Below, one piece after another: positions 1 through 64,000 of a stretch of DNA of 64,000 nucleotides. Under the pieces are notes generated by a model that was given only the letters and a program-made list of their open reading frames with translations, was not told the origin of the DNA and ran no database searches. The number at the start of each line of letters is the position of its first letter. The stretch's first letter is position 1. The translations under genes and the position numbers were made by a program. Source of the DNA: an uncultured Verrucomicrobiae bacterium (lineage in GTDB: Bacteria > Verrucomicrobiota > Verrucomicrobiia > Limisphaerales > Palsa-1400); NCBI GenBank assembly GCA_963707025.1, contig CAVPOM010000018.1, forward strand, positions 256,001 to 320,000. Direction: 5' to 3'.

Positions 1-2753
<2,753 letters not shown>

Positions 2754-2869
2754 CGCTTTTTTCCTTCACAGGAGAAGCGATTTCGACTCGCGAATTGGAT
2801 GGTGCCCCAAAAATCTATGTGTAGTTTTCAGGGAACTTCCCGGAACTTGCCGGGTTGCTCTTTATCATT

Positions 2870-2985
2870 TTTTGGTGGCCATAAAGCTGTGGTCCGACCC
2901 GTTCCCATCCCGAACACGGCCGTCAAACGCAGCATTGCCGATGGTAGTGGTTGTCTAGCTTCCGCGAGAGTAGGTCGCCGCCAGA
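2870..2985 (+). rRNA. rrf: 5S rRNA
   Basis: TTTGGTGGC...CCCATCCCGAACAC...GATGGTAGT...GAGAGTAGGTCGCCGCCAGA with complementary ends, about 116 nt, downstream of 23S. Confidence 0.96.
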
Positions 2986-2996
2986 TCTTTCCAACC

Positions 2997-3025
2997 AGAG
3001 CCGAAACAGGTGTTTCGGCTCTTTT
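2997..3025 (+). terminator. Rho-independent terminator of rrn operon
   Basis: AGAGCCGAAAC-aggt-GTTTCGGCTCT stem followed by T run, just after 5S. Confidence 0.8.
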
Positions 3026-3102
3026 GGTCGTGGTGTGCCCTGCGGAAAAGGCCAAACGGCCATTGCCCTCCGGGCGGGTTTGATCTATTCTCCCAAGGCA
3101 AC

Positions 3103-3900
3103 ATGCGTTCCCGCTTCCTCGCCAAAGCCCTGGCGCCCGTGGCGCTGCTCCTCGCCGGGTTGTTCCTGGCGCAGCCAGTTTGCGCAGGCGGCGCCCCCCC
3201 GGCAGCCCCTTCCACCCCGGCCAGTCGCGCCGGGCAGGCCTATCGCGAGTGCCGCGCCCGTTTCGAGTCGCAACCCACCAATCCGGTTGCCGCCTGGCAG
3301 TTCGCCTCCGCCTGCTTCGATCAATGCGAGTTTTCCAAGAACGACACCGATCGCGCGCGGGTCGCCAACGAGGGCATCGCGGCCTGCCGGCAGGCGCTTG
3401 GCTTGGAGCCGAATCTTGCCGCCGCGCATTACTACCTGGGCATGGACCTGGCCCAACTGGCGCGCACCGAGCTGATCGGAGCGCTCGGTTTGCTGGGCGA
3501 AGTGGAGAAAGAGTGGGAAACGGCCATCAAACTGGACGAGAACTTTGATTACGCCGGCCCGGACAGAAATCTCGGCCTGCTCTATCGCGATGCGCCGGGC
3601 TGGCCCTTGAGCCTCGGCAGCCGCGCCAAGGCCCGGCAGCATCTTTTGCGCGCCGTCGCATCGCACCCGGAATATCCCGAGAATCATCTCAATCTGATCG
3701 AAGCGTGCCTCAAGTGGAACGATCGCTCCGAAGGCGTGCTGGCCGCCAAGGCGCTGGAAAAAGTCCTGCCGGAAGCCCAAAAAAAATTCACCGGGCCGGC
3801 GTGGGAGTCCAGTTGGGAGGATTGGAACAAACGCTGGCGGGCCATTCAAACCAAGCTGAACCAACCCTCCGCCCTGGCTCCGCCGCATAACCGAAAGTGA
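3103..3900 (+). CDS. Secreted TPR-like helical protein (TatT-like)
   Basis: Signal peptide MRSRFLAKALAPVALLLAG; TPR-like AAAHYYLG and DRNLGLLY segments. Confidence 0.7.
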   Translation: MRSRFLAKALAPVALLLAGLFLAQPVCAGGAPPAAPSTPASRAGQAYRECRARFESQPTNPVAAWQFASACFDQCEFSKNDTDRARVANEGIAACRQALGLEPNLAAAHYYLGMDLAQLARTELIGALGLLGEVEKEWETAIKLDENFDYAGPDRNLGLLYRDAPGWPLSLGSRAKARQHLLRAVASHPEYPENHLNLIEACLKWNDRSEGVLAAKALEKVLPEAQKKFTGPAWESSWEDWNKRWRAIQTKLNQPSALAPPHNRK

Positions 3901-4050
3901 GCGGGGATCCTGGCGACGGGCCGCGGCGCAACCGGCCCGGTGCGCATGGCAGTTTTGCCGCACGGCGGTTTTGGAGGGATCGAAGTTCAGGGACGGCGCG
4001 CCTCCCGGGCCGGACTTTCAACCAGGTTCGGCTTGCTTCTGATTTGGGCA

Positions 4051-4078
4051 TTGCTTTTTTAGCGCGCGAAATTATATT
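4051..4078 (+). promoter_or_regulatory. Candidate sigma70 promoter
   Basis: TTGCTT-N16-TATATT about 50 bp upstream of the CBM48 ORF. Confidence 0.35.
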
Positions 4079-4125
4079 GCGCCAACAGTTGTGCATCAAG
4101 CTCGCGAAAAAAAGGACTATTAAAC

Positions 4126-4443
4126 ATGCCTGTGCCGCACTCCCGTCTCCGCCCCCAGCCGCGTTTGTCGCCCGCCAAAACCATCAAGCCCGTCAATTTT
4201 ATCTGCGCCGTCACCACGGCCAGGCGCGTCACCTTGATCGGCGACTTCAACGACTGGCATCCCCAGGCCACGCCGATGAAGCGCCAGCCCGACGGCTGCT
4301 GGCATGCCCAGTTGCCCTTGAGCGCCGGCCATCATCATTACCAGTTTTTGGTGGACGGCAAACCGATGCTGGACCCGCGGGCCCAGGGGGTGGCCCGCAA
4401 TGAGCAGGACGAGAAAGTTTCCATGCTCTGCGTCGGGCATTAG
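4126..4443 (+). CDS. Stand-alone glycogen-binding CBM48/isoamylase early-set domain protein
   Basis: VTLIGDFNDW...W...L..G.HHYQFLVDG...DP motif. Confidence 0.85.
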   Translation: MPVPHSRLRPQPRLSPAKTIKPVNFICAVTTARRVTLIGDFNDWHPQATPMKRQPDGCWHAQLPLSAGHHHYQFLVDGKPMLDPRAQGVARNEQDEKVSMLCVGH

Positions 4444-4961
4444 CCTTTGGCCGTGGGGCCTTTCAACTCCGCCGCCGCGCGGCGCTCGGCGAAAAAACTC
4501 CGGAGCAGTTGCCGGCATTCCGCCTGGCGGACACCGGCGGTGATTTGGCAGCGGTGGTTCAGGGAGGGAAATTGCAGCAGGTTCAGCGCGCTCCCCGCCG
4601 CGCCCGCCTTGGGATCGGCGGCCCCAAAGACCAGGCGCTGGAGGCGCACATGGACCATGGCTCCCGCGCACATTGGGCAGGGTTCCTTGGTCACGTAGAG
4701 GGTGGCGCTGGCCAGCCGCCAGCCGCCCACCGCCGCCTCGGCCTGGGTGATGGCCAGCATTTCGGCGTGGGCCGTGGCGTCCTTAAGGGTTTCCACCTGG
4801 TTGAAGGCCCGCGCAATAATCCGGCCTGCGCGCACGATGACCGCGCCGACCGGCGTTTCCGCCGCCGCGAAGGCGCGCGCCGCCTGGCGCAAAGCTTCCC
4901 CCATGAAGTAGTGGTCGCTCTCCAGGTCAATCAACGGCTTTTCTGTTTCTTTCATGGTCAT
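4440..4961 (-). CDS. tadA: tRNA adenosine(34) deaminase
   Basis: HAE...LYVTKEPCPMCAGA zinc motif and FGAADPKAGA; start overlaps upstream NUDIX stop (ATGA). Confidence 0.92.
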   Translation of the reverse strand: MTMKETEKPLIDLESDHYFMGEALRQAARAFAAAETPVGAVIVRAGRIIARAFNQVETLKDATAHAEMLAITQAEAAVGGWRLASATLYVTKEPCPMCAGAMVHVRLQRLVFGAADPKAGAAGSALNLLQFPSLNHRCQITAGVRQAECRQLLRSFFAERRAAAELKGPTAKG

Positions 4962-5455
4962 TTGAGAATGGATTCCTCCAGAGTCCACTGGTTGCGGCCG
5001 GGCGCGCGGCAACGGCAATGGGCGGAGAAAAAGCCGCCACGATGCCGCCAGAAGAGCGGCCAGATTTGCTCGGCATCGGTTTGTGGAATTCTTAACGAGG
5101 AGATTTGCGCCGCGGTGAAAAAGGCGAAATCGCCTTCGCGGTGCGGCGGCGGCAAGGCGGCCAGGCGCGGTCCGACTTCAAACAGAAACATGAGCCAGTG
5201 GGCCTGTCCTGCGTAACCGTGTTCGCTGACCAGCCCGGTCAAATGCAGGTCGGCCGGCCGCAATTTCAGGCCGATTTCCTCCCCGGCTTCCCGGCAGGCG
5301 CAGGCGTGGGGAGACTCGCCGGCGGCCATGTCCAGCTTGCCGCCGCAGGGACTCCAAAGGCCGCGGTTGGGTTGCTGCCGCCGCCGCAGCAGGAGAACCT
5401 CGTCCCGCCGGCTGAAGCAGTAGAGCAGGGTGGAGATTTTATAAGGCAGCGGCAT
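4958..5455 (-). CDS. NUDIX hydrolase (MutT-like)
   Basis: Nudix box GGKL...GESPHACACREAGEEIG. Confidence 0.88.
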   Translation of the reverse strand: MPLPYKISTLLYCFSRRDEVLLLRRRQQPNRGLWSPCGGKLDMAAGESPHACACREAGEEIGLKLRPADLHLTGLVSEHGYAGQAHWLMFLFEVGPRLAALPPPHREGDFAFFTAAQISSLRIPQTDAEQIWPLFWRHRGGFFSAHCRCRAPGRNQWTLEESILK

Positions 5456-5556
5456 GAGATGTAACGATGCCAGGATGCCCCGAAGGCCGGGCGTTGGAAA
5501 GAAAATGCTGGCCGAACCGGGGTTGGTTATGGTATTAGGACAGAACGAGTCACATT

Positions 5557-5994
5557 ATGAAAACATTTGCCAAAAGCGCCTGTTTTTTTCTGCTGGCGGC
5601 GTGGGCCGGCAGCACCACGTCCCTGGCCCAGACCAGCGCCCCCGCCCAGGCCACCAACCGGCCCGCCGCGGCGACGAAACTGCCCGCCCGGAGATTTTCC
5701 GGCAAGATACTCAGCGTGGACAGCAAGGCCAAATCAATCGCTCTGCAAGGGGGCGTGAAGATTGTGATTTTAATCACCGACAAGACCCGGATCATCAAGG
5801 CTAAAACGCCGGCCACTTTCAGCGCCCTGGCCGCCGAACAGGCGGTGACGGGCATCGAGCGCCTGGATGCCGCCGGAAAATGGTACGCGGAAACATTGAA
5901 CGTTGGGGATCCACGACAACCCCTGCAGGAGCCGGTGCTGAAGACTTTTGTTGCGCCGGTTAAAACAAATGCCGCCACCAATGGCGGCCATTGA
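5557..5994 (+). CDS. Hypothetical secreted protein
   Basis: Signal peptide, Ala/Thr linker, small beta-rich domain (GKILSVD...ITDKTRI). Confidence 0.65.
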   Translation: MKTFAKSACFFLLAAWAGSTTSLAQTSAPAQATNRPAAATKLPARRFSGKILSVDSKAKSIALQGGVKIVILITDKTRIIKAKTPATFSALAAEQAVTGIERLDAAGKWYAETLNVGDPRQPLQEPVLKTFVAPVKTNAATNGGH

Positions 5995-6090
5995 TCCGCC
6001 ACGGCCCTGGCCCGGGCGGGCGCCGAAACAAAGAGGGACTTAAGGAAAGGAAAAGGCGGCGTTGGCCGTCCGCCACGCCCGTTTATTCCG

Positions 6091-7095
6091 TCAGCGCCGC
6101 CACCAACTTTTGGAGGGGTCGGTGTGTCCGGTTTGTTGGATTTGGCCTCTCAGCAGGTGGCTGCGCGCGGCTTCCAAGGCCATGCGAAAATCGTCGTAGG
6201 ATTCAAAGCGTTGAGAGGGATGCTTGGCCATGGCCTGCAAGAGGGCATTGCTGGTTAATTCGGTGATGTCCGGCGCGACGAGGTTGGGAGGTGTCAGGGC
6301 GGTATGCACATGGGCTGAGACCACTTCGTCCACCGTCCCTTCAAAAGGGACATGGCCGGTCAAGGCATGGTAAAGGGTGCCGCCCAGGCTGTACATGTCG
6401 GAGTGAAAATCCTCGCCCTTGCGTTCAAGTTTTTCCGGGGCGACGTAATAGACCGTTCCCCAGATGTGCTCTTCCCAAGTGTCGTCCTCCGCGGCCCGGA
6501 CCAGGCCGAAATCAATCAGCTTGGGTTCGCCGTCAATGTTGTAAAGAATATTGCCTGGCTTGATGTCGCGATGAAGCAGTTTGTGTTGGAGGGCGGTGGT
6601 CAGGGCGGAGCACATTTTGATGCCGACATCAAGCACCTCCAATTCCGGCACGCGTTTGTCGGTTTCGATGCGGTTGTCCAGGCTGCCCTGGTCGGCCAAC
6701 TCCATCACCAGGTAGGGTTGGCCCTCGAATTCATCGAAGCTGTAAATATGGATGATGTTGGTGTGGTTGAGGGAGGCGCTGGCGCGGGCTTCGCGATAAA
6801 AGGCCTTGAGGATGGCCGGGTCGGCCGCCATTTCGCGCTTTATCATTTTCAGGGCGACCTGGCGCTGCAATTTCGCGTCCAGCGCGGTATAAACCGTGGC
6901 CATGCCGCCGGAAGCGATGATGGTGAGCAACTCGAAATTGCGCAGCATGACCGGCAGCATGACCGGGTGCTCGCACTTGCTGCACGGCGTCGTGGCAAAC
7001 GGGGCAAGATCGCCCGGAATAAAGGTTCTGGATTTGCATCGGCCGCAAGTGACCATTTTCAGCGGTTTGCTTGCGCCGGTCGTTCCGATACTCAC
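6091..7095 (-). CDS. Hanks-type Ser/Thr protein kinase with N-terminal Zn-ribbon
   Basis: GGMATVY, VALK, HRDIKPGN, DFGL, YVAPE, SDMYSLG; two CxxC at N-terminus. Confidence 0.93.
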   Translation of the reverse strand: MSIGTTGASKPLKMVTCGRCKSRTFIPGDLAPFATTPCSKCEHPVMLPVMLRNFELLTIIASGGMATVYTALDAKLQRQVALKMIKREMAADPAILKAFYREARASASLNHTNIIHIYSFDEFEGQPYLVMELADQGSLDNRIETDKRVPELEVLDVGIKMCSALTTALQHKLLHRDIKPGNILYNIDGEPKLIDFGLVRAAEDDTWEEHIWGTVYYVAPEKLERKGEDFHSDMYSLGGTLYHALTGHVPFEGTVDEVVSAHVHTALTPPNLVAPDITELTSNALLQAMAKHPSQRFESYDDFRMALEAARSHLLRGQIQQTGHTDPSKSWWRR

Positions 7096-7220
7096 TCTCG
7101 AAGCATAACACGGAATGCGCTGGGGACAAGTAGTTTGCGCCGATCAGATCAGGCTGCCCGGCGGGGCCGCCTCTCCACCGATCGCCCCGGCGGCGGCCGA
7201 GCGGGCCGGGCTGCGGGTCA

Positions 7221-8762
7221 TCACGGCATTTTGATGTCAATCCTGCTGCGCTGGAGGGTGGTTCCCTCATCCAGAGCCAGTTGTTCCAGGGCGATGTTGT
7301 AGTCGGCCAAGGCCCGGATTTCCGCGGAGCGCGCGGTGGTGAGATTGTTCTGGAGCTGGAGAACTTCAAAGCTGGTGGTCGAACCGGCCCGCAAGCGCGC
7401 CTGCCCCGCCCGCAACGCGTCTTCGGCGTATTCGCGCGCCTTGCGGGTCGCGTCCACGCGCAGCAAATCGGAGCGGACGGTCTTGATGTCGTTGTCCACC
7501 GCCACGACGATGGTGGTTTCGATTTTCTTGAGTTGGAGCAGAGATTGCTCCAGGGTGGCCTTGGCGGATTTGTAGGCGTTGCGCGCGCCGGTGTTTTCCA
7601 GCGGGATGGTGAGGGCCAGGCCGTAGGAATAGGTGGGATCGGTGCCCTCGCGGATGGTTTCCACAGTTCGGCCGAACAGGGCGCCGACGGCGTTGAATCC
7701 ATAACTGCCTTTCAAATCCAGTTCGGGGTAAAGCTGGTTTTGGGTGTATTTGATGGCGAGGTGCTGCTTTTCCACGGTGATTTTGGCCTGGAGCATTTCG
7801 GGGCGCGAATCAATGGCGGTGCGCAAGCTCTGGGAAAGGTCGGGATTTTCCGGCACGGCCAGCAAGGATTCGGAGGGCACGGGAGTGACCTCGCGCCATT
7901 GGTCAAGGTGAATGGGGTCGAGGAGGGATTTCAAGGTGTTTTCCTGCACCGCTTGGGCCAGTTGGGCGGCCAGAAGATCGGACTGGCTGCTGGCGGCCTG
8001 GGATTCGGCCTGTCTTTGGTCCAGCGGGGCCAGGGCGCCCAGTTGCACTTTCCTGGCGTTTTCGTCCACCAATTGCTGGGCCAGGTTGACGGCGGCGCGC
8101 TGCACGGCCACGTTTTCGCGCGCGGCGATCAGGTTGTAATAAGCGGTCTTGATGGTGTTGACGGAATTCTCCATCTGAAGGCGCAGGGCCAATAGATCGC
8201 TGCGCAGGGTTCTGCGGGAGAGCTGGATTTGATAGCGGGTGTTGTCTATCCATGAGTTCTTTAAGAGGGGCTGAGCCAACGTCAGGGCGGGAGTGGTGTT
8301 GTATTGGCTGAAGGGGGTGGTTTGCTGGCTTAACGGGGTGGTCACGTTGTAGTTCATACCGAAGGGGAGCGTGCCGCCCAGGTTGGGTGTGTAGTTGTTG
8401 ACGATCGTGGCGTACGGAGGAAAGTTGAACCCCAGGTAGAATTGCCCCGGCGCGGTGTTCAACGCTCTGGAGAGGTTGAAGGAGAAGGCTGGGTCGTAGG
8501 CCGAAAACAGGCCGTTCAAGGCGAATTGGTCCAGAATGGGGGTGTATCTGCTGATGAGGATGTCGAGGTTGTTGGTCAGCGCCATTTGCACCACGTCGTC
8601 CACGGACAGCAGCCGTATCCTGCCCTCCGCCGCGGGCGGGGCCGGGGCGGGCAGTTGGGCGCGGGCGGTGAAGGCCGGGCAAAGGCTGAGCGCGGTCAGG
8701 GCCAGCGCGGGAAGGGCGAGCCGGGATGTTTTGGCGAAGGCCGGGAGGTGGGTCGTGGTCAT
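7221..8762 (-). CDS. TolC-family outer membrane efflux protein
   Basis: Signal peptide; LTLAQPLL, YYNL, PELDL, LTIPL OEP motifs; last gene of efflux operon. Confidence 0.9.
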   Translation of the reverse strand: MTTTHLPAFAKTSRLALPALALTALSLCPAFTARAQLPAPAPPAAEGRIRLLSVDDVVQMALTNNLDILISRYTPILDQFALNGLFSAYDPAFSFNLSRALNTAPGQFYLGFNFPPYATIVNNYTPNLGGTLPFGMNYNVTTPLSQQTTPFSQYNTTPALTLAQPLLKNSWIDNTRYQIQLSRRTLRSDLLALRLQMENSVNTIKTAYYNLIAARENVAVQRAAVNLAQQLVDENARKVQLGALAPLDQRQAESQAASSQSDLLAAQLAQAVQENTLKSLLDPIHLDQWREVTPVPSESLLAVPENPDLSQSLRTAIDSRPEMLQAKITVEKQHLAIKYTQNQLYPELDLKGSYGFNAVGALFGRTVETIREGTDPTYSYGLALTIPLENTGARNAYKSAKATLEQSLLQLKKIETTIVVAVDNDIKTVRSDLLRVDATRKAREYAEDALRAGQARLRAGSTTSFEVLQLQNNLTTARSAEIRALADYNIALEQLALDEGTTLQRSRIDIKMP

Positions 8763-8787
8763 GGCTTTGCTTTGATTAAGGTTTGGC

Positions 8788-10098
8788 CTACTCGTAGCGC
8801 AAGGAATCAATGGGATCCAGGTTGGCCGCCTTGTGCGCCGGATAGGTGCCGAAGATAATGCCCACCAGCGAGCATATTCCCAGTCCAATCAGCGCCCAAT
8901 CCATTGGGATGACGGGGGCCAGCTTCATCAACTTGGCCAAAAAGTCGCCGCCGGCGATGCCCAACCCCACGCCAATCACCCCCCCCACTTCGCACAGCAC
9001 GATGGCTTCCATGATGAATTGGGTCATGATGTTGCGTTTTTTGGCCCCGATGGCGCGGCGGATTCCGATCTCGCGCGTCCGTTCTGTCACCGAGACCAGC
9101 ATAATATTCATGATGCCGATGCCGGCGGCGAGCAGGGCGATGGAGCTGATCAGGCTCACGCCCAGGCGGACTTTGAAGGTGAACGACTTGATTTGGTCCA
9201 TCACCGAATCGTTGGAGAAGATTTCAAAATCATCCTCCTGGCCGGGAGGGACCTTGCGCAAAATGCGCATGATGCCGCGCACCTGGTCCACCGTGTTGTC
9301 GTAGTCCGCCTGGCTGGGGGCCTGCACCAGAATGCTGATGTCAATCCATTGCTTTTCGTAATAGCGGGTCAAACCGGTGGTGATGGGGATGATGGCAAAA
9401 TTGTCCTGGCGCCCTCCCGACATGCTCCCCTTGGATTCCAGGACGCCGATGACCGTATATTTGATTCCGTCGTAATTGACCACTTCGCCCACGGCCGGGC
9501 AGTGCGGGAACAAGTTGGTGGCCAGACTGTTGCCCAGGACGCAGACATCGCGCTGGCTGTCCACGTCCGAATCAATCAAGGCGCGCCCTTCCTCAATGGT
9601 CCAGTCCTGGGCGGGGAAGCTCCCGGGCGTGTCCCCCGTGACGAACACATTGGGAGGGGCTTTGGCGTAACGCGAGGTCATGGTGCCGTTGGCCAGACCT
9701 TCTTCCAAGCCGATGCTGCGGGGGAGGGTGGCGCGGCCGGCCAGGGCCAGTCCCTGCGCCAGGCTGATCCTTTTGCGGCGCCGGTACTTCTCCCAGCCCG
9801 CCGGGCCGTCAAATTGCACTTGGGGCCAGCGCTGCACCACGAAGGTGTCGCCGCCCAATTGCGCCATGTTTTTCTCGATGTCCTTTTGCATGGCCCGCAT
9901 GGTGGTCATGACGACGATAATGGAGAAGACGCCGACCAGGACGCCGAGCAAGGTGAGCGCCGAGCGCAGCTTGTGCGCCACCAAAGCGCCCATGGCCATG
10001 AGGAAGCTTTCCTTGACCTCCGCCGCCAGGATGATCGGAATGGTGAATAGGGAATGGTGAATAGTGAAAGAATTCGGAATGTCTGATTCATTTTTCAT
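8788..10098 (-). CDS. MacB/FtsX-type ABC transporter permease (start uncertain)
   Basis: [48 protein letters not shown]. Confidence 0.92.
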   Translation of the reverse strand: MKNESDIPNSFTIHHSLFTIPIILAAEVKESFLMAMGALVAHKLRSALTLLGVLVGVFSIIVVMTTMRAMQKDIEKNMAQLGGDTFVVQRWPQVQFDGPAGWEKYRRRKRISLAQGLALAGRATLPRSIGLEEGLANGTMTSRYAKAPPNVFVTGDTPGSFPAQDWTIEEGRALIDSDVDSQRDVCVLGNSLATNLFPHCPAVGEVVNYDGIKYTVIGVLESKGSMSGGRQDNFAIIPITTGLTRYYEKQWIDISILVQAPSQADYDNTVDQVRGIMRILRKVPPGQEDDFEIFSNDSVMDQIKSFTFKVRLGVSLISSIALLAAGIGIMNIMLVSVTERTREIGIRRAIGAKKRNIMTQFIMEAIVLCEVGGVIGVGLGIAGGDFLAKLMKLAPVIPMDWALIGLGICSLVGIIFGTYPAHKAANLDPIDSLRYE

Positions 10099-10121
10099 AA
10101 TTCATCATTCATCATTCCTAA
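10037..10121. repeat. Two opposed arms of 7-bp tandem repeats
   Basis: ggaatgg tgaatag ggaatgg tgaatag tgaaaga ... ttcattt ttcataa ttcatca ttcatca ttcctaa. Confidence 0.75.
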
Positions 10122-10125
10122 TTGG

Positions 10126-11355
10126 CTACTCATTGCGCAGGGCCTCGACCGGGTCCATGCGCGCGGCGCGCCAGGCGGGCAGGAAGCCGGAAACCACGCC
10201 TGTCAATAATGAGACGAGCAAGGCCAGGGCCGTCACGGGCAGCGACAGGGAGGCGGCAAAGAATCTGGACATGAGCAGGGTCAGGCCGAAGGCGATGCCC
10301 AGGCCGGTCAGGCCGCCGAGCAGACAGATGCTGGCCGCCTCGATCAAAAACTGCAGCAGGATGGTGCGCCGCTTGGCCCCAATGGCCTTGCGCACGCCGA
10401 TCTCGCGCGTCCGCTCCGCCACCGAGACAAACATAATGTTCATGATGCCAATCCCGCCCACGAAGAGGGAAAGCCCCGTCACGGCCAACCCCACGGCGGC
10501 AATCGTGCCGGCCAGGTGGTTGAACATCTTGACGATCGTGTCCTGCTGGTTGATGGCGAAATCGTCCGGCTCGCCCGGGGCGACGTGGCGGATCTTGCGC
10601 AGCACGCCGCGCAACTCCTCCCGGGCATCCTCCAGATGGGAAAGGTCGGCCACCTTGACCTGAATTTCAAAGTCCGGGTCGCGCCAGTAGCCGATGAGAA
10701 ACTGTGGAATGGGAAGAATGGCCTGGTTGTCCATGCTCTCGATGCCCAGGAAACTGCCGCGCTTTTCCAGCACGCCGACCACCTCCAGCCAGCGGGGACC
10801 GATCCTGATTTTTTTGCCGAGAGGAGATTCCCTGAGGAAAAGATTGGTGGCGACGTCATTGCCGATGACACAGACCGGACGCCCCCCGGCGGCATCGCTG
10901 GCGGTCAAAAACCGGCCTTGGGCCACCCCAAAACCGGCGGTGATGAGAAACTGCTCGGTGGTGCCAATCACCGTCACCCTGGCCGTGCTGCGATTTTGGT
11001 AACGGATGGAGCGCCCCATATACACGGCCGGAGCGACCGCGCTGGCCAGGGTCATCTGCTTTTCCACGGTTCTGACCTGGTCGCGGGTGACGATCCGCCT
11101 TTTGTACTGTTTGAGCCATTCGTCCTCGCTGTTAATGAACCAGGCCATGCGATCGGCGTAGAGCACGTCGGCCCCCATGGTGGAAATGCTCTGGTGAAAG
11201 GAGCGGTTGAGGCCGTCCATGGCCGCGCCCATCAAAGTGACACTGACAATGCCAATGATGATTCCCAAGGTGGTCAGCCCCGCCCGCATTTTGTTGGCCC
11301 TGATGGCGTCCCAGGCAATGAGCAGGCCTTCCTTGATTTCGATGAAAAAGTTCAC
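10126..11355 (-). CDS. MacB/FtsX-type ABC transporter permease
   Basis: [49 protein letters not shown]. Confidence 0.93.
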
Positions 11356-12053
11356 ACCGGCGCCCCCGCTTTCTGGACAGCATCGTCGCTGGCAATCAGC
11401 CCGTCCCGGATGCGGATGATGCGGTGGGCGTGCCGGGCCACGTCCTCCTCGTGGGTGACCAGGAAAATGGTGTTGCCCTTGTCGGAAAGCACGCGGAGCA
11501 GGGCCATGATTTCCTCGCCGGTTTTGGAATCGAGGTTGCCGGTCGGCTCATCGGCCAGGACGATGGAGGGGCCGTTGACCAGGGCGCGGGCGATGGCCAC
11601 GCGCTGGCGCTGGCCGCCGGACATTTCGTTGGGCCGGTGGTGGATGCGGTCAGCCAGGCCGACGCTGGCCAGCACTTCCCGCGCCTTGCGCCGGCGCTCC
11701 CCGGCATCCAGGCCGGAGTAGATGAGCGGCAATTCCACATTGCGCAGCGCGTCGGCCCGCGGCAACAGGTTGAAGGTTTGAAAGATGAAACCGATTTCCC
11801 GGTTGCGGATTTCCGCCAGTTGGTTGTCATCCAGGTCGCTGACGTTGGTGCCGTTCAATTCATAGACTCCCGCAGTCGCCGTGTCCAGGCACCCCAGCAA
11901 GTTCATCAGGGTTGATTTGCCCGAGCCGGAAGGCCCCATGATCGCGACATATTCTCCGCGTTGCACCTCCAGGGAGACATCGCGCAAGGCATGGATGGTC
12001 TCCCCGCCCATTTCGTAGAGGCGGGTGATGTGTTGGAGTCGGATCAAGCTCAC
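11352..12053 (-). CDS. ABC transporter ATP-binding protein (LolD/MacB NBD type)
   Basis: Walker [10 protein letters not shown], signature [18 protein letters not shown]. Confidence 0.95.
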
Positions 12054-12083
12054 AACCGGAGTCGTTTTGTCGCGGCCGGAAAG

Positions 12084-13406
12084 TCAGTTGGCGGCCGACT
12101 TGGGTTTGCCGGCCAGGGCGGCCTCGCCCAGCACCACCTTTTTCCCGTCCTCCAAATCGCGGTTGATGGCCTTGTAGCCGCCGGAAACCACCACCTTGCC
12201 TTCCTGCAACCCTTCGGTAATTTCCGTGTAATTATCATCGCTGATGCCGCGCTTGACCGGCACGGACTTGGCGTGGTCCCCCTCCACCAGAAAAACGACC
12301 TCGACCGGTTTGGGCGGCTCGTTGGTTTTGCCCGAAGAGGCGATCTCGTTGGTGGGGGTCAGGCTGGCCGGCGGAGAATTGGTCTGACCCGCCGCCGCCA
12401 GGGGCAGGCGGGTGGTGACGCTTTGAATCGGCACGGTCAGGGCATTGGTGCGCGAACGGGTTTCGATGTTGGCCGTCACCGACATGCCCGGCAGAAAAGC
12501 CTCCTTCTCCGTCACGCGGATTTTGACCTGAAATTTGGTCGCGTCCGTCGTGGTGGAGGCGGCCGAGGAGGCGGCGGAACTGGTGTCGTTGTTATTGGCC
12601 GAATTGGCGACATCGGTGACCACGCCATTGAATTTTTGGTCTTTGAAGGAGTCCACCTCCAAATGGACCTTCTGGCCGCAGGCGATCAACACCACGTCCA
12701 CCTCGCCCACATCCACGCGCGCCTCCATCGCGTTCAAATCAGCGATGGTCATGATCTCCGTGCCGGCCATGGTCGCCGTGCCGACGACCCTTTCGCCGAG
12801 CTGGGAATTGAGTTTGCTGACCGTGCCTTCCAAGGGCGAATAAATGGTGGTTTTGGAAAGGTCGGCGGCGGCGTTTTGCAGGGAGGCCTTGGCCATGGCC
12901 ACCGATTCGCGCGCTCCGTCCAGGGTGGTTTTGGCCACATCGCAGGTGGTTTTGGCCGTGAGAAAGTCGGAGTCGGAAATCAGCTTGGCCGTGTAAAGGC
13001 CGGAGCTTCGTTCGAATTCCAGGCGCGCCTTCTCCAAGTTGGCCTCCGCCGTGCTCTTGTTCGCCACGGCCAGATTGTAGTTGGCGGCGGCGGAATTGCT
13101 GGCGGCCAGATAATTATCCGGCCTGATCTTGACCAGCAGATCGTCTTTCTTCACATGCTGGCCCTCCTTGACCGCCAGTTGGATGATTTCGCCGCTGACT
13201 TCCGGGCTGATCTTGACCTGGGTGACCGGCTCGATTTTGCCGTTGGCCACGACTTTTTCGACGAGGTTGCGGCGAAGCACCTTCTCGGTCTCCACCGAGA
13301 CGGGCACTTCGGTTTTCTTCAAGGACGCAACCACCGCCAGCCCAATGCCGGCGGCGGCGGTGATTAAAAAAATGACAATCTTTTTCTTGCTCTTAGTTTT
13401 GGCCAT
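12084..13406 (-). CDS. Efflux periplasmic adaptor subunit (MacA-like)
   Basis: N-terminal TM, ISPEVSG lipoyl half, coiled-coil hairpin, IYSPLEGTV, LPGMSVTA. Confidence 0.92.
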   Translation of the reverse strand: MAKTKSKKKIVIFLITAAAGIGLAVVASLKKTEVPVSVETEKVLRRNLVEKVVANGKIEPVTQVKISPEVSGEIIQLAVKEGQHVKKDDLLVKIRPDNYLAASNSAAANYNLAVANKSTAEANLEKARLEFERSSGLYTAKLISDSDFLTAKTTCDVAKTTLDGARESVAMAKASLQNAAADLSKTTIYSPLEGTVSKLNSQLGERVVGTATMAGTEIMTIADLNAMEARVDVGEVDVVLIACGQKVHLEVDSFKDQKFNGVVTDVANSANNNDTSSAASSAASTTTDATKFQVKIRVTEKEAFLPGMSVTANIETRSRTNALTVPIQSVTTRLPLAAAGQTNSPPASLTPTNEIASSGKTNEPPKPVEVVFLVEGDHAKSVPVKRGISDDNYTEITEGLQEGKVVVSGGYKAINRDLEDGKKVVLGEAALAGKPKSAAN

Positions 13407-13562
13407 CGGTTTCCTTTGCCGGCCTGGCCGGCGTCGTCAATTTTGATCCCGGCCAGCCCGGTTCTCATTAGATAGACACCACCAAACCTCCGTTTGTGTA
13501 CGCATGCACCTTTCTTTCAATCCCTGAGACGAGCGAGCCGGAAAAATCCTTTGAGATTTTTT

Positions 13563-15013
13563 CACACCCGTCTCATAAGGGGAAAAGTCTGGTGCTGACC
13601 TGTTCATTTGCAAGGGTTTAATTGGTCTTCGGGGTAAAATGAGATTTTGATTTTTCCGAGTTTGGCTTTTGGGTGTGGTATGCGCCTGTTTGGGCGCGTG
13701 TGCTGTCCCATAGCTTTATTGGAAGCCGGGGAAATACGCCTGCTCGGGCCGCGCCAAGTGGCGAAAGCTGCCGCCTGCTGTCCCATAGCACGCCAGCAAA
13801 TTGAGCAGATCATATTTCTCCCAGAGCGCCGCCCGCAAAATCGTGAACAGCCGGGTGAAGCTGTGCGCCCAGTTGGAGAGGTGACTGAGGTAGCGCAACA
13901 GCACGTAGGTCAACAGCGCCGTCCACACCTGCCAGCGCACGGCGTTGGCGTTGTGGCCCAGAAAATCCGCCAACTGCAAGGTCTGCTTGATTTGTTTGAA
14001 GAAGACTTCGATCTGCCAGCGGCAGCGGTAAAGGTCGGCCACGCTGCGCGGACTCCACTCCAGGTTGTTGGTCAGGAAGGTCATTTCCCGTTCCTCTCCA
14101 TCAATCTCGACCAGCGCCACCACCCGGCGCATCAACTCCGGCGCGGGTTTGTTCTCGTTGCTCAGGACGATCACTTCGTCGCGCAAAATCTTCGGGTCTC
14201 TGGAGGCGGGCATTTTCCGCACCACCTCATAGCCCATGTTCTCCTTGGCCCGCGTCACCCAAAAGACCCCGCGCCCGTCCAAATCCCGCAAGTGGCCGAA
14301 GTCCACATAACCCTTGTCGAACAAGGCGATTTCGCCGCTCTTCAAGTCGGCGCACAGTTCCCGCGCCCGTCGGTTGTCGTGCTCGGCGGCAGTGTCCACA
14401 ATGACAAAACCGGGCAAAAGATTCTGCAGATTCAACCGCATATGGGTTTTGGCGGCGGCCTTGCGCCGGCGGTGCTTGGCCCAGTCCAGGCAGTTGGCCA
14501 CCAGTTCCATGGTCGTGCTATCAATCACATGGATGGGCATCTTGAAACGGAAGGCGGGGCCACGGCGCTGGCCCGCGGCAAAGCCGGGCGTCTGTGCTTT
14601 CAAATGCTCCAGGACCCGCCAGAAGAGTTGTTCGGCCATCTGGGCCGGACGCTCCCGGTTGGCGTGGGAGAGGCCGTTGCGGCTGGGGGCGCTGGCGCCG
14701 CGCAAAGTGGACAGCGGCCCGGAATGCAATTGCAGCGAGTCGCACAGATCGTTGAGTCCGATGCAATGGGTGAGTTGCGCGTCCAGCAAACTGACCGTGT
14801 GACTCCACGGACTGAAGGTGCGCGACTTATCCAGAGCCCCGGTCTCCCGCGCTATTTTGGAGACTTCATGCGCAGGAATGAGATTGCAAATCTGGCGCAA
14901 AACGTTAAACCGGGACCGTGTTGGTTTGATTTTTTTGTTTTTCATGCCTGCCTTGTGGCAGGTTCAAATGGTCAAGCCAACACTTTTTTCCAATTTCCTG
15001 TGGGATGGCTGTG
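13563..15013 (-). mobile_element. IS4-family insertion sequence, copy 1 (1451 bp)
   Basis: Imperfect terminal IRs CACACCCGTCTCATAAG / CACAGCCATCCCACAGG; 9-bp direct repeat AGATTTTTT at 13554-13562 and 15014-15022; two further copies in window. Confidence 0.95.
13716..14945 (-). CDS. IS4-family DDE transposase, intact 409 aa
   Basis: VIDSTT, FDKGY, YRCRWQIEVFFK (YREK-type motif). Confidence 0.95.
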   Translation of the reverse strand: MKNKKIKPTRSRFNVLRQICNLIPAHEVSKIARETGALDKSRTFSPWSHTVSLLDAQLTHCIGLNDLCDSLQLHSGPLSTLRGASAPSRNGLSHANRERPAQMAEQLFWRVLEHLKAQTPGFAAGQRRGPAFRFKMPIHVIDSTTMELVANCLDWAKHRRRKAAAKTHMRLNLQNLLPGFVIVDTAAEHDNRRARELCADLKSGEIALFDKGYVDFGHLRDLDGRGVFWVTRAKENMGYEVVRKMPASRDPKILRDEVIVLSNENKPAPELMRRVVALVEIDGEEREMTFLTNNLEWSPRSVADLYRCRWQIEVFFKQIKQTLQLADFLGHNANAVRWQVWTALLTYVLLRYLSHLSNWAHSFTRLFTILRAALWEKYDLLNLLACYGTAGGSFRHLARPEQAYFPGFQ

Positions 15014-15442
15014 AGATTTTTTCACTCCGCCGGATGAGTGGTTGCATTTCACGTTTTTGGGTGGCTTCTCCTAATTTTAAGCTGATTCGCCATTCCCTGA
15101 CGATTCCCCCTTTGCCCCAAACCAAACGCTCCACGCCAGACTAGCGAATGAGGTCAGGCCGGTCAAGGGCGGTGAATGGCTCCTTTTTTACAGAATGCTT
15201 GTTTTTGCAAGGCGTCCGGCGAGAGGGGCCAGCGGTTTGCGCCCCTCCCCAGCAGCGCTTGGCCTTGGCCTGGTTTATGCTTCATGGAAGCGTGCCAGAA
15301 TCCGGCACACCTTCCTTTGCCAACGTCTTCCGCGTTCACGTTAAGTAGAATGCCGGCGGGGGTGAAAAGTTTCAGCGGCCTTGCCGCCCAGACCGCCGCC
15401 CCAGGGGAGCGGCCCGCAAAGGAGGCATGCAATTTGAACGCT

Positions 15443-16354
15443 ATGAAAACAGGTTACCTGATAGACATGGATGGAGTCATCTACCGGGAGGAGTCCTTGG
15501 TTCCCGGAGCGGCGGACTTTGTGCAGACCTTGCTGGCGCTGGGAACCCCGTTTCTGTTCCTCACCAACAATTCCTCTCCCACCCCGGAGGATCTGGCGGT
15601 GCGCCTGAAACATCTGGGCATCCAAGGCTTGTCCGAACGGCACTTCTACACCTCGGCCCTCAACACGGCGGATTTTCTGAGTGAAACCGACCCGGGCTGC
15701 ACGGTCTTCGTCATTGGCGAGGGCGGCCTGCTGGCGGCGCTGCACCAGCGTAAAATTGCCAGCGACACCATCGCCCCGCGCTATGTCATCGTGGGCGAAG
15801 GGGCCGCCACCATGGAACGGCTGGCCAAAGCGCACGAATGCATCGAACGCGGCGCCGGCCTGCTGGCCACCAATCCCGACAACTGGTGCCCGGTCTCCAG
15901 CAAAAGCACCCGTCCGGGCGCCGGCGCCACCGCCGCTTTCCTGGAGGCCAGCACCGGACGCCGGGCCTATTATCTGGGCAAGCCCAACGGCTATATGTTT
16001 CAGCAGGCCCAACGCAAACTGGCCGGGCACGCCCTCAACCAGCCCGACCAGGTGGTGATGATCGGCGACACCATGGAGACCGACATCCGCGGCGCGTTTG
16101 AAGCCGGGTTGCAATCGTTCCTGGTCTTGAGCGGCTCGACGCAACTGGAAAACGTGGGGGACTATGTGTATCAGCCCACCCGCATTCTCCAAAGCGTGGG
16201 CGATCTGGTGGAGGAACTGAAGACCGGCAAGCCGAGCCATAATCTGGACAGCCCCACTTTTGGCAGCGCGCACCCCAACCGCTCCGGCGCGCGGCATCAA
16301 ACCGACATCCTGGCCCTTTACAAACCGCGTCCCCGGCCCGCCATGACCAAATGA
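15443..16354 (+). CDS. HAD-IIA family hydrolase (NagD-like)
   Basis: DMDGVIY, FLTNNS, GKP, IGDTMETDI motifs. Confidence 0.92.
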   Translation: MKTGYLIDMDGVIYREESLVPGAADFVQTLLALGTPFLFLTNNSSPTPEDLAVRLKHLGIQGLSERHFYTSALNTADFLSETDPGCTVFVIGEGGLLAALHQRKIASDTIAPRYVIVGEGAATMERLAKAHECIERGAGLLATNPDNWCPVSSKSTRPGAGATAAFLEASTGRRAYYLGKPNGYMFQQAQRKLAGHALNQPDQVVMIGDTMETDIRGAFEAGLQSFLVLSGSTQLENVGDYVYQPTRILQSVGDLVEELKTGKPSHNLDSPTFGSAHPNRSGARHQTDILALYKPRPRPAMTK

Positions 16355-16374
16355 ACGCCGCGCATTCCGACCCT

Positions 16375-16457
16375 TTGGAGTGCGGCGGCTTGCCGCGGCT
16401 TTGTCGCGCGCGGATCAGGCTCAACCCGCAAGCGGGACTGGGCTTCCCGCACTCCCA
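16375..16457. repeat. Degenerate REP-like palindromic element
   Basis: TTGGAGTGCGG...CCGCACTCCCAA terminal inverted arms in intergenic space. Confidence 0.6.
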
Positions 16458-16549
16458 ATCAACCGCCCTCACCCTTTCCAGAAAAAGCGGTTGAGGCAAG
16501 TGAAGAGATTTCAGTTTATCGTCCTGCCGGGTTGGGTTATGATTTTTTC

Positions 16550-17320
16550 ATGGATTCACCATTGTCCGGCAAATGGGTTTTGATCACCGGCGCTTCGAGC
16601 GGGTTCGGCGAGGCGGCGGCGCGGGCGTTTGCGGCGGCCGGCGGCCAATTGCTGCTGGGCGCGCGGCGGGTGGACCGGCTGGAAAGGATCGCGGCGGAAA
16701 TCCGCCAGCCCGGCGCCAGCCACGTCCTCGATGTGGCCAGCACGGCGAGCGTGGAGAAGTTCGTGAAATGGGCGCGCGCGAAAACCGCCCGGGTGGATGT
16801 GTTGATCAACAATGCCGGCGGCGCGCAAGGCCTGGACCCGGTGGCCTCGGGCCGGGACGAGGATTGGGAAACGATGCTGCAAAGCAACGTGCTGGGCTTG
16901 CTGCGGGTGACGCGGGCGGTGCTGCCGCTGATGGTGGACCATGCGGGAGGCTCGATTTTAAACATCGGTTCCATCGCCGGCCACACCGCTTACGAAGGCG
17001 GGGCGGTCTATTGCGCGGCCAAGGCGGGCGAACGAAAAATCACCCAGTCGCTCCGCTTGGAACTGAGCGGGACCGGCGTGCGCGTCGGTTCCCTGGATCC
17101 CGGCCTGGCGGAGACGGAGTTTTCCAGGGTGCGATTCAAAGGGGACGAGGCCAAGGCCAAAAAAGTGTATGAAGGCATCCAGCCGCTCACGGCGGAGGAC
17201 ATCGCGGAAACACTGGTCTGGATGGCGAGCCGTCCGCCGCATGTGAACATAGACGAGATGGTGATCAAGCCGACCGATCAGGCGGCCATCCACAAGGTTT
17301 TTCGCCGGACGAAGCAATAA
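16550..17320 (+). CDS. SDR oxidoreductase (YdfG-like)
   Basis: TGASSGFG, NNAG, YCAAK, PGLAETEFS. Confidence 0.92.
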   Translation: MDSPLSGKWVLITGASSGFGEAAARAFAAAGGQLLLGARRVDRLERIAAEIRQPGASHVLDVASTASVEKFVKWARAKTARVDVLINNAGGAQGLDPVASGRDEDWETMLQSNVLGLLRVTRAVLPLMVDHAGGSILNIGSIAGHTAYEGGAVYCAAKAGERKITQSLRLELSGTGVRVGSLDPGLAETEFSRVRFKGDEAKAKKVYEGIQPLTAEDIAETLVWMASRPPHVNIDEMVIKPTDQAAIHKVFRRTKQ

Positions 17321-17327
17321 GCCTGCG

Positions 17328-17397
17328 GTAGCGGCACTCTATGAGCGCCGCACTTTTTCCGCAGGGAAAAATGCGGCGGTCACAGACCGCCGCTACA
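17328..17397. repeat. GTAG-type REP doublet
   Basis: GTAGCGGCACTCTATGAGCGCCGC...GCGGCGGTCACAGACCGCCGCTAC; repeated at 17725-17787 and partly at 23878. Confidence 0.85.
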
Positions 17398-17634
17398 TTA
17401 TTTGCGGGGCTTGCTTTTGCCGGTGGTGGTCCCCACTTCCAACCGTGTTACGAGCATCATGTCCATAACATTATACGAGCCGTCCGGTTGGTAAACGATC
17501 ATCTCCCGACCCGTGGGCGCGACCGCCACGAAGTCTTCGTGCTTGACAGGAATACTCCCGCCATCTGCCACCACAATCACAAAATTGCGGAAGGGTTGGT
17601 TGTGCAACCTCTTCCGAATCTCGTCCGCTTTCAT
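17398..17634 (-). CDS. Small hypothetical protein (78 aa)
   Basis: MKADEIRKRLHNQPFRNFVI...DG...V.H.DF pattern resembles small PVC-superphylum proteins; flanked by REPs. Confidence 0.7.
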   Translation of the reverse strand: MKADEIRKRLHNQPFRNFVIVVADGGSIPVKHEDFVAVAPTGREMIVYQPDGSYNVMDMMLVTRLEVGTTTGKSKPRK

Positions 17635-17724
17635 GCTCCGAGCCTACTTCAGCCGGGCGGGAATTCAAAAGGTTTATTTCAAGCAGCCGGCTAGTTTTGG
17701 GCGGGCCGCGAAGGGCAGGACGGA

Positions 17725-17787
17725 CACTCTATGAGCGCCGCACATTCTGCCGGGGGAAAAATGCGGCGGTCACAGACCGCCGCTACA
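17725..17787. repeat. GTAG-type REP doublet, second copy
   Basis: CACTCTATGAGCGCCGCAC...ATGCGGCGGTCACAGACCGCCGCTACA near-identical to 17335-17397. Confidence 0.85.
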
Positions 17788-17800
17788 TTGAATCGGAGGC

Positions 17801-20800
17801 TTATTTCACAAGGGGGGCGTTGGGATCGCGTTCGGGGATTTCGATGACATCGCCGTCGCGCAGCCAGAGATCATTATCGTTGTTGGATGCCATGCCCAAC
17901 CCCCGGCCACCTCCACCACCCCCGCCGCCGCCGCCTCCTCCTCCGCCCCTGCGGCCTCTGCCCCCCATACCGGGGCCGAGCGGTTCAAGGCTGTAAAGCA
18001 GTTCCTTGCCATTGCGGGTGACTTTGACGCGGGACAGGTCGGAGGAAAGCAACAGGACATTGGCTTGATGCACCACCTCGTTGAGGGAAAAGGTGTAAAG
18101 AGTTCTTTCCGCGGGATGACTGGGCGCTTCACCTGCGGGAAGAACGGTCCCCGCCACGGTCACGGTACCGCCTGAAAAAAACACGGAGCCTGGCCCGGGG
18201 TTTTCTGGGATGGCGGGCAACAGGGTCAGCTTCGTGGTCTGTCCTTTGACCACAATTTGCACCTGGCGCTTCAAACAATTTGTGAGGGTTTCCCTTTCTT
18301 TGTCGGACAGCGGAGACGGAGGTTGGTTGAGGAGATGATCCGATTGGGGAATTTGCACCACATCGCCCCATGCCAAGGGCATATCCTTGGAACAGTCGCC
18401 GGAGGCGAGAATGTCCTCCAGATTAACGTTGATTTCCTCCTTGCCGCCGCCTGGCTTGAGACGATTGATGACGACATGAGCAAAGTCGGGAAAGTCCACG
18501 GGCGGGTAGCCGTTGTGACTCTTGCAGGCCTCGGCCAGGGTTTCCAGGAGGGTGTAATGATTGGCTGAATTGGTTCCCTTGTAGAAAACATCCTGGCCAA
18601 TGGAGCCGGTGCCTTTTTGGGCGATGAAAATGCGCGCCAGGCGCTGGTAATCTTCGTTGGCGCCGGCTTTGAGCAAGGCGGCTTTTATTTCTTCCTGGGA
18701 ATTGGGTGAGTATCCCATAAAGGCCAGCGGAGGCATGCCCCGCTCGTCGGGTTTGTTGGGATCGGCATGGTGGTCGAGCAGCTCCTGAACTGATTTTAGC
18801 TGGCCGCGCATGACGGCGAGGGACAACGGTGTCTTTCCCTCCCGGTCCGCCAGGTCGGGATTGGCGCCGTGGTCCAAAAGGATTTTGAGTTCTTCCGCCT
18901 GGTTGTTGTTGTTGCAATGCAACACCCAATGCAATGGCGTGAAGGAGCCTTGAAAAATGTTGTTGGCATAATCATTAAACCAGGCGTTGGGATCCGCATG
19001 GCTGGCCAGCAACAGTTCCATCTCATCGGTCCGGCCAAACTGTATGGCTAAATCCAGCGCATGGATGCCGGGAACAATAGGGCCCCAGGAGCCGCCGTCT
19101 TCCTTGCTGTGAGCTTGCGGGTCCGCGCCGTTGTCCAAGAGAATTTTTACAAGGTAGGTGGCAGCAGAACCCAAGCCCGAGGAGGAGGCGGGCCGTCCGG
19201 GATAGGCACCCAAAGGGAGTCCTCCGGGAAAGTTAGCGTTGCCGGGACCGGCGCCCATTGCATACACGTTTTGCGGGCCTTGTGAGTATCCTCCGCTGGC
19301 GTCAACGTCCGATCTGGCGACCGCAAAAAGCAAGGGCGTGATGCCGGAGTCCGAGGTGGCGTTGACGTCCGCTTTGTCGCTCAGCAGCAGTTTAACCAAC
19401 TCGACCTGGTTGTTTAGGACGGCGGAATGCAGCGGGGTAAAACCGGATTTATTGTGGTGGTTGACCTCGGCCTTGGCGACCAGAAGCAGTTTAGCGGCTT
19501 CGGTTTGGTTGTTCTGCCTGGCCATGAACAACGGCGTCTCGCCTGCGGAATCCGTATAGTTGACGTCCGCCTTGCCGGCCAGGAGCAGTTGCACCAGCTC
19601 GGTGTGGTTGTAGGAAACCGCCGGGAAGAGCGGCGTTTGGCCATCCAGGGAGGCCGCGTTGACCTCCGCGCCGTGGGCGAGGAGCAGTTCGGCCACGGCG
19701 CTGAATCCACTGCTGGCGGCGACATGCAAGGCGGTGGATCTGTCCGAGCGGCGCGCATTGACGGCGGCATTGTGGGCAATAAGGACTTCTGCCACCGTTT
19801 TGAATCCTTTGACGACGGCATTGTAGAGCGGCATCCCGGCATTGACATCGGCCCCTTTGGCCAGCAACAGTTCGATCATGGCTTTGTTGCCGTTTTTCGC
19901 GGCGAGGCTCAGGGGCGTTTCACCCCTGGAGCTGGCGCTATCAACATTGGCGCCATTGGCCAGGAGCAGTTCGGCCGCGGCGATGTTTCCGTTAAGAACC
20001 GATTGTTGCAGAGGAGTGACTCCGTTGTTCGGCGTGTTGATCAGATCGGGGCTGTTGCGAATCATTTCCCTGATCTTGCGGACTTCCTCGTCTTCGGCGG
20101 AAGTGGCGGAATTCTCCACGGCAGAGCCGCCAGCCGGCGCGTTTGCGGCCACCCCTTGCCGGGCTTGATCGAGCAGCACCCGCAGGGAATCGCCCTGATC
20201 GTGCAGCACTTGAGCTTCTTTCTGGAGGCCCCAAACGAGAGCGTCAACACGGTTGGTCACCCTGTAATTAGCCTCGGTCAAAACATTCTGTGCTGCTGAA
20301 TAAGCTGGATGGTTAGATCCGTATCCCATGTGCTGCGCCTCGCTGAATTGGGTGACGGCTTTGGCGCGATCACTCAGAAAACCCACCAGGGTGGAATCGG
20401 ACTTGACGGTGGTAAAGTATTTTTCCTCCTCCGGCTTGCTCATATTGGTGACCGCCGCCAGCTCGGCCTCGACGGGAATCAGTTTCAGCTTTAGGTCATC
20501 GTAAGCGGATTGAAGTTGCTGGAGTTTGGCGTCAGACCCGCCGGCGGCGAGGGTGGCGGCCTTGGCTCCGCCCAAATAGTCGGAGCAGAGTTTGGCCAGA
20601 TTGGTCTGGTCGGGGAACTCGCGCAGGACGCGTTCGTATTGAACGCCGGCCTCGTTGGTCTTGCCCAGTTTGCGGAAGCATTCGCCCAGGCGGAAAACGG
20701 CGGTGGCGGCAAGCTGGCGGTCCGTGTCGAAACCGTCAATGGCCGCCTGGTAGTGGCGCATGGCGGCTTGGAGGTTGTGGTTGGCTTCCTCCTCGAAGAG

Positions 20801-20899
20801 GCCCTTTTGCAGCAGGGCGGTGATGTCGTTGGTAGCGGCGAAAACAGATCCGGCGGACATAAAGAGCGCCGCGAAAATGGCAGTCATTTTTAATTTCAT
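17801..20899 (-). CDS. Secreted TPR/coiled-coil/ankyrin-repeat protein with C-terminal SLBB-like domains
   Basis: Signal peptide; many G.TPL..A...G...LL..GA.VN ankyrin units; two terminal LxxGDVxxIP motifs. Confidence 0.85.
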   Translation of the reverse strand: MKLKMTAIFAALFMSAGSVFAATNDITALLQKGLFEEEANHNLQAAMRHYQAAIDGFDTDRQLAATAVFRLGECFRKLGKTNEAGVQYERVLREFPDQTNLAKLCSDYLGGAKAATLAAGGSDAKLQQLQSAYDDLKLKLIPVEAELAAVTNMSKPEEEKYFTTVKSDSTLVGFLSDRAKAVTQFSEAQHMGYGSNHPAYSAAQNVLTEANYRVTNRVDALVWGLQKEAQVLHDQGDSLRVLLDQARQGVAANAPAGGSAVENSATSAEDEEVRKIREMIRNSPDLINTPNNGVTPLQQSVLNGNIAAAELLLANGANVDSASSRGETPLSLAAKNGNKAMIELLLAKGADVNAGMPLYNAVVKGFKTVAEVLIAHNAAVNARRSDRSTALHVAASSGFSAVAELLLAHGAEVNAASLDGQTPLFPAVSYNHTELVQLLLAGKADVNYTDSAGETPLFMARQNNQTEAAKLLLVAKAEVNHHNKSGFTPLHSAVLNNQVELVKLLLSDKADVNATSDSGITPLLFAVARSDVDASGGYSQGPQNVYAMGAGPGNANFPGGLPLGAYPGRPASSSGLGSAATYLVKILLDNGADPQAHSKEDGGSWGPIVPGIHALDLAIQFGRTDEMELLLASHADPNAWFNDYANNIFQGSFTPLHWVLHCNNNNQAEELKILLDHGANPDLADREGKTPLSLAVMRGQLKSVQELLDHHADPNKPDERGMPPLAFMGYSPNSQEEIKAALLKAGANEDYQRLARIFIAQKGTGSIGQDVFYKGTNSANHYTLLETLAEACKSHNGYPPVDFPDFAHVVINRLKPGGGKEEINVNLEDILASGDCSKDMPLAWGDVVQIPQSDHLLNQPPSPLSDKERETLTNCLKRQVQIVVKGQTTKLTLLPAIPENPGPGSVFFSGGTVTVAGTVLPAGEAPSHPAERTLYTFSLNEVVHQANVLLLSSDLSRVKVTRNGKELLYSLEPLGPGMGGRGRRGGGGGGGGGGGGGGRGLGMASNNDNDLWLRDGDVIEIPERDPNAPLVK

Positions 20900-20964
20900 G
20901 GTGTGAGGTTGCCCGGTTGGGAACGATGCGTTGTCATGGTTTTGTAAAATCGGGGGGAGAGCAG

Positions 20965-21009
20965 GATTGAGATTAAGATTAGGATTAGGATTAAGATTAA
21001 GATTAGGAT
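20965..21009. repeat. Hexamer tandem repeat (GATTRR)x7
   Basis: gattga gattaa gattag gattag gattaa gattaa gattag gat. Confidence 0.9.
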
Positions 21010-21710
21010 GCGGAGGGAGGGTCCAGGCGGTAGCCGATGCCGTGGACGGTCTTGATCCAGCGCGGCGCTTCGGGATTGGGTTCCAGGGCGGCGCGCAGGC
21101 TGGCGATGTGCGTGTCCACGGTGCGGGTGGTGGGAAAGGCGGTGTAGCCCCAGACCACGTCCAGAAAACGTTCGCGCGAAACCGGCTCGCCGGGCGTCTC
21201 CATCATCAGGCGCAACATGGCGAATTCCTTGGCGGTCAGATGGAGCGGGGTCTTTTTGCGCCAGGCCTGTTGCCGCGCGAAATCAATCTGCACGTCGCCC
21301 AGGCGGAGGGAATCCAGGACGCGCCCGCGCTTGCGGGCGCGCCGCAACAGGGCCCGCACGCGCGCCAGCAGTTCGTCGGTGCTGAACGGTTTGACCAAAT
21401 AATCATCCGCGCCGGCATCGAGACCCCGGACCCGGTCGTCAATCTGCCCTTTGGCAGTGAGCATAAGGACGGGCACCGGGTTGGCCAGACGGCGCAACTC
21501 GGCGCAGAGGGCGTAACCGTCCAGGCGCGGCATCATGATGTCGAGCAGGAGGAGGTCGGGGCGTTCCTCGATGGCGCGGCGGAGGCCGGTTTCGCCCTCG
21601 GCGGCGGTGAGGACGCGGTAGCCTTCGCTTTCGAGACAATCTTGCAGCGCGGTGCGCATGGGCAATTCATCCTCGATGACCAGAATTCTGGGATGGTTGG
21701 GCGGGTCCAT
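21003..21710 (-). CDS. OmpR/PhoB-family response regulator
   Basis: ILVIEDE, LLDIMMP, LTAK, KPF; winged-helix RTVDTHIASLR, TVHGIGYR. Confidence 0.95.
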   Translation of the reverse strand: MDPPNHPRILVIEDELPMRTALQDCLESEGYRVLTAAEGETGLRRAIEERPDLLLLDIMMPRLDGYALCAELRRLANPVPVLMLTAKGQIDDRVRGLDAGADDYLVKPFSTDELLARVRALLRRARKRGRVLDSLRLGDVQIDFARQQAWRKKTPLHLTAKEFAMLRLMMETPGEPVSRERFLDVVWGYTAFPTTRTVDTHIASLRAALEPNPEAPRWIKTVHGIGYRLDPPSAS

Positions 21711-21711
21711 T

Positions 21712-23865
21712 TTAGGGTTGCTCCGGTGTGACGGGCAGTTCGATGGTAAAGCGGCTGCCTTGTCCCACGGCGCTGCGCACCAGGACGCGGCCGCGGTGGG
21801 CTTCCACAATATGTTTGACAATAGTTAAACCGATGCCGATGCCCTGGGTTTCGCGGCGCAGCTCCGAACCGCGGCGATAAAAGCGCTCAAAAATCTTTTC
21901 GTGCTCTTCGGGCGGAATGCCGGGGCCGCGGTCCTCCACCCAAAGACGGATCATTGGCTGGCAGGGCGCGCGCTCCGTGCGCGCCGCGGCGGGCAGCGGA
22001 GTGCCCGCCCTACCTTCCCTCCTCCCGTCACAGGCACAATTCTCCAGGCCGATGGTCACGCTGGCGCCGGGGGGAGAATGTTTGATGGCATTGTCCATGA
22101 GATTGATCAGGGCCTGCTGGAGGGCCAGGCCGTCGCAGGAAAGGAGGGGGGCCGGGCCGGGGCCGGGATTCCAGGCCAGTTCCACCTGCTTGTCGGCGGC
22201 GGCAGGTCGCATCAGCTTCACCGTTTCCGCAAGGATGGCCTCCAGGTCGGCCGGCTCGCGCCGGTATTCTTTGCGCCCTTGTTCGATGCGCGAGAAATCG
22301 AGAACGTTCTCGATCAAGGAAGTGAGCCGGCGGGATTCCTGCACCAGGAAACGATAGTATTCCATCTTCTTGGAGGCTTCAGAAATCTTCCCGCGCTCGA
22401 GCGATTCGGCCAGCAGGCGCATGGAAGCGATGGGGGCGCGCAGTTCGTGGGAAACACTGGAGACGAAATTGGTTTTCATTTCGCTGAGGCGATGTTGCTG
22501 ATAAAAGGCGCGGCGCGCCGCGAGCAGGCCGGCCAGGGCGGCGAGAACGGCGGCGCCAATGAGGGCGCCAAAGAGCCGCGCGCGGCGCTGTTCGGCGGAC
22601 AACATTTTCTCGCGGCTGGCGAGGTAAAAAGTGACGCTGAGGCTGGCCGCATCGGGCCGGGAGGATGCCCCAAATTTTCGCGTGGCATTGGCGAGGCGCG
22701 ACTTTTCCCCGGGCCGGGAATCGCCGCCGCCAACGGACAACGGTTCGTTCTCAATGGAAATGGCCGCCGTGGCGTAATCGGGCACAAGGTACTGGTTGTC
22801 GGCCAAAGCGCGGGCGAAAATGGCTTGGAGCACTTGGGCCGGGACAAAGGAAATGATCCAACCACGCCCGGAAGAGGGCATTCCGTTGGTGTCGTCACTC
22901 CCTATATAATCTTTGTAAAGACAAGGGCAGAAAATGCCAAGGGCGCGGTCCGATGGAGTTTGGCTCCAGCGCGCCCAGAAGGAGTTCGTGCTGCCGGACC
23001 GGATTTCCGGCAGCTTGCGCAAAGCGGCAAGGTGCCGGCGGGCGGCGGACTGGCTGTCCCATAATTGGCGCATGGAGCGGACTTTCTCCTGGGCGAAAGA
23101 ATCCGCGCGGTTGGTCTGGCTTTCGGTCAACGCCAGAAGCGCCGGGGCGACAAACGACGGCGTGTCAAAGAGGCGATGCCAAAGCATTTCCAGGAGCGGA
23201 CGGGACAACGGCCTTTCGACTTGGAGCAACTGGTAATAGGCCAGGTCTTGAAAGGAGATGCCTGTTTCGGTGAGGGGAAAAGGAGGTGCGTAGAGCATCT
23301 GTTCCGGAGTACGGCAAACGGCCAGTGCCGCCTGGCGGGCTTCTGCGGACGGATTGGTGTCAAGAAAGACCTGGTCTGGCACTGACCGCTGGTTCTGGCG
23401 GAGCGCCTCCCAGAGGTTTTTCTGTTTGGGGGAAAGTTCACGAAACCATTCGGGCGGGGAAGGCGTGGCGGGAATATCCGGCGGGGTGATCTGGCGGCCA
23501 TCGGTCAGGATGTCGCATTCGGACTCGGCCAGGGCGGCCAGCTTGAGTCCGGGGTAAGTTCGCTCCCATTTGGCAATGCCAGCCTCAAAATCCTTGTCCG
23601 GGAATGTATTGGCGGGGCCTAATCCCATCATCCATCCGTTTTGCAAGCCCAGGTAGTGTTGGAGTTCCTCGCCGGCCATGTCGGCGATGGCACGGGCGAG
23701 GCTTTGAACGTTTTCAGCCGCCCTTTTGCGGGCGGCTTGTTCGGCGGCCTGCTCGTCCTGGCGCAAGGAAAAGAGGCCGACCACCGCCAGCACCGCCACC
23801 GGCAGGATGATCATCAGGCCCTGCCAGAAAAAGGAGGGGCGCTTGCCGCTGTTGGAACTGTCCAT
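21712..23865 (-). CDS. Sensor histidine kinase (HisKA + HATPase_c)
   Basis: Two TMs; SHELRAP H-box; NLMDNAIKH, DRGPGI, FERFYR, GIGIGL. Confidence 0.93.
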   Translation of the reverse strand: MDSSNSGKRPSFFWQGLMIILPVAVLAVVGLFSLRQDEQAAEQAARKRAAENVQSLARAIADMAGEELQHYLGLQNGWMMGLGPANTFPDKDFEAGIAKWERTYPGLKLAALAESECDILTDGRQITPPDIPATPSPPEWFRELSPKQKNLWEALRQNQRSVPDQVFLDTNPSAEARQAALAVCRTPEQMLYAPPFPLTETGISFQDLAYYQLLQVERPLSRPLLEMLWHRLFDTPSFVAPALLALTESQTNRADSFAQEKVRSMRQLWDSQSAARRHLAALRKLPEIRSGSTNSFWARWSQTPSDRALGIFCPCLYKDYIGSDDTNGMPSSGRGWIISFVPAQVLQAIFARALADNQYLVPDYATAAISIENEPLSVGGGDSRPGEKSRLANATRKFGASSRPDAASLSVTFYLASREKMLSAEQRRARLFGALIGAAVLAALAGLLAARRAFYQQHRLSEMKTNFVSSVSHELRAPIASMRLLAESLERGKISEASKKMEYYRFLVQESRRLTSLIENVLDFSRIEQGRKEYRREPADLEAILAETVKLMRPAAADKQVELAWNPGPGPAPLLSCDGLALQQALINLMDNAIKHSPPGASVTIGLENCACDGRREGRAGTPLPAAARTERAPCQPMIRLWVEDRGPGIPPEEHEKIFERFYRRGSELRRETQGIGIGLTIVKHIVEAHRGRVLVRSAVGQGSRFTIELPVTPEQP
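21959..22014. repeat. GTAG-type REP doublet embedded in histidine kinase CDS
   Basis: Minus strand GGTAGGGCGGGCACTCCGCTGCCCGCCG-CGGCGCGCACGGAGCGCGCGCCCTGCCA. Confidence 0.75.
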
Positions 23866-23877
23866 GGATGTTTTCTA

Positions 23878-23904
23878 AATGCGGCGGTCATAGACCGCCG
23901 CTAC
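23878..23904. repeat. Single REP, same family as 17328
   Basis: AATGCGGCGGTCATAGACCGCCGCTACA. Confidence 0.8.
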
Positions 23905-24001
23905 AATATTGTTCGCGGGTTTGTTCGACAATAGCGCAGGCTGGGGCAAAGCCACAGCGCAATTGTCATGGATTTGTAAAATCGCCGCCGGTTGCGCCGC
24001 C

Positions 24002-25174
24002 TTACCCAACCCGGTGATTGGTCCGCCAGAGGAGAACGGCGCCGACGGCCTGGAAAATGAAATTGGGCAGCCAGATAATCAGGCAAGGATAGCGCTCCGG
24101 ATGAGCCGCCCAAGCCTGGCCCAGCACGATGAAGCTGTAATAGGCCAGCACCAGCACCAAGGCGGTGGCCACCCCCACGCTGGTCTCGCGGCGGTGGGCG
24201 CGAATCCCCAGGGGAATGCCAATCAGGGTGAAGGCAAGGCAGGCAAAGGAAAAGGCCACCTGCTGATTGAGATAGACGAGCACCGGCATGATCGTTTCCG
24301 CCGCCGCGCGTTGCATCTGTTGGCGGGCATCCAGCAGCGCATCCCGGGAGGCGCCGCGCGGGGGGACGACGGCGCGGCCGAGTTCCTGGCGGGCCAATTC
24401 GGCCTGAAGCTGCCGGAAAGTCATGTCGCTAATGGCAATGGGGAGGGCCTCGTCGGCCTTGGGGAAATCTCTGGGTTCCAGCGGCCAGTCGCCAATCAGC
24501 ATCGGCATCCAGCCGTTTTGGTCGTGCTCAAAGCTGGTCATATTCGTCAGAATCAGGGTGATTTTTCTGGCGACGTTGTCAATTATTAAGACGCCTTTGG
24601 GCGCCTTGGCCCAGCGAATCTGCGACCCGCCCGCGTCATATTCAATCACGATAACGCTGTCGAGATTGGTTCCATCCTTGTGGACATGTTCGACAAAAAC
24701 CTGGTACTTGCCGAAGGGAACATATTGTCCGTCGAGGAGGAAACGGCCCGGGCGGTTGCGGCCGACGCTGGCCAGGAGTTCCTTGTAGGCGACGCGGCTG
24801 GCCGGGGCGAGGTCGAAATTGAGCCAGGCGCACAGGCCGCTGACGGCCACGCCCAGCAACAGCACCGGCGGCAGGAGGCTGACCAGGCTGATGCCGCTGG
24901 CGCGGGCGGCGGTCAATTCCTGGTCGGCGCTGAAGCGGCCAAAGACCAGGAGGGTGGCCGTGAGCATGCCGATGGGCAGGGAGAAGGCCAGCACGTAAGG
25001 CAGGAGCAAAAGGATGCCGTGACAGGCCAGACCGAGGGTGGCCTGGCGGTTGACCAGCAAAGTGAGGATTTCCTTGATGACATTGCCCAGCATCAGCACG
25101 AAGGTAAAAACAAAGACCGTCATCCCCCAGGTCGCCAGCATCTGGCGGGTGAGGTAGCCGTACAACGTTTTCAC
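24002..25174 (-). CDS. LptF/LptG family LPS export permease
   Basis: GTG start; FGRFSADQELTAARASGISL, FTLIGIPLG, WLPN. Confidence 0.9.
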   Translation of the reverse strand: MKTLYGYLTRQMLATWGMTVFVFTFVLMLGNVIKEILTLLVNRQATLGLACHGILLLLPYVLAFSLPIGMLTATLLVFGRFSADQELTAARASGISLVSLLPPVLLLGVAVSGLCAWLNFDLAPASRVAYKELLASVGRNRPGRFLLDGQYVPFGKYQVFVEHVHKDGTNLDSVIVIEYDAGGSQIRWAKAPKGVLIIDNVARKITLILTNMTSFEHDQNGWMPMLIGDWPLEPRDFPKADEALPIAISDMTFRQLQAELARQELGRAVVPPRGASRDALLDARQQMQRAAAETIMPVLVYLNQQVAFSFACLAFTLIGIPLGIRAHRRETSVGVATALVLVLAYYSFIVLGQAWAAHPERYPCLIIWLPNFIFQAVGAVLLWRTNHRVG

Positions 25175-25300
25175 AGCAGAGCAAGCATGAGCAATGCCCT
25201 GTAAAAAGGCGAGGATGAAGGATGGCGGGCTTTGCGGTTGCCATCCTCCATCCTCCATATTCCCTGCTCCAATGTCGCCGGGCCGCGTTTGCCGGGGCGG

Positions 25301-26968
25301 TTATTGCTGCTTGGCGGTTTCGTCGGCGGCGTCGAAGGCGTGCTGCAAGGCGACCAGGTCTTCGCCCGGCTTAAGGGATTCCAAGATGGCCTGCTCGGCC
25401 TTGAGTTGTTCGTTGGAATAGGCGGCGGCTTTGATGGACAGGCCGATGCGGCGGTCGGTCTTGTCAATCTTGATGACGCGGGCGGTGACTTCCTGGCCGA
25501 CCTTGAGCACATTTTTGATTTTCTCGGTGCGCTCCTCGCTGACTTGGGAGATATGGACCAGGCCGTCAATGTCGTGTTGCAGGCCGACAAAGGCGCCGAA
25601 GCTGGCCAGCTTGGTGACGTTGCCGGTGACCAGATCGCCCACTTTGTAGAACTGATCAATGTTGCTCCACGGATCCACGGTGAGCTGCTTGGCGCCGACG
25701 GAAATGCGCTGGTTGGCCTTGTCCACTTCCAAGACGACCGCTTCGACTTCGTCGCCTTTTTTGAAGACTTCGGAAGGATGATTGATTTTGCGGGTCCAGG
25801 AGATGTCAGAGACATGGATCATGCCGTCCAGCCCCTCTTCCAACTCGATGAAGGCGCCATAGCTGGTGAGGTTGCGGATCTTGCCCTTGACCCTGGCGCC
25901 GGGGGGATATTTCTCCAGGGCCTTGTCCCACGGATTGGTGTCCAACTGGCGGATGCCGAGGGAGATTTTTTGTTCTTCGCGATTGATGCCCAGCACGACG
26001 GCCTCGATGGCCTGGTCGGCCTTGAGCACGTCGGAGGGCTTGGCGATGCGCTTGGTCCAGGAAAGTTCGGTGACATGGACCAGCCCTTCGACGCCCGGCT
26101 CCAATTCGACAAACGCGCCGTAGGGAACGAGGTTGACGACGCGGCCCTTGACCCGGGCGCCGACCTGGTATTTGGCGTCAATGTTTTCCCAGGGATTGGC
26201 CAGCTTCTGTTTGAGTCCGAGGCTGACCCGCTCCTTTTCGCGGTTTATGTCAAGCACCACGACATCAATGTCCTGGCCGACCTTGAGGATTTCGGAGGGG
26301 TGGCCGATGCGGCCCCAGCTCATGTCGGTGATATGGAGCAGGCCGTCAATGCCGTTGAGGTCAATGAAGGCGCCGAAATCGGTGATGTTCTTGACCGTGC
26401 CTTTGCGGATGTCGCCCGGGGTCATTTCGGTGAGGAGTTTGGCGCGCTTGTCGTTGCGCTGCTGCTCGATCAATTCCCGGCGGGACAGGACGATGTTCTG
26501 GCGGTCCTGATTGATTTTGACGACCTTGAATTCGTAGCTGTTGCCGAGGAACTGGGCCAGGTTCTTGGGCGGAACGATGTCAATCTGGGAGGCGGGCAAA
26601 AAGGCTTCGACGCCGATGTTGACGAGCAGGCCGCCCTTGACGGCGGCCTTGACTTTGCCGGTGATGGTGCCGCCTTCGTTGCAGATGGTGAGAATTTTAT
26701 CCCAGTTCTTTTTGAATTCGGCCTTTTCCTTGGAGAGGACGACCATGCCTTCCTTGTCCTCCAGTTTTTCGATGAGGACATCCACCTCGTCGCCAATCTT
26801 GACGGTTTTAATATCTTCAAATTCGTTGCCGGAGACGACTCCTTCACTTTTGTAGCCGATATCCACGAGGACTTCCTTGGGGCGGACTTCGATGACGGTG
26901 CCTTTGACGATTTGACCTGTGGCAAAGCGCGTCGAGCTTTGCTGCAGGGCTTCTTCCATTGTGAGCAT
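25301..26968 (-). CDS. rpsA: 30S ribosomal protein S1
   Basis: Repeated S1 domains: DIGYKSEG, FLPASQ, FGAFIDL..DGLLHITDMSW, EGLVHVTELSW. Confidence 0.97.
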   Translation of the reverse strand: MLTMEEALQQSSTRFATGQIVKGTVIEVRPKEVLVDIGYKSEGVVSGNEFEDIKTVKIGDEVDVLIEKLEDKEGMVVLSKEKAEFKKNWDKILTICNEGGTITGKVKAAVKGGLLVNIGVEAFLPASQIDIVPPKNLAQFLGNSYEFKVVKINQDRQNIVLSRRELIEQQRNDKRAKLLTEMTPGDIRKGTVKNITDFGAFIDLNGIDGLLHITDMSWGRIGHPSEILKVGQDIDVVVLDINREKERVSLGLKQKLANPWENIDAKYQVGARVKGRVVNLVPYGAFVELEPGVEGLVHVTELSWTKRIAKPSDVLKADQAIEAVVLGINREEQKISLGIRQLDTNPWDKALEKYPPGARVKGKIRNLTSYGAFIELEEGLDGMIHVSDISWTRKINHPSEVFKKGDEVEAVVLEVDKANQRISVGAKQLTVDPWSNIDQFYKVGDLVTGNVTKLASFGAFVGLQHDIDGLVHISQVSEERTEKIKNVLKVGQEVTARVIKIDKTDRRIGLSIKAAAYSNEQLKAEQAILESLKPGEDLVALQHAFDAADETAKQQ

Positions 26969-27368
26969 AATTAGAATGAGTTCATAAACTGCGGGAGGCT
27001 TGGACACGCCCGGAGCGGCGCGCGAAGACTCCATTGCCTACCTGACCACGTTGTCTGGCAACGGAGGTAAAAGTTAGGAAACATGGTTGACTTTTTTTTC
27101 TCAGCCTCAAGGAACGCCGCACACACGGCGTTCAGGCAAGGGGCATCATACGCCTGTTCGGTAGAAAGGCAAGAGGCAAAAACAAGGCAAAAGGAAAGGA
27201 GAGCGAGCCGGGGTGTTGAACTCTGCCAAGTTGTGCTGGGTGCCGAACCCGTTGTTGCCCTGTTGTTTGCGTGAAGTGTGGGGTGGAAGGCAATTGATCC
27301 CGTTGGAACTGACAGCCCGGCAGAATCCGTAAATCAACATATTTATCAAAAAAAGTGATTTTTTTCTG

Positions 27369-27396
27369 TTGACTGATTGAATTATTCAATTATTAT
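27369..27396 (+). promoter_or_regulatory. sigma70 promoter with palindromic operator in spacer
   Basis: TTGACT-N16-TATTAT; spacer holds perfect ATTGAAT-T-ATTCAAT (27376-27390). Confidence 0.7.
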
Positions 27397-27409
27397 ATTG
27401 ATTTATTAA

Positions 27410-27790
27410 ATGAAAAATCCGTCCACAGCCGGCAAGAAACTGATCACGCGCTGTCCCTTTTGCGGGGATGATCTGGCCATTGCCCGGCTTTCCTGCTGTG
27501 GATGCAAGACGCAGATTGATTCGGAATTGCCGATACCGCTGTTCTTCCGGCTGCCGCAGGACATGCAGGAATTCGTGCTCATCTTCCTGCGTTGCCGGGG
27601 AAGTATTCGCGATGTGGAAAAGGAATTGGGCATTTCCTACCCAACGGTCTGCAAACGGCTGGATCTGGTCAACGAACTGCTCGGCAACAAGGGAACGCCC
27701 GTCAACCGCACGCAAATCCTGGAACAACTGGAGCGGGGAGAAATCTCCGTGCCGGAAGCAACCCAACTATTAAAAGAGAGAACCGCATGA
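27410..27790 (+). CDS. DUF2089-type Zn-ribbon/HTH regulator with SHOCT-like tail
   Basis: CPFCG...C..C, GSIRDVEKELGISYPTV, ILEQLERGEISVPEA. Confidence 0.85.
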   Translation: MKNPSTAGKKLITRCPFCGDDLAIARLSCCGCKTQIDSELPIPLFFRLPQDMQEFVLIFLRCRGSIRDVEKELGISYPTVCKRLDLVNELLGNKGTPVNRTQILEQLERGEISVPEATQLLKERTA

Positions 27791-28926
27791 ACCAAAATAC
27801 CCTCCCCATCTTCGGGATCATCGCCCTGGTCATTTTAGTTTTCGTAGTGATATCGTTGGGCGCGAACCTCTACGGCCGCTATCTGCGCATTTCGCGCGGC
27901 AAGGCGGCGGTGCAATTGGTCGCGGCCGTGTTGCTTTCCATTGGCGTCGGTTTCTGGCGGGCCGATCTAATCAGCCGGGGGCAGGTCGAGGCAACCATCC
28001 AATTTGGGGACCGCGACTTCGCCGTGGCTTTTTCGATTGGTTTTGCAGCGCTGCTGCCGTTGGTGGCCATCCCTTTCCTGGCCAAACTTTACCTCACTTG
28101 GATTGCGGGCGCCGTGACCGACGACGAGAAGGCTCCCGGCATCCAGGGTGTCCGCGCCTGGCTGCGCGGCGGCAATCTTGCCTGCGCCGTCCTGGTCGCC
28201 CTCAGTTTTTGGATCGGTTTCGGATACTCGTTCTGGAGCCCGCTGGCGCTGGCCCTGATGGCGCTGCTGGCGTTTCCCTTTTTGAACATGGCCACGGCCC
28301 CAACCACCGCCCAAGCCCCCGCGGCTCCAACCGACGCCCTGTCTCCCGAACGGGAGCGTGTTCTTAAAATGCTGGATGGCGGCAAAATCACCGCCTCGGA
28401 AAGCGCCGAATTGCTCAATGCCCTGGGTCAGTCGGCCCAGCCGCTGGCCGCTAAATCCACCCCCTCGCCGCATCGCAAGCTGGTGTGGATCGGCGCGGCT
28501 CTGCTCCTCATCGGTTTCTTTCTCCCGTGGTTCGTCGTCAAGGTCGGCGACGTTCAAGGCGCCATGAACGATTTGATGCGTCAATTGCCCATGCCCCAAA
28601 GCATCCCCAATGTCAGCGGGATGATGCCCCAGGGCATGAGGGTTTATATTACCGGCGGCGAGATTGAATACGGATTCGGCTGGGGCGTCCTGTTTTTCGG
28701 CATCGTGGCGGCGGCGCTGCCTTTCCTGGCCACGAATCTGGATTCCAAAACCTGTCAAAAAACCTGTCTCATCGCCCTGGGTGTCGGCGCGATAATTCTT
28801 ATTTACCTGCTCACCCGGAGCCTTCGTTTCGCCAGCATCGGACTGCTGCTCGGACTGGCCGGATACGCGCTTGAATTCATCGGCGTGCTCAAAGCGCGCG
28901 AGTTGGATTGGGTCCGCGCCAATTGA
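27787..28926 (+). CDS. Multi-pass membrane protein with internal SHOCT-like motif
   Basis: Many hydrophobic helices; ERERVLKMLDGGKITASESAELLNAL; ATGA overlap with upstream gene. Confidence 0.75.
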   Translation: MNQNTLPIFGIIALVILVFVVISLGANLYGRYLRISRGKAAVQLVAAVLLSIGVGFWRADLISRGQVEATIQFGDRDFAVAFSIGFAALLPLVAIPFLAKLYLTWIAGAVTDDEKAPGIQGVRAWLRGGNLACAVLVALSFWIGFGYSFWSPLALALMALLAFPFLNMATAPTTAQAPAAPTDALSPERERVLKMLDGGKITASESAELLNALGQSAQPLAAKSTPSPHRKLVWIGAALLLIGFFLPWFVVKVGDVQGAMNDLMRQLPMPQSIPNVSGMMPQGMRVYITGGEIEYGFGWGVLFFGIVAAALPFLATNLDSKTCQKTCLIALGVGAIILIYLLTRSLRFASIGLLLGLAGYALEFIGVLKARELDWVRAN

Positions 28927-28988
28927 CGATTCCAGGATGAGGAGCGGATGGGATGGCGGAGGCGGGCGCCAATTGGGGCGCGCTCCGT

Positions 28989-30891
28989 TCATTTGGCGCG
29001 GTGTTGCAGGTAGGCGTTCCAGAGGTTGCTTTGAACGTAGAGTTCCAAAAAGACCTCGGGACGCAATGCATACATGTGGGCCATGATGCCGGCTTTGTCC
29101 TGGTCCACATCGGGTTCCAGTTGGGTCGAGATTATGGTCATGGGCGGATACGGTTCCACGGGCAGATTGTTGGTGCCCAGTTCCGCGGGGTAAGCGTCTT
29201 CCAACAGCCGGCGGTTGAGGCGGGTCAGGTCCTGGCCGTGCGGGTTCTGGCGGCGGAGTTCCACGGTGGCGGGCCGCAAATGAATGCCTTCAAAGCGGTT
29301 GGAATCGTAGAGGGATGGCCCGGCGATGATTTTGTTGAGGTTGGTGACGAGCAAGGATTCCAAATAGTCTGCGCCACCCTTGGCCGGAGGGGCGGCGTCC
29401 ATATGGTTGGTGAGGCCGGAGTCGAGCAAGAATTTGGAAATAGGATCGGATTTGGCCTGCACCTTGCGGAGGAAGGCATCCACGTCCCGGATGTCCCCCG
29501 GGGCAAATTTGGAGTAACCAGGCACGTTTTCGAAATAGCCGACGTTGCCGTAGGAACGCAGATACCACGGCAAAGGCCAATAATCGGAGCCGGGCGCAAT
29601 CACGCTGATGTAGAGGCCGCGGCCTTCGGGCGAAGCTTGCGCCACGGCGTCCACCTTGTCCACCAGGTTGAGGAGGTCGGGCGAGGTTTGGGCGTAAACC
29701 CAGGGGTTGCGCGGATCGGCCGCAAAGCGGACGGCGGCCTGCCAGGCCTGCACGGCGAGTTGGGCCACTCCTGTCAATACTATTATTCCGGCGGCGCGGT
29801 TCAGCCGCCGCCCCGGCAGCCGGCCCAGAAGCGCCGCCGCCCCGACTCCCGCCAGGAGGACGGCGCCGTGCCAGAAGCCCAGGGCGCTCCAGGGCGTCTT
29901 GTAGGGGAGCACGGTGTAAATGAGGGCGAGGATGACGGTGTAAAAGGCGAGGAAACGCACGAAGGCGGAACTGGCGCCGGGCAATCCCCGGCGGGCAAAG
30001 GCGGCGATGCCGCCCCACACGGCCAGGAGCAGAATGAGCGCTTCACTCCAGATTGGCCCGCCCGGACGGTGAAAGAAAAGGAGGCGCTCCCAATAGAAGC
30101 TCCATCCGTAAATGTGAGGCGAAGCGCCCTTGGCGCGCTGGAACCAGATCAGATATGTCCGCGCGGCGTCGAGCGGACCGGATCGGTTGGAGAAGAACGA
30201 GGAGAACAGGACCAGCGCGACGGCCATCCAGACCAGGCCCGCCGCCGCGAGGTGGGCGGGGCAAAAAAGATTCTGCCGCGGCGCGGAAGGCCGGCGCGGC
30301 GCGCGGAAGGCCTTCGTTGAGGAGCAAAGCGCCCATCACGGCGGCGAGGTTGAAGACGAAGGTTTCCTTGGTCGCCTGGGTCAATCCGATGGCGGCGCCG
30401 GCGAGCAGAATCCAGGCGATTTTGCCAGTTTGACTGTAACGCCAGGCGGAGGCGAGGGCCAGAAAGATGAAGAAAACAAAGAGGGTCTCGTGGATGTAGT
30501 CGCGGCTGTAATAGACCAGGACGGGCGACACCGCGGTGAGGAAAGCGGCGGCCAAGGCGGCCTGGCGGCCCAAGCCGTCGGCGACCAGAAAGAGCAGCAG
30601 AACCAGGCCGACGCCGAAGACAACGGTCAGAGACCGGAGGCGGATTTCGGTGAAGCGGGCGAAATCCCCGGCCAGGGTCAGCTTTTCCCAGAGGAGGGTG
30701 GAGTAAGCCAGGGTGGGGCCGTGGAATTCGTTTGGGTCGTAGCGGTAGCCGTGTCCCTCCCACAAATCGCGGATTTTGAGGGCATTGTTGGCCTCATCGT
30801 TGTGCATGGGGCGGCGCTCCAGTTGGACGGAGCGCAGGCCCAGGGCGAGCAGGCCCGCCAGCAACATCCACCAGGGAAAGCCTTTGGTCAT
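28989..30891 (-). pseudogene. TIGR03663/Agl23-like GT-C glycosyltransferase, frameshifted near 30255-30310 (real or sequencing error)
   Basis: RPMHNDEA, YDPNEFHGPTL, YYSRDYIHE, ATKET in ORF 30043-30891; YKTPW, YAQT, YWPLPWYLR continue in another frame (28989-30227). Confidence 0.8.
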
Positions 30892-31589
30892 TGGACCGGC
30901 CGGCCGTAAACCTCCACTTCGGTGCATTCGTTGTACCTGGCGGCCGTGCTCCCGTTGGAGTAGAGGCGGACGTAGCGGGCCTTGGCGCCCTTGGCGTCTA
31001 TGAGTTTGCCTTCGTTGGTCTCGAAATACTCGCGGTCGGTTCCAACCCCCTGGCCGGCGGCGTTTTCGACATCATTATTGAAAAGGGTGCGCACATTCTG
31101 GGCCGGGCTGAACTCGGGGCCGTCGGCGATCTGGACCACGACGCCATGATAAACATTTTGCGTATTGTGGGCGTGCCAGACGACGATGGCGTAAATTTCC
31201 TGCGGTTTCTCCAGGTCAATTTGCAACCATTGGCTGCCTTTGGTGAGCAGGACCACGTTTTCTTCGGTGGCTTCCTTTTCGCCGTCGGTGACTTTGGCCA
31301 GATCTTCGGCGGCGGCATTGGTGGCGCTGCTGGTGACTTTTTTGTGCAGGGCCACATTGGCCACGCCCGCGGGCGCCAGGAAAGGCGGGCGGGGCGTTTT
31401 ACTGAGCGGTTCGACGTTGGGAGGCAGGGGTTTGTCGGACGGCGTGCCAATGAAGGCGGGGGCGGGCAGTTTAATATTGAGCGGGACGAGGTTTTGCGCG
31501 CGGGAACAACTCCCGCCCAGCCAGGCCAGACCCAGAGTCAAGCATAGCAACAGGCAGCCGCGGCGCGGGCGGTGTGAATTTCCAATCAT
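30888..31589 (-). CDS. Exported discoidin/F5-8 type C (CBM32-like) domain protein
   Basis: Signal peptide; NVALHKKVTSS, VTDG, QWLQIDL, ARYVRLY, EVEVYG. Confidence 0.8.
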   Translation of the reverse strand: MIGNSHRPRRGCLLLCLTLGLAWLGGSCSRAQNLVPLNIKLPAPAFIGTPSDKPLPPNVEPLSKTPRPPFLAPAGVANVALHKKVTSSATNAAAEDLAKVTDGEKEATEENVVLLTKGSQWLQIDLEKPQEIYAIVVWHAHNTQNVYHGVVVQIADGPEFSPAQNVRTLFNNDVENAAGQGVGTDREYFETNEGKLIDAKGAKARYVRLYSNGSTAARYNECTEVEVYGRPVQ

Positions 31590-31640
31590 GCCTTTAATTA
31601 AGCCCATCCGCCGGCGGATGCCAAGCCTGAATGCGGCCGG

Positions 31641-32093
31641 TCAGGTTTCCTTGCTGTGCCTGAGGAAGGCCTGGAGTTGCTCGGGATGGGTGCGCCAGAA
31701 GCGGACGAGCTTGGTGAAAATGTGCAGGGTCTCCGGCTTGAGATGGTGTTCGATGGCCTCCACCTCCTCCTGCACCGTCCCGGGACTCAAGCCGAGAAGA
31801 TCGAGCATGGCGGTGAGGGTTTGATGGCGCACCTTGATGTGGCTGGCCACGGCCCGGCCCCGGGGGGTCAGGGTGAAGCCGCGGTATTTTTCGTAATTGA
31901 CAAAGCCGCGCGCGGCCAGGCGGCGCACCATGTTGGAGACGGCCGATTTGCTCAAGCCCAGCGAATCGGCGATATCGGTCACGCGGGCATAGCCCTTCCG
32001 GTCCACCAATTCCTGGATGCGCTCCAGGTGGTCTTCGGTGGATTCCGACCGGCCGCGGGCGGCGGTCTGGGCCAGGCGCTGTTTTCCTTTCAC
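31641..32093 (-). CDS. mntR: Manganese-dependent transcriptional regulator (DtxR/MntR family)
   Basis: EDHLERI, GYARVTDIA, YEKYRG..LT..G, EAIEHH; divergent from Nramp gene. Confidence 0.88.
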   Translation of the reverse strand: MKGKQRLAQTAARGRSESTEDHLERIQELVDRKGYARVTDIADSLGLSKSAVSNMVRRLAARGFVNYEKYRGFTLTPRGRAVASHIKVRHQTLTAMLDLLGLSPGTVQEEVEAIEHHLKPETLHIFTKLVRFWRTHPEQLQAFLRHSKET

Positions 32094-32145
32094 GCCCTTT
32101 TTAATAGCAAAGGGCGCGGCGGATGGCCAGTCTTTCCCGTCCGCC

Positions 32146-32218
32146 AGTATTAGCCGCCCCTAAAATTATTAAGCTCAATACATTTTATTTGCGTTAATAG
32201 ACAGCCTGCGCTAAAGCT
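32146..32218. promoter_or_regulatory. Two candidate MntR boxes in divergent promoter region
   Basis: TATTAGC-CGCC-CCTAAAA and TAGACAGC-CTGC-GCTAAAG resemble the AGC-N4-GCT core of the enterobacterial MntR box. Confidence 0.45.
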
Positions 32219-32271
32219 GGGAAGTGACCGAAACAGACTTTTTTGCAGCCGGCGGGGGGCGGGGGCGGTAA

Positions 32272-33696
32272 ATGGAGACGCTGCCGCCCATGGACACGCG
32301 CGCCGCGCGCGGGCAGGAAGGCGTCGTGCCGCCGCCCGGCCATCGGTCGCTGGAGGGGATCCACAGCACGGTGGCGGTGCCTTCCGGCCAGGCTGGTTTC
32401 TGGCAGAACTGGCGGGCGTTTGTCGGGCCGGCGCTGCTCATCAGCGTCGGCTACATGGACCCGGGCAATTGGGGCACCGACTTGCAGGGCGGCGCGCAAT
32501 TCAAATACGGGCTGCTCTGGGTGGTCGGGCTGGCCAGCCTGATGGCCATTTTCATGCAGGTCATCTCCTCCCGCTTGGGGATAGTGACCGGGAAGGACCT
32601 GGCCCAGTGCTGCCGGGATTGGTACCCGCGCTGGACGCGCTGGCCCAACTGGTTGTTCAGCGAACTGGCCATCGGCGCCTGCGATCTGGCGGAGGTGCTC
32701 GGCAGCGCCGTCGCCATCAACATCATGTTCCATATCCCGCTGTTCTGGGCGGTCATCATTACGGGGCTGGACGTATTGCTTCTCCTGGCCCTGCAACGCT
32801 TTGGCATCCGCACCATCGAGGCGGTGGTGCTGGTGCTGATCGCCACCATCGGCGTGTGCTACTACATCGAAATCTTCATTCTCCCGCAGACCCACCCCGG
32901 GTTTGGGGAGATGGGGCGCGCCCTGGTGCTGCCCGGCCTGGGGCAAGCCGGGATGCTTTACCTGGCCATCGGCATTATCGGGGCCACCGTCATGCCCCAC
33001 AACCTTTACTTGCACTCCGCCCTGGTGCAAAGCCGCAAGCTGGAGAAGGGGGAAGCCTCCATCCGCACCGCCATCCGGTTTAATACCATTGACTCGGTCA
33101 CGGCCCTGACGGTCGCCTTCTTCGTCAACGCCGCCATCATGGTGCTGGCCGCGATGGTCTTCTACGGAAAGACCAGCGTCACCGTGGCCGGCGGGCAGCT
33201 TGTCACCTTCAGCCCCGACAGCGACTGGATTCGCATCGCCTACCTGACGCTGGCGCCCTTGATGGGCACGGCCGCGGCCAGCACGTTGTTCGTGGTGGCC
33301 CTGCTGGCCAGCGGACAGAGCAGCACCATCACGGGCACGCTGGCCGGCCAGGTGGTGATGGAGGGCTTTATGCGCTGGAGAATCCGGCCGTGGTTGCGCC
33401 GGCTCATCACCCGCACCCTGGCGATTATCCCGGCGGTGCTCATCATCGGGCTGCGCGGCGACAGCAGCGTGACTGATTTGGTCAACCTCAGCCAGGTGGT
33501 GCTGGCCCTCCAGCTCCCCTTCGCCATGTTCCCCTTGCTCCATTTCACCAGTTCCCGCGCGCGCATGGGCGCCTGGAAAAACGGCTGGTTCCTCATGGTG
33601 GCCGGCTGGGGCAGCGCGCTGCTGATTACGGCGATGGACATTTTGGGATTGCCCGACTCGCTGAAGTCGGCCTGGCAAATCATCATCGGCAAATGA
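32272..33696 (+). CDS. mntH: Nramp-family divalent metal (Mn2+) transporter
   Basis: GYMDPGNW, GATVMPHNLYLHS, GQSSTITGTLAGQ. Confidence 0.95.
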   Translation: METLPPMDTRAARGQEGVVPPPGHRSLEGIHSTVAVPSGQAGFWQNWRAFVGPALLISVGYMDPGNWGTDLQGGAQFKYGLLWVVGLASLMAIFMQVISSRLGIVTGKDLAQCCRDWYPRWTRWPNWLFSELAIGACDLAEVLGSAVAINIMFHIPLFWAVIITGLDVLLLLALQRFGIRTIEAVVLVLIATIGVCYYIEIFILPQTHPGFGEMGRALVLPGLGQAGMLYLAIGIIGATVMPHNLYLHSALVQSRKLEKGEASIRTAIRFNTIDSVTALTVAFFVNAAIMVLAAMVFYGKTSVTVAGGQLVTFSPDSDWIRIAYLTLAPLMGTAAASTLFVVALLASGQSSTITGTLAGQVVMEGFMRWRIRPWLRRLITRTLAIIPAVLIIGLRGDSSVTDLVNLSQVVLALQLPFAMFPLLHFTSSRARMGAWKNGWFLMVAGWGSALLITAMDILGLPDSLKSAWQIIIGK

Positions 33697-33763
33697 GGGG
33701 TGCGGATTTCCGCCGCCGCTCCGCCGGGGGAAGCCCTGGGGGAGAAGGCGGATTTCCGCGGTG

Positions 33764-35791
33764 TCAATAGGAAAAAAGGGAGTAGCCCAGGAGGTCGGAG
33801 ACCTGGTCGAGCTGCAGCAAATAGCCGGGCATGGCCTCGACCGGCACCGTTTCCGCCAGCGAATCATACTCGTGCTCCACCAGCACCTTGTCCCCGGAGC
33901 GGGCCACGGTTTTGTGGAAATGAAAAGCCGGATTATTGATGGCCCACTGGCCCGGCTCAACCGGGACGGAAAGGGGCAGGGTGATTTCCGCGCGAAAGAC
34001 CTGGTGTTGGGGATGGCTCAATCCCAAGGGCATGGAGCGAAAGGACACCAGCGGCTTTCGCACGGCGCGGTCAATGTTGTAGGAATAAAACCGGCAGACA
34101 TAGCCAGGCCCCGCCGGCAAGGGACTCCAGATCTTTTCGATCTGATAATAATCGGTCACCACCACTTGGTTGGCCTTTTCGTCGTCGCTGTACTCCAGCG
34201 GAACCACGCGCACGATGCCGGGATAAAGGGCGGCGAACGCATTTAAGTTCTCATTGGCGATGACGGAAGGCTCCGTGGTGGAAAACCGCCGCCGCATCGC
34301 GTCGGCATCGGCGCCGTCGGTGATGGTAACGACTTTGAGCTCGGTGGGCAGGCCCAGGACGCGGACCAGGGCGTATTCCAGCACGGTGGTTTTCGGCGGA
34401 ACGGGACACTCCGGGATGACGGCCAGGCTGGTCGTTTTCGCATGGAGGACCAGGCCCCGCCCGTAATTGGGCCAGGAGCGGGCCGCCAGCGGGCCGCGCT
34501 CAAAACCCGCCGTCGGGTCCAGCCAGTAGTTCTGGCTGTCCACCGAGACCTGGACGATGGCGTGATCAAAGACGGCGGCGGTGGGTTGCCAGTCCTGAAT
34601 GGTCTGACGCCAAACCGTGGACACCAAAACCGGATTGGCTTCGATGCCCAGCGCGCGCAGAATGGTCACGCAGAGCATGGTCTTGTCCTTGCAATCGCCA
34701 AAGCGGCGGGCAAAGACCAGGGAAGGATCGGCCGGGGTGAAGGCTTCCGCGCCGGTTTCAATTCCCTGGTAGCGGACTTCGTCCTGCAAAAAGCGCAGGA
34801 CGGCCAGCACCCGTTCCTCCGGGCCGGGCAGACGGCGCCACTCCTTGATCTGCCGGGCCAGTTCCGGCGAGAGAGGCGTGGCGTTGGTGAAGATGGTCAG
34901 CTCCCACTGGCTGACCTCGGACCATTTTTGGCACTCACTCCATTGCACCCAGGGCCGGGGGTCGTACCAGACGGGCAGGGGGTCCTCGCGCCGCAGGCCC
35001 GGCACCTTCTTGTAATCCCAGGTGTACTCCATCAAATCATTCTTTTTGACGACGAATGGTTTGGAGTCGGTCCCGTGGTTCTTGAAGTAAAGATGCCGGT
35101 CGGTGGGCCAAAGCAACCGGGTGGCCAGATGCTCCACCGGCTCGTACTGCCGCACCACCACGGCCCTGGACATTTTGGCCCCGCCGGCCGGATTGTCCCC
35201 TTGAATGGTCCAGGCGTAATCCACAATGTCGCCCGCCCGCACATCGTCCAGGAGGAGGAGGGCCGTTTTCTCACCGGTGAAAAGATACTGGTCCAGATCG
35301 CGTTCCGGCTGGATGACCCTGACTTTTTCCAGGTCCAGTTTGTCGAAGGTATTGGGGCCACGCCAGATTCTGGCCCAGTGCAGGACCAGGGATTGGCGGC
35401 TGGGATTAAAATCAATGGAGAGATGGGAGCTGTTTTGCACGCCCTCCCGGGTCAACAACTGGCGCGCCTCGTGATGAAAAGTCTCCTGGGTGCGGGCATT
35501 GACCTGGACATCGCGCAAGAGGAGACGGGATTCCAGGCCCGAATTCAAATCTTCCGCCTTGGTCAGCCGCTGGAAGGCCAGCGGGGCAATCCAGGGCGAA
35601 CAAGGGGCCAGGCTCACGCCAGGATCAGCCGCCTGGGCCACGCCTGCCAAAACCGCCAAGGCGAAAAACCAGCGCGCTTTGCCGCGACACCTTCCGTGCA
35701 AAACGGTTTCCCGGCAAACGTCCGACCGCAAAATGTCCGCGCCGGCATTCAAAGGATTCAAAAACTCACTTATGCGACCGCCAGGGAACAT
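33764..35791 (-). CDS. DUF3857 + transglutaminase-like domain protein (start uncertain)
   Basis: DVRAGDIVDY, RRFGDCKDK, FDHAIV, WLDPT (Cys-His-Asp triad). Confidence 0.85.
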   Translation of the reverse strand: MFPGGRISEFLNPLNAGADILRSDVCRETVLHGRCRGKARWFFALAVLAGVAQAADPGVSLAPCSPWIAPLAFQRLTKAEDLNSGLESRLLLRDVQVNARTQETFHHEARQLLTREGVQNSSHLSIDFNPSRQSLVLHWARIWRGPNTFDKLDLEKVRVIQPERDLDQYLFTGEKTALLLLDDVRAGDIVDYAWTIQGDNPAGGAKMSRAVVVRQYEPVEHLATRLLWPTDRHLYFKNHGTDSKPFVVKKNDLMEYTWDYKKVPGLRREDPLPVWYDPRPWVQWSECQKWSEVSQWELTIFTNATPLSPELARQIKEWRRLPGPEERVLAVLRFLQDEVRYQGIETGAEAFTPADPSLVFARRFGDCKDKTMLCVTILRALGIEANPVLVSTVWRQTIQDWQPTAAVFDHAIVQVSVDSQNYWLDPTAGFERGPLAARSWPNYGRGLVLHAKTTSLAVIPECPVPPKTTVLEYALVRVLGLPTELKVVTITDGADADAMRRRFSTTEPSVIANENLNAFAALYPGIVRVVPLEYSDDEKANQVVVTDYYQIEKIWSPLPAGPGYVCRFYSYNIDRAVRKPLVSFRSMPLGLSHPQHQVFRAEITLPLSVPVEPGQWAINNPAFHFHKTVARSGDKVLVEHEYDSLAETVPVEAMPGYLLQLDQVSDLLGYSLFSY

Positions 35792-35840
35792 AACATTTGG
35801 CCGGCTATTTGAAAAGCCGAGAATGCGCCGGGCACTTGGT

Positions 35841-36170
35841 TCAATCCTGTCTGGGCGGTTCGAGCAACCTTCGCGGCAGGTCGCGCCGCCCATGCACCGC
35901 ACGGCGCATCACGACCTCTCCGGAGAGGATTTCGTAAAAGAGGACATGTTTTTTAAACGGGCGAAAGACGAGAAAAAAGCGCCAGTCACGCAACCGCTGA
36001 TGCGCAAAGCCGCCGCGCGGCCCAAGCCCAGGATGCCTTCCCAACAGTTGACAGGTGGCCTGCACTGAGTCGAGATAATGATCGGCCACATCCCAGCCCG
36101 CATGGGCGACGTACCAATCGAACTGCTGTTCAACGTCGGCGATGAAATCGTCCGTCTTGCGGACGTTCAT
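35841..36170 (-). CDS. ParE/RelE-family toxin
   Basis: HPGLG, FRPFKKHVLFY, RAVHGRRDL; downstream of small antitoxin. Confidence 0.85.
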   Translation of the reverse strand: MNVRKTDDFIADVEQQFDWYVAHAGWDVADHYLDSVQATCQLLGRHPGLGPRGGFAHQRLRDWRFFLVFRPFKKHVLFYEILSGEVVMRRAVHGRRDLPRRLLEPPRQD

Positions 36171-36427
36171 GAGGCGGGCGATTCAACGCGCGCCCGCGCT
36201 CGTTCCCGGATGGCCGTGAAATCCGCTGCCGTCAGCGGCGTGGCTGGCTTGTCCGCGGCTTCCAACAACCAGGCTTCGAGGTCGGGCGTGACGGTGAAAG
36301 GCCTGGACTGCTGGTCGCGCACGGAGCGAAGCACATCATTAACGAGGTTGCTGGCATCAGCACAAATCCCTGCCTGAACTTGCTCCTGCAAAAAATCTTC
36401 AACGTCTTTGGCCAATGCAATCCTCAT
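36167..36427 (-). CDS. ParD-like antitoxin
   Basis: MRIAL..DVEDFLQEQVQAG...ASNLVNDVLR ribbon-helix-helix-like; ATGA overlap with toxin. Confidence 0.8.
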   Translation of the reverse strand: MRIALAKDVEDFLQEQVQAGICADASNLVNDVLRSVRDQQSRPFTVTPDLEAWLLEAADKPATPLTAADFTAIRERARARVESPAS

Positions 36428-36585
36428 CAATTCAATATGCAGGGGAGGAAAGGCCGTGTCAAATGCTCATCCGTTCCGCGGCGGTTTCTCTCCCGCCCAG
36501 ATCGAGTCACTATTGAACTGCATCCAGAAGAACCAAGCAGCAGGACTGCGAGGGTTGCGAGAGCAAGGCAACGAAATTTCTTCAT
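36427..36585 (-). CDS. Small lipoprotein-like ORF (52 aa), possibly truncated
   Basis: Hand-translated MKKFRCLALATLAVLLLGSSGCSSIVTRSG...; lipobox SSG-C; TGATG overlap with antitoxin start. Confidence 0.5.
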   Translation of the reverse strand: MKKFRCLALATLAVLLLGSSGCSSIVTRSGRERNRRGTDEHLTRPFLPCILN

Positions 36586-36735
36586 AGCTGCGATTGCGAC
36601 CGGATTTTATTATATGCCGTCCGGTTCGTCTTTCGAAAACAGTCTTCTCGCCGAATCCGAAATTCCCAAGTCGTTGATCATCAACATTACTTCCTCTTAA
36701 TATGCCACCGACGGCTCGCTTATTGAAATACAAAA

Positions 36736-37719
36736 TCAATGCAGCACGGCTTGCGCCAGCGGACCGGCGGGGAGATCTAGGATCTGAACGCTGGAGATGG
36801 TTTTGATCGTTTGGCGGCCGTAAAATGTCCAGACCACGCGTTTGTCGGGAGTGACTTCAATCAAGTCCGGAGCGGTGCCAAATTGATTGTGGCCCAGCCA
36901 GTTGGCCATGACGGTGTTGCCGTTGGGCAGGCGTTGCAGACCGGCCATGAACTTCAGACTGATGCCGGGCAACTCATCGCCTTGCACCTGCCAGACGGTC
37001 TTTCCGGCCGGATCGGCCTCGAACACGCGGCGGCCGCCCTGGCCGTCGGCGCAGGCAATCAAGGTGTTGCCGCCGGGCAGGCGCACCACGCTGTGGGGGC
37101 CGCCGGCGGCGGGGATTTCCAGCACCACTTTGCCCAGCGGGTCGTACTCGCGCACGACTTGATCGCCGTAATGGGCCACCAGATAGTTGCCGCTGGCCAG
37201 GCGGCGCGCGTTGCGCATGTAGGTGTGGCCGCCGTTTTTGCCCTCGGGCAGCAAGCGCAGTTGCTGGACGATCCGGCTGTCCGGGTCAACTTCCAGCAAG
37301 CGGCCCGCGCTGCATTCGCCGATGAACGTGTTGCCGTTGGCCAGGCGCTGGCAGGCGTAAATTTCACTGGAGGAGTTGTACTGGAAAACCACCCGGTGAT
37401 CGCGTGTGACCTCTTTGACCCCGTGGCCGGTGGTGAACAGAATATGGCCGCCGGGCAGAGCCCAAACATCATTGGCGTTGGTGGCGCCATCGTATTCCCA
37501 CTCAATCCTGCCTTCCGGCGAAACGATGAAGACTTTGCCTTGAGTGTAGTCGGTGCAGACGAAGGAGTGTCCCAATCCGCTTTCAGACTGGGCGTGGATT
37601 GCCATCGCCAGCACTGTGACAGGGAAAATGTGAAAGATGCGCCCCGCGCAGCGCCGGGCCGGCCGGGCGGGAGCGACCGCCCTCCTCAACCAATTGCCAC
37701 AAGCGCAAAGCAATCTCAT
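36736..37719 (-). CDS. Beta-propeller repeat protein
   Basis: Repeated RL.NGNT(LF)I...EV.P.G.IVW blades; TAATG coupling to GH gene. Confidence 0.75.
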   Translation of the reverse strand: MRLLCACGNWLRRAVAPARPARRCAGRIFHIFPVTVLAMAIHAQSESGLGHSFVCTDYTQGKVFIVSPEGRIEWEYDGATNANDVWALPGGHILFTTGHGVKEVTRDHRVVFQYNSSSEIYACQRLANGNTFIGECSAGRLLEVDPDSRIVQQLRLLPEGKNGGHTYMRNARRLASGNYLVAHYGDQVVREYDPLGKVVLEIPAAGGPHSVVRLPGGNTLIACADGQGGRRVFEADPAGKTVWQVQGDELPGISLKFMAGLQRLPNGNTVMANWLGHNQFGTAPDLIEVTPDKRVVWTFYGRQTIKTISSVQILDLPAGPLAQAVLH

Positions 37720-38891
37720 TATCGCGAAACCGGGGCTGGCAGCGTGGCGGCGGGTCGCAGCCAGGCCGAGGCGCACCACAAAACGGGCGCCTGGCCGTGC
37801 AGGTCGCCGGTGAGGCGTTGGCGCGTCAGATAATACTCCAGATCATTTCTTTTGTTGGTGCCTTCACAAACGTCGCGGATCTCGGAGTGATCGTTGATGG
37901 ATTGGACCAGTCCCAGCCAGCCCCGGCGCGCCGCCGCGGCGTAGGCCGGCCCGTCCAGCCAGCCGTTCTTGACGCCGGTGATGAGGGCAAAGGTGAACAT
38001 GCCGGAGCCGGAAGTTTCCGCGAAGGATTCCGGGTGGTCAACAAGCTGGCGCCACAAGCCGTCCTGGCCCTGGTAGGGGAGCAAGGAGGCCATCATTTTT
38101 TTGTAGCCGTCCAGGATGCGGGCGCGTTGCGGATGGTTCTGCGGCAGCGACCGCAACAGCTCGCTCATGCCGGCGGCCACCCAGCCGTTGCCGCGTCCCC
38201 AAAAAAACGGCGCGTCGGGAGCGTGATAAAACAAGCCGTTGCTTTGTTGCAATGCGTCCAGGTAGGCGGTCATTTCCAGGGCGGCGTGATCGAGATACTG
38301 GGGCTGGCCGGTGGCGCGGAAGGCCTGGACCTGCACCAGGGTAATCATGAACATGTCGTCAATCCAGAAACGGGAATGCCAGCTCAAGCCGCGCTCCACC
38401 CAGCCGGAGACTTGGGGACTGAGCCTGGCCCTGGCGTTGCCGACGGGCGTTTCCCATTGGGCGTCGGCGAACCGTTTGCCCAAATCCAGATATTTCTGCT
38501 CCCGGGTCTGGATGAAAATCTCCAGCGGGACGGAGCCGAAAACCGTGGAGTCCACGTTGACCGGACGCGGCACCAGCCTGGCTTCCTCGCCCAAGAGCGG
38601 GTCGAAGCGCCGGATGAGCCGGGCCGCCAGGTCGTGGTTGCTGCTTAATTGGGCGAAGGTCAGCGCGCCATACCAGGCGCACGTCTCTGGATATATGATT
38701 GACGTTACCGCATTGGTCCGGCCCGGATTCCCATGGGGGGTGAGGACGAAATGTTCCGCCACGCGCAGGCCGACTTCCTGCGGCGAAGCGCCCTTGGGCC
38801 AGGACGCCTCCCCGGCCCGGAGCAGCGGCGCGGCGGAGACAGCGCCGGCGATGACGGCCGCGGTCAATCCCCGTAAAATTCCGTTGTTCAT
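37719..38891 (-). CDS. Glycoside hydrolase family 88/105 protein
   Basis: WIDDMFM, GLFYH, WGRGNGW, GLWRQL, ETSGSGMF. Confidence 0.9.
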   Translation of the reverse strand: MNNGILRGLTAAVIAGAVSAAPLLRAGEASWPKGASPQEVGLRVAEHFVLTPHGNPGRTNAVTSIIYPETCAWYGALTFAQLSSNHDLAARLIRRFDPLLGEEARLVPRPVNVDSTVFGSVPLEIFIQTREQKYLDLGKRFADAQWETPVGNARARLSPQVSGWVERGLSWHSRFWIDDMFMITLVQVQAFRATGQPQYLDHAALEMTAYLDALQQSNGLFYHAPDAPFFWGRGNGWVAAGMSELLRSLPQNHPQRARILDGYKKMMASLLPYQGQDGLWRQLVDHPESFAETSGSGMFTFALITGVKNGWLDGPAYAAAARRGWLGLVQSINDHSEIRDVCEGTNKRNDLEYYLTRQRLTGDLHGQAPVLWCASAWLRPAATLPAPVSR

Positions 38892-40231
38892 GGTTTCTTC
38901 AATTTTTCCAATGCCGGCCGCTCAACGATGGCGGTGGCCCACAGGAAACCCGCGACCGCTTCCTTGGCATTGATCTTTTGTTGGTATTTGATGTAGGCTT
39001 GCCAGTTGTTTTGGACGCCCACGCCGTCGCAGGCGCTGTAAATGTCCACCAGGCCCTTGTCATTGATTTTGGCGTTTTGCGTGATGCCGGCGTAACCCTT
39101 GGCCACCACCGGCCCGTATTCCTTTTTATCGAGCAAACCAAGTTCAATGCCCTTTTGCAATGCGTAAGTGAACATGGCGCTGCCGGAATTGTCCGTCCAA
39201 TTGCCGGGGAGGCCGCCCTTGTCCACGACCTGAAACCAGCGGCCGCTGGCGGCATCCTGGGTGCGTTTCAACCCGGCGGCGAGACGGCGGAAAATGTCTT
39301 CCACCTCGGGGCGGCGCGCGTGGCCGGGCGGCAAAACCGCCAGCGTTTCGACCACGACCAGGGCATACCAGCCGAGGCCTTCGCTCCAAACTTCCGGCGA
39401 CAATCCGGTTTGGCCGTCGGCCCACTTCGGGACGTTGCCGCCGTGGCCCGGTTCAAAAACCCCATGCAGATAAAGTCCCGAGTCGTCGCGCTGGGCGCGC
39501 CGGGCATAGACGGTGATTTGTTGGGCGGCCTCGTCCCAGCAATACGGGCTGTCGCCGATGGATTTGCCGTAGCGGATGACAAACATCTGACCCATGAAAA
39601 TGCCGTCAATCCACATCTGGCCGTTCATGGCGCGGTTGTGCCAGAAACCGCCGTCGCGGTTGCGCGGATAATCGTCCAGCGCGCGCCGGATCTTTTCGGC
39701 GGCTTTGCGGTAGCGCTCGTCCTGGGTGTCTTCGTAGAGCATGACCAGGGTGGTGCCGGTCATCATGTTGTCCAGGTTGTTGAAATTGGGGCGGTTGGTC
39801 TGGCCTCGGGCGTTGACCACGCCGCGAAAAGCGCCGTTTTCGTCCACGAACTGGTCAATGTAACGCCTGGCATAGTCAAAATACTTTTTGTCTCCCGTGG
39901 CGCGATAGAGCATGTCAAAGCCGTAAAGCTCATAGCCGTTGACGTACGTCCAGGAATTGAAATAGGCCTTGGCGAAATCCGGCCAGCGCGCCATGATCGT
40001 CGCGGCGGCGGCGACCGACCAAAACGGCGGTGCCTGGCCCGGCGGGTAATCCAGGCGCGCTTCCGGCGAGGCGGTGACGGCGGCGTCCGGGATGGCCGGC
40101 GTTTGGGGAGAAGGCCCCGCCGGCAACGCGCCAGCCAGGGCGGTGGTGGAGAAAAACAGAACCGCCGTCGCGTACCGAAGCGGGCCGCGAACCATAAACC
40201 CGGGCAAGGCGGACTGGCGGCGGATTTTCAT
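38888..40231 (-). CDS. GH105 unsaturated uronyl hydrolase-like protein
   Basis: NLDN, GGFWH, QMWIDGIFM, GLYLH, WSEGLGW, WFQVVD. Confidence 0.9.
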   Translation of the reverse strand: MKIRRQSALPGFMVRGPLRYATAVLFFSTTALAGALPAGPSPQTPAIPDAAVTASPEARLDYPPGQAPPFWSVAAAATIMARWPDFAKAYFNSWTYVNGYELYGFDMLYRATGDKKYFDYARRYIDQFVDENGAFRGVVNARGQTNRPNFNNLDNMMTGTTLVMLYEDTQDERYRKAAEKIRRALDDYPRNRDGGFWHNRAMNGQMWIDGIFMGQMFVIRYGKSIGDSPYCWDEAAQQITVYARRAQRDDSGLYLHGVFEPGHGGNVPKWADGQTGLSPEVWSEGLGWYALVVVETLAVLPPGHARRPEVEDIFRRLAAGLKRTQDAASGRWFQVVDKGGLPGNWTDNSGSAMFTYALQKGIELGLLDKKEYGPVVAKGYAGITQNAKINDKGLVDIYSACDGVGVQNNWQAYIKYQQKINAKEAVAGFLWATAIVERPALEKLKKP

Positions 40232-40596
40232 GTTATACAATTACAAAATCAGCCCCGGCGTCCGCCAGAACATTTGCACGACATTCTCTTTGCCCGATTC
40301 CCGCGCGCAAGAACCCCTGCAAACCCGCTGGCGCAAAAAAGGCCCACATTCCGAAGGGAGTTCCCCCCGGAATGTGGGTTTGCAGAAACGAAAACCAACA
40401 ATTCCCAATATTCCCTGTATTCATATCGGCATTCCTTCTAAAAAAGATTAGAGGCGGTTGAAACCGAATGGCGGGATAATCACCGTCTGGCCGGCCAGGG
40501 ACGCCCCCGGACCCCTCTGTCGCCCGGCAAACGGTCTGCCTGCCTGCCACTCTCACTTTCAGCGAAGGCAATCGTCGTCGGCGCGGGCGCGCCCGC

Positions 40597-41955
40597 TCAT
40601 TTTTGGGCCAAATCCACGCAGACGATTTCTTGATCGTTTCGCGCATACATCCGCCGATTGGCGAAGGCAGGATGCGACCAGACCACCGGGCGGCCGGGAT
40701 CGCGATTGGCCGGCTCAATGACGTGCGCCCGGCTGATCTCCTCATAGCCCTTGGGCGTGAGCCGGGCGATGATCAAATCGCCCTTTTCGTTGAACAGGAA
40801 AAAGCGGTCCTGATTCTTGATAATGAAGGCATTGGCCCAGCGCATGGCCTTGCCGTCGGCGGTGGTGGCGCTCAGAGTTTCCCAAACCCGCTCTCCGGTG
40901 CCGGCCTTGAGGCAGCGCAATTGGCCGTAGCTGCAAACCCCGTAGATATATCCGTCCTGCAGGAAAGGCGTGCTCAAGGTCGAATGCAACCCGTCGGTGT
41001 TCTGTTCGCTGACGCGCTGGCTTTGCCAGACGGTCGCGGCCAGCGGTTTGGAGGCATCCAGCCGGAGCATCCACGAGCCGTTGTAAAAACAGGTCAGAAA
41101 AAGCAAATCGTCCATTTGCCGCGGCGTCGGGATCGTCATGCCGGCGCGCACAGGCTCCGGCGACTTCAAGGACCAATAAACTTTGCCCGTTTCCGGATCC
41201 AGCGAATTGACCGATTCCGGATGCCAAACGATCAGTTGCCTGACGCCGCCCGCCTGAAAGATCACCGGGGAACAGTAGCCCGGCTCCTTGGCGCTCAGTG
41301 CCCGCCAGATTTCCCGGCCGGTGTTTTTGTCCAAAGCGACCACCGTCGAGTTGGAGCCGGCGGCCAGGCAAATCAGCCGGTTGCCGTCCAGCAGCGGGTT
41401 TCCCGCGAAGCCCCACGTCGGGGTCTTGATCTTGTAATCCTCTTTGAAATCCCGCGACCACACGACCCTGCCCGTCGCCGCGTCCAGGCAGAACAAATTG
41501 CCTTCCGCTCCGAGCGCGAAGACTTTGCCCTCGCTGACCACGGGCGTGGTGCGCGGACCAGCCGGGTAGGCCACGGTATAGGGACAGTCGTATTCGTGCC
41601 GCCACAGGACTTTGCCATCGTCCGCGTTCAGGCAGACAATCCGCTCGGTGCCAGGGATGCTCCCGCGCTCCATCGCGTTGGTCGGTCTGTCGGAGGCTTT
41701 GGCAAACTGGTGGTCGAGGAGATAGACGCGCCCTCGGGCCACAGCGGGGCCGGAATAGCCGGAGCCGATGGCCGCGCGCCACACCACCGGCGGACCGCCG
41801 GCCGGAAACGAACTGACGATGCCGGACTCGCGCCAAACGCTGTCCCTCTCCGGCCCAAGCCACTGCGGCCAATCGTCAGCCCGCAAGCCGGCCGCACAGC
41901 CCATCGCCAGCGCGGCCATCCCTATTCCACGCCTAAAAAATCCTTTTGATTGCAT
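40597..41955 (-). CDS. PQQ-like beta-propeller repeat protein
   Basis: DDWPQWLGP, GYSGP, GPRTTP, CLDAATG..VW, WSHPAFAN. Confidence 0.88.
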   Translation of the reverse strand: MQSKGFFRRGIGMAALAMGCAAGLRADDWPQWLGPERDSVWRESGIVSSFPAGGPPVVWRAAIGSGYSGPAVARGRVYLLDHQFAKASDRPTNAMERGSIPGTERIVCLNADDGKVLWRHEYDCPYTVAYPAGPRTTPVVSEGKVFALGAEGNLFCLDAATGRVVWSRDFKEDYKIKTPTWGFAGNPLLDGNRLICLAAGSNSTVVALDKNTGREIWRALSAKEPGYCSPVIFQAGGVRQLIVWHPESVNSLDPETGKVYWSLKSPEPVRAGMTIPTPRQMDDLLFLTCFYNGSWMLRLDASKPLAATVWQSQRVSEQNTDGLHSTLSTPFLQDGYIYGVCSYGQLRCLKAGTGERVWETLSATTADGKAMRWANAFIIKNQDRFFLFNEKGDLIIARLTPKGYEEISRAHVIEPANRDPGRPVVWSHPAFANRRMYARNDQEIVCVDLAQK

Positions 41956-42014
41956 TAGACAGTCTGGTGTTGCCGCCCGGCAAAGTCCATTCCGAAACAT
42001 GCAGCGCGCACCAT

Positions 42015-42140
42015 CTTGTCCGCCGTAGCTCTAGCGAAGGCGGATCATCCGGCTTGCAAAAGGCAGGAAGGCGAAGCCGACCTGTCCGCCGTCTTGTCCG
42101 CCGTAGGCCCGGCGAAGGCCAAAGGCCCGGCGAAGGTGGA
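42015..42140. repeat. REP-like cluster (GTCCGCCGTAG...GCGAAGGCGG family)
   Basis: CTTGTCCGCCGTAGCTCTAGCGAAGGCGGA and variants; related unit at 48389-48418. Confidence 0.65.
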
Positions 42141-42590
42141 ATGCCAACACGCGAACGCTCCGCCCCAACAAGTGCCTGGTCGTGAAGTCGCTGGATTCCA
42201 GCTTGCGCCCTATCTGCCCTTCGCAACATGGAATCCACCGCCATCACCACCAGGCAGTTAACGCCAGGCGAGGAGAAGCCGCTTTTGGGGTGTCCGCCTT
42301 GTTTTCCGCTGGCGCGGAGGGGGAGAAATCAGACTGGCCATAACTCGCTCTCAGCCGCCGCGAGGGGCGGCAATTTCCTTTTTCTGGCTTCTACCCGCTG
42401 GCTATCCGGTTGTTTGTGCCCTGCTGCTTGCAGGCCCCTGACTCGAAATTGACAACGCTATTTATCAGGAGTCCTCACACGTCATCCCAGCCTTGATTAT
42501 CAAGCCTTTACAGCATTTTACCTCATCCCGAATCCTCCCGAATCTGCCTGCAAAATCCCATACAGTATCAGATTTACCACCAGTCACCCA

Positions 42591-43392
42591 TCAGGCCAAA
42601 ATATCGTTGAAGTCCACATCGAATGCCTTGCTCAAAAACGCCACGGTTTCGGGCTGTCCATCAAGAGACGCACGCACATGGGTGGTCGTGTAGATGCCTG
42701 ATCTGCGCTTCATCTGCGCCTGTTCTCGCGGGAGAGACTTGATCCAATCCACCATCGCAACATATTCCGACTTCTCGGCGGAATCCGAATCGAACAGCCA
42801 TCTGCGGGCACAAGGTGACAAGAGGCTTCCCCTGAATGAAAATCTGATTCACCGGCATTGGCTTGGTCCGTATGCGGCCAATACCAACGTAGCCGCGACC
42901 CTTGAGATACGCGGCGAAGACATCTCCGGGATGAAAACCACAAATAGCCTCCCGCCAACGTTTTTCGTCACCTCCAGCCGCGATGAAACTATAACGGCGA
43001 CAATCATCCCAAGCTCTGCGGTTGCACTCGCCCACATTGAAATAATAAAGACGATTCTGGAAATCGAATCCCGGGAGGTCCCGGTGAAAAGTGTCGTGAG
43101 GTCTAAATCTATCTGAAAAATGCCCAGCAACCTCATTCGTCGTGAACTTACCGAGCTTCCAAAGAAGCGTTGCCTCTACCAGTAAAGCTTGATCCTCCGT
43201 CAAACCGCGCGCGACAACACGAACAATTGGCTGGCATCCAGCGCTACGAATGTCGGCGATCCGCAGCGCTTTCCGCGACTTCCCAACATCCGCCAGATGA
43301 ATGTCTTTCCTGCTCCCACAACCCTTGCCGTAGTAGAATTCCTCGTAGTTGCGAGGATCAATGTAAACGTACACGTAATAGTCGGACATCAT
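42591..43392 (-). pseudogene. LEM-3-like GIY-YIG nuclease cassette gene, frameshift near 42793
   Basis: YYVYVYIDPR..EFYYGKG.G.R ... EATL; C-terminus continues in the 42591-42821 frame; GGGAGA RBS. Confidence 0.8.
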
Positions 43393-43486
43393 TTTTTCTC
43401 CCAGTATCCTGCCGCGATCCACATAGTCAACCCGCAACTGTCAATTTCCAAGCCCACGGCCACATCTCATGCAACGCGCGAATGCT

Positions 43487-43546
43487 GCCTAACGACATCG
43501 AGTTCAGCGGCGAGCGTAGCGAGTCCGCTGCATCGAGGGGTTAGGC
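43487..43546 (-). mobile_element. Integron attC recombination site (60 bp)
   Basis: Minus strand GCCTAAC CCCTCGATGCAGCGG ACTCGCTACGCTCG CCGCTGAACTCGATGTC GTTAGGC: RYYYAAC and GTTRRRY ends, internal imperfect palindrome; upstream ORF stop TAA lies within R''. Confidence 0.92.
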
Positions 43547-44104
43547 AGGGCCGAGGTAACGCCTGAGGACGGGCAGCCCCGCAGCGAGAGAAAAGGAGCT
43601 GAAATTGAAATCGAGATCTTCAGGTGCGCCACGTGTGAGAACGATCCGGTCTGGCTTATCGAACCCAAAATAGAACATGCGATCACGTTTGCCCGACCGC
43701 GTCCGGAGCGACGACAGTAGATCAACGATTTCCTCCCGCCGAAATAGGAGCATCAACGGTAGCCACCAGGACGATCTGGTGCCGCCGCCGTGGCCAGTTA
43801 CATTCGGATAAAGCGACGCGAGAACGAAGAAGTCTGCTCGCTCCGAAACCGGAAACGCCCGGAACCAGATAACGAACCGAAACTTTGCTTTGTGAGGTTG
43901 TTCGTAGGCGCGCGAATACTTGACTTGCAGCGACGCCGTGCGAGTGACGCCACCACGAAGCCGACGCGAAAGTAGTAGGTCTACGCCTTTCTCTTGGCGG
44001 GACAGCGGCGCGAACACCGAATACCCTTGGCTAGCCGGAAGCGCCTTCATGAGCTGGTCGGCTACAAGCCACTCGGAGTACGGGAGGGTGAGGATTGGCT
44101 CCAT
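43541..44104 (-). CDS. Integron cassette gene, PD-(D/E)XK-like nuclease fold candidate
   Basis: E...GVDLLL...SLQVKYSR motif; stop inside attC. Confidence 0.65.
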   Translation of the reverse strand: MEPILTLPYSEWLVADQLMKALPASQGYSVFAPLSRQEKGVDLLLSRRLRGGVTRTASLQVKYSRAYEQPHKAKFRFVIWFRAFPVSERADFFVLASLYPNVTGHGGGTRSSWWLPLMLLFRREEIVDLLSSLRTRSGKRDRMFYFGFDKPDRIVLTRGAPEDLDFNFSSFSLAAGLPVLRRYLGPA

Positions 44105-44122
44105 AGTTAATATAAAACAGGT

Positions 44123-45574
44123 CACAGCCATCCCACAGGAAATTGGAAAAAAGTGTTGGCTTGACCATTTGAACCTGCCACAAGGCAGGCATGAAAAACA
44201 AAAAAATCAAACCAACACGGTCCCGGTTTAACGTTTTGCGCCAGATTTGCAATCTCATTCCTGCGCATGAAGTCTCCAAAATAGCGCGGGAGACCGGGGC
44301 TCTGGATAAGTCGCGCACCTTCAGTCCGTGGAGTCACACGGTCAGTTTGCTGGACGCGCAACTCACCCATTGCATCGGACTCAACGATCTGTGCGACTCG
44401 CTGCAATTGCATTCCGGGCCGCTGTCCACTTTGCGCGGCGCCAGCGCCCCCAGCCGCAACGGCCTCTCCCACGCCAACCGGGAGCGTCCGGCCCAGATGG
44501 CCGAACAACTCTTCTGGCGGGTCCTGGAGCATTTGAAAGCACAGACGCCCGGCTTTGCCGCGGGCCAGCGCCGTGGCCCCGCCTTCCGTTTCAAGATGCC
44601 CATCCATGTGATTGATAGCACGACCATGGAACTGGTGGCCAACTGCCTGGACTGGGCCAAGCACCGCCGGCGCAAGGCCGCCGCCAAAACCCATATGCGG
44701 TTGAATCTGCAGAATCTTTTGCCCGGTTTTGTCATTGTGGACACTGCCGCCGAGCACGACAACCGACGGGCGCGGGAACTGTGCGCCGACTTGAAGAGCG
44801 GCGAAATCGCCTTGTTCGACAAGGGTTATGTGGACTTCGGCCACTTGCGGGATTTGGACGGGCGCGGGGTCTTTTGGGTGACGCGGGCCAAGGAGAACAT
44901 GGGCTATGAGGTGGTGCGGAAAATGCCCGCCTCCAGAGACCCGAAGATTTTGCGCGACGAAGTGATCGTCCTGAGCAACGAGAACAAACCCGCGCCGGAG
45001 TTGATGCGCCGGGTGGTGGCGCTGGTCGAGATTGATGGAGAGGAACGGGAAATGACCTTCCTGACCAACAACCTGGAGTGGAGTCCGCGCAGCGTGGCCG
45101 ACCTTTACCGCTGCCGCTGGCAGATCGAAGTCTTCTTCAAACAAATCAAGCAGACCTTGCAGTTGGCGGATTTTCTGGGCCACAACGCCAACGCCATGCG
45201 CTGGCAGGTGTGGACGGCGCTGTTGACCTACGTGCTGTTGCGCTACCTCAGTCACCTCTCCAACTGGGCGCACAGCTTCACCCGGCTGTTCACGATTTTG
45301 CGGGCGGCGCTCTGGGAGAAATATGATCTGCTCAATTTGCTGGCGTGCTATGGGACAGCAGGCGGCAGCTTTCGCCACTTGGCGCCGGCCCGAGCAGGCG
45401 TATTTCCCCGGCTTCCAATAAAGCTATGGGACAGCACACGCGCCCAAACAGGCGCATACCAAACCCAAAAGCCAAACTCGGAAAAATCAAAATCTCATTT
45501 TACCCCGAAGACCAATTAAACCCTTGCAAATGAACAGGTCAGCACCAGACTTTTCCCCTTATGAGACGGGTGTG
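44123..45574 (+). mobile_element. IS4-family insertion sequence, copy 2 (1452 bp)
   Basis: Same termini as copy 1; 9-bp direct repeat AAAACAGGT at 44114-44122 and 45575-45583. Confidence 0.95.
44191..45519 (+). CDS. IS4 transposase with altered C-terminus (+1 C near 45385)
   Basis: Matches copy 1 except one V>M change and GGCGCCGGCCC vs GGCGCGGCCC, extending the ORF to 442 aa. Confidence 0.9.
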   Translation: MKNKKIKPTRSRFNVLRQICNLIPAHEVSKIARETGALDKSRTFSPWSHTVSLLDAQLTHCIGLNDLCDSLQLHSGPLSTLRGASAPSRNGLSHANRERPAQMAEQLFWRVLEHLKAQTPGFAAGQRRGPAFRFKMPIHVIDSTTMELVANCLDWAKHRRRKAAAKTHMRLNLQNLLPGFVIVDTAAEHDNRRARELCADLKSGEIALFDKGYVDFGHLRDLDGRGVFWVTRAKENMGYEVVRKMPASRDPKILRDEVIVLSNENKPAPELMRRVVALVEIDGEEREMTFLTNNLEWSPRSVADLYRCRWQIEVFFKQIKQTLQLADFLGHNANAMRWQVWTALLTYVLLRYLSHLSNWAHSFTRLFTILRAALWEKYDLLNLLACYGTAGGSFRHLAPARAGVFPRLPIKLWDSTRAQTGAYQTQKPNSEKSKSHFTPKTN

Positions 45575-45606
45575 AAAACAGGTTGTTCGAGTATTACAAT
45601 GACCAA

Positions 45607-45840
45607 TTGAATTCTGACGAAGCGGTGCGGCGACTTACGGTAGTTGTTCGACGCAAATATCTTGCGCTCGCGACCGAGCGGACTTGCTGCGCTTGACTCA
45701 GGCGATATTGCGACTTCCTCAAAGGGCTGCCGTTGCATTTGCCAAGTGAACATAAACTGGAACGGTTTCTGACCGTCCCGGCCAAGAACGATGTCGCCGC
45801 AAGAATCCAACGTCAAGCCTTTAACCAGACGAAACGATAA
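45607..45840 (+). pseudogene. intI: Integron integrase N-terminal (SAM-like) fragment
   Basis: Hand translation MNSDEAVRRLTVVVRRKYLALATERTCCA*LRRYCDFLKGLPLHLPSEHKLERFLTVPAKNDVAARIQRQAFNQ resembles IntI N-termini (R.H.S..TE..Y..W...FLT.LA...V..STQ.QA.NA); internal TGA at 45694; divergent from cassettes. Confidence 0.8.
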
Positions 45841-46215
45841 AACCCTCTGCCGGTCTCGCCATGCGCGACCCTTTAGATAAACTCTCAAAAGAGCCGATCA
45901 ATTTCGGCAGACGTTCCACCCAAAACTCGACGTTGCAAAACAGCTTGGCCGTGAAATCCTCCGACCATAGTTGGCTCTTGCGCAGATATTTCCGCTTCTC
46001 TGGCGGGGTGTTCGCCAAACGGTATCGCCGCATGACCCGCCGCAGTTTCACCGCCTGGCTTGCGGTCACTTCCCGATCCTCTCGATTGCCAAGCGGCAGG
46101 TGTTCCCGGCCAATCACACCCCAATACCGGCCCGGCTTTTGTTCCATCGCCGGCATTTCCTCTTTGTTCGCCATGTAACGCTTGCCCGCATAAGCAAACG
46201 CGCCCTTGATTTTAA
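45821..46215 (-). pseudogene. C-terminal remnant of a rolling-circle replication initiator (HUH Rep)
   Basis: AFAYAGKRYMA (motif-3-like YxxK) followed by PGRYWGVIGREHLP and KLRRVMRRY; N-terminal HUH part absent. Confidence 0.6.
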
Positions 46216-46232
46216 ACCCATCTGCGGATTTA

Positions 46233-46260
46233 GCCACAAAGGAACGCAATGAACGCAAAG
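46233..46260 (+). repeat. 9-bp-periodic tandem arm downstream of GxxExxY gene
   Basis: GCCACAAAGGAACGCAATGAACGCAAAG, inverted relative to 48142-48170. Confidence 0.8.
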
Positions 46261-46341
46261 AAACAGGAGAGGAAAACACCGGGGGCTTGGCGCGCTGTCT
46301 TCATGGTGTCGCGGCTCATGACATATTTCTTAATCTGGAAT

Positions 46342-47791
46342 CACACCCGTCTCATAAGGGGAAAAGTCTGGTGCTGACCTGTTCATTTGCAAGGGTTTAA
46401 TTGGTCTTCGGGGTAAAATGAGATTTTGATTTTTCCGAGTTTGGCTTTTGGGTTTGGTATGCGCCTGTTTGGGCGCGTGTGCTGTCCCATAGCTTTATTG
46501 GAAGCCGGGGAAATACGCCTGCTCGGGCCGCGCCAAGTGGCGAAAGCTGCCGCCTGCTGTCCCATAGCACGCCAGCAAATTGAGCAGATCATATTTCTCC
46601 CAGAGCGCCGCCCGCAAAATCGTGAACAGCCGGGTGAAGCTGTGCGCCCAGTTGGAGAGGTGACTGAGGTAGCGCAACAGCACGTAGGTCAACAGCGCCG
46701 TCCACACCTGCCAGCGCACGGCGTTGGCGTTGTGGCCCAGAAAATCCGCCAACTGCAAGGTCTGCTTGATTTGTTTGAAGAAGACTTCGATCTGCCAGCG
46801 GCAGCGGTAAAGGTCGGCCACGCTGCGCGGACTCCACTCCAGGTTGTTGGTCAGGAAGGTCATTTCCCGTTCCTCTCCATCAATCTCGACCAGCGCCACC
46901 ACCCGGCGCATCAACTCCGGCGCGGGTTTGTTCTCGTTGCTCAGGACGATCACTTCGTCGCGCAAAATCTTCGGGTCTCTGGAGGCGGGCATTTTCCGCA
47001 CCACCTCATAGCCCATGTTCTCCTTGGCCCGCGTCACCCAAAAGACCCCGCGCCCGTCCAAATCCCGCAAGTGGCCGAAGTCCACATAACCCTTGTCGAA
47101 CAAGGCGATTTCGCCGCTCTTCAAGTCGGCGCACAGTTCCCGCGCCCGTCGGTTGTCGTGCTCGGCGGCAGTGTCCACAATGACAAAACCGGGCAAAAGA
47201 TTCTGCAGATTCAACCGCATATGGGTTTTGGCGGCGGCCTTGCGCCGGCGGTGCTTGGCCCAGTCCAGGCAGTTGGCCACCAGTTCCATGGTCGTGCTAT
47301 CAATCACATGGATGGGCATCTTGAAACGGAAGGCGGGGCCACGGCGCTGGCCCGCGGCAAAGCCGGGCGTCTGTGCTTTCAAATGCTCCAGGACCCGCCA
47401 GAAGAGTTGTTCGGCCATCTGGGCCGGACGCTCCCGGTTGGCGTGGGAGAGGCCGTTGCGGCTGGGGGCGCTGGCGCCGCGCAAAGTGGACAGCGGCCCG
47501 GAATGCAATTGCAGCGAGTCGCACAGATCGTTGAGTCCGATGCAATGGGTGAGTTGCGCGTCCAGCAAACTGACCGTGTGACTCCACGGACTGAAGGTGC
47601 GCGACTTATCCAGAGCCCGGTCTCCCGCGCTATTTTGGAGACTTCATGCGCAGGAATGAGATTGCAAATCTGGCGCAAAACGTTAAACCGGGACCGTGTT
47701 GGTTTGATTTTTTTGTTTTTCATGCCTGCCTTGTGGCAGGTTCAAATGGTCAAGCCAACACTTTTTTCCAATTTCCTGTGGGATGGCTGTG
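46342..47791 (-). mobile_element. IS4-family insertion sequence, copy 3 (1450 bp)
   Basis: Same termini; 9-bp direct repeat ATCTGGAAT at 46333-46341 and 47792-47800. Confidence 0.95.
46495..47723 (-). pseudogene. IS4 transposase, -1 frameshift near 47617
   Basis: AGAGCCCGG vs AGAGCCCCGG in copy 1; ORF split into 47379-47723 and 46495-47568. Confidence 0.88.
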
Positions 47792-48141
47792 ATCTGGAAT
47801 TTGTAGCTGCCGAAGTTGATCAAAAGTCCATCCTCAAGCTTGGAAGACTTGAGATAGCCCAGGATTTGCGCAACATGCTCTTCGGTCGTAGCCCGGCACG
47901 CCTTCAACTCCACGACCAAACAGCCCTCCACCAACAAGTCGGCTAAATAGTCTCCGAGCAAAGTCCCGTCCTCATCGTAAACCTTGAGCGGATGCTGCTG
48001 TTTGACCTCGATGCCAGCCTTGCGCAGCCGATGGACGAGAGCGTTTTCATACACCTTCTCCAAGTGCCCGTGCCCGTGATAGACATGAATCGCGTAAGCT
48101 GTTTTCCTCACCACGTCACAGATCTCATTAATCGTTTTCAT

Positions 48142-48170
48142 CTTTTGTGTTCCTTGTGTTCTTTTGTGGC
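48142..48170 (-). repeat. 9-bp-periodic tandem arm upstream of GxxExxY gene
   Basis: Minus strand GCCACAAAAGAACACAAGGAACACAAAAG immediately before the ATG. Confidence 0.8.
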
Positions 48171-48614
48171 AGTCTCGTTCAGTTTGGTTTCGTCAGGCGT
48201 GTCTTTTCCAAGGCAGTTCAGCGGCGGCACGGATTCACTTTGAAAATCTGACGCGGACGATATTAGCCGCGCCTGCACCGCTTGCAAATCGAAACCGCCA
48301 GGGGACACCGGCATATGCGCTTTAGACAAGCCCAGCGGAGGCGGGGGGCGGCGCTGGGCGCCACCCCGCCGCCTCTCGCTGTCGCCAGCCTGCCCGCCGT
48401 AGGCCCCGCGAAGGCGGGTTGTCACCACATCCGGCCGCAGAACCGGCGAGCAGTGTAGCTCAGTGCCCGGTTCTGCTCGATTTACCGCGCTGCCGGGAGA
48501 TTCCGGAGTTCCAAACCCATTACAGGTTGCCGCGCTCATCGTCCGTTCCCCCTATCGCCAAAATTGCACCAAGAGCAGGCTTGCAAACAATGTCCCGTAC
48601 TGTATGCTTCCAAC

Positions 48615-48848
48615 ATGGCTCTTTCAGTTGAAATGGTCACAGAAGAAGCGATGAATCTGCCGGCAAGCGGACGCGAGTTGCTGGTGGAAAAGCTCCTTGC
48701 CAGTCTGGCAGGCGAGGCAAACCCGACGGTGGAACGCGCCCATTTGGATGATGTTCGGGAGCGCCGCGCCGCTGTCAGCTCTGGCAAGTCGAGGTTTGTT
48801 GAGGGGACAGAAGCAAGCAGGACGGCCCGCGCCGCGGTGCGGACATGA
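48615..48848 (+). CDS. Addiction module antitoxin (TIGR02574-like)
   Basis: EEAMNLP...RELLVEKLLASL...ERA...VRER...SGK; ATGA overlap with toxin. Confidence 0.8.
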   Translation: MALSVEMVTEEAMNLPASGRELLVEKLLASLAGEANPTVERAHLDDVRERRAAVSSGKSRFVEGTEASRTARAAVRT

Positions 48849-49137
48849 AGCATCGCTTTGTTGAGGAGGCATTGGACGAATTCATTGCGGCTGGCCGGTA
48901 TTACAACCAGCAGGTTCCGGCCTGGGTGACGCCTTTGTTGATGAGGTTGAAGCCGGTATCCGGGCCATTCTCAATGCCCCTCAGGTTTGGCGTGTGGTCA
49001 AAGACGACGTAAGGCGGTATCTCATCCGCCGTTTTCCATACGGCATTTACTACACCATCGAAGAAGACAACGTCGTTATTTGGGCGGTGAAGCACCTGCA
49101 TCGTGACCCGGACTATTGGCAGCACCGCCGCAAGTGA
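48845..49137 (+). pseudogene. ParE/RelE-family toxin with 1-bp deletion near 48919
   Basis: MKHRFVEEALDEFIAAGRYYNQQVP then, shifted, LGDAFVDEV...RRYLIRRFPYGIYY...AVKHLHRDPDYW; span is 293 nt. Confidence 0.85.
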
Positions 49138-49200
49138 AATTCTCACATCGGCCACACTGGTTATCGGGTGGCGGTCGCGATGACGGCGAGGATGTCTCTT

Positions 49201-49389
49201 TCATCGGGGCCTGTCCTTTCCCGCGACTGTGCCAGCAATGGCGAGAATGGCCCGCCGCAACGGTTCGCTCGGTTCCGGCCAAGCCTCGATAACTTTCTGC
49301 AAGTCCGGGCAGGCCGGGGAAATTGGTGCGCTTATCGGTGCGTCAGAATCTGTGTTCCCCAGGCAATCTGCCGTTTTTGGCATTCTCAA
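49201..49389 (-). CDS. Small helical ORF resembling integrase-associated C-terminal tail
   Basis: PDLQKVIEAWPEPSEPLRRAILAI motif. Confidence 0.45.
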   Translation of the reverse strand: MRMPKTADCLGNTDSDAPISAPISPACPDLQKVIEAWPEPSEPLRRAILAIAGTVAGKDRPR

Positions 49390-49396
49390 ACCTGGA

Positions 49397-50659
49397 TTAT
49401 TCCGGGTTGCCGCCGATCACAATGCGCGCGCCGCGCTTATAGGTGAGGTAAGAATAGAACCACTGGAAGAGCACGGCGATTTTGTTGCGAAAACCGACGA
49501 GAAAAATCAAATGAATCACCAGCCACGCCAGCCACGCCACCAAACCGGAAAGATGCAACGAACCCACTTGCGCCACCGCCGCCGAACGCCCGATGGTCGC
49601 CATCGTCCCCTTGTCCCAGTAACGGAAGGGCGGGCGGGCGGCCGCGCCGGGGGAGGCGAGTTCTCCTTCGATGATGCGCGCCACATGCCGCGCCATTTGC
49701 ATGGCCGCGGGCGACACTCCCGGCAGCGGCTTGCCCTCCTCTGTCAAAACCAGGGCCATGTCGCCGATGGCAAAGACTTCGGCATGGCCCGGCACACTCA
49801 AGTCGGGATTCACCTTGACGCGCCCCGCCCGGTCCAGTTCCGCCCCCAGCTTTTTCGTCAGCGGCGAGGCCGCGACACCGGCCGCCCAAATAATATTGGC
49901 CGCTCGAATCGTTTCGCCGCTCTCCAACTCCACCTGGCCGGGGCCCAGGCGCTTGACGGCCGCCTGGAGACGCACCTGCACTCCCAGCCCTTCCAACTGC
50001 CCTTGCGCGCTGGCGGACAAATCCGGCGGCAAATGCCCCAGAATCCTCGGCCCGCCTTCGAGCAAAATGACCCGCGCGCGCGCCGGATCAATGCGCCGGA
50101 AATCCGCCCGCAAAACGTGCCGTGCCAATTCCGCAAAGGCGCCCGCCAATTCCACGCCCGTTGGCCCTCCCCCAACCACCACCATGGTCATCAACCGCGC
50201 CTGTTCTTCCGCCGACGTTTCCGTTTCGGCCCTTTCAAACGCGAGCAAAATCCGGCTGCGAATGCGCAGGGCGTCCTCCAACGTTTTCAAGCCCGGCGCA
50301 TGTTCCTCCCATTCGGGATGCCCGAAATAACTGGTGCATCCCCCCAAGGCCAGCACCAGGTAATCGTAAGACAATTCCCCATTTGCCAGGACGACTTTCT
50401 TCTCCGGCAACTTGAAATCCAGGACCGATTCCATCAAGACGGTAATGTTGGGCCGGCGGGAAAGGATGGATCGAATCGGCTGTGCAATTTCGGGGGCGGA
50501 GAGGCCGGCCGTGGCCACCTGGTAAAGGAGAGGTTGAAACAGATGATGATTGGACCGGTCCACCAGCGTCACGCGGGCGGAGGCATGACGGAAGCGATGG
50601 CAGAACTCCAGCCCGCCAAATCCAGCCCCCAAAACGACTATGTGCGCGGGTGGCCGCAT
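49397..50659 (-). CDS. ndh: Type II NADH dehydrogenase-like FAD oxidoreductase
   Basis: GAGFGG, HLFQPLLYQVAT, GGGPTGVELAG, WAAG, AIGD, YWDKGTMATIGR. Confidence 0.92.
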   Translation of the reverse strand: MRPPAHIVVLGAGFGGLEFCHRFRHASARVTLVDRSNHHLFQPLLYQVATAGLSAPEIAQPIRSILSRRPNITVLMESVLDFKLPEKKVVLANGELSYDYLVLALGGCTSYFGHPEWEEHAPGLKTLEDALRIRSRILLAFERAETETSAEEQARLMTMVVVGGGPTGVELAGAFAELARHVLRADFRRIDPARARVILLEGGPRILGHLPPDLSASAQGQLEGLGVQVRLQAAVKRLGPGQVELESGETIRAANIIWAAGVAASPLTKKLGAELDRAGRVKVNPDLSVPGHAEVFAIGDMALVLTEEGKPLPGVSPAAMQMARHVARIIEGELASPGAAARPPFRYWDKGTMATIGRSAAVAQVGSLHLSGLVAWLAWLVIHLIFLVGFRNKIAVLFQWFYSYLTYKRGARIVIGGNPE

Positions 50660-50836
50660 AACGATCACGACGCTCCCCAGCATTGCTGGACGGCTTATTT
50701 CGTCAACCATTAAAATGGCGCAGCGGCGAGCCGGGAGCATTTTCAATACCACCGCAGCCATCACCTCCCGCCACGAGGCGATGAACGGGTTGGCCTCGTC
50801 CGGTTACAATTTTGTTTAAACCGCGCCAGGCGGCGG

Positions 50837-53800
50837 CTATGGCGACACGACCACGTAGAAGCGCTGGGCATCGGCCAGATTGATGGCGCCATTGAAGGTG
50901 AAATTTCCGCCGCCATCAAAAGAGCCGCTCCCCGCTGTGGTCCAGCTTGCGAACGGCAAGGTCGCATCGGTGGCGGAGAGGACACGATAGGTGGCGGTGG
51001 GCGACCCGCCGGTGCCGCTGATGGTCAAGGCGGTGCCGGAAACGGCAATCGCGCCAATGCTGACCGGAATCGGCGCCATGACCGAGAGAGTGCCGTTGAC
51101 CGCCAGGTTGTTGGTGTTCCAAATCAAGTTCGGCCCGGGGATCGCCGGCACAATGCTGGTGAACGAGCCTGCGTAGGCCGCGGCGCTGAAGAGCTTGAAG
51201 CTGTCGCCGGCCTGGAGGGCGCTGCCGCTGTTCGGCACGGACAAGGCGCCGGCGAAGGTGAGTGTTCCAACGGTCAAGAGCACCGAGTTGGATGGCGCCG
51301 CGCCGCGGTTGATGGACATGGCGGTGGTGCTGCCCGCAAGGTCCGTCACGCTGCCCAGGACGCTGAGCGAGGCCACCGTGCCGGAACCGCCCGGGGAGAG
51401 GGTTCCGCTGTTGGTGACGCTGCCGCTGATGGCGCCAGTGCCGAAATTGGTCCCCGTGGAGGTGATGGCGACATTGCCGCCAATCGTTCCCACGCCGGTT
51501 TCGGTCCCGTTGTTGGTGACACTGCCGCCGATGGCCCCAGTGACATTAAGTGTCGCCCCCGCCGCCACGGTCACGGTGCTGGCCGCCGCCAACGAGCCGC
51601 TGACGGTGAGCGTGCCATTGCCGACTGTGGTGGGGCCGGTGTAAGTGCAGGCTTTGGCCAGCGTCAGAATGGCGGCGCCCAGCTTGGTCAAGCCGCCGTC
51701 CGGCGTGGCGCCCAAGGTGCTGTCGTGTTGGAGGGGTTCAAGAACGCTGATGGCAAAACCGCCGTCATCCAGGATGGCGCCGCCGCTCTTGACGATGGTC
51801 GTGATCGGAATGATGGGAGCGACGGTGCTTCCCTGGTAGAAGGTCGTTGAGTTCGTGCTGGCCTTAAGCGTGCCGCCATCGAAATTAAACACGGCGGTGG
51901 AACCAGTGGAAGACGACGTTGAGTTTGCGGTAGCGGTGCCGACTCTGGCGACCGTCAATATCCCGCCATTGAGGTTGACCGTGCCTGGAATGCTGCTGTT
52001 GATGCTGCGCGATACATCCAGCGTGCCGCAGTTGACAGCCCCGGAACCACTGACCGTCAGAACGCCCGGTCCACGGCTGGCGACGTAGAACGTGCTGGTG
52101 GGGTCGGCCGCAGAGCCGATATTCATCGTCCCGCCGCTGTTGGTGACAAAGGAAGCGCCGCCCGTGCCGTTGGCCCCTTGAAACTGGCTGCCGATGTTGA
52201 GTGTCCCGCCCGTTTGGTTGATCATGCCGGTCGAACCACTCGCAATGCCGGTGTTGAAGCGAGCCAACGTGGTCAAGGTTCCGTTGACCATGTTGAACGT
52301 GGCGGTGGCATTGGCCAGATCGCCAACCTGGTTGTCCTGGCCGTTGATCCCGGCATTGGCCGGGGTGCTGGTGAAATTGGGGGCGCTGCTGGCTGAACCA
52401 AAGTTGAAGGTGCCGGCCAGGATTTCAAAGCCCCACGGCAGGGTAATGGGAGTTGACGCCGGATTATCCATCAAAGTCCAGTTGGCGCTGCTGTTGGTCA
52501 TCTCGAGGGAGTTGGTCCCAGTGCCGCCCCCAGCGGGACAGGTGAGGTTGTTGGATAGAACGCCGTAGCCGTTGAAGAAATTGGACGTGGCATTGGCCAG
52601 CTCATTGAGTCCTCCGCCAATGATCAACGGTGCGGCGGCGGAACTGCCGCCATCGAAGGCAAAGCTGCTGCTGAAATCAATGCCCAGATTAATCGTCTGG
52701 GGATTGGATGAGTCGTTTATGAGGATGCCGTTGCCCATCTGAATATTATTGCCGTTGAGGACGAATGGCCCGGCCCCGGCCACGAAAAGAATGTTGCCGT
52801 ACTGGCTGTCCGCCGGGGTGTCGTTGGTGTTGTCGAGCCGTGTATTGCCTGCAAAGTACAAGGGACTGCCGGGCGCGATGGTGATCCCGCCCCAATTGGC
52901 GCCATCGCTCCAGTCGCTGCCGGTCACACTGCCTCCATTCCACAGCGGCGGCCCGCTCCCAGGATTGGCCGTGATGTTGACCTGTCCCGCAGTGCTGGTG
53001 TCCAGGGTGAAGGCGTAGCCGGTGGAAGTGGTCGGTACCGCAGGCGCGGTATTTAAGGTCAATGTGCCCGAATAATTGAAGAGGCGGTAAGGAACACCCA
53101 ACTGCAAAAGCCCCCCCAGCGCGTTGATGGAGAGGGTGCCGCCATTGAAGGTCAAATCGCCATTGACGACCACCAAATCGTTGACGCCGCCACCGACGGT
53201 GTTGACCGCCGCGAGGTCAAAATCCACCGTGCCCGAGCTTTCCAGCGTCAGACCGCCGCCCGCCGTAATGGTGCCCGCGGTGTTGGCGCCTCCCGGAGTC
53301 AGCGTCCCGCTTAAATCCACCAATCCCAAGGCCGGGCCGACGCCGGAAAGAGTGCTGCCCGAAGAGGTGGTGACCGCGCCGCCCAGGGTGTTGTTCAGGT
53401 TCAAAGTCCCGGCCGTAAGCGTGCTGGCGCCGGTGGCGGCGGTATGGTCGCCATTGAGATTAAGAGTGCCGGCGTTGACCTGAAGACCACCGGTAAAGGT
53501 GTTGACGCCGTTGAGATTAAGCGTGCCGGTGCCGGTGTATTTGGAGAGGATGCCCTGGCCGCTGATCACTCCGTTCAGATTGAGCGTGGTGGTGCCGTCC
53601 ACCTGGATTTGGCCGTAGGAATTCAAGCCGTTCAAGGTGATGGGGCCGGTGACGTTATTCGAGCCGCTGTTGTTGCGCAGCGTGCTCAGGTCCTGGAGAA
53701 TGATGTTCTTGTTCAGGGCGTTGCTGGTGTTGTAAAGGAAAAGAACGGCGCCGTCCTCGACGGTGAGATTGGCGGCGGGGTTGCCCAGTCCGGTGGTGCC

Positions 53801-56311
53801 TCCCTCATAGTCCAGTGTGCCGCCCTGGATATCAATGTTGGCCAATTGGGGATCCACCCAGGCGCTGACGATGCCGAGGAATCCAGTTCCCAGGAGGGTC
53901 AGGTTGTAGCCCTGGCCGCTGGTGCTCAAAGCCGCTGTGCTCGTGGCGGGCGAGGCGCCGACCACGCCGGCATCGCCGCCAGGGGAGCGGAGATCCCAAC
54001 GCCCTGCGGTGGGACCGCCGGAAGTGCTGAAAGTGGTGTCGCCGGTCAGAGTGACAAATTCCAGCCCCAAATCATTGGGCACGGTCGCGCCGCTGTTGTC
54101 AATGGCGCCTTGAACGCCAACCCCGGCGCCCTGGGCGAAGACCGGTATGGCCCCGAGGCTTTGGCCGCTCAAATCGAGGATCGCTCCGTTGTTAATGGTA
54201 ATTCGGTTGGTGCCCAACGCGGTCGCGCTCCCCGCCTGGAGAATGCCGTTCGAGACGGTGACGCTGCCGGAGAAAGTATTGGCCCCGCTCAAGTTGAGCG
54301 TTCCGCCGCCGCTTTGGACAAGGGAGCCCGAGCCGGAAATGAGGTTGGGAAAACTGCTGATGCCACCGTCGAAGATGAGGGTGCCGTTGTTGACCACCGG
54401 GCCGGTCCCCAAGTTGCCCGACCCGTCGTTGTTGCCGACCTGCACGGAGCCTGCGCTAATGAGCGTGCCGCCGCTGAAGGTATTTGGCGTGAATTCATCC
54501 ATGATGAGAAGGCCCGAGCCTTGCTTGACCAGTTGCAGATGCAGTGAGGGCGTGGGATCGGCCAGAGGGCCGATGCCGCTCAAGGTGTAAGTGACCGCAT
54601 GGTTGCTCACCGTCAGCGTGGAAGGAGTGAGCTGCGTGGTCAATTGCACCAGGCCGGGCGTCGGGCTGCCGGGCGCGGTCGTGTCATCAAACTGCACGTA
54701 GTCCAATTGATTATAGTATGTCGGGGCGCCTTGCGCGTTGGTCCAGTTCAGGCTCGTGGCCACATCCCAGGCCTCCGTGCCATTGTGCGCGGTGTCGGTT
54801 CCAGCCCACCAGAGCGATCGCGCCGGGACGGGACCGCTGGTCAGCACCAGATCAATCAGGTTGGCGGTGTTGGTTTCGAGATGCCCGACATAGGGCACGC
54901 CGGCCAGGGACGGCAACGGGGTGGTGAGCACGAAATTAGTCAGGCTGAGGGTGTTGCTGTAATTGATGAGGTGGAGGGTGACCGGATAGCCTGCCACCGT
55001 CGGCAATTGAGTGATAGTGATGGTGTTGGCCGAGCCGCCCAGGCTCAAGGCCCCAACCACCACATTGGTTGAGGAGTCGCTCGGAACCTTCAGCAGCAGC
55101 GTCGTATTGGTCATCGTCAGCGTGTTGGGATTGGCCAACGGGCCGGTCAGTCCCGACAAATCAAGGGTCGTATTGGTGTACAAGGTGATCGCGGAAGTGC
55201 TGGGAAGATTGGCGGAACCGGCCAAGACCAATGTTCCTCCCTCAACCACCGTGGCGCCGGTATAAGTGCTCAAGTTGGAGATCACCAAAGCGCCGGGGCC
55301 GGTCACGGTCAGGCCGAAGGCGGTGTTGCTGATGCCAGCGAGGGTCAGGGTGCCGGCCAGATTGGTGATGATGGTATTGGCGGTCAGGATCACGGCGTTC
55401 GTGCCCAGATTCAGGCTGCTGCTGCCTGGGAAGGTGAAGTTTCCGCCCAGTTTGTAGGTACCTTGGCCAAGGGCAAGCGTGCCCGCTAAGCCACTGGTGT
55501 TGTCAATCGTCCCCCCATTGATCGCGAAGCTGGCCGCAGGTCCGGCGAATCCTTGGAAGGCGTCGGCCAACGCAGTCGCCGACCCAAATTGAAGCGTGCC
55601 GGCCGTCAGCGTGAGGGAACCATTGGCACTCCCGTTGGCAGCGCCAAAATTGCTGGTTTTAGTTTGGTTCAGTTGCACCGTCCCGCCGGGCATATTCATG
55701 ATGTTGGGAGTAGTCGCGTTTCCGTTGGCCAGAAAAGCGTCCTGGAAGTTAATTATGCCATTGCCGGCAAAGGTGACGGGGGTCTTGTTAAAATTGAAAC
55801 CATTATTATTTGCCGTGGTGGTCAGGGTCAACGTGGCGCCCGAATTGACCGTCCATGTTGCAGCAGCTCCCGCCCGCACATTGACCGTGCCGCTAAAAAT
55901 GACATTGATATTGGCGCTGCTGCCGGGGCTGTTGATGAGAACGCCATTCACATTCTGGCCCAGATCCAAATTAATCGTGACGGTTTGATTATTAAAGGCC
56001 GTGTCCGTTCCATTGTTGCCGATGGTCAGTTGGTCGCTGGCGGTCCAAATTGCCAAGGGGGTTCCGGTGTCCGACGTGGTGTTCCAGAAGATGCCGTTCA
56101 TGTCGCCGGCGACGTTGCCTGCGGCGAAATAAAGCGCCGGACCGTTGGCGGCAAAGGCAGCCGGGGCCAGGCACCCAAGCGCCAGCATCGTTCCGGCCCA
56201 GCCGCCAAAGAACCACCCTGGGCGGCGCCGCGGCGTCAGGAACATCGGGCGGGGAGATGTTTTGCAGCAATTCTTCATGGGTTCCGACTGATTTTGGGTT
56301 GTTGCTTTCAT
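50837..56311 (-). CDS. Large secreted protein with autotransporter-associated beta-strand repeats (1824 aa)
   Basis: Repeated L.K.G.GTL.L.G.NT(FY)(ST)G...V..G.L units; G/T/N/S-rich; long signal region; ends FYVVVSP. Confidence 0.9.
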   Translation of the reverse strand: MKATTQNQSEPMKNCCKTSPRPMFLTPRRRPGWFFGGWAGTMLALGCLAPAAFAANGPALYFAAGNVAGDMNGIFWNTTSDTGTPLAIWTASDQLTIGNNGTDTAFNNQTVTINLDLGQNVNGVLINSPGSSANINVIFSGTVNVRAGAAATWTVNSGATLTLTTTANNNGFNFNKTPVTFAGNGIINFQDAFLANGNATTPNIMNMPGGTVQLNQTKTSNFGAANGSANGSLTLTAGTLQFGSATALADAFQGFAGPAASFAINGGTIDNTSGLAGTLALGQGTYKLGGNFTFPGSSSLNLGTNAVILTANTIITNLAGTLTLAGISNTAFGLTVTGPGALVISNLSTYTGATVVEGGTLVLAGSANLPSTSAITLYTNTTLDLSGLTGPLANPNTLTMTNTTLLLKVPSDSSTNVVVGALSLGGSANTITITQLPTVAGYPVTLHLINYSNTLSLTNFVLTTPLPSLAGVPYVGHLETNTANLIDLVLTSGPVPARSLWWAGTDTAHNGTEAWDVATSLNWTNAQGAPTYYNQLDYVQFDDTTAPGSPTPGLVQLTTQLTPSTLTVSNHAVTYTLSGIGPLADPTPSLHLQLVKQGSGLLIMDEFTPNTFSGGTLISAGSVQVGNNDGSGNLGTGPVVNNGTLIFDGGISSFPNLISGSGSLVQSGGGTLNLSGANTFSGSVTVSNGILQAGSATALGTNRITINNGAILDLSGQSLGAIPVFAQGAGVGVQGAIDNSGATVPNDLGLEFVTLTGDTTFSTSGGPTAGRWDLRSPGGDAGVVGASPATSTAALSTSGQGYNLTLLGTGFLGIVSAWVDPQLANIDIQGGTLDYEGGTTGLGNPAANLTVEDGAVLFLYNTSNALNKNIILQDLSTLRNNSGSNNVTGPITLNGLNSYGQIQVDGTTTLNLNGVISGQGILSKYTGTGTLNLNGVNTFTGGLQVNAGTLNLNGDHTAATGASTLTAGTLNLNNTLGGAVTTSSGSTLSGVGPALGLVDLSGTLTPGGANTAGTITAGGGLTLESSGTVDFDLAAVNTVGGGVNDLVVVNGDLTFNGGTLSINALGGLLQLGVPYRLFNYSGTLTLNTAPAVPTTSTGYAFTLDTSTAGQVNITANPGSGPPLWNGGSVTGSDWSDGANWGGITIAPGSPLYFAGNTRLDNTNDTPADSQYGNILFVAGAGPFVLNGNNIQMGNGILINDSSNPQTINLGIDFSSSFAFDGGSSAAAPLIIGGGLNELANATSNFFNGYGVLSNNLTCPAGGGTGTNSLEMTNSSANWTLMDNPASTPITLPWGFEILAGTFNFGSASSAPNFTSTPANAGINGQDNQVGDLANATATFNMVNGTLTTLARFNTGIASGSTGMINQTGGTLNIGSQFQGANGTGGASFVTNSGGTMNIGSAADPTSTFYVASRGPGVLTVSGSGAVNCGTLDVSRSINSSIPGTVNLNGGILTVARVGTATANSTSSSTGSTAVFNFDGGTLKASTNSTTFYQGSTVAPIIPITTIVKSGGAILDDGGFAISVLEPLQHDSTLGATPDGGLTKLGAAILTLAKACTYTGPTTVGNGTLTVSGSLAAASTVTVAAGATLNVTGAIGGSVTNNGTETGVGTIGGNVAITSTGTNFGTGAISGSVTNSGTLSPGGSGTVASLSVLGSVTDLAGSTTAMSINRGAAPSNSVLLTVGTLTFAGALSVPNSGSALQAGDSFKLFSAAAYAGSFTSIVPAIPGPNLIWNTNNLAVNGTLSVMAPIPVSIGAIAVSGTALTISGTGGSPTATYRVLSATDATLPFASWTTAGSGSFDGGGNFTFNGAINLADAQRFYVVVSP

Positions 56312-56624
56312 AGTTTTCTCACGTTCATTCCGACCCCAAACTCGAAAATAATACGGTGTCCAGTTCGCTTCGGGATTAGTTGTGCCTGAATCATGCCATA
56401 ATCCCGCCTGGGGTTGTATTGAACGTTTGTTCTATGAACTGCGCCCGGCCGGAGGAGGGGATCGGACGCGCGGCTATTTGCCGGTAATGCGCCAGAACCT
56501 GTGAAAAAATTAAAAAAAGTTAAAATCTGTTGTCTTAAGACGTTGATTGACAAGGCCGGTTTTTTGCATCTTGGCGGCCTTTTGAATTTTTTCACAAATT
56601 CTCAGTGACGGCGGGGCTGGGGAG

Positions 56625-56698
56625 GTGGGGTCGCCTCGCCGAGGCGACCGCTCCGGCGAGAATCTCCAGCGGACAGCTCGGCGAGCCGCTCCTGCCCC
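56625..56698. repeat. Degenerate REP doublet
   Basis: GGTCGCCTCGCCGAGGCGACC ... GGACAGCTCGGCGAGCCGCTCC palindromes. Confidence 0.6.
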
Positions 56699-56815
56699 CC
56701 CATGACGGACGCATTACGGAAAAATGGCGTGGCCAATGGCGTGCGGTTTCTCAGCCCGCTTGCCTCCCACGGGCTACATGGCGTGAGGTTGTCTCCGAGG
56801 CGATTAGATTCATCC

Positions 56816-56877
56816 ATAACTGAATGATATACAGGCTATTACGCATTTTATTGGGCAAAACTATGGTCTGACCCCTT
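56816..56877 (+). repeat. 62-bp inverted repeat, left copy
   Basis: ATAACTGAATGATATACAGGCTATTACGCATTTTATTGGGCAAAACTATGGTCTGACCCCTT; 58/62 identical to reverse complement of 59965-60026. Confidence 0.92.
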
Positions 56878-56913
56878 CGACCCCTTTGACAATTCTTCAG
56901 CACTGTTGGCGCG

Positions 56914-57558
56914 TCACTTTGCCAGCACCACGTGCATGGCGGCGGTGCTCATCACATGCTCTTTGCAGCGGTAGCCGAGCTTCAAAAGGTCAATGCCATC
57001 CAGAAGACGTTCGCCGCTGCCAAGCACCGTGGGCGACGCGACCAGATGCATTTCATCAATCAATCCTGCTTGCAGGTATTGCCTCACGGTAGCGGGGCCG
57101 CCGCCGATTCGAATGTCCAGCTCACCGGCGGCTTCCTTGGCCCGCTGCAAGGCCGCGTCAATGCCGTCGCTGACAAAATGAAACGTGGTGCCGCCTGCCA
57201 TCTCCAGCGGCGGACGCGGATGATGCGTGAGCACGAACACCTGCGTGTGATACGGTGGATTGTCGCCCCACCAGCCTTTCCATGAGTCATCGGGCCATGG
57301 GCCGCGCACGGGGCCGAACATATTGCGGCCCATGATCCATGCGCCGATGCGCTGGAACGAGCGTTCCGCAAAGTCGTTGTCAATGCCCGTGGTCCCATCC
57401 TTGCCTCCGCCGTGCATTGTCTGAAACACACGGGTGGGAAAGACCCACTGCATCAGGTCCGTCCCCTTGACGCCGAGGGGATGGTCAATGTCCTGATTGG
57501 AACCGGCACTGAAGCCGTCAAGGGAGATGCCGAAACAGTGAACGCGAATTTTTGACAT
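56914..57558 (-). CDS. Dihydrofolate reductase/RibD C-terminal family protein
   Basis: ISLDGFSAG, IMGRNMF, VFVLTH, GGPATVRQYL..GLIDE, P.VLGSG. Confidence 0.9.
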   Translation of the reverse strand: MSKIRVHCFGISLDGFSAGSNQDIDHPLGVKGTDLMQWVFPTRVFQTMHGGGKDGTTGIDNDFAERSFQRIGAWIMGRNMFGPVRGPWPDDSWKGWWGDNPPYHTQVFVLTHHPRPPLEMAGGTTFHFVSDGIDAALQRAKEAAGELDIRIGGGPATVRQYLQAGLIDEMHLVASPTVLGSGERLLDGIDLLKLGYRCKEHVMSTAAMHVVLAK

Positions 57559-57571
57559 GGCTGCCTGGTGG

Positions 57572-57976
57572 TTACTGGGTTGTTTCTCGGTTGCCGCCGC
57601 GCCGCTTTTCGCTTTCGCGCATCATTTCAGACATATCGAGCGCGGGACGTATCTCGAACGGCCCGGCCTTCACCCCGGGATGTTTGGACATCAACTGAAT
57701 GGCGTGGTTCAAATCGCGCGCTTCCAGGATGAGGATGCCGCCGAGCTGTTCCTTTGTTTCGGCGTAAGGGCCGTCGGTAATGCAGACCTTGCCATTTTTC
57801 CAGCGCAGGGTCGTCGCCGTTTGCGGCGGCTGCAACCCTTCACCGGCGGCGAAATGTCCCTTCGTCCGCAACTCCTCGTCGTAGGTCCAGCACTCGTCCA
57901 CCATCGCGTTGCGCTCGCTTTCGGACATGGATTCAAATTTGTTCGCCTCAATGTAGCCAAGGCAGATGTATTTCAT
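57572..57976 (-). CDS. YciI/DGPF domain protein
   Basis: [18 protein letters not shown]. Confidence 0.9.
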
Positions 57977-58008
57977 AAAAAAATTGGGTGTTGCGAGCTT
58001 CAGCTTCG

Positions 58009-58371
58009 TTATTTGAAATCCTCCATCTCGTAGAGCGGGCGGATCTCGATGTCCGAAATTTCGCCGGGCATCGGATTCGGGCAACGCTTGACCCACTCAA
58101 TCGCCTCCGCTAGCGACTGGCATTTCCAAAGCCAGAAACCGGCGACGAGTTCCTTCGTTTCGGTGAAAGGCCCATCGGTCACGGTTCTTTTCGTTCCGGA
58201 AAAAGTGACCCGCGCTCCCTTCGAGCTGGGCTTCAATCCGTCACCGGCCTGCATGATGCCGGCCTTGATCAGTTCCTCGTTATATTTGCCCATCGCGGCG
58301 AGCAGCTCCGGCGTCGGCAACACGCCAGCTTCCGAATTCTTCGTTGCTTTGACCATTACTATGAATCTCAT
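58009..58371 (-). CDS. YciI/DGPF domain protein
   Basis: [20 protein letters not shown]. Confidence 0.9.
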
Positions 58372-58417
58372 TTCTTGTTCTCCTGTTGATTGGTTAAATT
58401 GACTGTTCCACAAGCTG

Positions 58418-58444
58418 GTCGTTTGGCGTCCGCGCAATTCGACA
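58418..58444 (-). promoter_or_regulatory. ECF42-type promoter upstream of DGPF genes
   Basis: Minus strand TGTCGA-N17-CGAC, matching the TGTCGA / CG(A/T)C elements described for ECF42. Confidence 0.7.
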
Positions 58445-58460
58445 ACGCCCCTCACTTTTT

Positions 58461-59720
58461 TTAATCAGTTCTTTCGTCCAGCTCCCGCAGCCGGTTTTCC
58501 AGGAAGCGTCGTTCCTGTTCCTGCTGTGTCAGTGACAAGGCACGTTGATAGGCCGAACGGGCTTCATCCTTCCTGCCCAAACGCCGGCACAATTCCGCCC
58601 GGGCTGAATGTGCCAGATGATAATCAGCCAGATCGCCCCTCGCGATGAGCGCTTCAATCAGCGCCAGGCCCGCTTTCGGCCCGTCGCGCATCGCCACGGC
58701 CACGGCGCGGTTCAGCTCCACGACCGGCGACGGCTCGGCCTGCGCGAGCACACTGTAAAGCGCGACGATTTGCGGCCAGTCCGTCGCGGCGGCATCGCAC
58801 GCCTCCGAATGCACGGCGGCAATCGCCGCCTGCAGCGTGTAAGGGCCGAACCGCCGCGACAACAACGCCCGCTCCACCAACTGGATGCCTTCCGCGATTT
58901 GCCCGCGATTCCACAACGAACGGTCCTGGATCTCCAAAAGAACAAGTTCGCCCGACGGCGAAGTTCTCGCCGCGCGCCGCGATTCCTGCAAGAGCATCAA
59001 CGCGAGCAAGCCCATCACCTCCGGCTCGGGCAACAATTCGAGCAGCAACCGCCCCAACCGGATGGCTTCCGCCGAAAGTTCCGCCCGCGTCAGCGACGCG
59101 CCCGATGATGCGTAGTAGCCCTCGTTGAAAACCAGATAGACCACCTGCAACGCCGTGTCCAGGCGGTCAGGCAGTTCCTCCGCTGAAGGCACCTGGTAAG
59201 GAATGCGCGCGTCGCCAATCTTCGCCTTCGCGCGCACGATGCGCTGGGCGAGCGTCGGCGCGGTGGTGAGAAAGGCGCGGGCGATTTCTTCCGTCGTCAG
59301 CCCGCAGACTTCGCGCAAGGTCAACGCCACTCGCGCTTCCGGCGCGAGCGCGGGATGACAGCAGGTGAAAATCAGGCGCAATTGGTCGTCAGCCAATCCG
59401 TCATATAATCCCTGCACTAAATCGTCCGTCGCGTTTTCAAGTTGAGCCGTGATTTTTTCCCGCGACGCATCAAACCGCGCGCGGCGGCGCAACACATCAA
59501 TCGCTTTGAACCGTCCAGTTGAAATTAGCCATGCGCGGGGATTGGCCGGAACACCATCCAGCGGCCAGCGTTCGAGTGCTGCCGCGAACGCATCATGCAC
59601 CGCATCCTCGGCCAAATCAAAATCGCCCAGCAACCGGATGAGCGTGGCCAGGATGCGCCCGGACTCCGCGCGATAAAGGCTGTCCAGAGTTTGGCGAACT
59701 TGTTCACTTGCGATATTCAA
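58461..59720 (-). CDS. ECF sigma factor with C-terminal TPR extension (ECF42-like)
   Basis: DLAEDAVHDAF, LRLIFTCCHPAL, EEIARAFL, AQRIVRAK, YLVFNEGY, QDRSLW; TTG start inferred. Confidence 0.9.
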   Translation of the reverse strand: MNIASEQVRQTLDSLYRAESGRILATLIRLLGDFDLAEDAVHDAFAAALERWPLDGVPANPRAWLISTGRFKAIDVLRRRARFDASREKITAQLENATDDLVQGLYDGLADDQLRLIFTCCHPALAPEARVALTLREVCGLTTEEIARAFLTTAPTLAQRIVRAKAKIGDARIPYQVPSAEELPDRLDTALQVVYLVFNEGYYASSGASLTRAELSAEAIRLGRLLLELLPEPEVMGLLALMLLQESRRAARTSPSGELVLLEIQDRSLWNRGQIAEGIQLVERALLSRRFGPYTLQAAIAAVHSEACDAAATDWPQIVALYSVLAQAEPSPVVELNRAVAVAMRDGPKAGLALIEALIARGDLADYHLAHSARAELCRRLGRKDEARSAYQRALSLTQQEQERRFLENRLRELDERTD

Positions 59721-59964
59721 TCGTAGTCCAAGCTGAAGGTTGAATGAATGTTTGTTCTGGCCGCAGCTTACCACACACCATAGCACGCACAATGCGAGCG
59801 TGCCGATGCAAAGTGCTTTCTGCCCTCTCCTGCGTCACGCAAATGCTGGCCAAAGAGGTTTTCAGCCTCTGGCCACAAGTCCCGGCGCGAAATCCTAATC
59901 GCACGCCCCGCCCCGCCTCGGCGAGCACTGTCAAGGTGGAGCCGCCAACACAAATCAAAGATCA

Positions 59965-60026
59965 AAGGGGTCAGACCATAGTTTTGCCCAATAAGATGCG
60001 TAATAGCCTGCAAATCATTGAGTTAT
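59965..60026 (-). repeat. 62-bp inverted repeat, right copy
   Basis: AAGGGGTCAGACCATAGTTTTGCCCAATAAGATGCGTAATAGCCTGCAAATCATTGAGTTAT. Confidence 0.92.
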
Positions 60027-60129
60027 AGATTGGTCTATACAAGCCCGGTATGCCCTCTCACCATGACGCCCGCGCGATGCGACCTCCCTGAGAAACCGCG
60101 CCCCAGTGCCCTTGCGCCACCCTTCTTGC

Positions 60130-60221
60130 CATTTATCATTTATCATTTTGCCTTTCCCGCCACCCCCCTCCCCTCCGCGCATTCCTTCATTCATAATTTA
60201 TCCTTTATAATTTTATAATTT
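60130..60221. repeat. Degenerate 7-bp tandem repeats
   Basis: catttat catttat cattttg ... ttcataa tttatcc tttataa; related to 10087-10121. Confidence 0.55.
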
Positions 60222-60389
60222 CCCATTCCCCTGCCCGCGATGGTGGGCGACGGCATGGAGGTGAGGCGAGGGCTGAACTGGCGGCCGGGCAGCACGAGCG
60301 CCGCCTGGCCGTCCTCATGGAAACGGCAGCGCTGCAAGGGGTTACCGGTAGTATTGCACAAAGCATGGGCGTTTTAACACCTCCGAAGA

Positions 60390-60540
60390 TGTAACGGCAT
60401 GTAACGGGGGTGTAACGGCTCTAAAATGCGTAAGTGCTTGTGGTGCAACAGGTGTAACGATGTAACGGCTGTAACGGAGCAATGCTCCCCTTCCGCTTGA
60501 CTTCACCATCATACCCAATGTGTGTAACGATGTAACGGCT
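60390..60540 (+). repeat. Cluster of eight TGTAACG direct repeats
   Basis: TGTAACG at 60390, 60400, 60411, 60453, 60461, 60470, 60523, 60531. Confidence 0.85.
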
Positions 60541-60698
60541 GTTTCCGAGCAATGGTCGCGAGCGGACCCTGCGCTACTTCCAGCGGTTGTCCTGGCGGAA
60601 GAAATCCACTCAAAACAGCGCAGAACCCGAAAAATCTGCGTTTGCAAACTATATAATCCCGCACCGCCCCCGGGCGGAGGAAGGGAGCGGGCGGGCGG

Positions 60699-61403
60699 CT
60701 ACTTGGTGATGAATTTAACGACGGCTTGGGTGCGCGACTGGACATGGAGCTTTTCATAGACCGTATGCAAATGGGCGCGCACGGTGCTCAGGCTGATGTG
60801 AAGCTGGTCGGCGATTTCCTTGTAAAGAAAACCCTTGGCCAGCAGCGCCAGTATCTCCTGCTCCCGCCGGGTCAGCTTTTCCATCTCGGAGGACGGCTTT
60901 TTGATTTGCTGGAAATGATTGACCAGTTTGCGCGCCACCGGCATGGACATGGGGGCGCCGCCGACCTGCACCTGTTCGACCGCCTGGATCAGCTCCCTGG
61001 GCGGCATGTTTTTGAGCAGGTAACCGCTGGCCCCCTGGCGCAGCGAATCAAAAATCAAATCGCTTTCCTCGTAGGTGGTCAGCATCAACACCTGCGTTTG
61101 CGGGAACTGCCGCTTCAATTTCGCCACGCATTCGATCCCGCTCATCCCCGGCAGGTTGATGTCCATCAGCACCACGTCCGGCGCTTCGCCGGGAATGAGG
61201 CGCAGCGCCTCTTCCCCGCTGGCGTGCGCGCCCACACAGCGCAAGGCCGGGGCGCGCCCCAGCAGCTCGGCCAGGCTTTCCCGGGTGCCGCGGTTGTCTT
61301 CCACGATGGAGACTTTGATGCGGGCAGTGTTCAAGGCAAGGTCAGCCTGCTCCCGTCCCGCCCCCGGCGCAATCGAACAAACGTTGGAGGCGGCAACGGT
61401 CAA
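60699..61403 (-). CDS. NarL/LuxR-family response regulator (start uncertain)
   Basis: IVED, LMDINLP, GYLLK; LTRREQEIL...YKEIADQL.IS..TV..H. Confidence 0.93.
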   Translation of the reverse strand: MTVAASNVCSIAPGAGREQADLALNTARIKVSIVEDNRGTRESLAELLGRAPALRCVGAHASGEEALRLIPGEAPDVVLMDINLPGMSGIECVAKLKRQFPQTQVLMLTTYEESDLIFDSLRQGASGYLLKNMPPRELIQAVEQVQVGGAPMSMPVARKLVNHFQQIKKPSSEMEKLTRREQEILALLAKGFLYKEIADQLHISLSTVRAHLHTVYEKLHVQSRTQAVVKFITK

Positions 61404-64000
61404 TCCCGCTCCCGCCAGATCACATCAAAGCTGACGCGTGTGCCGGCGCCGGGCTGGCTCTCGATGCGGCAACTGCCGCCTACCTCGGCCAGCCGCTGGC
61501 GCATGTTGCGCAACCCGTCCGCCAGCGCGTTTTCGGTGACGCCGGCAAAACCGTGGCCATTGTCCTCGATGGTGATGAGCAGCTTCTCCGGCGAGGCCTG
61601 GACCCTGACCCAGACTTCGCTGGCCTGGGCGTGTTTGACGATGTTGTGCAGGGCCTCCTTGACCGCCAGGAACAAGTTGTGGCGCTGGTCGGAGGACACC
61701 TCGCGCGGCGGCGGCTGCTCCGGAAAATCCAGCCGGCAGCGGATGCCCGCCACCCGCAGATAATCCAGCGCAAACTGTCCGGCGTAGTCCATGAGGTGGG
61801 CCAGCGTGTCGTTGCGCGGGTTGACCGCCCAGACGATTTCGTCCAGCGACTTGATGGCCTGCCGCGCCGTCGCCGAAATGGTTTCCGTCCGCTCCGCCGC
61901 CTTTTCCGGGCTGGCGTGGTCCTGCCCGGCCAATTCGCCGAGGAAGGCAATTTGCGTCAGGCTCGCGCCCAGGTCGTCGTGGATGTCCTTGGCGATGCGG
62001 GCCCGTTCCTGGTGGAGCGCGGACTGTTGTTCCAGCAGGCGCAGTTGCCGGCGCAGACGGCGGAAGGAAACGTAGCGCACGGCGGCGATGATGCCGAGGG
62101 TGAAGCCGCCGAGCAGCGCGCCGCGAAACCACCAGTTCTGCCAAAAAAACGGGGTGACGACCAGACTCAGCGCCGCGCCGGTTTCGTTCCAGACGCCGTT
62201 GTTGTTGCAAGCCTTGACCTGGAAGCGGTAGCGGCCCGGCGGCAGAGGGGGATAACTGACGCTCCTTCCCATTCTGTCCAAGTCTGCTTCCATCCATCCT
62301 TCATCGTAATTTTCCAGGCGGTATTGGAAGCGGACGTTTTCCGGGGCGGTGAAACTGAGCGCAGTGAAATCAATATCCAGCTTGCCAAGATTCGGCCCCA
62401 GCCGCAGCGGCGCGGCCGGTTGGCGCAGGTCCGCCAGGTCCGCCGGACATTTTTGGCGCAGCGGCGAACGGCTGTCGTAGAGCGCCACGGCCTGGCCGTC
62501 CACCGCCACCCGTTCGAGCAGGACCGGCGGGGCGGTGGCATTGGGCGGCAGGTTTTCCGCATGGACCACCGCCAGCCCGGTGCGCATTGGAAACCAGAGC
62601 CGCCCATCGCGCCCGTGCAACACGCCGGGGAAATTGTCGAAATTGGCCTGCAAGTTGGCCAGCCCTTCTCCCCGCCCGTGCAGCAGGCAGCGCACCGTCT
62701 TGCTTTTGTTGTCCGCGGCCTGCGCCAATTCCTCCAGCCGCGCCTGGAACAGGCCGCGGTTGCCGGCGCACCACAGCCAGCCCCGTCCGTCCGCCGCCAT
62801 CTGCGAAATATAATTGTCATTGAATCCCTGCTCCGTCGTGATGCGCGCGTAATGTCCGTCTTTCAACCTGCCCAAACCCCAGCCCGCATAGCCAATCCAC
62901 AGGCTCCCGTCGGGGGTGGCCTCCAGGCAGCGGATGGAGAGCAACTGCGCCGAGGTGCGGCCCGTTTCGCTGATGACTTGGTCCCCATGCACCCGAAAAA
63001 GCTGGCCGTCCGCGCTGCCCACCCAAACATCCCCGGCCAGGTCCTGCGCCATGGCCCGGAGGCTGCGCGCGGCGGAGGGAAAGTCCAGGATGTGCCAGTT
63101 CTTGCCCCGAAGCCGTTGCAACTGGTTGGGAGAATCGGTGGCCACCCAGACTTCCCCTGCCGGACTGACCAGGATGGAACGCACATTGGCGCTGGCCAAT
63201 CCATCCTCGGTCCGCCAGGCGCTCCATCGGTCGTTCTGCCAGCGCAACAAACCGTTCTCGCGCGTGCCCACCCAGACGCCGCCGGCGCCGTCCGCGGCCA
63301 CGCAGGTGGGATGGCCGCCCGGCCAGCCGGCCTGTTGGGAAACAATGGGCCAGACTCCCTCCGGCCCGCGCGCCAACAATCCATTTTGCGTGGTGATCCA
63401 AATCGCCCCACGCGCATCCTCGCAGACCGAGCGCACCGATTCAAACGGCAGGCCCTTCTCCGTGCCCAGCAACTCCACCGTGCTCGGGCGCAGGCGGTTC
63501 AAGCCGCCGCCCGCCGTCCCGGCCCAGATATTTCCCTCGCGATCCTCCAGCAGGCAGGTGATTTCGCGATGCGAGGTGCGCACCCATTCGTGGCTGGCTT
63601 TCTGGCAGCGGAACAATCCGTTGGCGGCGGTGCCGATCCAGACCGCTCCGGCGCGATCCTCCAGCAAGGCGGTCACCTCGTCGTGGGCCATTTCCGGCGG
63701 CAGTGCGGCAAACTCCTCCGGCCGGCCTCCGGCCTCAAATTGCCAGAGCTTCCCGCCCGAACAAATCCAAATGCCTCCCGCCCGCTTTGCGCCGATGCGC
63801 GTGACCGGGGCCGGGCAGTGCAGCAGAGTCTGCCATTTTTCATCCTGGTTCACGCCTACTTGGCGGTCTTTGCCGAACCAGAGCCGGCCTTGCGCGTCGG
63901 CCGCCAGCGAGCAGACGGCCGGGCCGGACGCGTCCCCGGGGAGTTGGCGGGTTTGCCCCCGCCCATTTTTGATCCGCGACACGCTGCCGTTGGCGTAGGC
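61400..64000 (-). CDS. Sensor histidine kinase with beta-propeller and Y_Y_Y domains, HisKA_3 (5' truncated)
   Basis: Repeated ED..G.IWIGT..GL blades, FQYRLE..D, GRYRFQV, ERARIAKDIHDDLG, DNGHGF. Confidence 0.93.
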   Translation of the reverse strand, partial: AYANGSVSRIKNGRGQTRQLPGDASGPAVCSLAADAQGRLWFGKDRQVGVNQDEKWQTLLHCPAPVTRIGAKRAGGIWICSGGKLWQFEAGGRPEEFAALPPEMAHDEVTALLEDRAGAVWIGTAANGLFRCQKASHEWVRTSHREITCLLEDREGNIWAGTAGGGLNRLRPSTVELLGTEKGLPFESVRSVCEDARGAIWITTQNGLLARGPEGVWPIVSQQAGWPGGHPTCVAADGAGGVWVGTRENGLLRWQNDRWSAWRTEDGLASANVRSILVSPAGEVWVATDSPNQLQRLRGKNWHILDFPSAARSLRAMAQDLAGDVWVGSADGQLFRVHGDQVISETGRTSAQLLSIRCLEATPDGSLWIGYAGWGLGRLKDGHYARITTEQGFNDNYISQMAADGRGWLWCAGNRGLFQARLEELAQAADNKSKTVRCLLHGRGEGLANLQANFDNFPGVLHGRDGRLWFPMRTGLAVVHAENLPPNATAPPVLLERVAVDGQAVALYDSRSPLRQKCPADLADLRQPAAPLRLGPNLGKLDIDFTALSFTAPENVRFQYRLENYDEGWMEADLDRMGRSVSYPPLPPGRYRFQVKACNNNGVWNETGAALSLVVTPFFWQNWWFRGALLGGFTLGIIAAVRYVSFRRLRRQLRLLEQQSALHQERARIAKDIHDDLGASLTQIAFLGELAGQDHASPEKAAERTETISATARQAIKSLDEIVWAVNPRNDTLAHLMDYAGQFALDYLRVAGIRCRLDFPEQPPPREVSSDQRHNLFLAVKEALHNIVKHAQASEVWVRVQASPEKLLITIEDNGHGFAGVTENALADGLRNMRQRLAEVGGSCRIESQPGAGTRVSFDVIWRERD

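Follow-up and report, generated by a model that had tools for sequence, protein, structure and literature searches.

A decayed Limisphaerales integron and the predicted cassette promoter held in its intI stub

Cassette arrays that have two or more attC sites and no integrase are designated as CALINs, and integrons have already been reported in Verrucomicrobia, according to the available part of the source (PMC4889954). A search for intI pseudogenes described in the same part detected them near 15 of 279 CALINs. It used a C-terminal profile, to which N-terminal stubs such as those considered here would be invisible. Repeated, lineage-specific loss of intI has been described in Xanthomonas, where stops, frameshifts and deletions inactivate the gene and the array stays where it was (10.1101/2025.06.18.660453, citing Gillings and colleagues, as far as the accessible text goes). 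In class 1 integrons, the cassette promoter Pc lies on the antisense strand of intI1, at codons 32-39 and 223-252 bp from the attI crossover (PMC8876359, in the portion accessible), and integrons have also been found on prophages and phage-plasmids (PMC9892861, likewise in the portion accessible). Neither Pc-bounded intI stubs nor integrons on small Rep islands of this lineage appear in the literature covered, which consists of titles and abstract openings, most subscription papers lying outside it.

The locus described here lies in a window of 64,000 nucleotides (G000:C18:256001-320000), a term that designates this whole stretch, in the 6.96-Mb, 88% complete genome of an uncultured Verrucomicrobiae bacterium. 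Taken singly, it is an ordinary dead integron. The significance is carried by a family-wide pattern, which offers a testable answer to the question of where integrase-less cassette arrays originate and how they continue to be expressed.

The integron remnant in the window

The 60-bp attC at 43487-43546, whose top strand is the minus strand, has perfect R''/R' sequences (GCCTAAC/GTTAGGC), compared with the 99-bp type typical of the clade. It folds into a hairpin with a DNA z value of -3.1 on the plus strand, which is the bottom strand, and of -2.1 on the minus strand. A covariance model trained on 20 further attC sites of the clade, with 43487-43546 left out, superseded hand-made regular-expression scans that had missed the window site. 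Scored at 28.2 bits (E 5.5e-6), the site is the top of 16 window matches at E<=5. No second convincing attC was detected in the 64-kb window with the filters off, the runner-up reaching 16.1 bits with this clade-specific model, which a divergent second site could escape. BLAST of the window attC against 72,556 plasmids returned chance matches only. The textbook attC of the original prediction is confirmed by the type of model that had been proposed for its verification, and so is its claim that the stop codon of the upstream gene lies within R'': the TAA of ORF A is at 43541-43543. An attC is thus found on the cassette strand after an ORF, as in complete integrons.

ORF A (43541-44104, minus strand, 187 aa) is a predicted PD-(D/E)XK nuclease. 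Its conserved residues are E11, D42 and Q60-x-K62, and most of its 87 homologues are 184 aa long and start with MEP. The best match of its predicted structure (pLDDT 89) is I-Ssp6803I (Z 11.6, rmsd 3.0, 125 aligned residues), and a Foldseek search with the model gave an E value of 8.5e-4. PADLOC returned no match for ORF A or for three cassettes of contig C6. On the other side of the attC, ORF B (42591-43392, minus strand) is a LEM-3-like GIY-YIG nuclease gene (PF22945), with homologues of 264-274 aa that are up to 88% identical. One of them, P0088, is matched in PADLOC by PDC-S11 and PD-T4-3. Both ORFs have the lower GC content announced in the original prediction (0.567 for ORF A and 0.522 for ORF B, the neighbouring gene being at 0.62 and the genome as a whole at about 0.60). 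That prediction had also counted two cassette genes, a number that has to be reduced. ORF B starts 94 bp past the attC, and a frameshift near 42800 splits the window copy over two frames. The covariance model found no attC downstream of it in the window, and its status as a cassette is therefore not demonstrated. ORF A is the one proven cassette of the window. The two cargo genes are both predicted nucleases, one of them with matches to defence families, which agrees with reports, as far as their available parts go, of integrons that store phage defence.

The attI site is split by an IS4-family insertion sequence of 1452 bp (44123-45574, plus strand). The element scores 248.9 bits with NF033592, for a cut-off of 115, and it has terminal repeats and a perfect 9-bp target duplication (44114-44122 and 45575-45583), which implies that its flanks were once contiguous; these flanks are the attI. 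Forty-four full copies of this IS are present genome-wide, mostly at AT-rich targets. The second copy in the window (46341-47792, minus strand) breaks up a PDDEXK_3 gene (47683-48141) at its C-terminus. The intI-proximal part of attI, or intI upstream region (45584-45606, minus strand), is recognised by an 87% identity to the attI of genome G002 over 45577-45606. In relatives, attI reads ...ATATTAATT GTTAGGC and is followed by the cassette, and the GTTRRRY core is kept in these relatives as well as in the copy of contig C6. Alignment with intact attI sites shows that the core is absent from the cassette-proximal part in the window (44105-44122, minus strand), where the ATG of ORF A adjoins directly. 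An attI divergent from intI is thus present as a conserved flank, with its core gone and the site itself interrupted, features which had first been overlooked together with the fusion of the stub to a Rep fragment (see below). The attI also holds a further promoter-like pair, seen by eye. A LexA box near attI was also considered, but the sequence does not, by eye, fit the Verrucomicrobia LexA motif.

Beyond the IS lies the intI 5' stub (45607-45840, plus strand), which has a TTG start and 77 codons plus a stop. Its homology to intI covers codons 1-73 and ends at 45824, and a TGA interrupts it at codon 30 (45694-45696). With X at the internal stop, the sole NCBIfam match is the integron integrase family TIGR02249 (E 0.004) and the Pfam match is Phage_int_SAM_4 (E 2.4e-4), both below cut-off. 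Over 73 aa, the stub is 79-81% identical to four intact IntI of 316 aa from the same genus and family (L020-L023). The intact IntI of relatives exceed the TIGR02249 cut-off (278 bits for 265 required) and retain, by eye, the catalytic residues and the integron-specific insertion. The divergent IntI-like N-terminus with an internal TGA was thus correctly seen in the original prediction, and the closest matches are integron integrases rather than other recombinases.

With its attI conserved, its attC genuine and its IntI N-terminus closest to the intact integron integrases of the genus and family, the window almost certainly holds a real decayed integron, and the description of a formerly complete integron was well founded. 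The label CALIN-like has to be dropped: only a stub is left of the integrase, and a single attC falls short of the two-attC definition. It could be argued that a chance hairpin happens to lie near a fragment of an unrelated recombinase, since the stub taken alone stays under the Pfam and NCBIfam cut-offs. Such a coincidence is extremely improbable, given that the attC is matched by an independent covariance model, that the stub closely resembles proteins above the TIGR02249 cut-off, and that the conserved attI precedes attC arrays.

Other copies and their island carriers

At least 19 further attC matches (E<=0.002) are present in the genome, including arrays of seven sites (C5), four (C7) and four (C6). 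These numbers come from 150 of 6850 candidates scored; four of the listed sites belong to the training set and the window site is not among them. Further intI stubs were found at C5:295907, C6:264796, C5:222855 and C6:334218 with a profile of five sequences from one clade, which counts stubs of other IntI classes incompletely. The seven-site C5 array and the C7 array have in common a second type of attI, accompanied by a near-consensus TTGACA pair that lies outside intI, and no intI remnant was seen by eye at the C7 array. Using intact intI as a DNA query, 19 of 31 family genomes gave a match, mostly to attI plus a 5' piece; at the order level, 19 of 401 matched at E<=1e-30. The genome-wide check suggested by the original prediction thus returned the related attC sites, and no intact intI: nothing in this 88% complete genome scored above the TIGR02249 cut-off. 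The rarity of integrons in the lineage that it implied is not borne out, in view of these attC matches and stubs and of the earlier reports from Verrucomicrobia (PMC4889954, in its available part).

The carriers can be seen in two islands, each with a tRNA gene, a duplicated tRNA end and a phage-type integrase. The first (L089, complete, 4.9 kb, in a same-genus genome) comprises tRNA-Pro, the integrase, two attC, an intI scrap, Rep and a tRNA-Pro repeat. The second (L122, 7.4 kb) comprises tRNA-Thr, the integrase, an array, a frameshifted intI and a tRNA-Thr half; no Rep was seen in it. Behind the intact intI of genomes G002, G018 and G027 come a convergent Rep, a gene that only its size and position mark as SSB-like, and a tRNA-like 3' end. 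The Rep matches PF23343 with an E value of 5e-7 in G018, where it qualifies as an HUH Rep, and of 0.059 in G002. Rep adjoins three of the nine near-full-length intI loci mapped, the others being devoid of it by the markers used, and one locus (L135) appears to continue into host genes. The islands read contained no recognisable virion genes.

Probable pieces of such an island surround the integron of the window. A repeated backbone segment (42140-42375), with many copies in the genome, aligns with L089:9640-9880, and in that complete tRNA-Pro island it adjoins the distal end of the array. Next to it lies what is left of the att junction of an element targeting tRNA-Ser(CGA) (42434-42575, plus strand), with a 13-bp anticodon-loop core and arm; it matches the junction that follows the 5' half of a tRNA-Ser in L077. 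Apart from this att remnant, neither an intact tRNA nor a phage-type integrase was recognised in the window. On the opposite side, a putative rolling-circle Rep is represented by a C-terminal fragment (45896-46210, minus strand) fused head-on to the stub. Two window fragments match an ORF of G000:C13, to which this one is 94% identical at the amino acid level; they have no Pfam match, so that their identity as Rep is presumed. The PDDEXK_3 gene stands in place of the middle of the putative Rep gene, the 5' end of which is found, with the upstream hairpin region of the island, at 48225-48506 (minus strand); an addiction-module antitoxin gene (48564-48848) comes next. Island carriage is thus established for some copies, and we infer it for that of the window. 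Small islands that integrate at tRNA genes, some of them with a rolling-circle Rep, would disseminate these integrons as their cargo, which would explain the several copies per genome.

Stub end points and the predicted Pc

The length of the stubs is not random, a point that the original prediction had overlooked. Among 40 attI-linked stubs, 30 end within 43 bp, at positions 298-340 of the 951-bp reference gene (7 are shorter and 3 longer), although this proportion overstates the number of events because several stubs share downstream junctions; six end points were extended by hand over an internal gap. Seen in the direction of the cassettes, this interval immediately precedes a sigma70-like element, the -35 box of which ends at reference position 297. 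The element, TTGATT-17-CATCCT, faces the cassettes immediately inside the stub boundary, 224-252 bp from the attI crossover. In the window it lies at 45788-45816 (minus strand), inside intI codons 61-70, as TTGACG, a 17-bp spacer and CATCGT.

Several observations bear on the nature of this element. Across 33 stubs found by whole-gene BLAST without any promoter pattern, the five key sigma70 bases (T, T, G of the -35 box; A, T of the -10 box) changed in 3 parsimony steps, where base-matched sites would lead one to expect 14.9 (P=0.003), the site having been picked after the breakpoints were known; of 378 placements tried for this mask, only 2 are as low as 3 steps. The middle bases of the -10 box are free to vary. 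The stubs lack a codon-position bias: substitutions at the three codon positions amount to 0.092/0.079/0.085 in stubs (n=31) versus 0.063/0.025/0.139 in intact genes, alleles seen in intact genes being discounted, which lowers the third-position rates. In the upstream DNA of the genome, the TTGA..A...T combination peaks at 16-17 bp, occurring 115 times with a 17-bp spacing, 96 times with 16 bp and 55-89 times with other spacings. CATCCT is a weak -10 match, and a consensus scan did not flag the element. EM learning arrived at no clean sigma70 shape, and its motif ranks the element 127-423 of 3039. An apparent promoter-up shift to TTGAC (7 of 33) was discarded, as it cannot be told apart from A>G hotspots elsewhere: among 40 A sites, 4 others show a shift at least as frequent. 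By eye, no class-1-type Pc is present at the homologous codons 22-29.

With a pattern search, the element was retrieved from 20 of the 31 genomes of the family, and the reversed control gave no match. Twenty-nine rows are classed as scraps; since scraps were mostly found by a promoter-shaped pattern, their own conservation is no evidence. An ORF of at least 60 aa starts 6-13 nt past the -10 box in 7 of the 29 scrap rows, the count for the opposite direction being 2, with all rows kept, including two distant full-length integrases and two partial ones. In these 7 rows, the intI homology ends just past the -10 box. In L089, L173 and L187, the ORF behind the scrap ends at an attC. Seven ORFs behind promoter scraps have no Pfam family above cut-off. 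Some of the ATGs at +9 come from the intI antisense strand itself.

On these sequence grounds, the element at 45788-45816 most probably corresponds to the cassette promoter Pc. The reading that we favour, with a probability of about 65%, is that intI remnants are retained because they hold this predicted promoter facing the cassettes. Deletions that remove the integrase would be tolerated or favoured, and those running into Pc would silence the array and be purged, so that the erosion of intI would stall just upstream of the -35 box. At its extreme, erosion would leave only about 45 bp directly before a gene. In the window, intI has been cut back to codon 73, likely on account of the predicted Pc on the opposite strand. 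The later arrival of the IS has put 1.45 kb between the predicted Pc and cassette A, and this copy is thus probably silent now.

The common end point could have other causes. Codons 72-80 form an AT-rich patch, which might attract IS elements or deletions, and stubs would then end there whatever their function. The breakpoints do fall on this patch, the local IS4 prefers AT-rich targets, and one junction (L133) adjoins a transposon-like end with an inverted repeat; most junctions, however, are devoid of IS. Such a hotspot predicts neither the conservation of the T, T, G, A and T bases in dead copies after base matching, nor scraps whose homology stops just past the -10 box with start codons 6-13 nt beyond, and it appears unlikely. 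Inheritance has also to be weighed, with one or a few old deletions having produced a stub-bearing element, later dispersed by islands and homogenised with the intact copies. The existence of junction families fits this proposal, one group keeping sequence from just past the intact stop codon, and the stub-Rep junction of the window is common to G002 and G004. Yet monophyly of the stubs was rejected (AU p=1.3e-9) in a tree of the 5' region with 33 stubs and 7 near-full-length genes, many downstream contexts are mutually dissimilar, and the identity of stubs to the nearest intact gene spreads from 73% to 97%, all of which makes a shared ancient end point rather improbable. Gene conversion could imitate stub polyphyly, and old deletions are themselves compatible with the retention of Pc.

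IntI also recombines at secondary sites, with a GWTMW-type consensus, and might have shortened its own gene at a GTT/GAT site. The window junction, G|TTAAAGG on the cassette strand, falls exactly at an AA|C step, and AAC is present there in some intact alleles. We give this self-inflicted cut little credit, considering that junctions are scattered across about 40 bp, that the commonest junction family is off the AAC/ATC steps and that no attC half follows the junction in the window.

A broader proposal can be made only tentatively. Limisphaerales may possess an integron class carried on small tRNA-integrating rolling-circle islands, the decay of which would leave a portable Pc scrap of about 45 bp, reused for attI-less cassettes and even for ordinary chromosomal genes. 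If so, many so-called CALINs would be expressed arrays with hidden N-terminal stubs. The stub pattern would explain why profile searches with the C-terminal part of IntI overlook the origin of integrase-less arrays, and the stub end points would provide a genome-only route to Pc, which is unknown for most environmental integrons.

Comparison with described systems

Not encountered in the literature covered are the family-wide stub boundary with its probable portable promoter, and the carriage of integrons by small tRNA islands with a rolling-circle Rep. As in CALINs (PMC4889954, in its available part), attC sites occur here with no working integrase nearby, and the arrays of 7, 4 and 4 sites in this genome are of that kind, whereas the window has one attC instead of at least two. 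As in Xanthomonas (10.1101/2025.06.18.660453), intI is lost and the array stays. The Xanthomonas integron occupies one locus, at ilvD, in contrast to the several copies per genome on tRNA-anchored islands seen here, and deletions in the present family stop at a common boundary, a feature that the accessible text does not describe for Xanthomonas.

The carriage of an integron aboard an integrative mobile element recalls the prophages and phage-plasmids already described (PMC9892861, accessible portion), the carriers here being islands of 5-8 kb with a phage-type integrase and, in some cases, an HUH Rep and an SSB-like gene. The predicted promoter most closely parallels the Pc of class 1 integrons (PMC8876359, accessible portion): both are antisense within intI, at 224-252 bp here and 223-252 bp there from the attI crossover, yet they occupy different parts of the gene, codons 32-39 in class 1 and codons 61-70 in this different IntI clade.

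Cassette genes of the window

A contig from a peat metagenome aligns to the cassette nuclease gene ORF A only from 4 nt 5' of its ATG through R'' (window 43540-44108) and continues unaligned, which suggests that the ORF A cassette occurs there with another attC. The 94-bp gap preceding the GIY-YIG nuclease gene ORF B (window 43393-43486) contains, by eye, a TTGACT-16-GATACT pair, and ORF B may thus have its own promoter. Elsewhere in the window, a 1824-aa ORF (50837-56311) has autotransporter-like repeats.

Predicted promoters in integrase gene remnants

An internal deletion of about 40 bp (reference intI coordinates 221-268) recurs in the intI stubs L047, L061, L062, L046, and L092. In L047 and L062, it places an antisense ATG 9 nt past the predicted -10 box, and the same predicted promoter-plus-ATG unit is joined to other ORFs in L171 and L177. 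Short intI scraps retaining the predicted promoter are also found without attI upstream of ORFs, at L083-type loci and, in the genome of the window, at C6:334090-334118 (L032), C10:136493-136521, and C4:256590-256618. No attC was detected at the ORFs downstream of these scraps. The C6 scrap, whose predicted -10 box is altered to TATCCT, precedes a 290-aa prepilin-type gene. Promoter co-option is a possible reading of such scraps.

Islands and tRNA gene clusters

Small tRNA-anchored islands at C4:63642-72514, C13:5579-7585, and C5:270900-271650 of this genome form a family. Their Rep types are interchangeable, and they carry toxin-antitoxin pairs together with a common short peptide ahead of the tRNA repeat. 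Two dense tRNA gene clusters, of 10 and 11 genes (C2:106545-112159 and C8:72468-81806), are possibly carried by mobile elements.

Other attI arrangements

At three loci with an intact intI (L133:4503-4602, L117:3370-3420, and L134:562-661), the place of attI is taken by an attC that is joined to the intI start codon, and the same array holds a second attI-stub unit farther along. A second integron class, with a different attI, is present in the genome of the window at C5:202030-205786 (L205), with an intI stub of about 70 codons, and at C7:101887-104150 (L193), where no intI remnant was seen. Its predicted near-consensus TTGACA promoter is located outside intI. This class is a natural control for the idea of a cassette promoter (Pc) lying inside intI.
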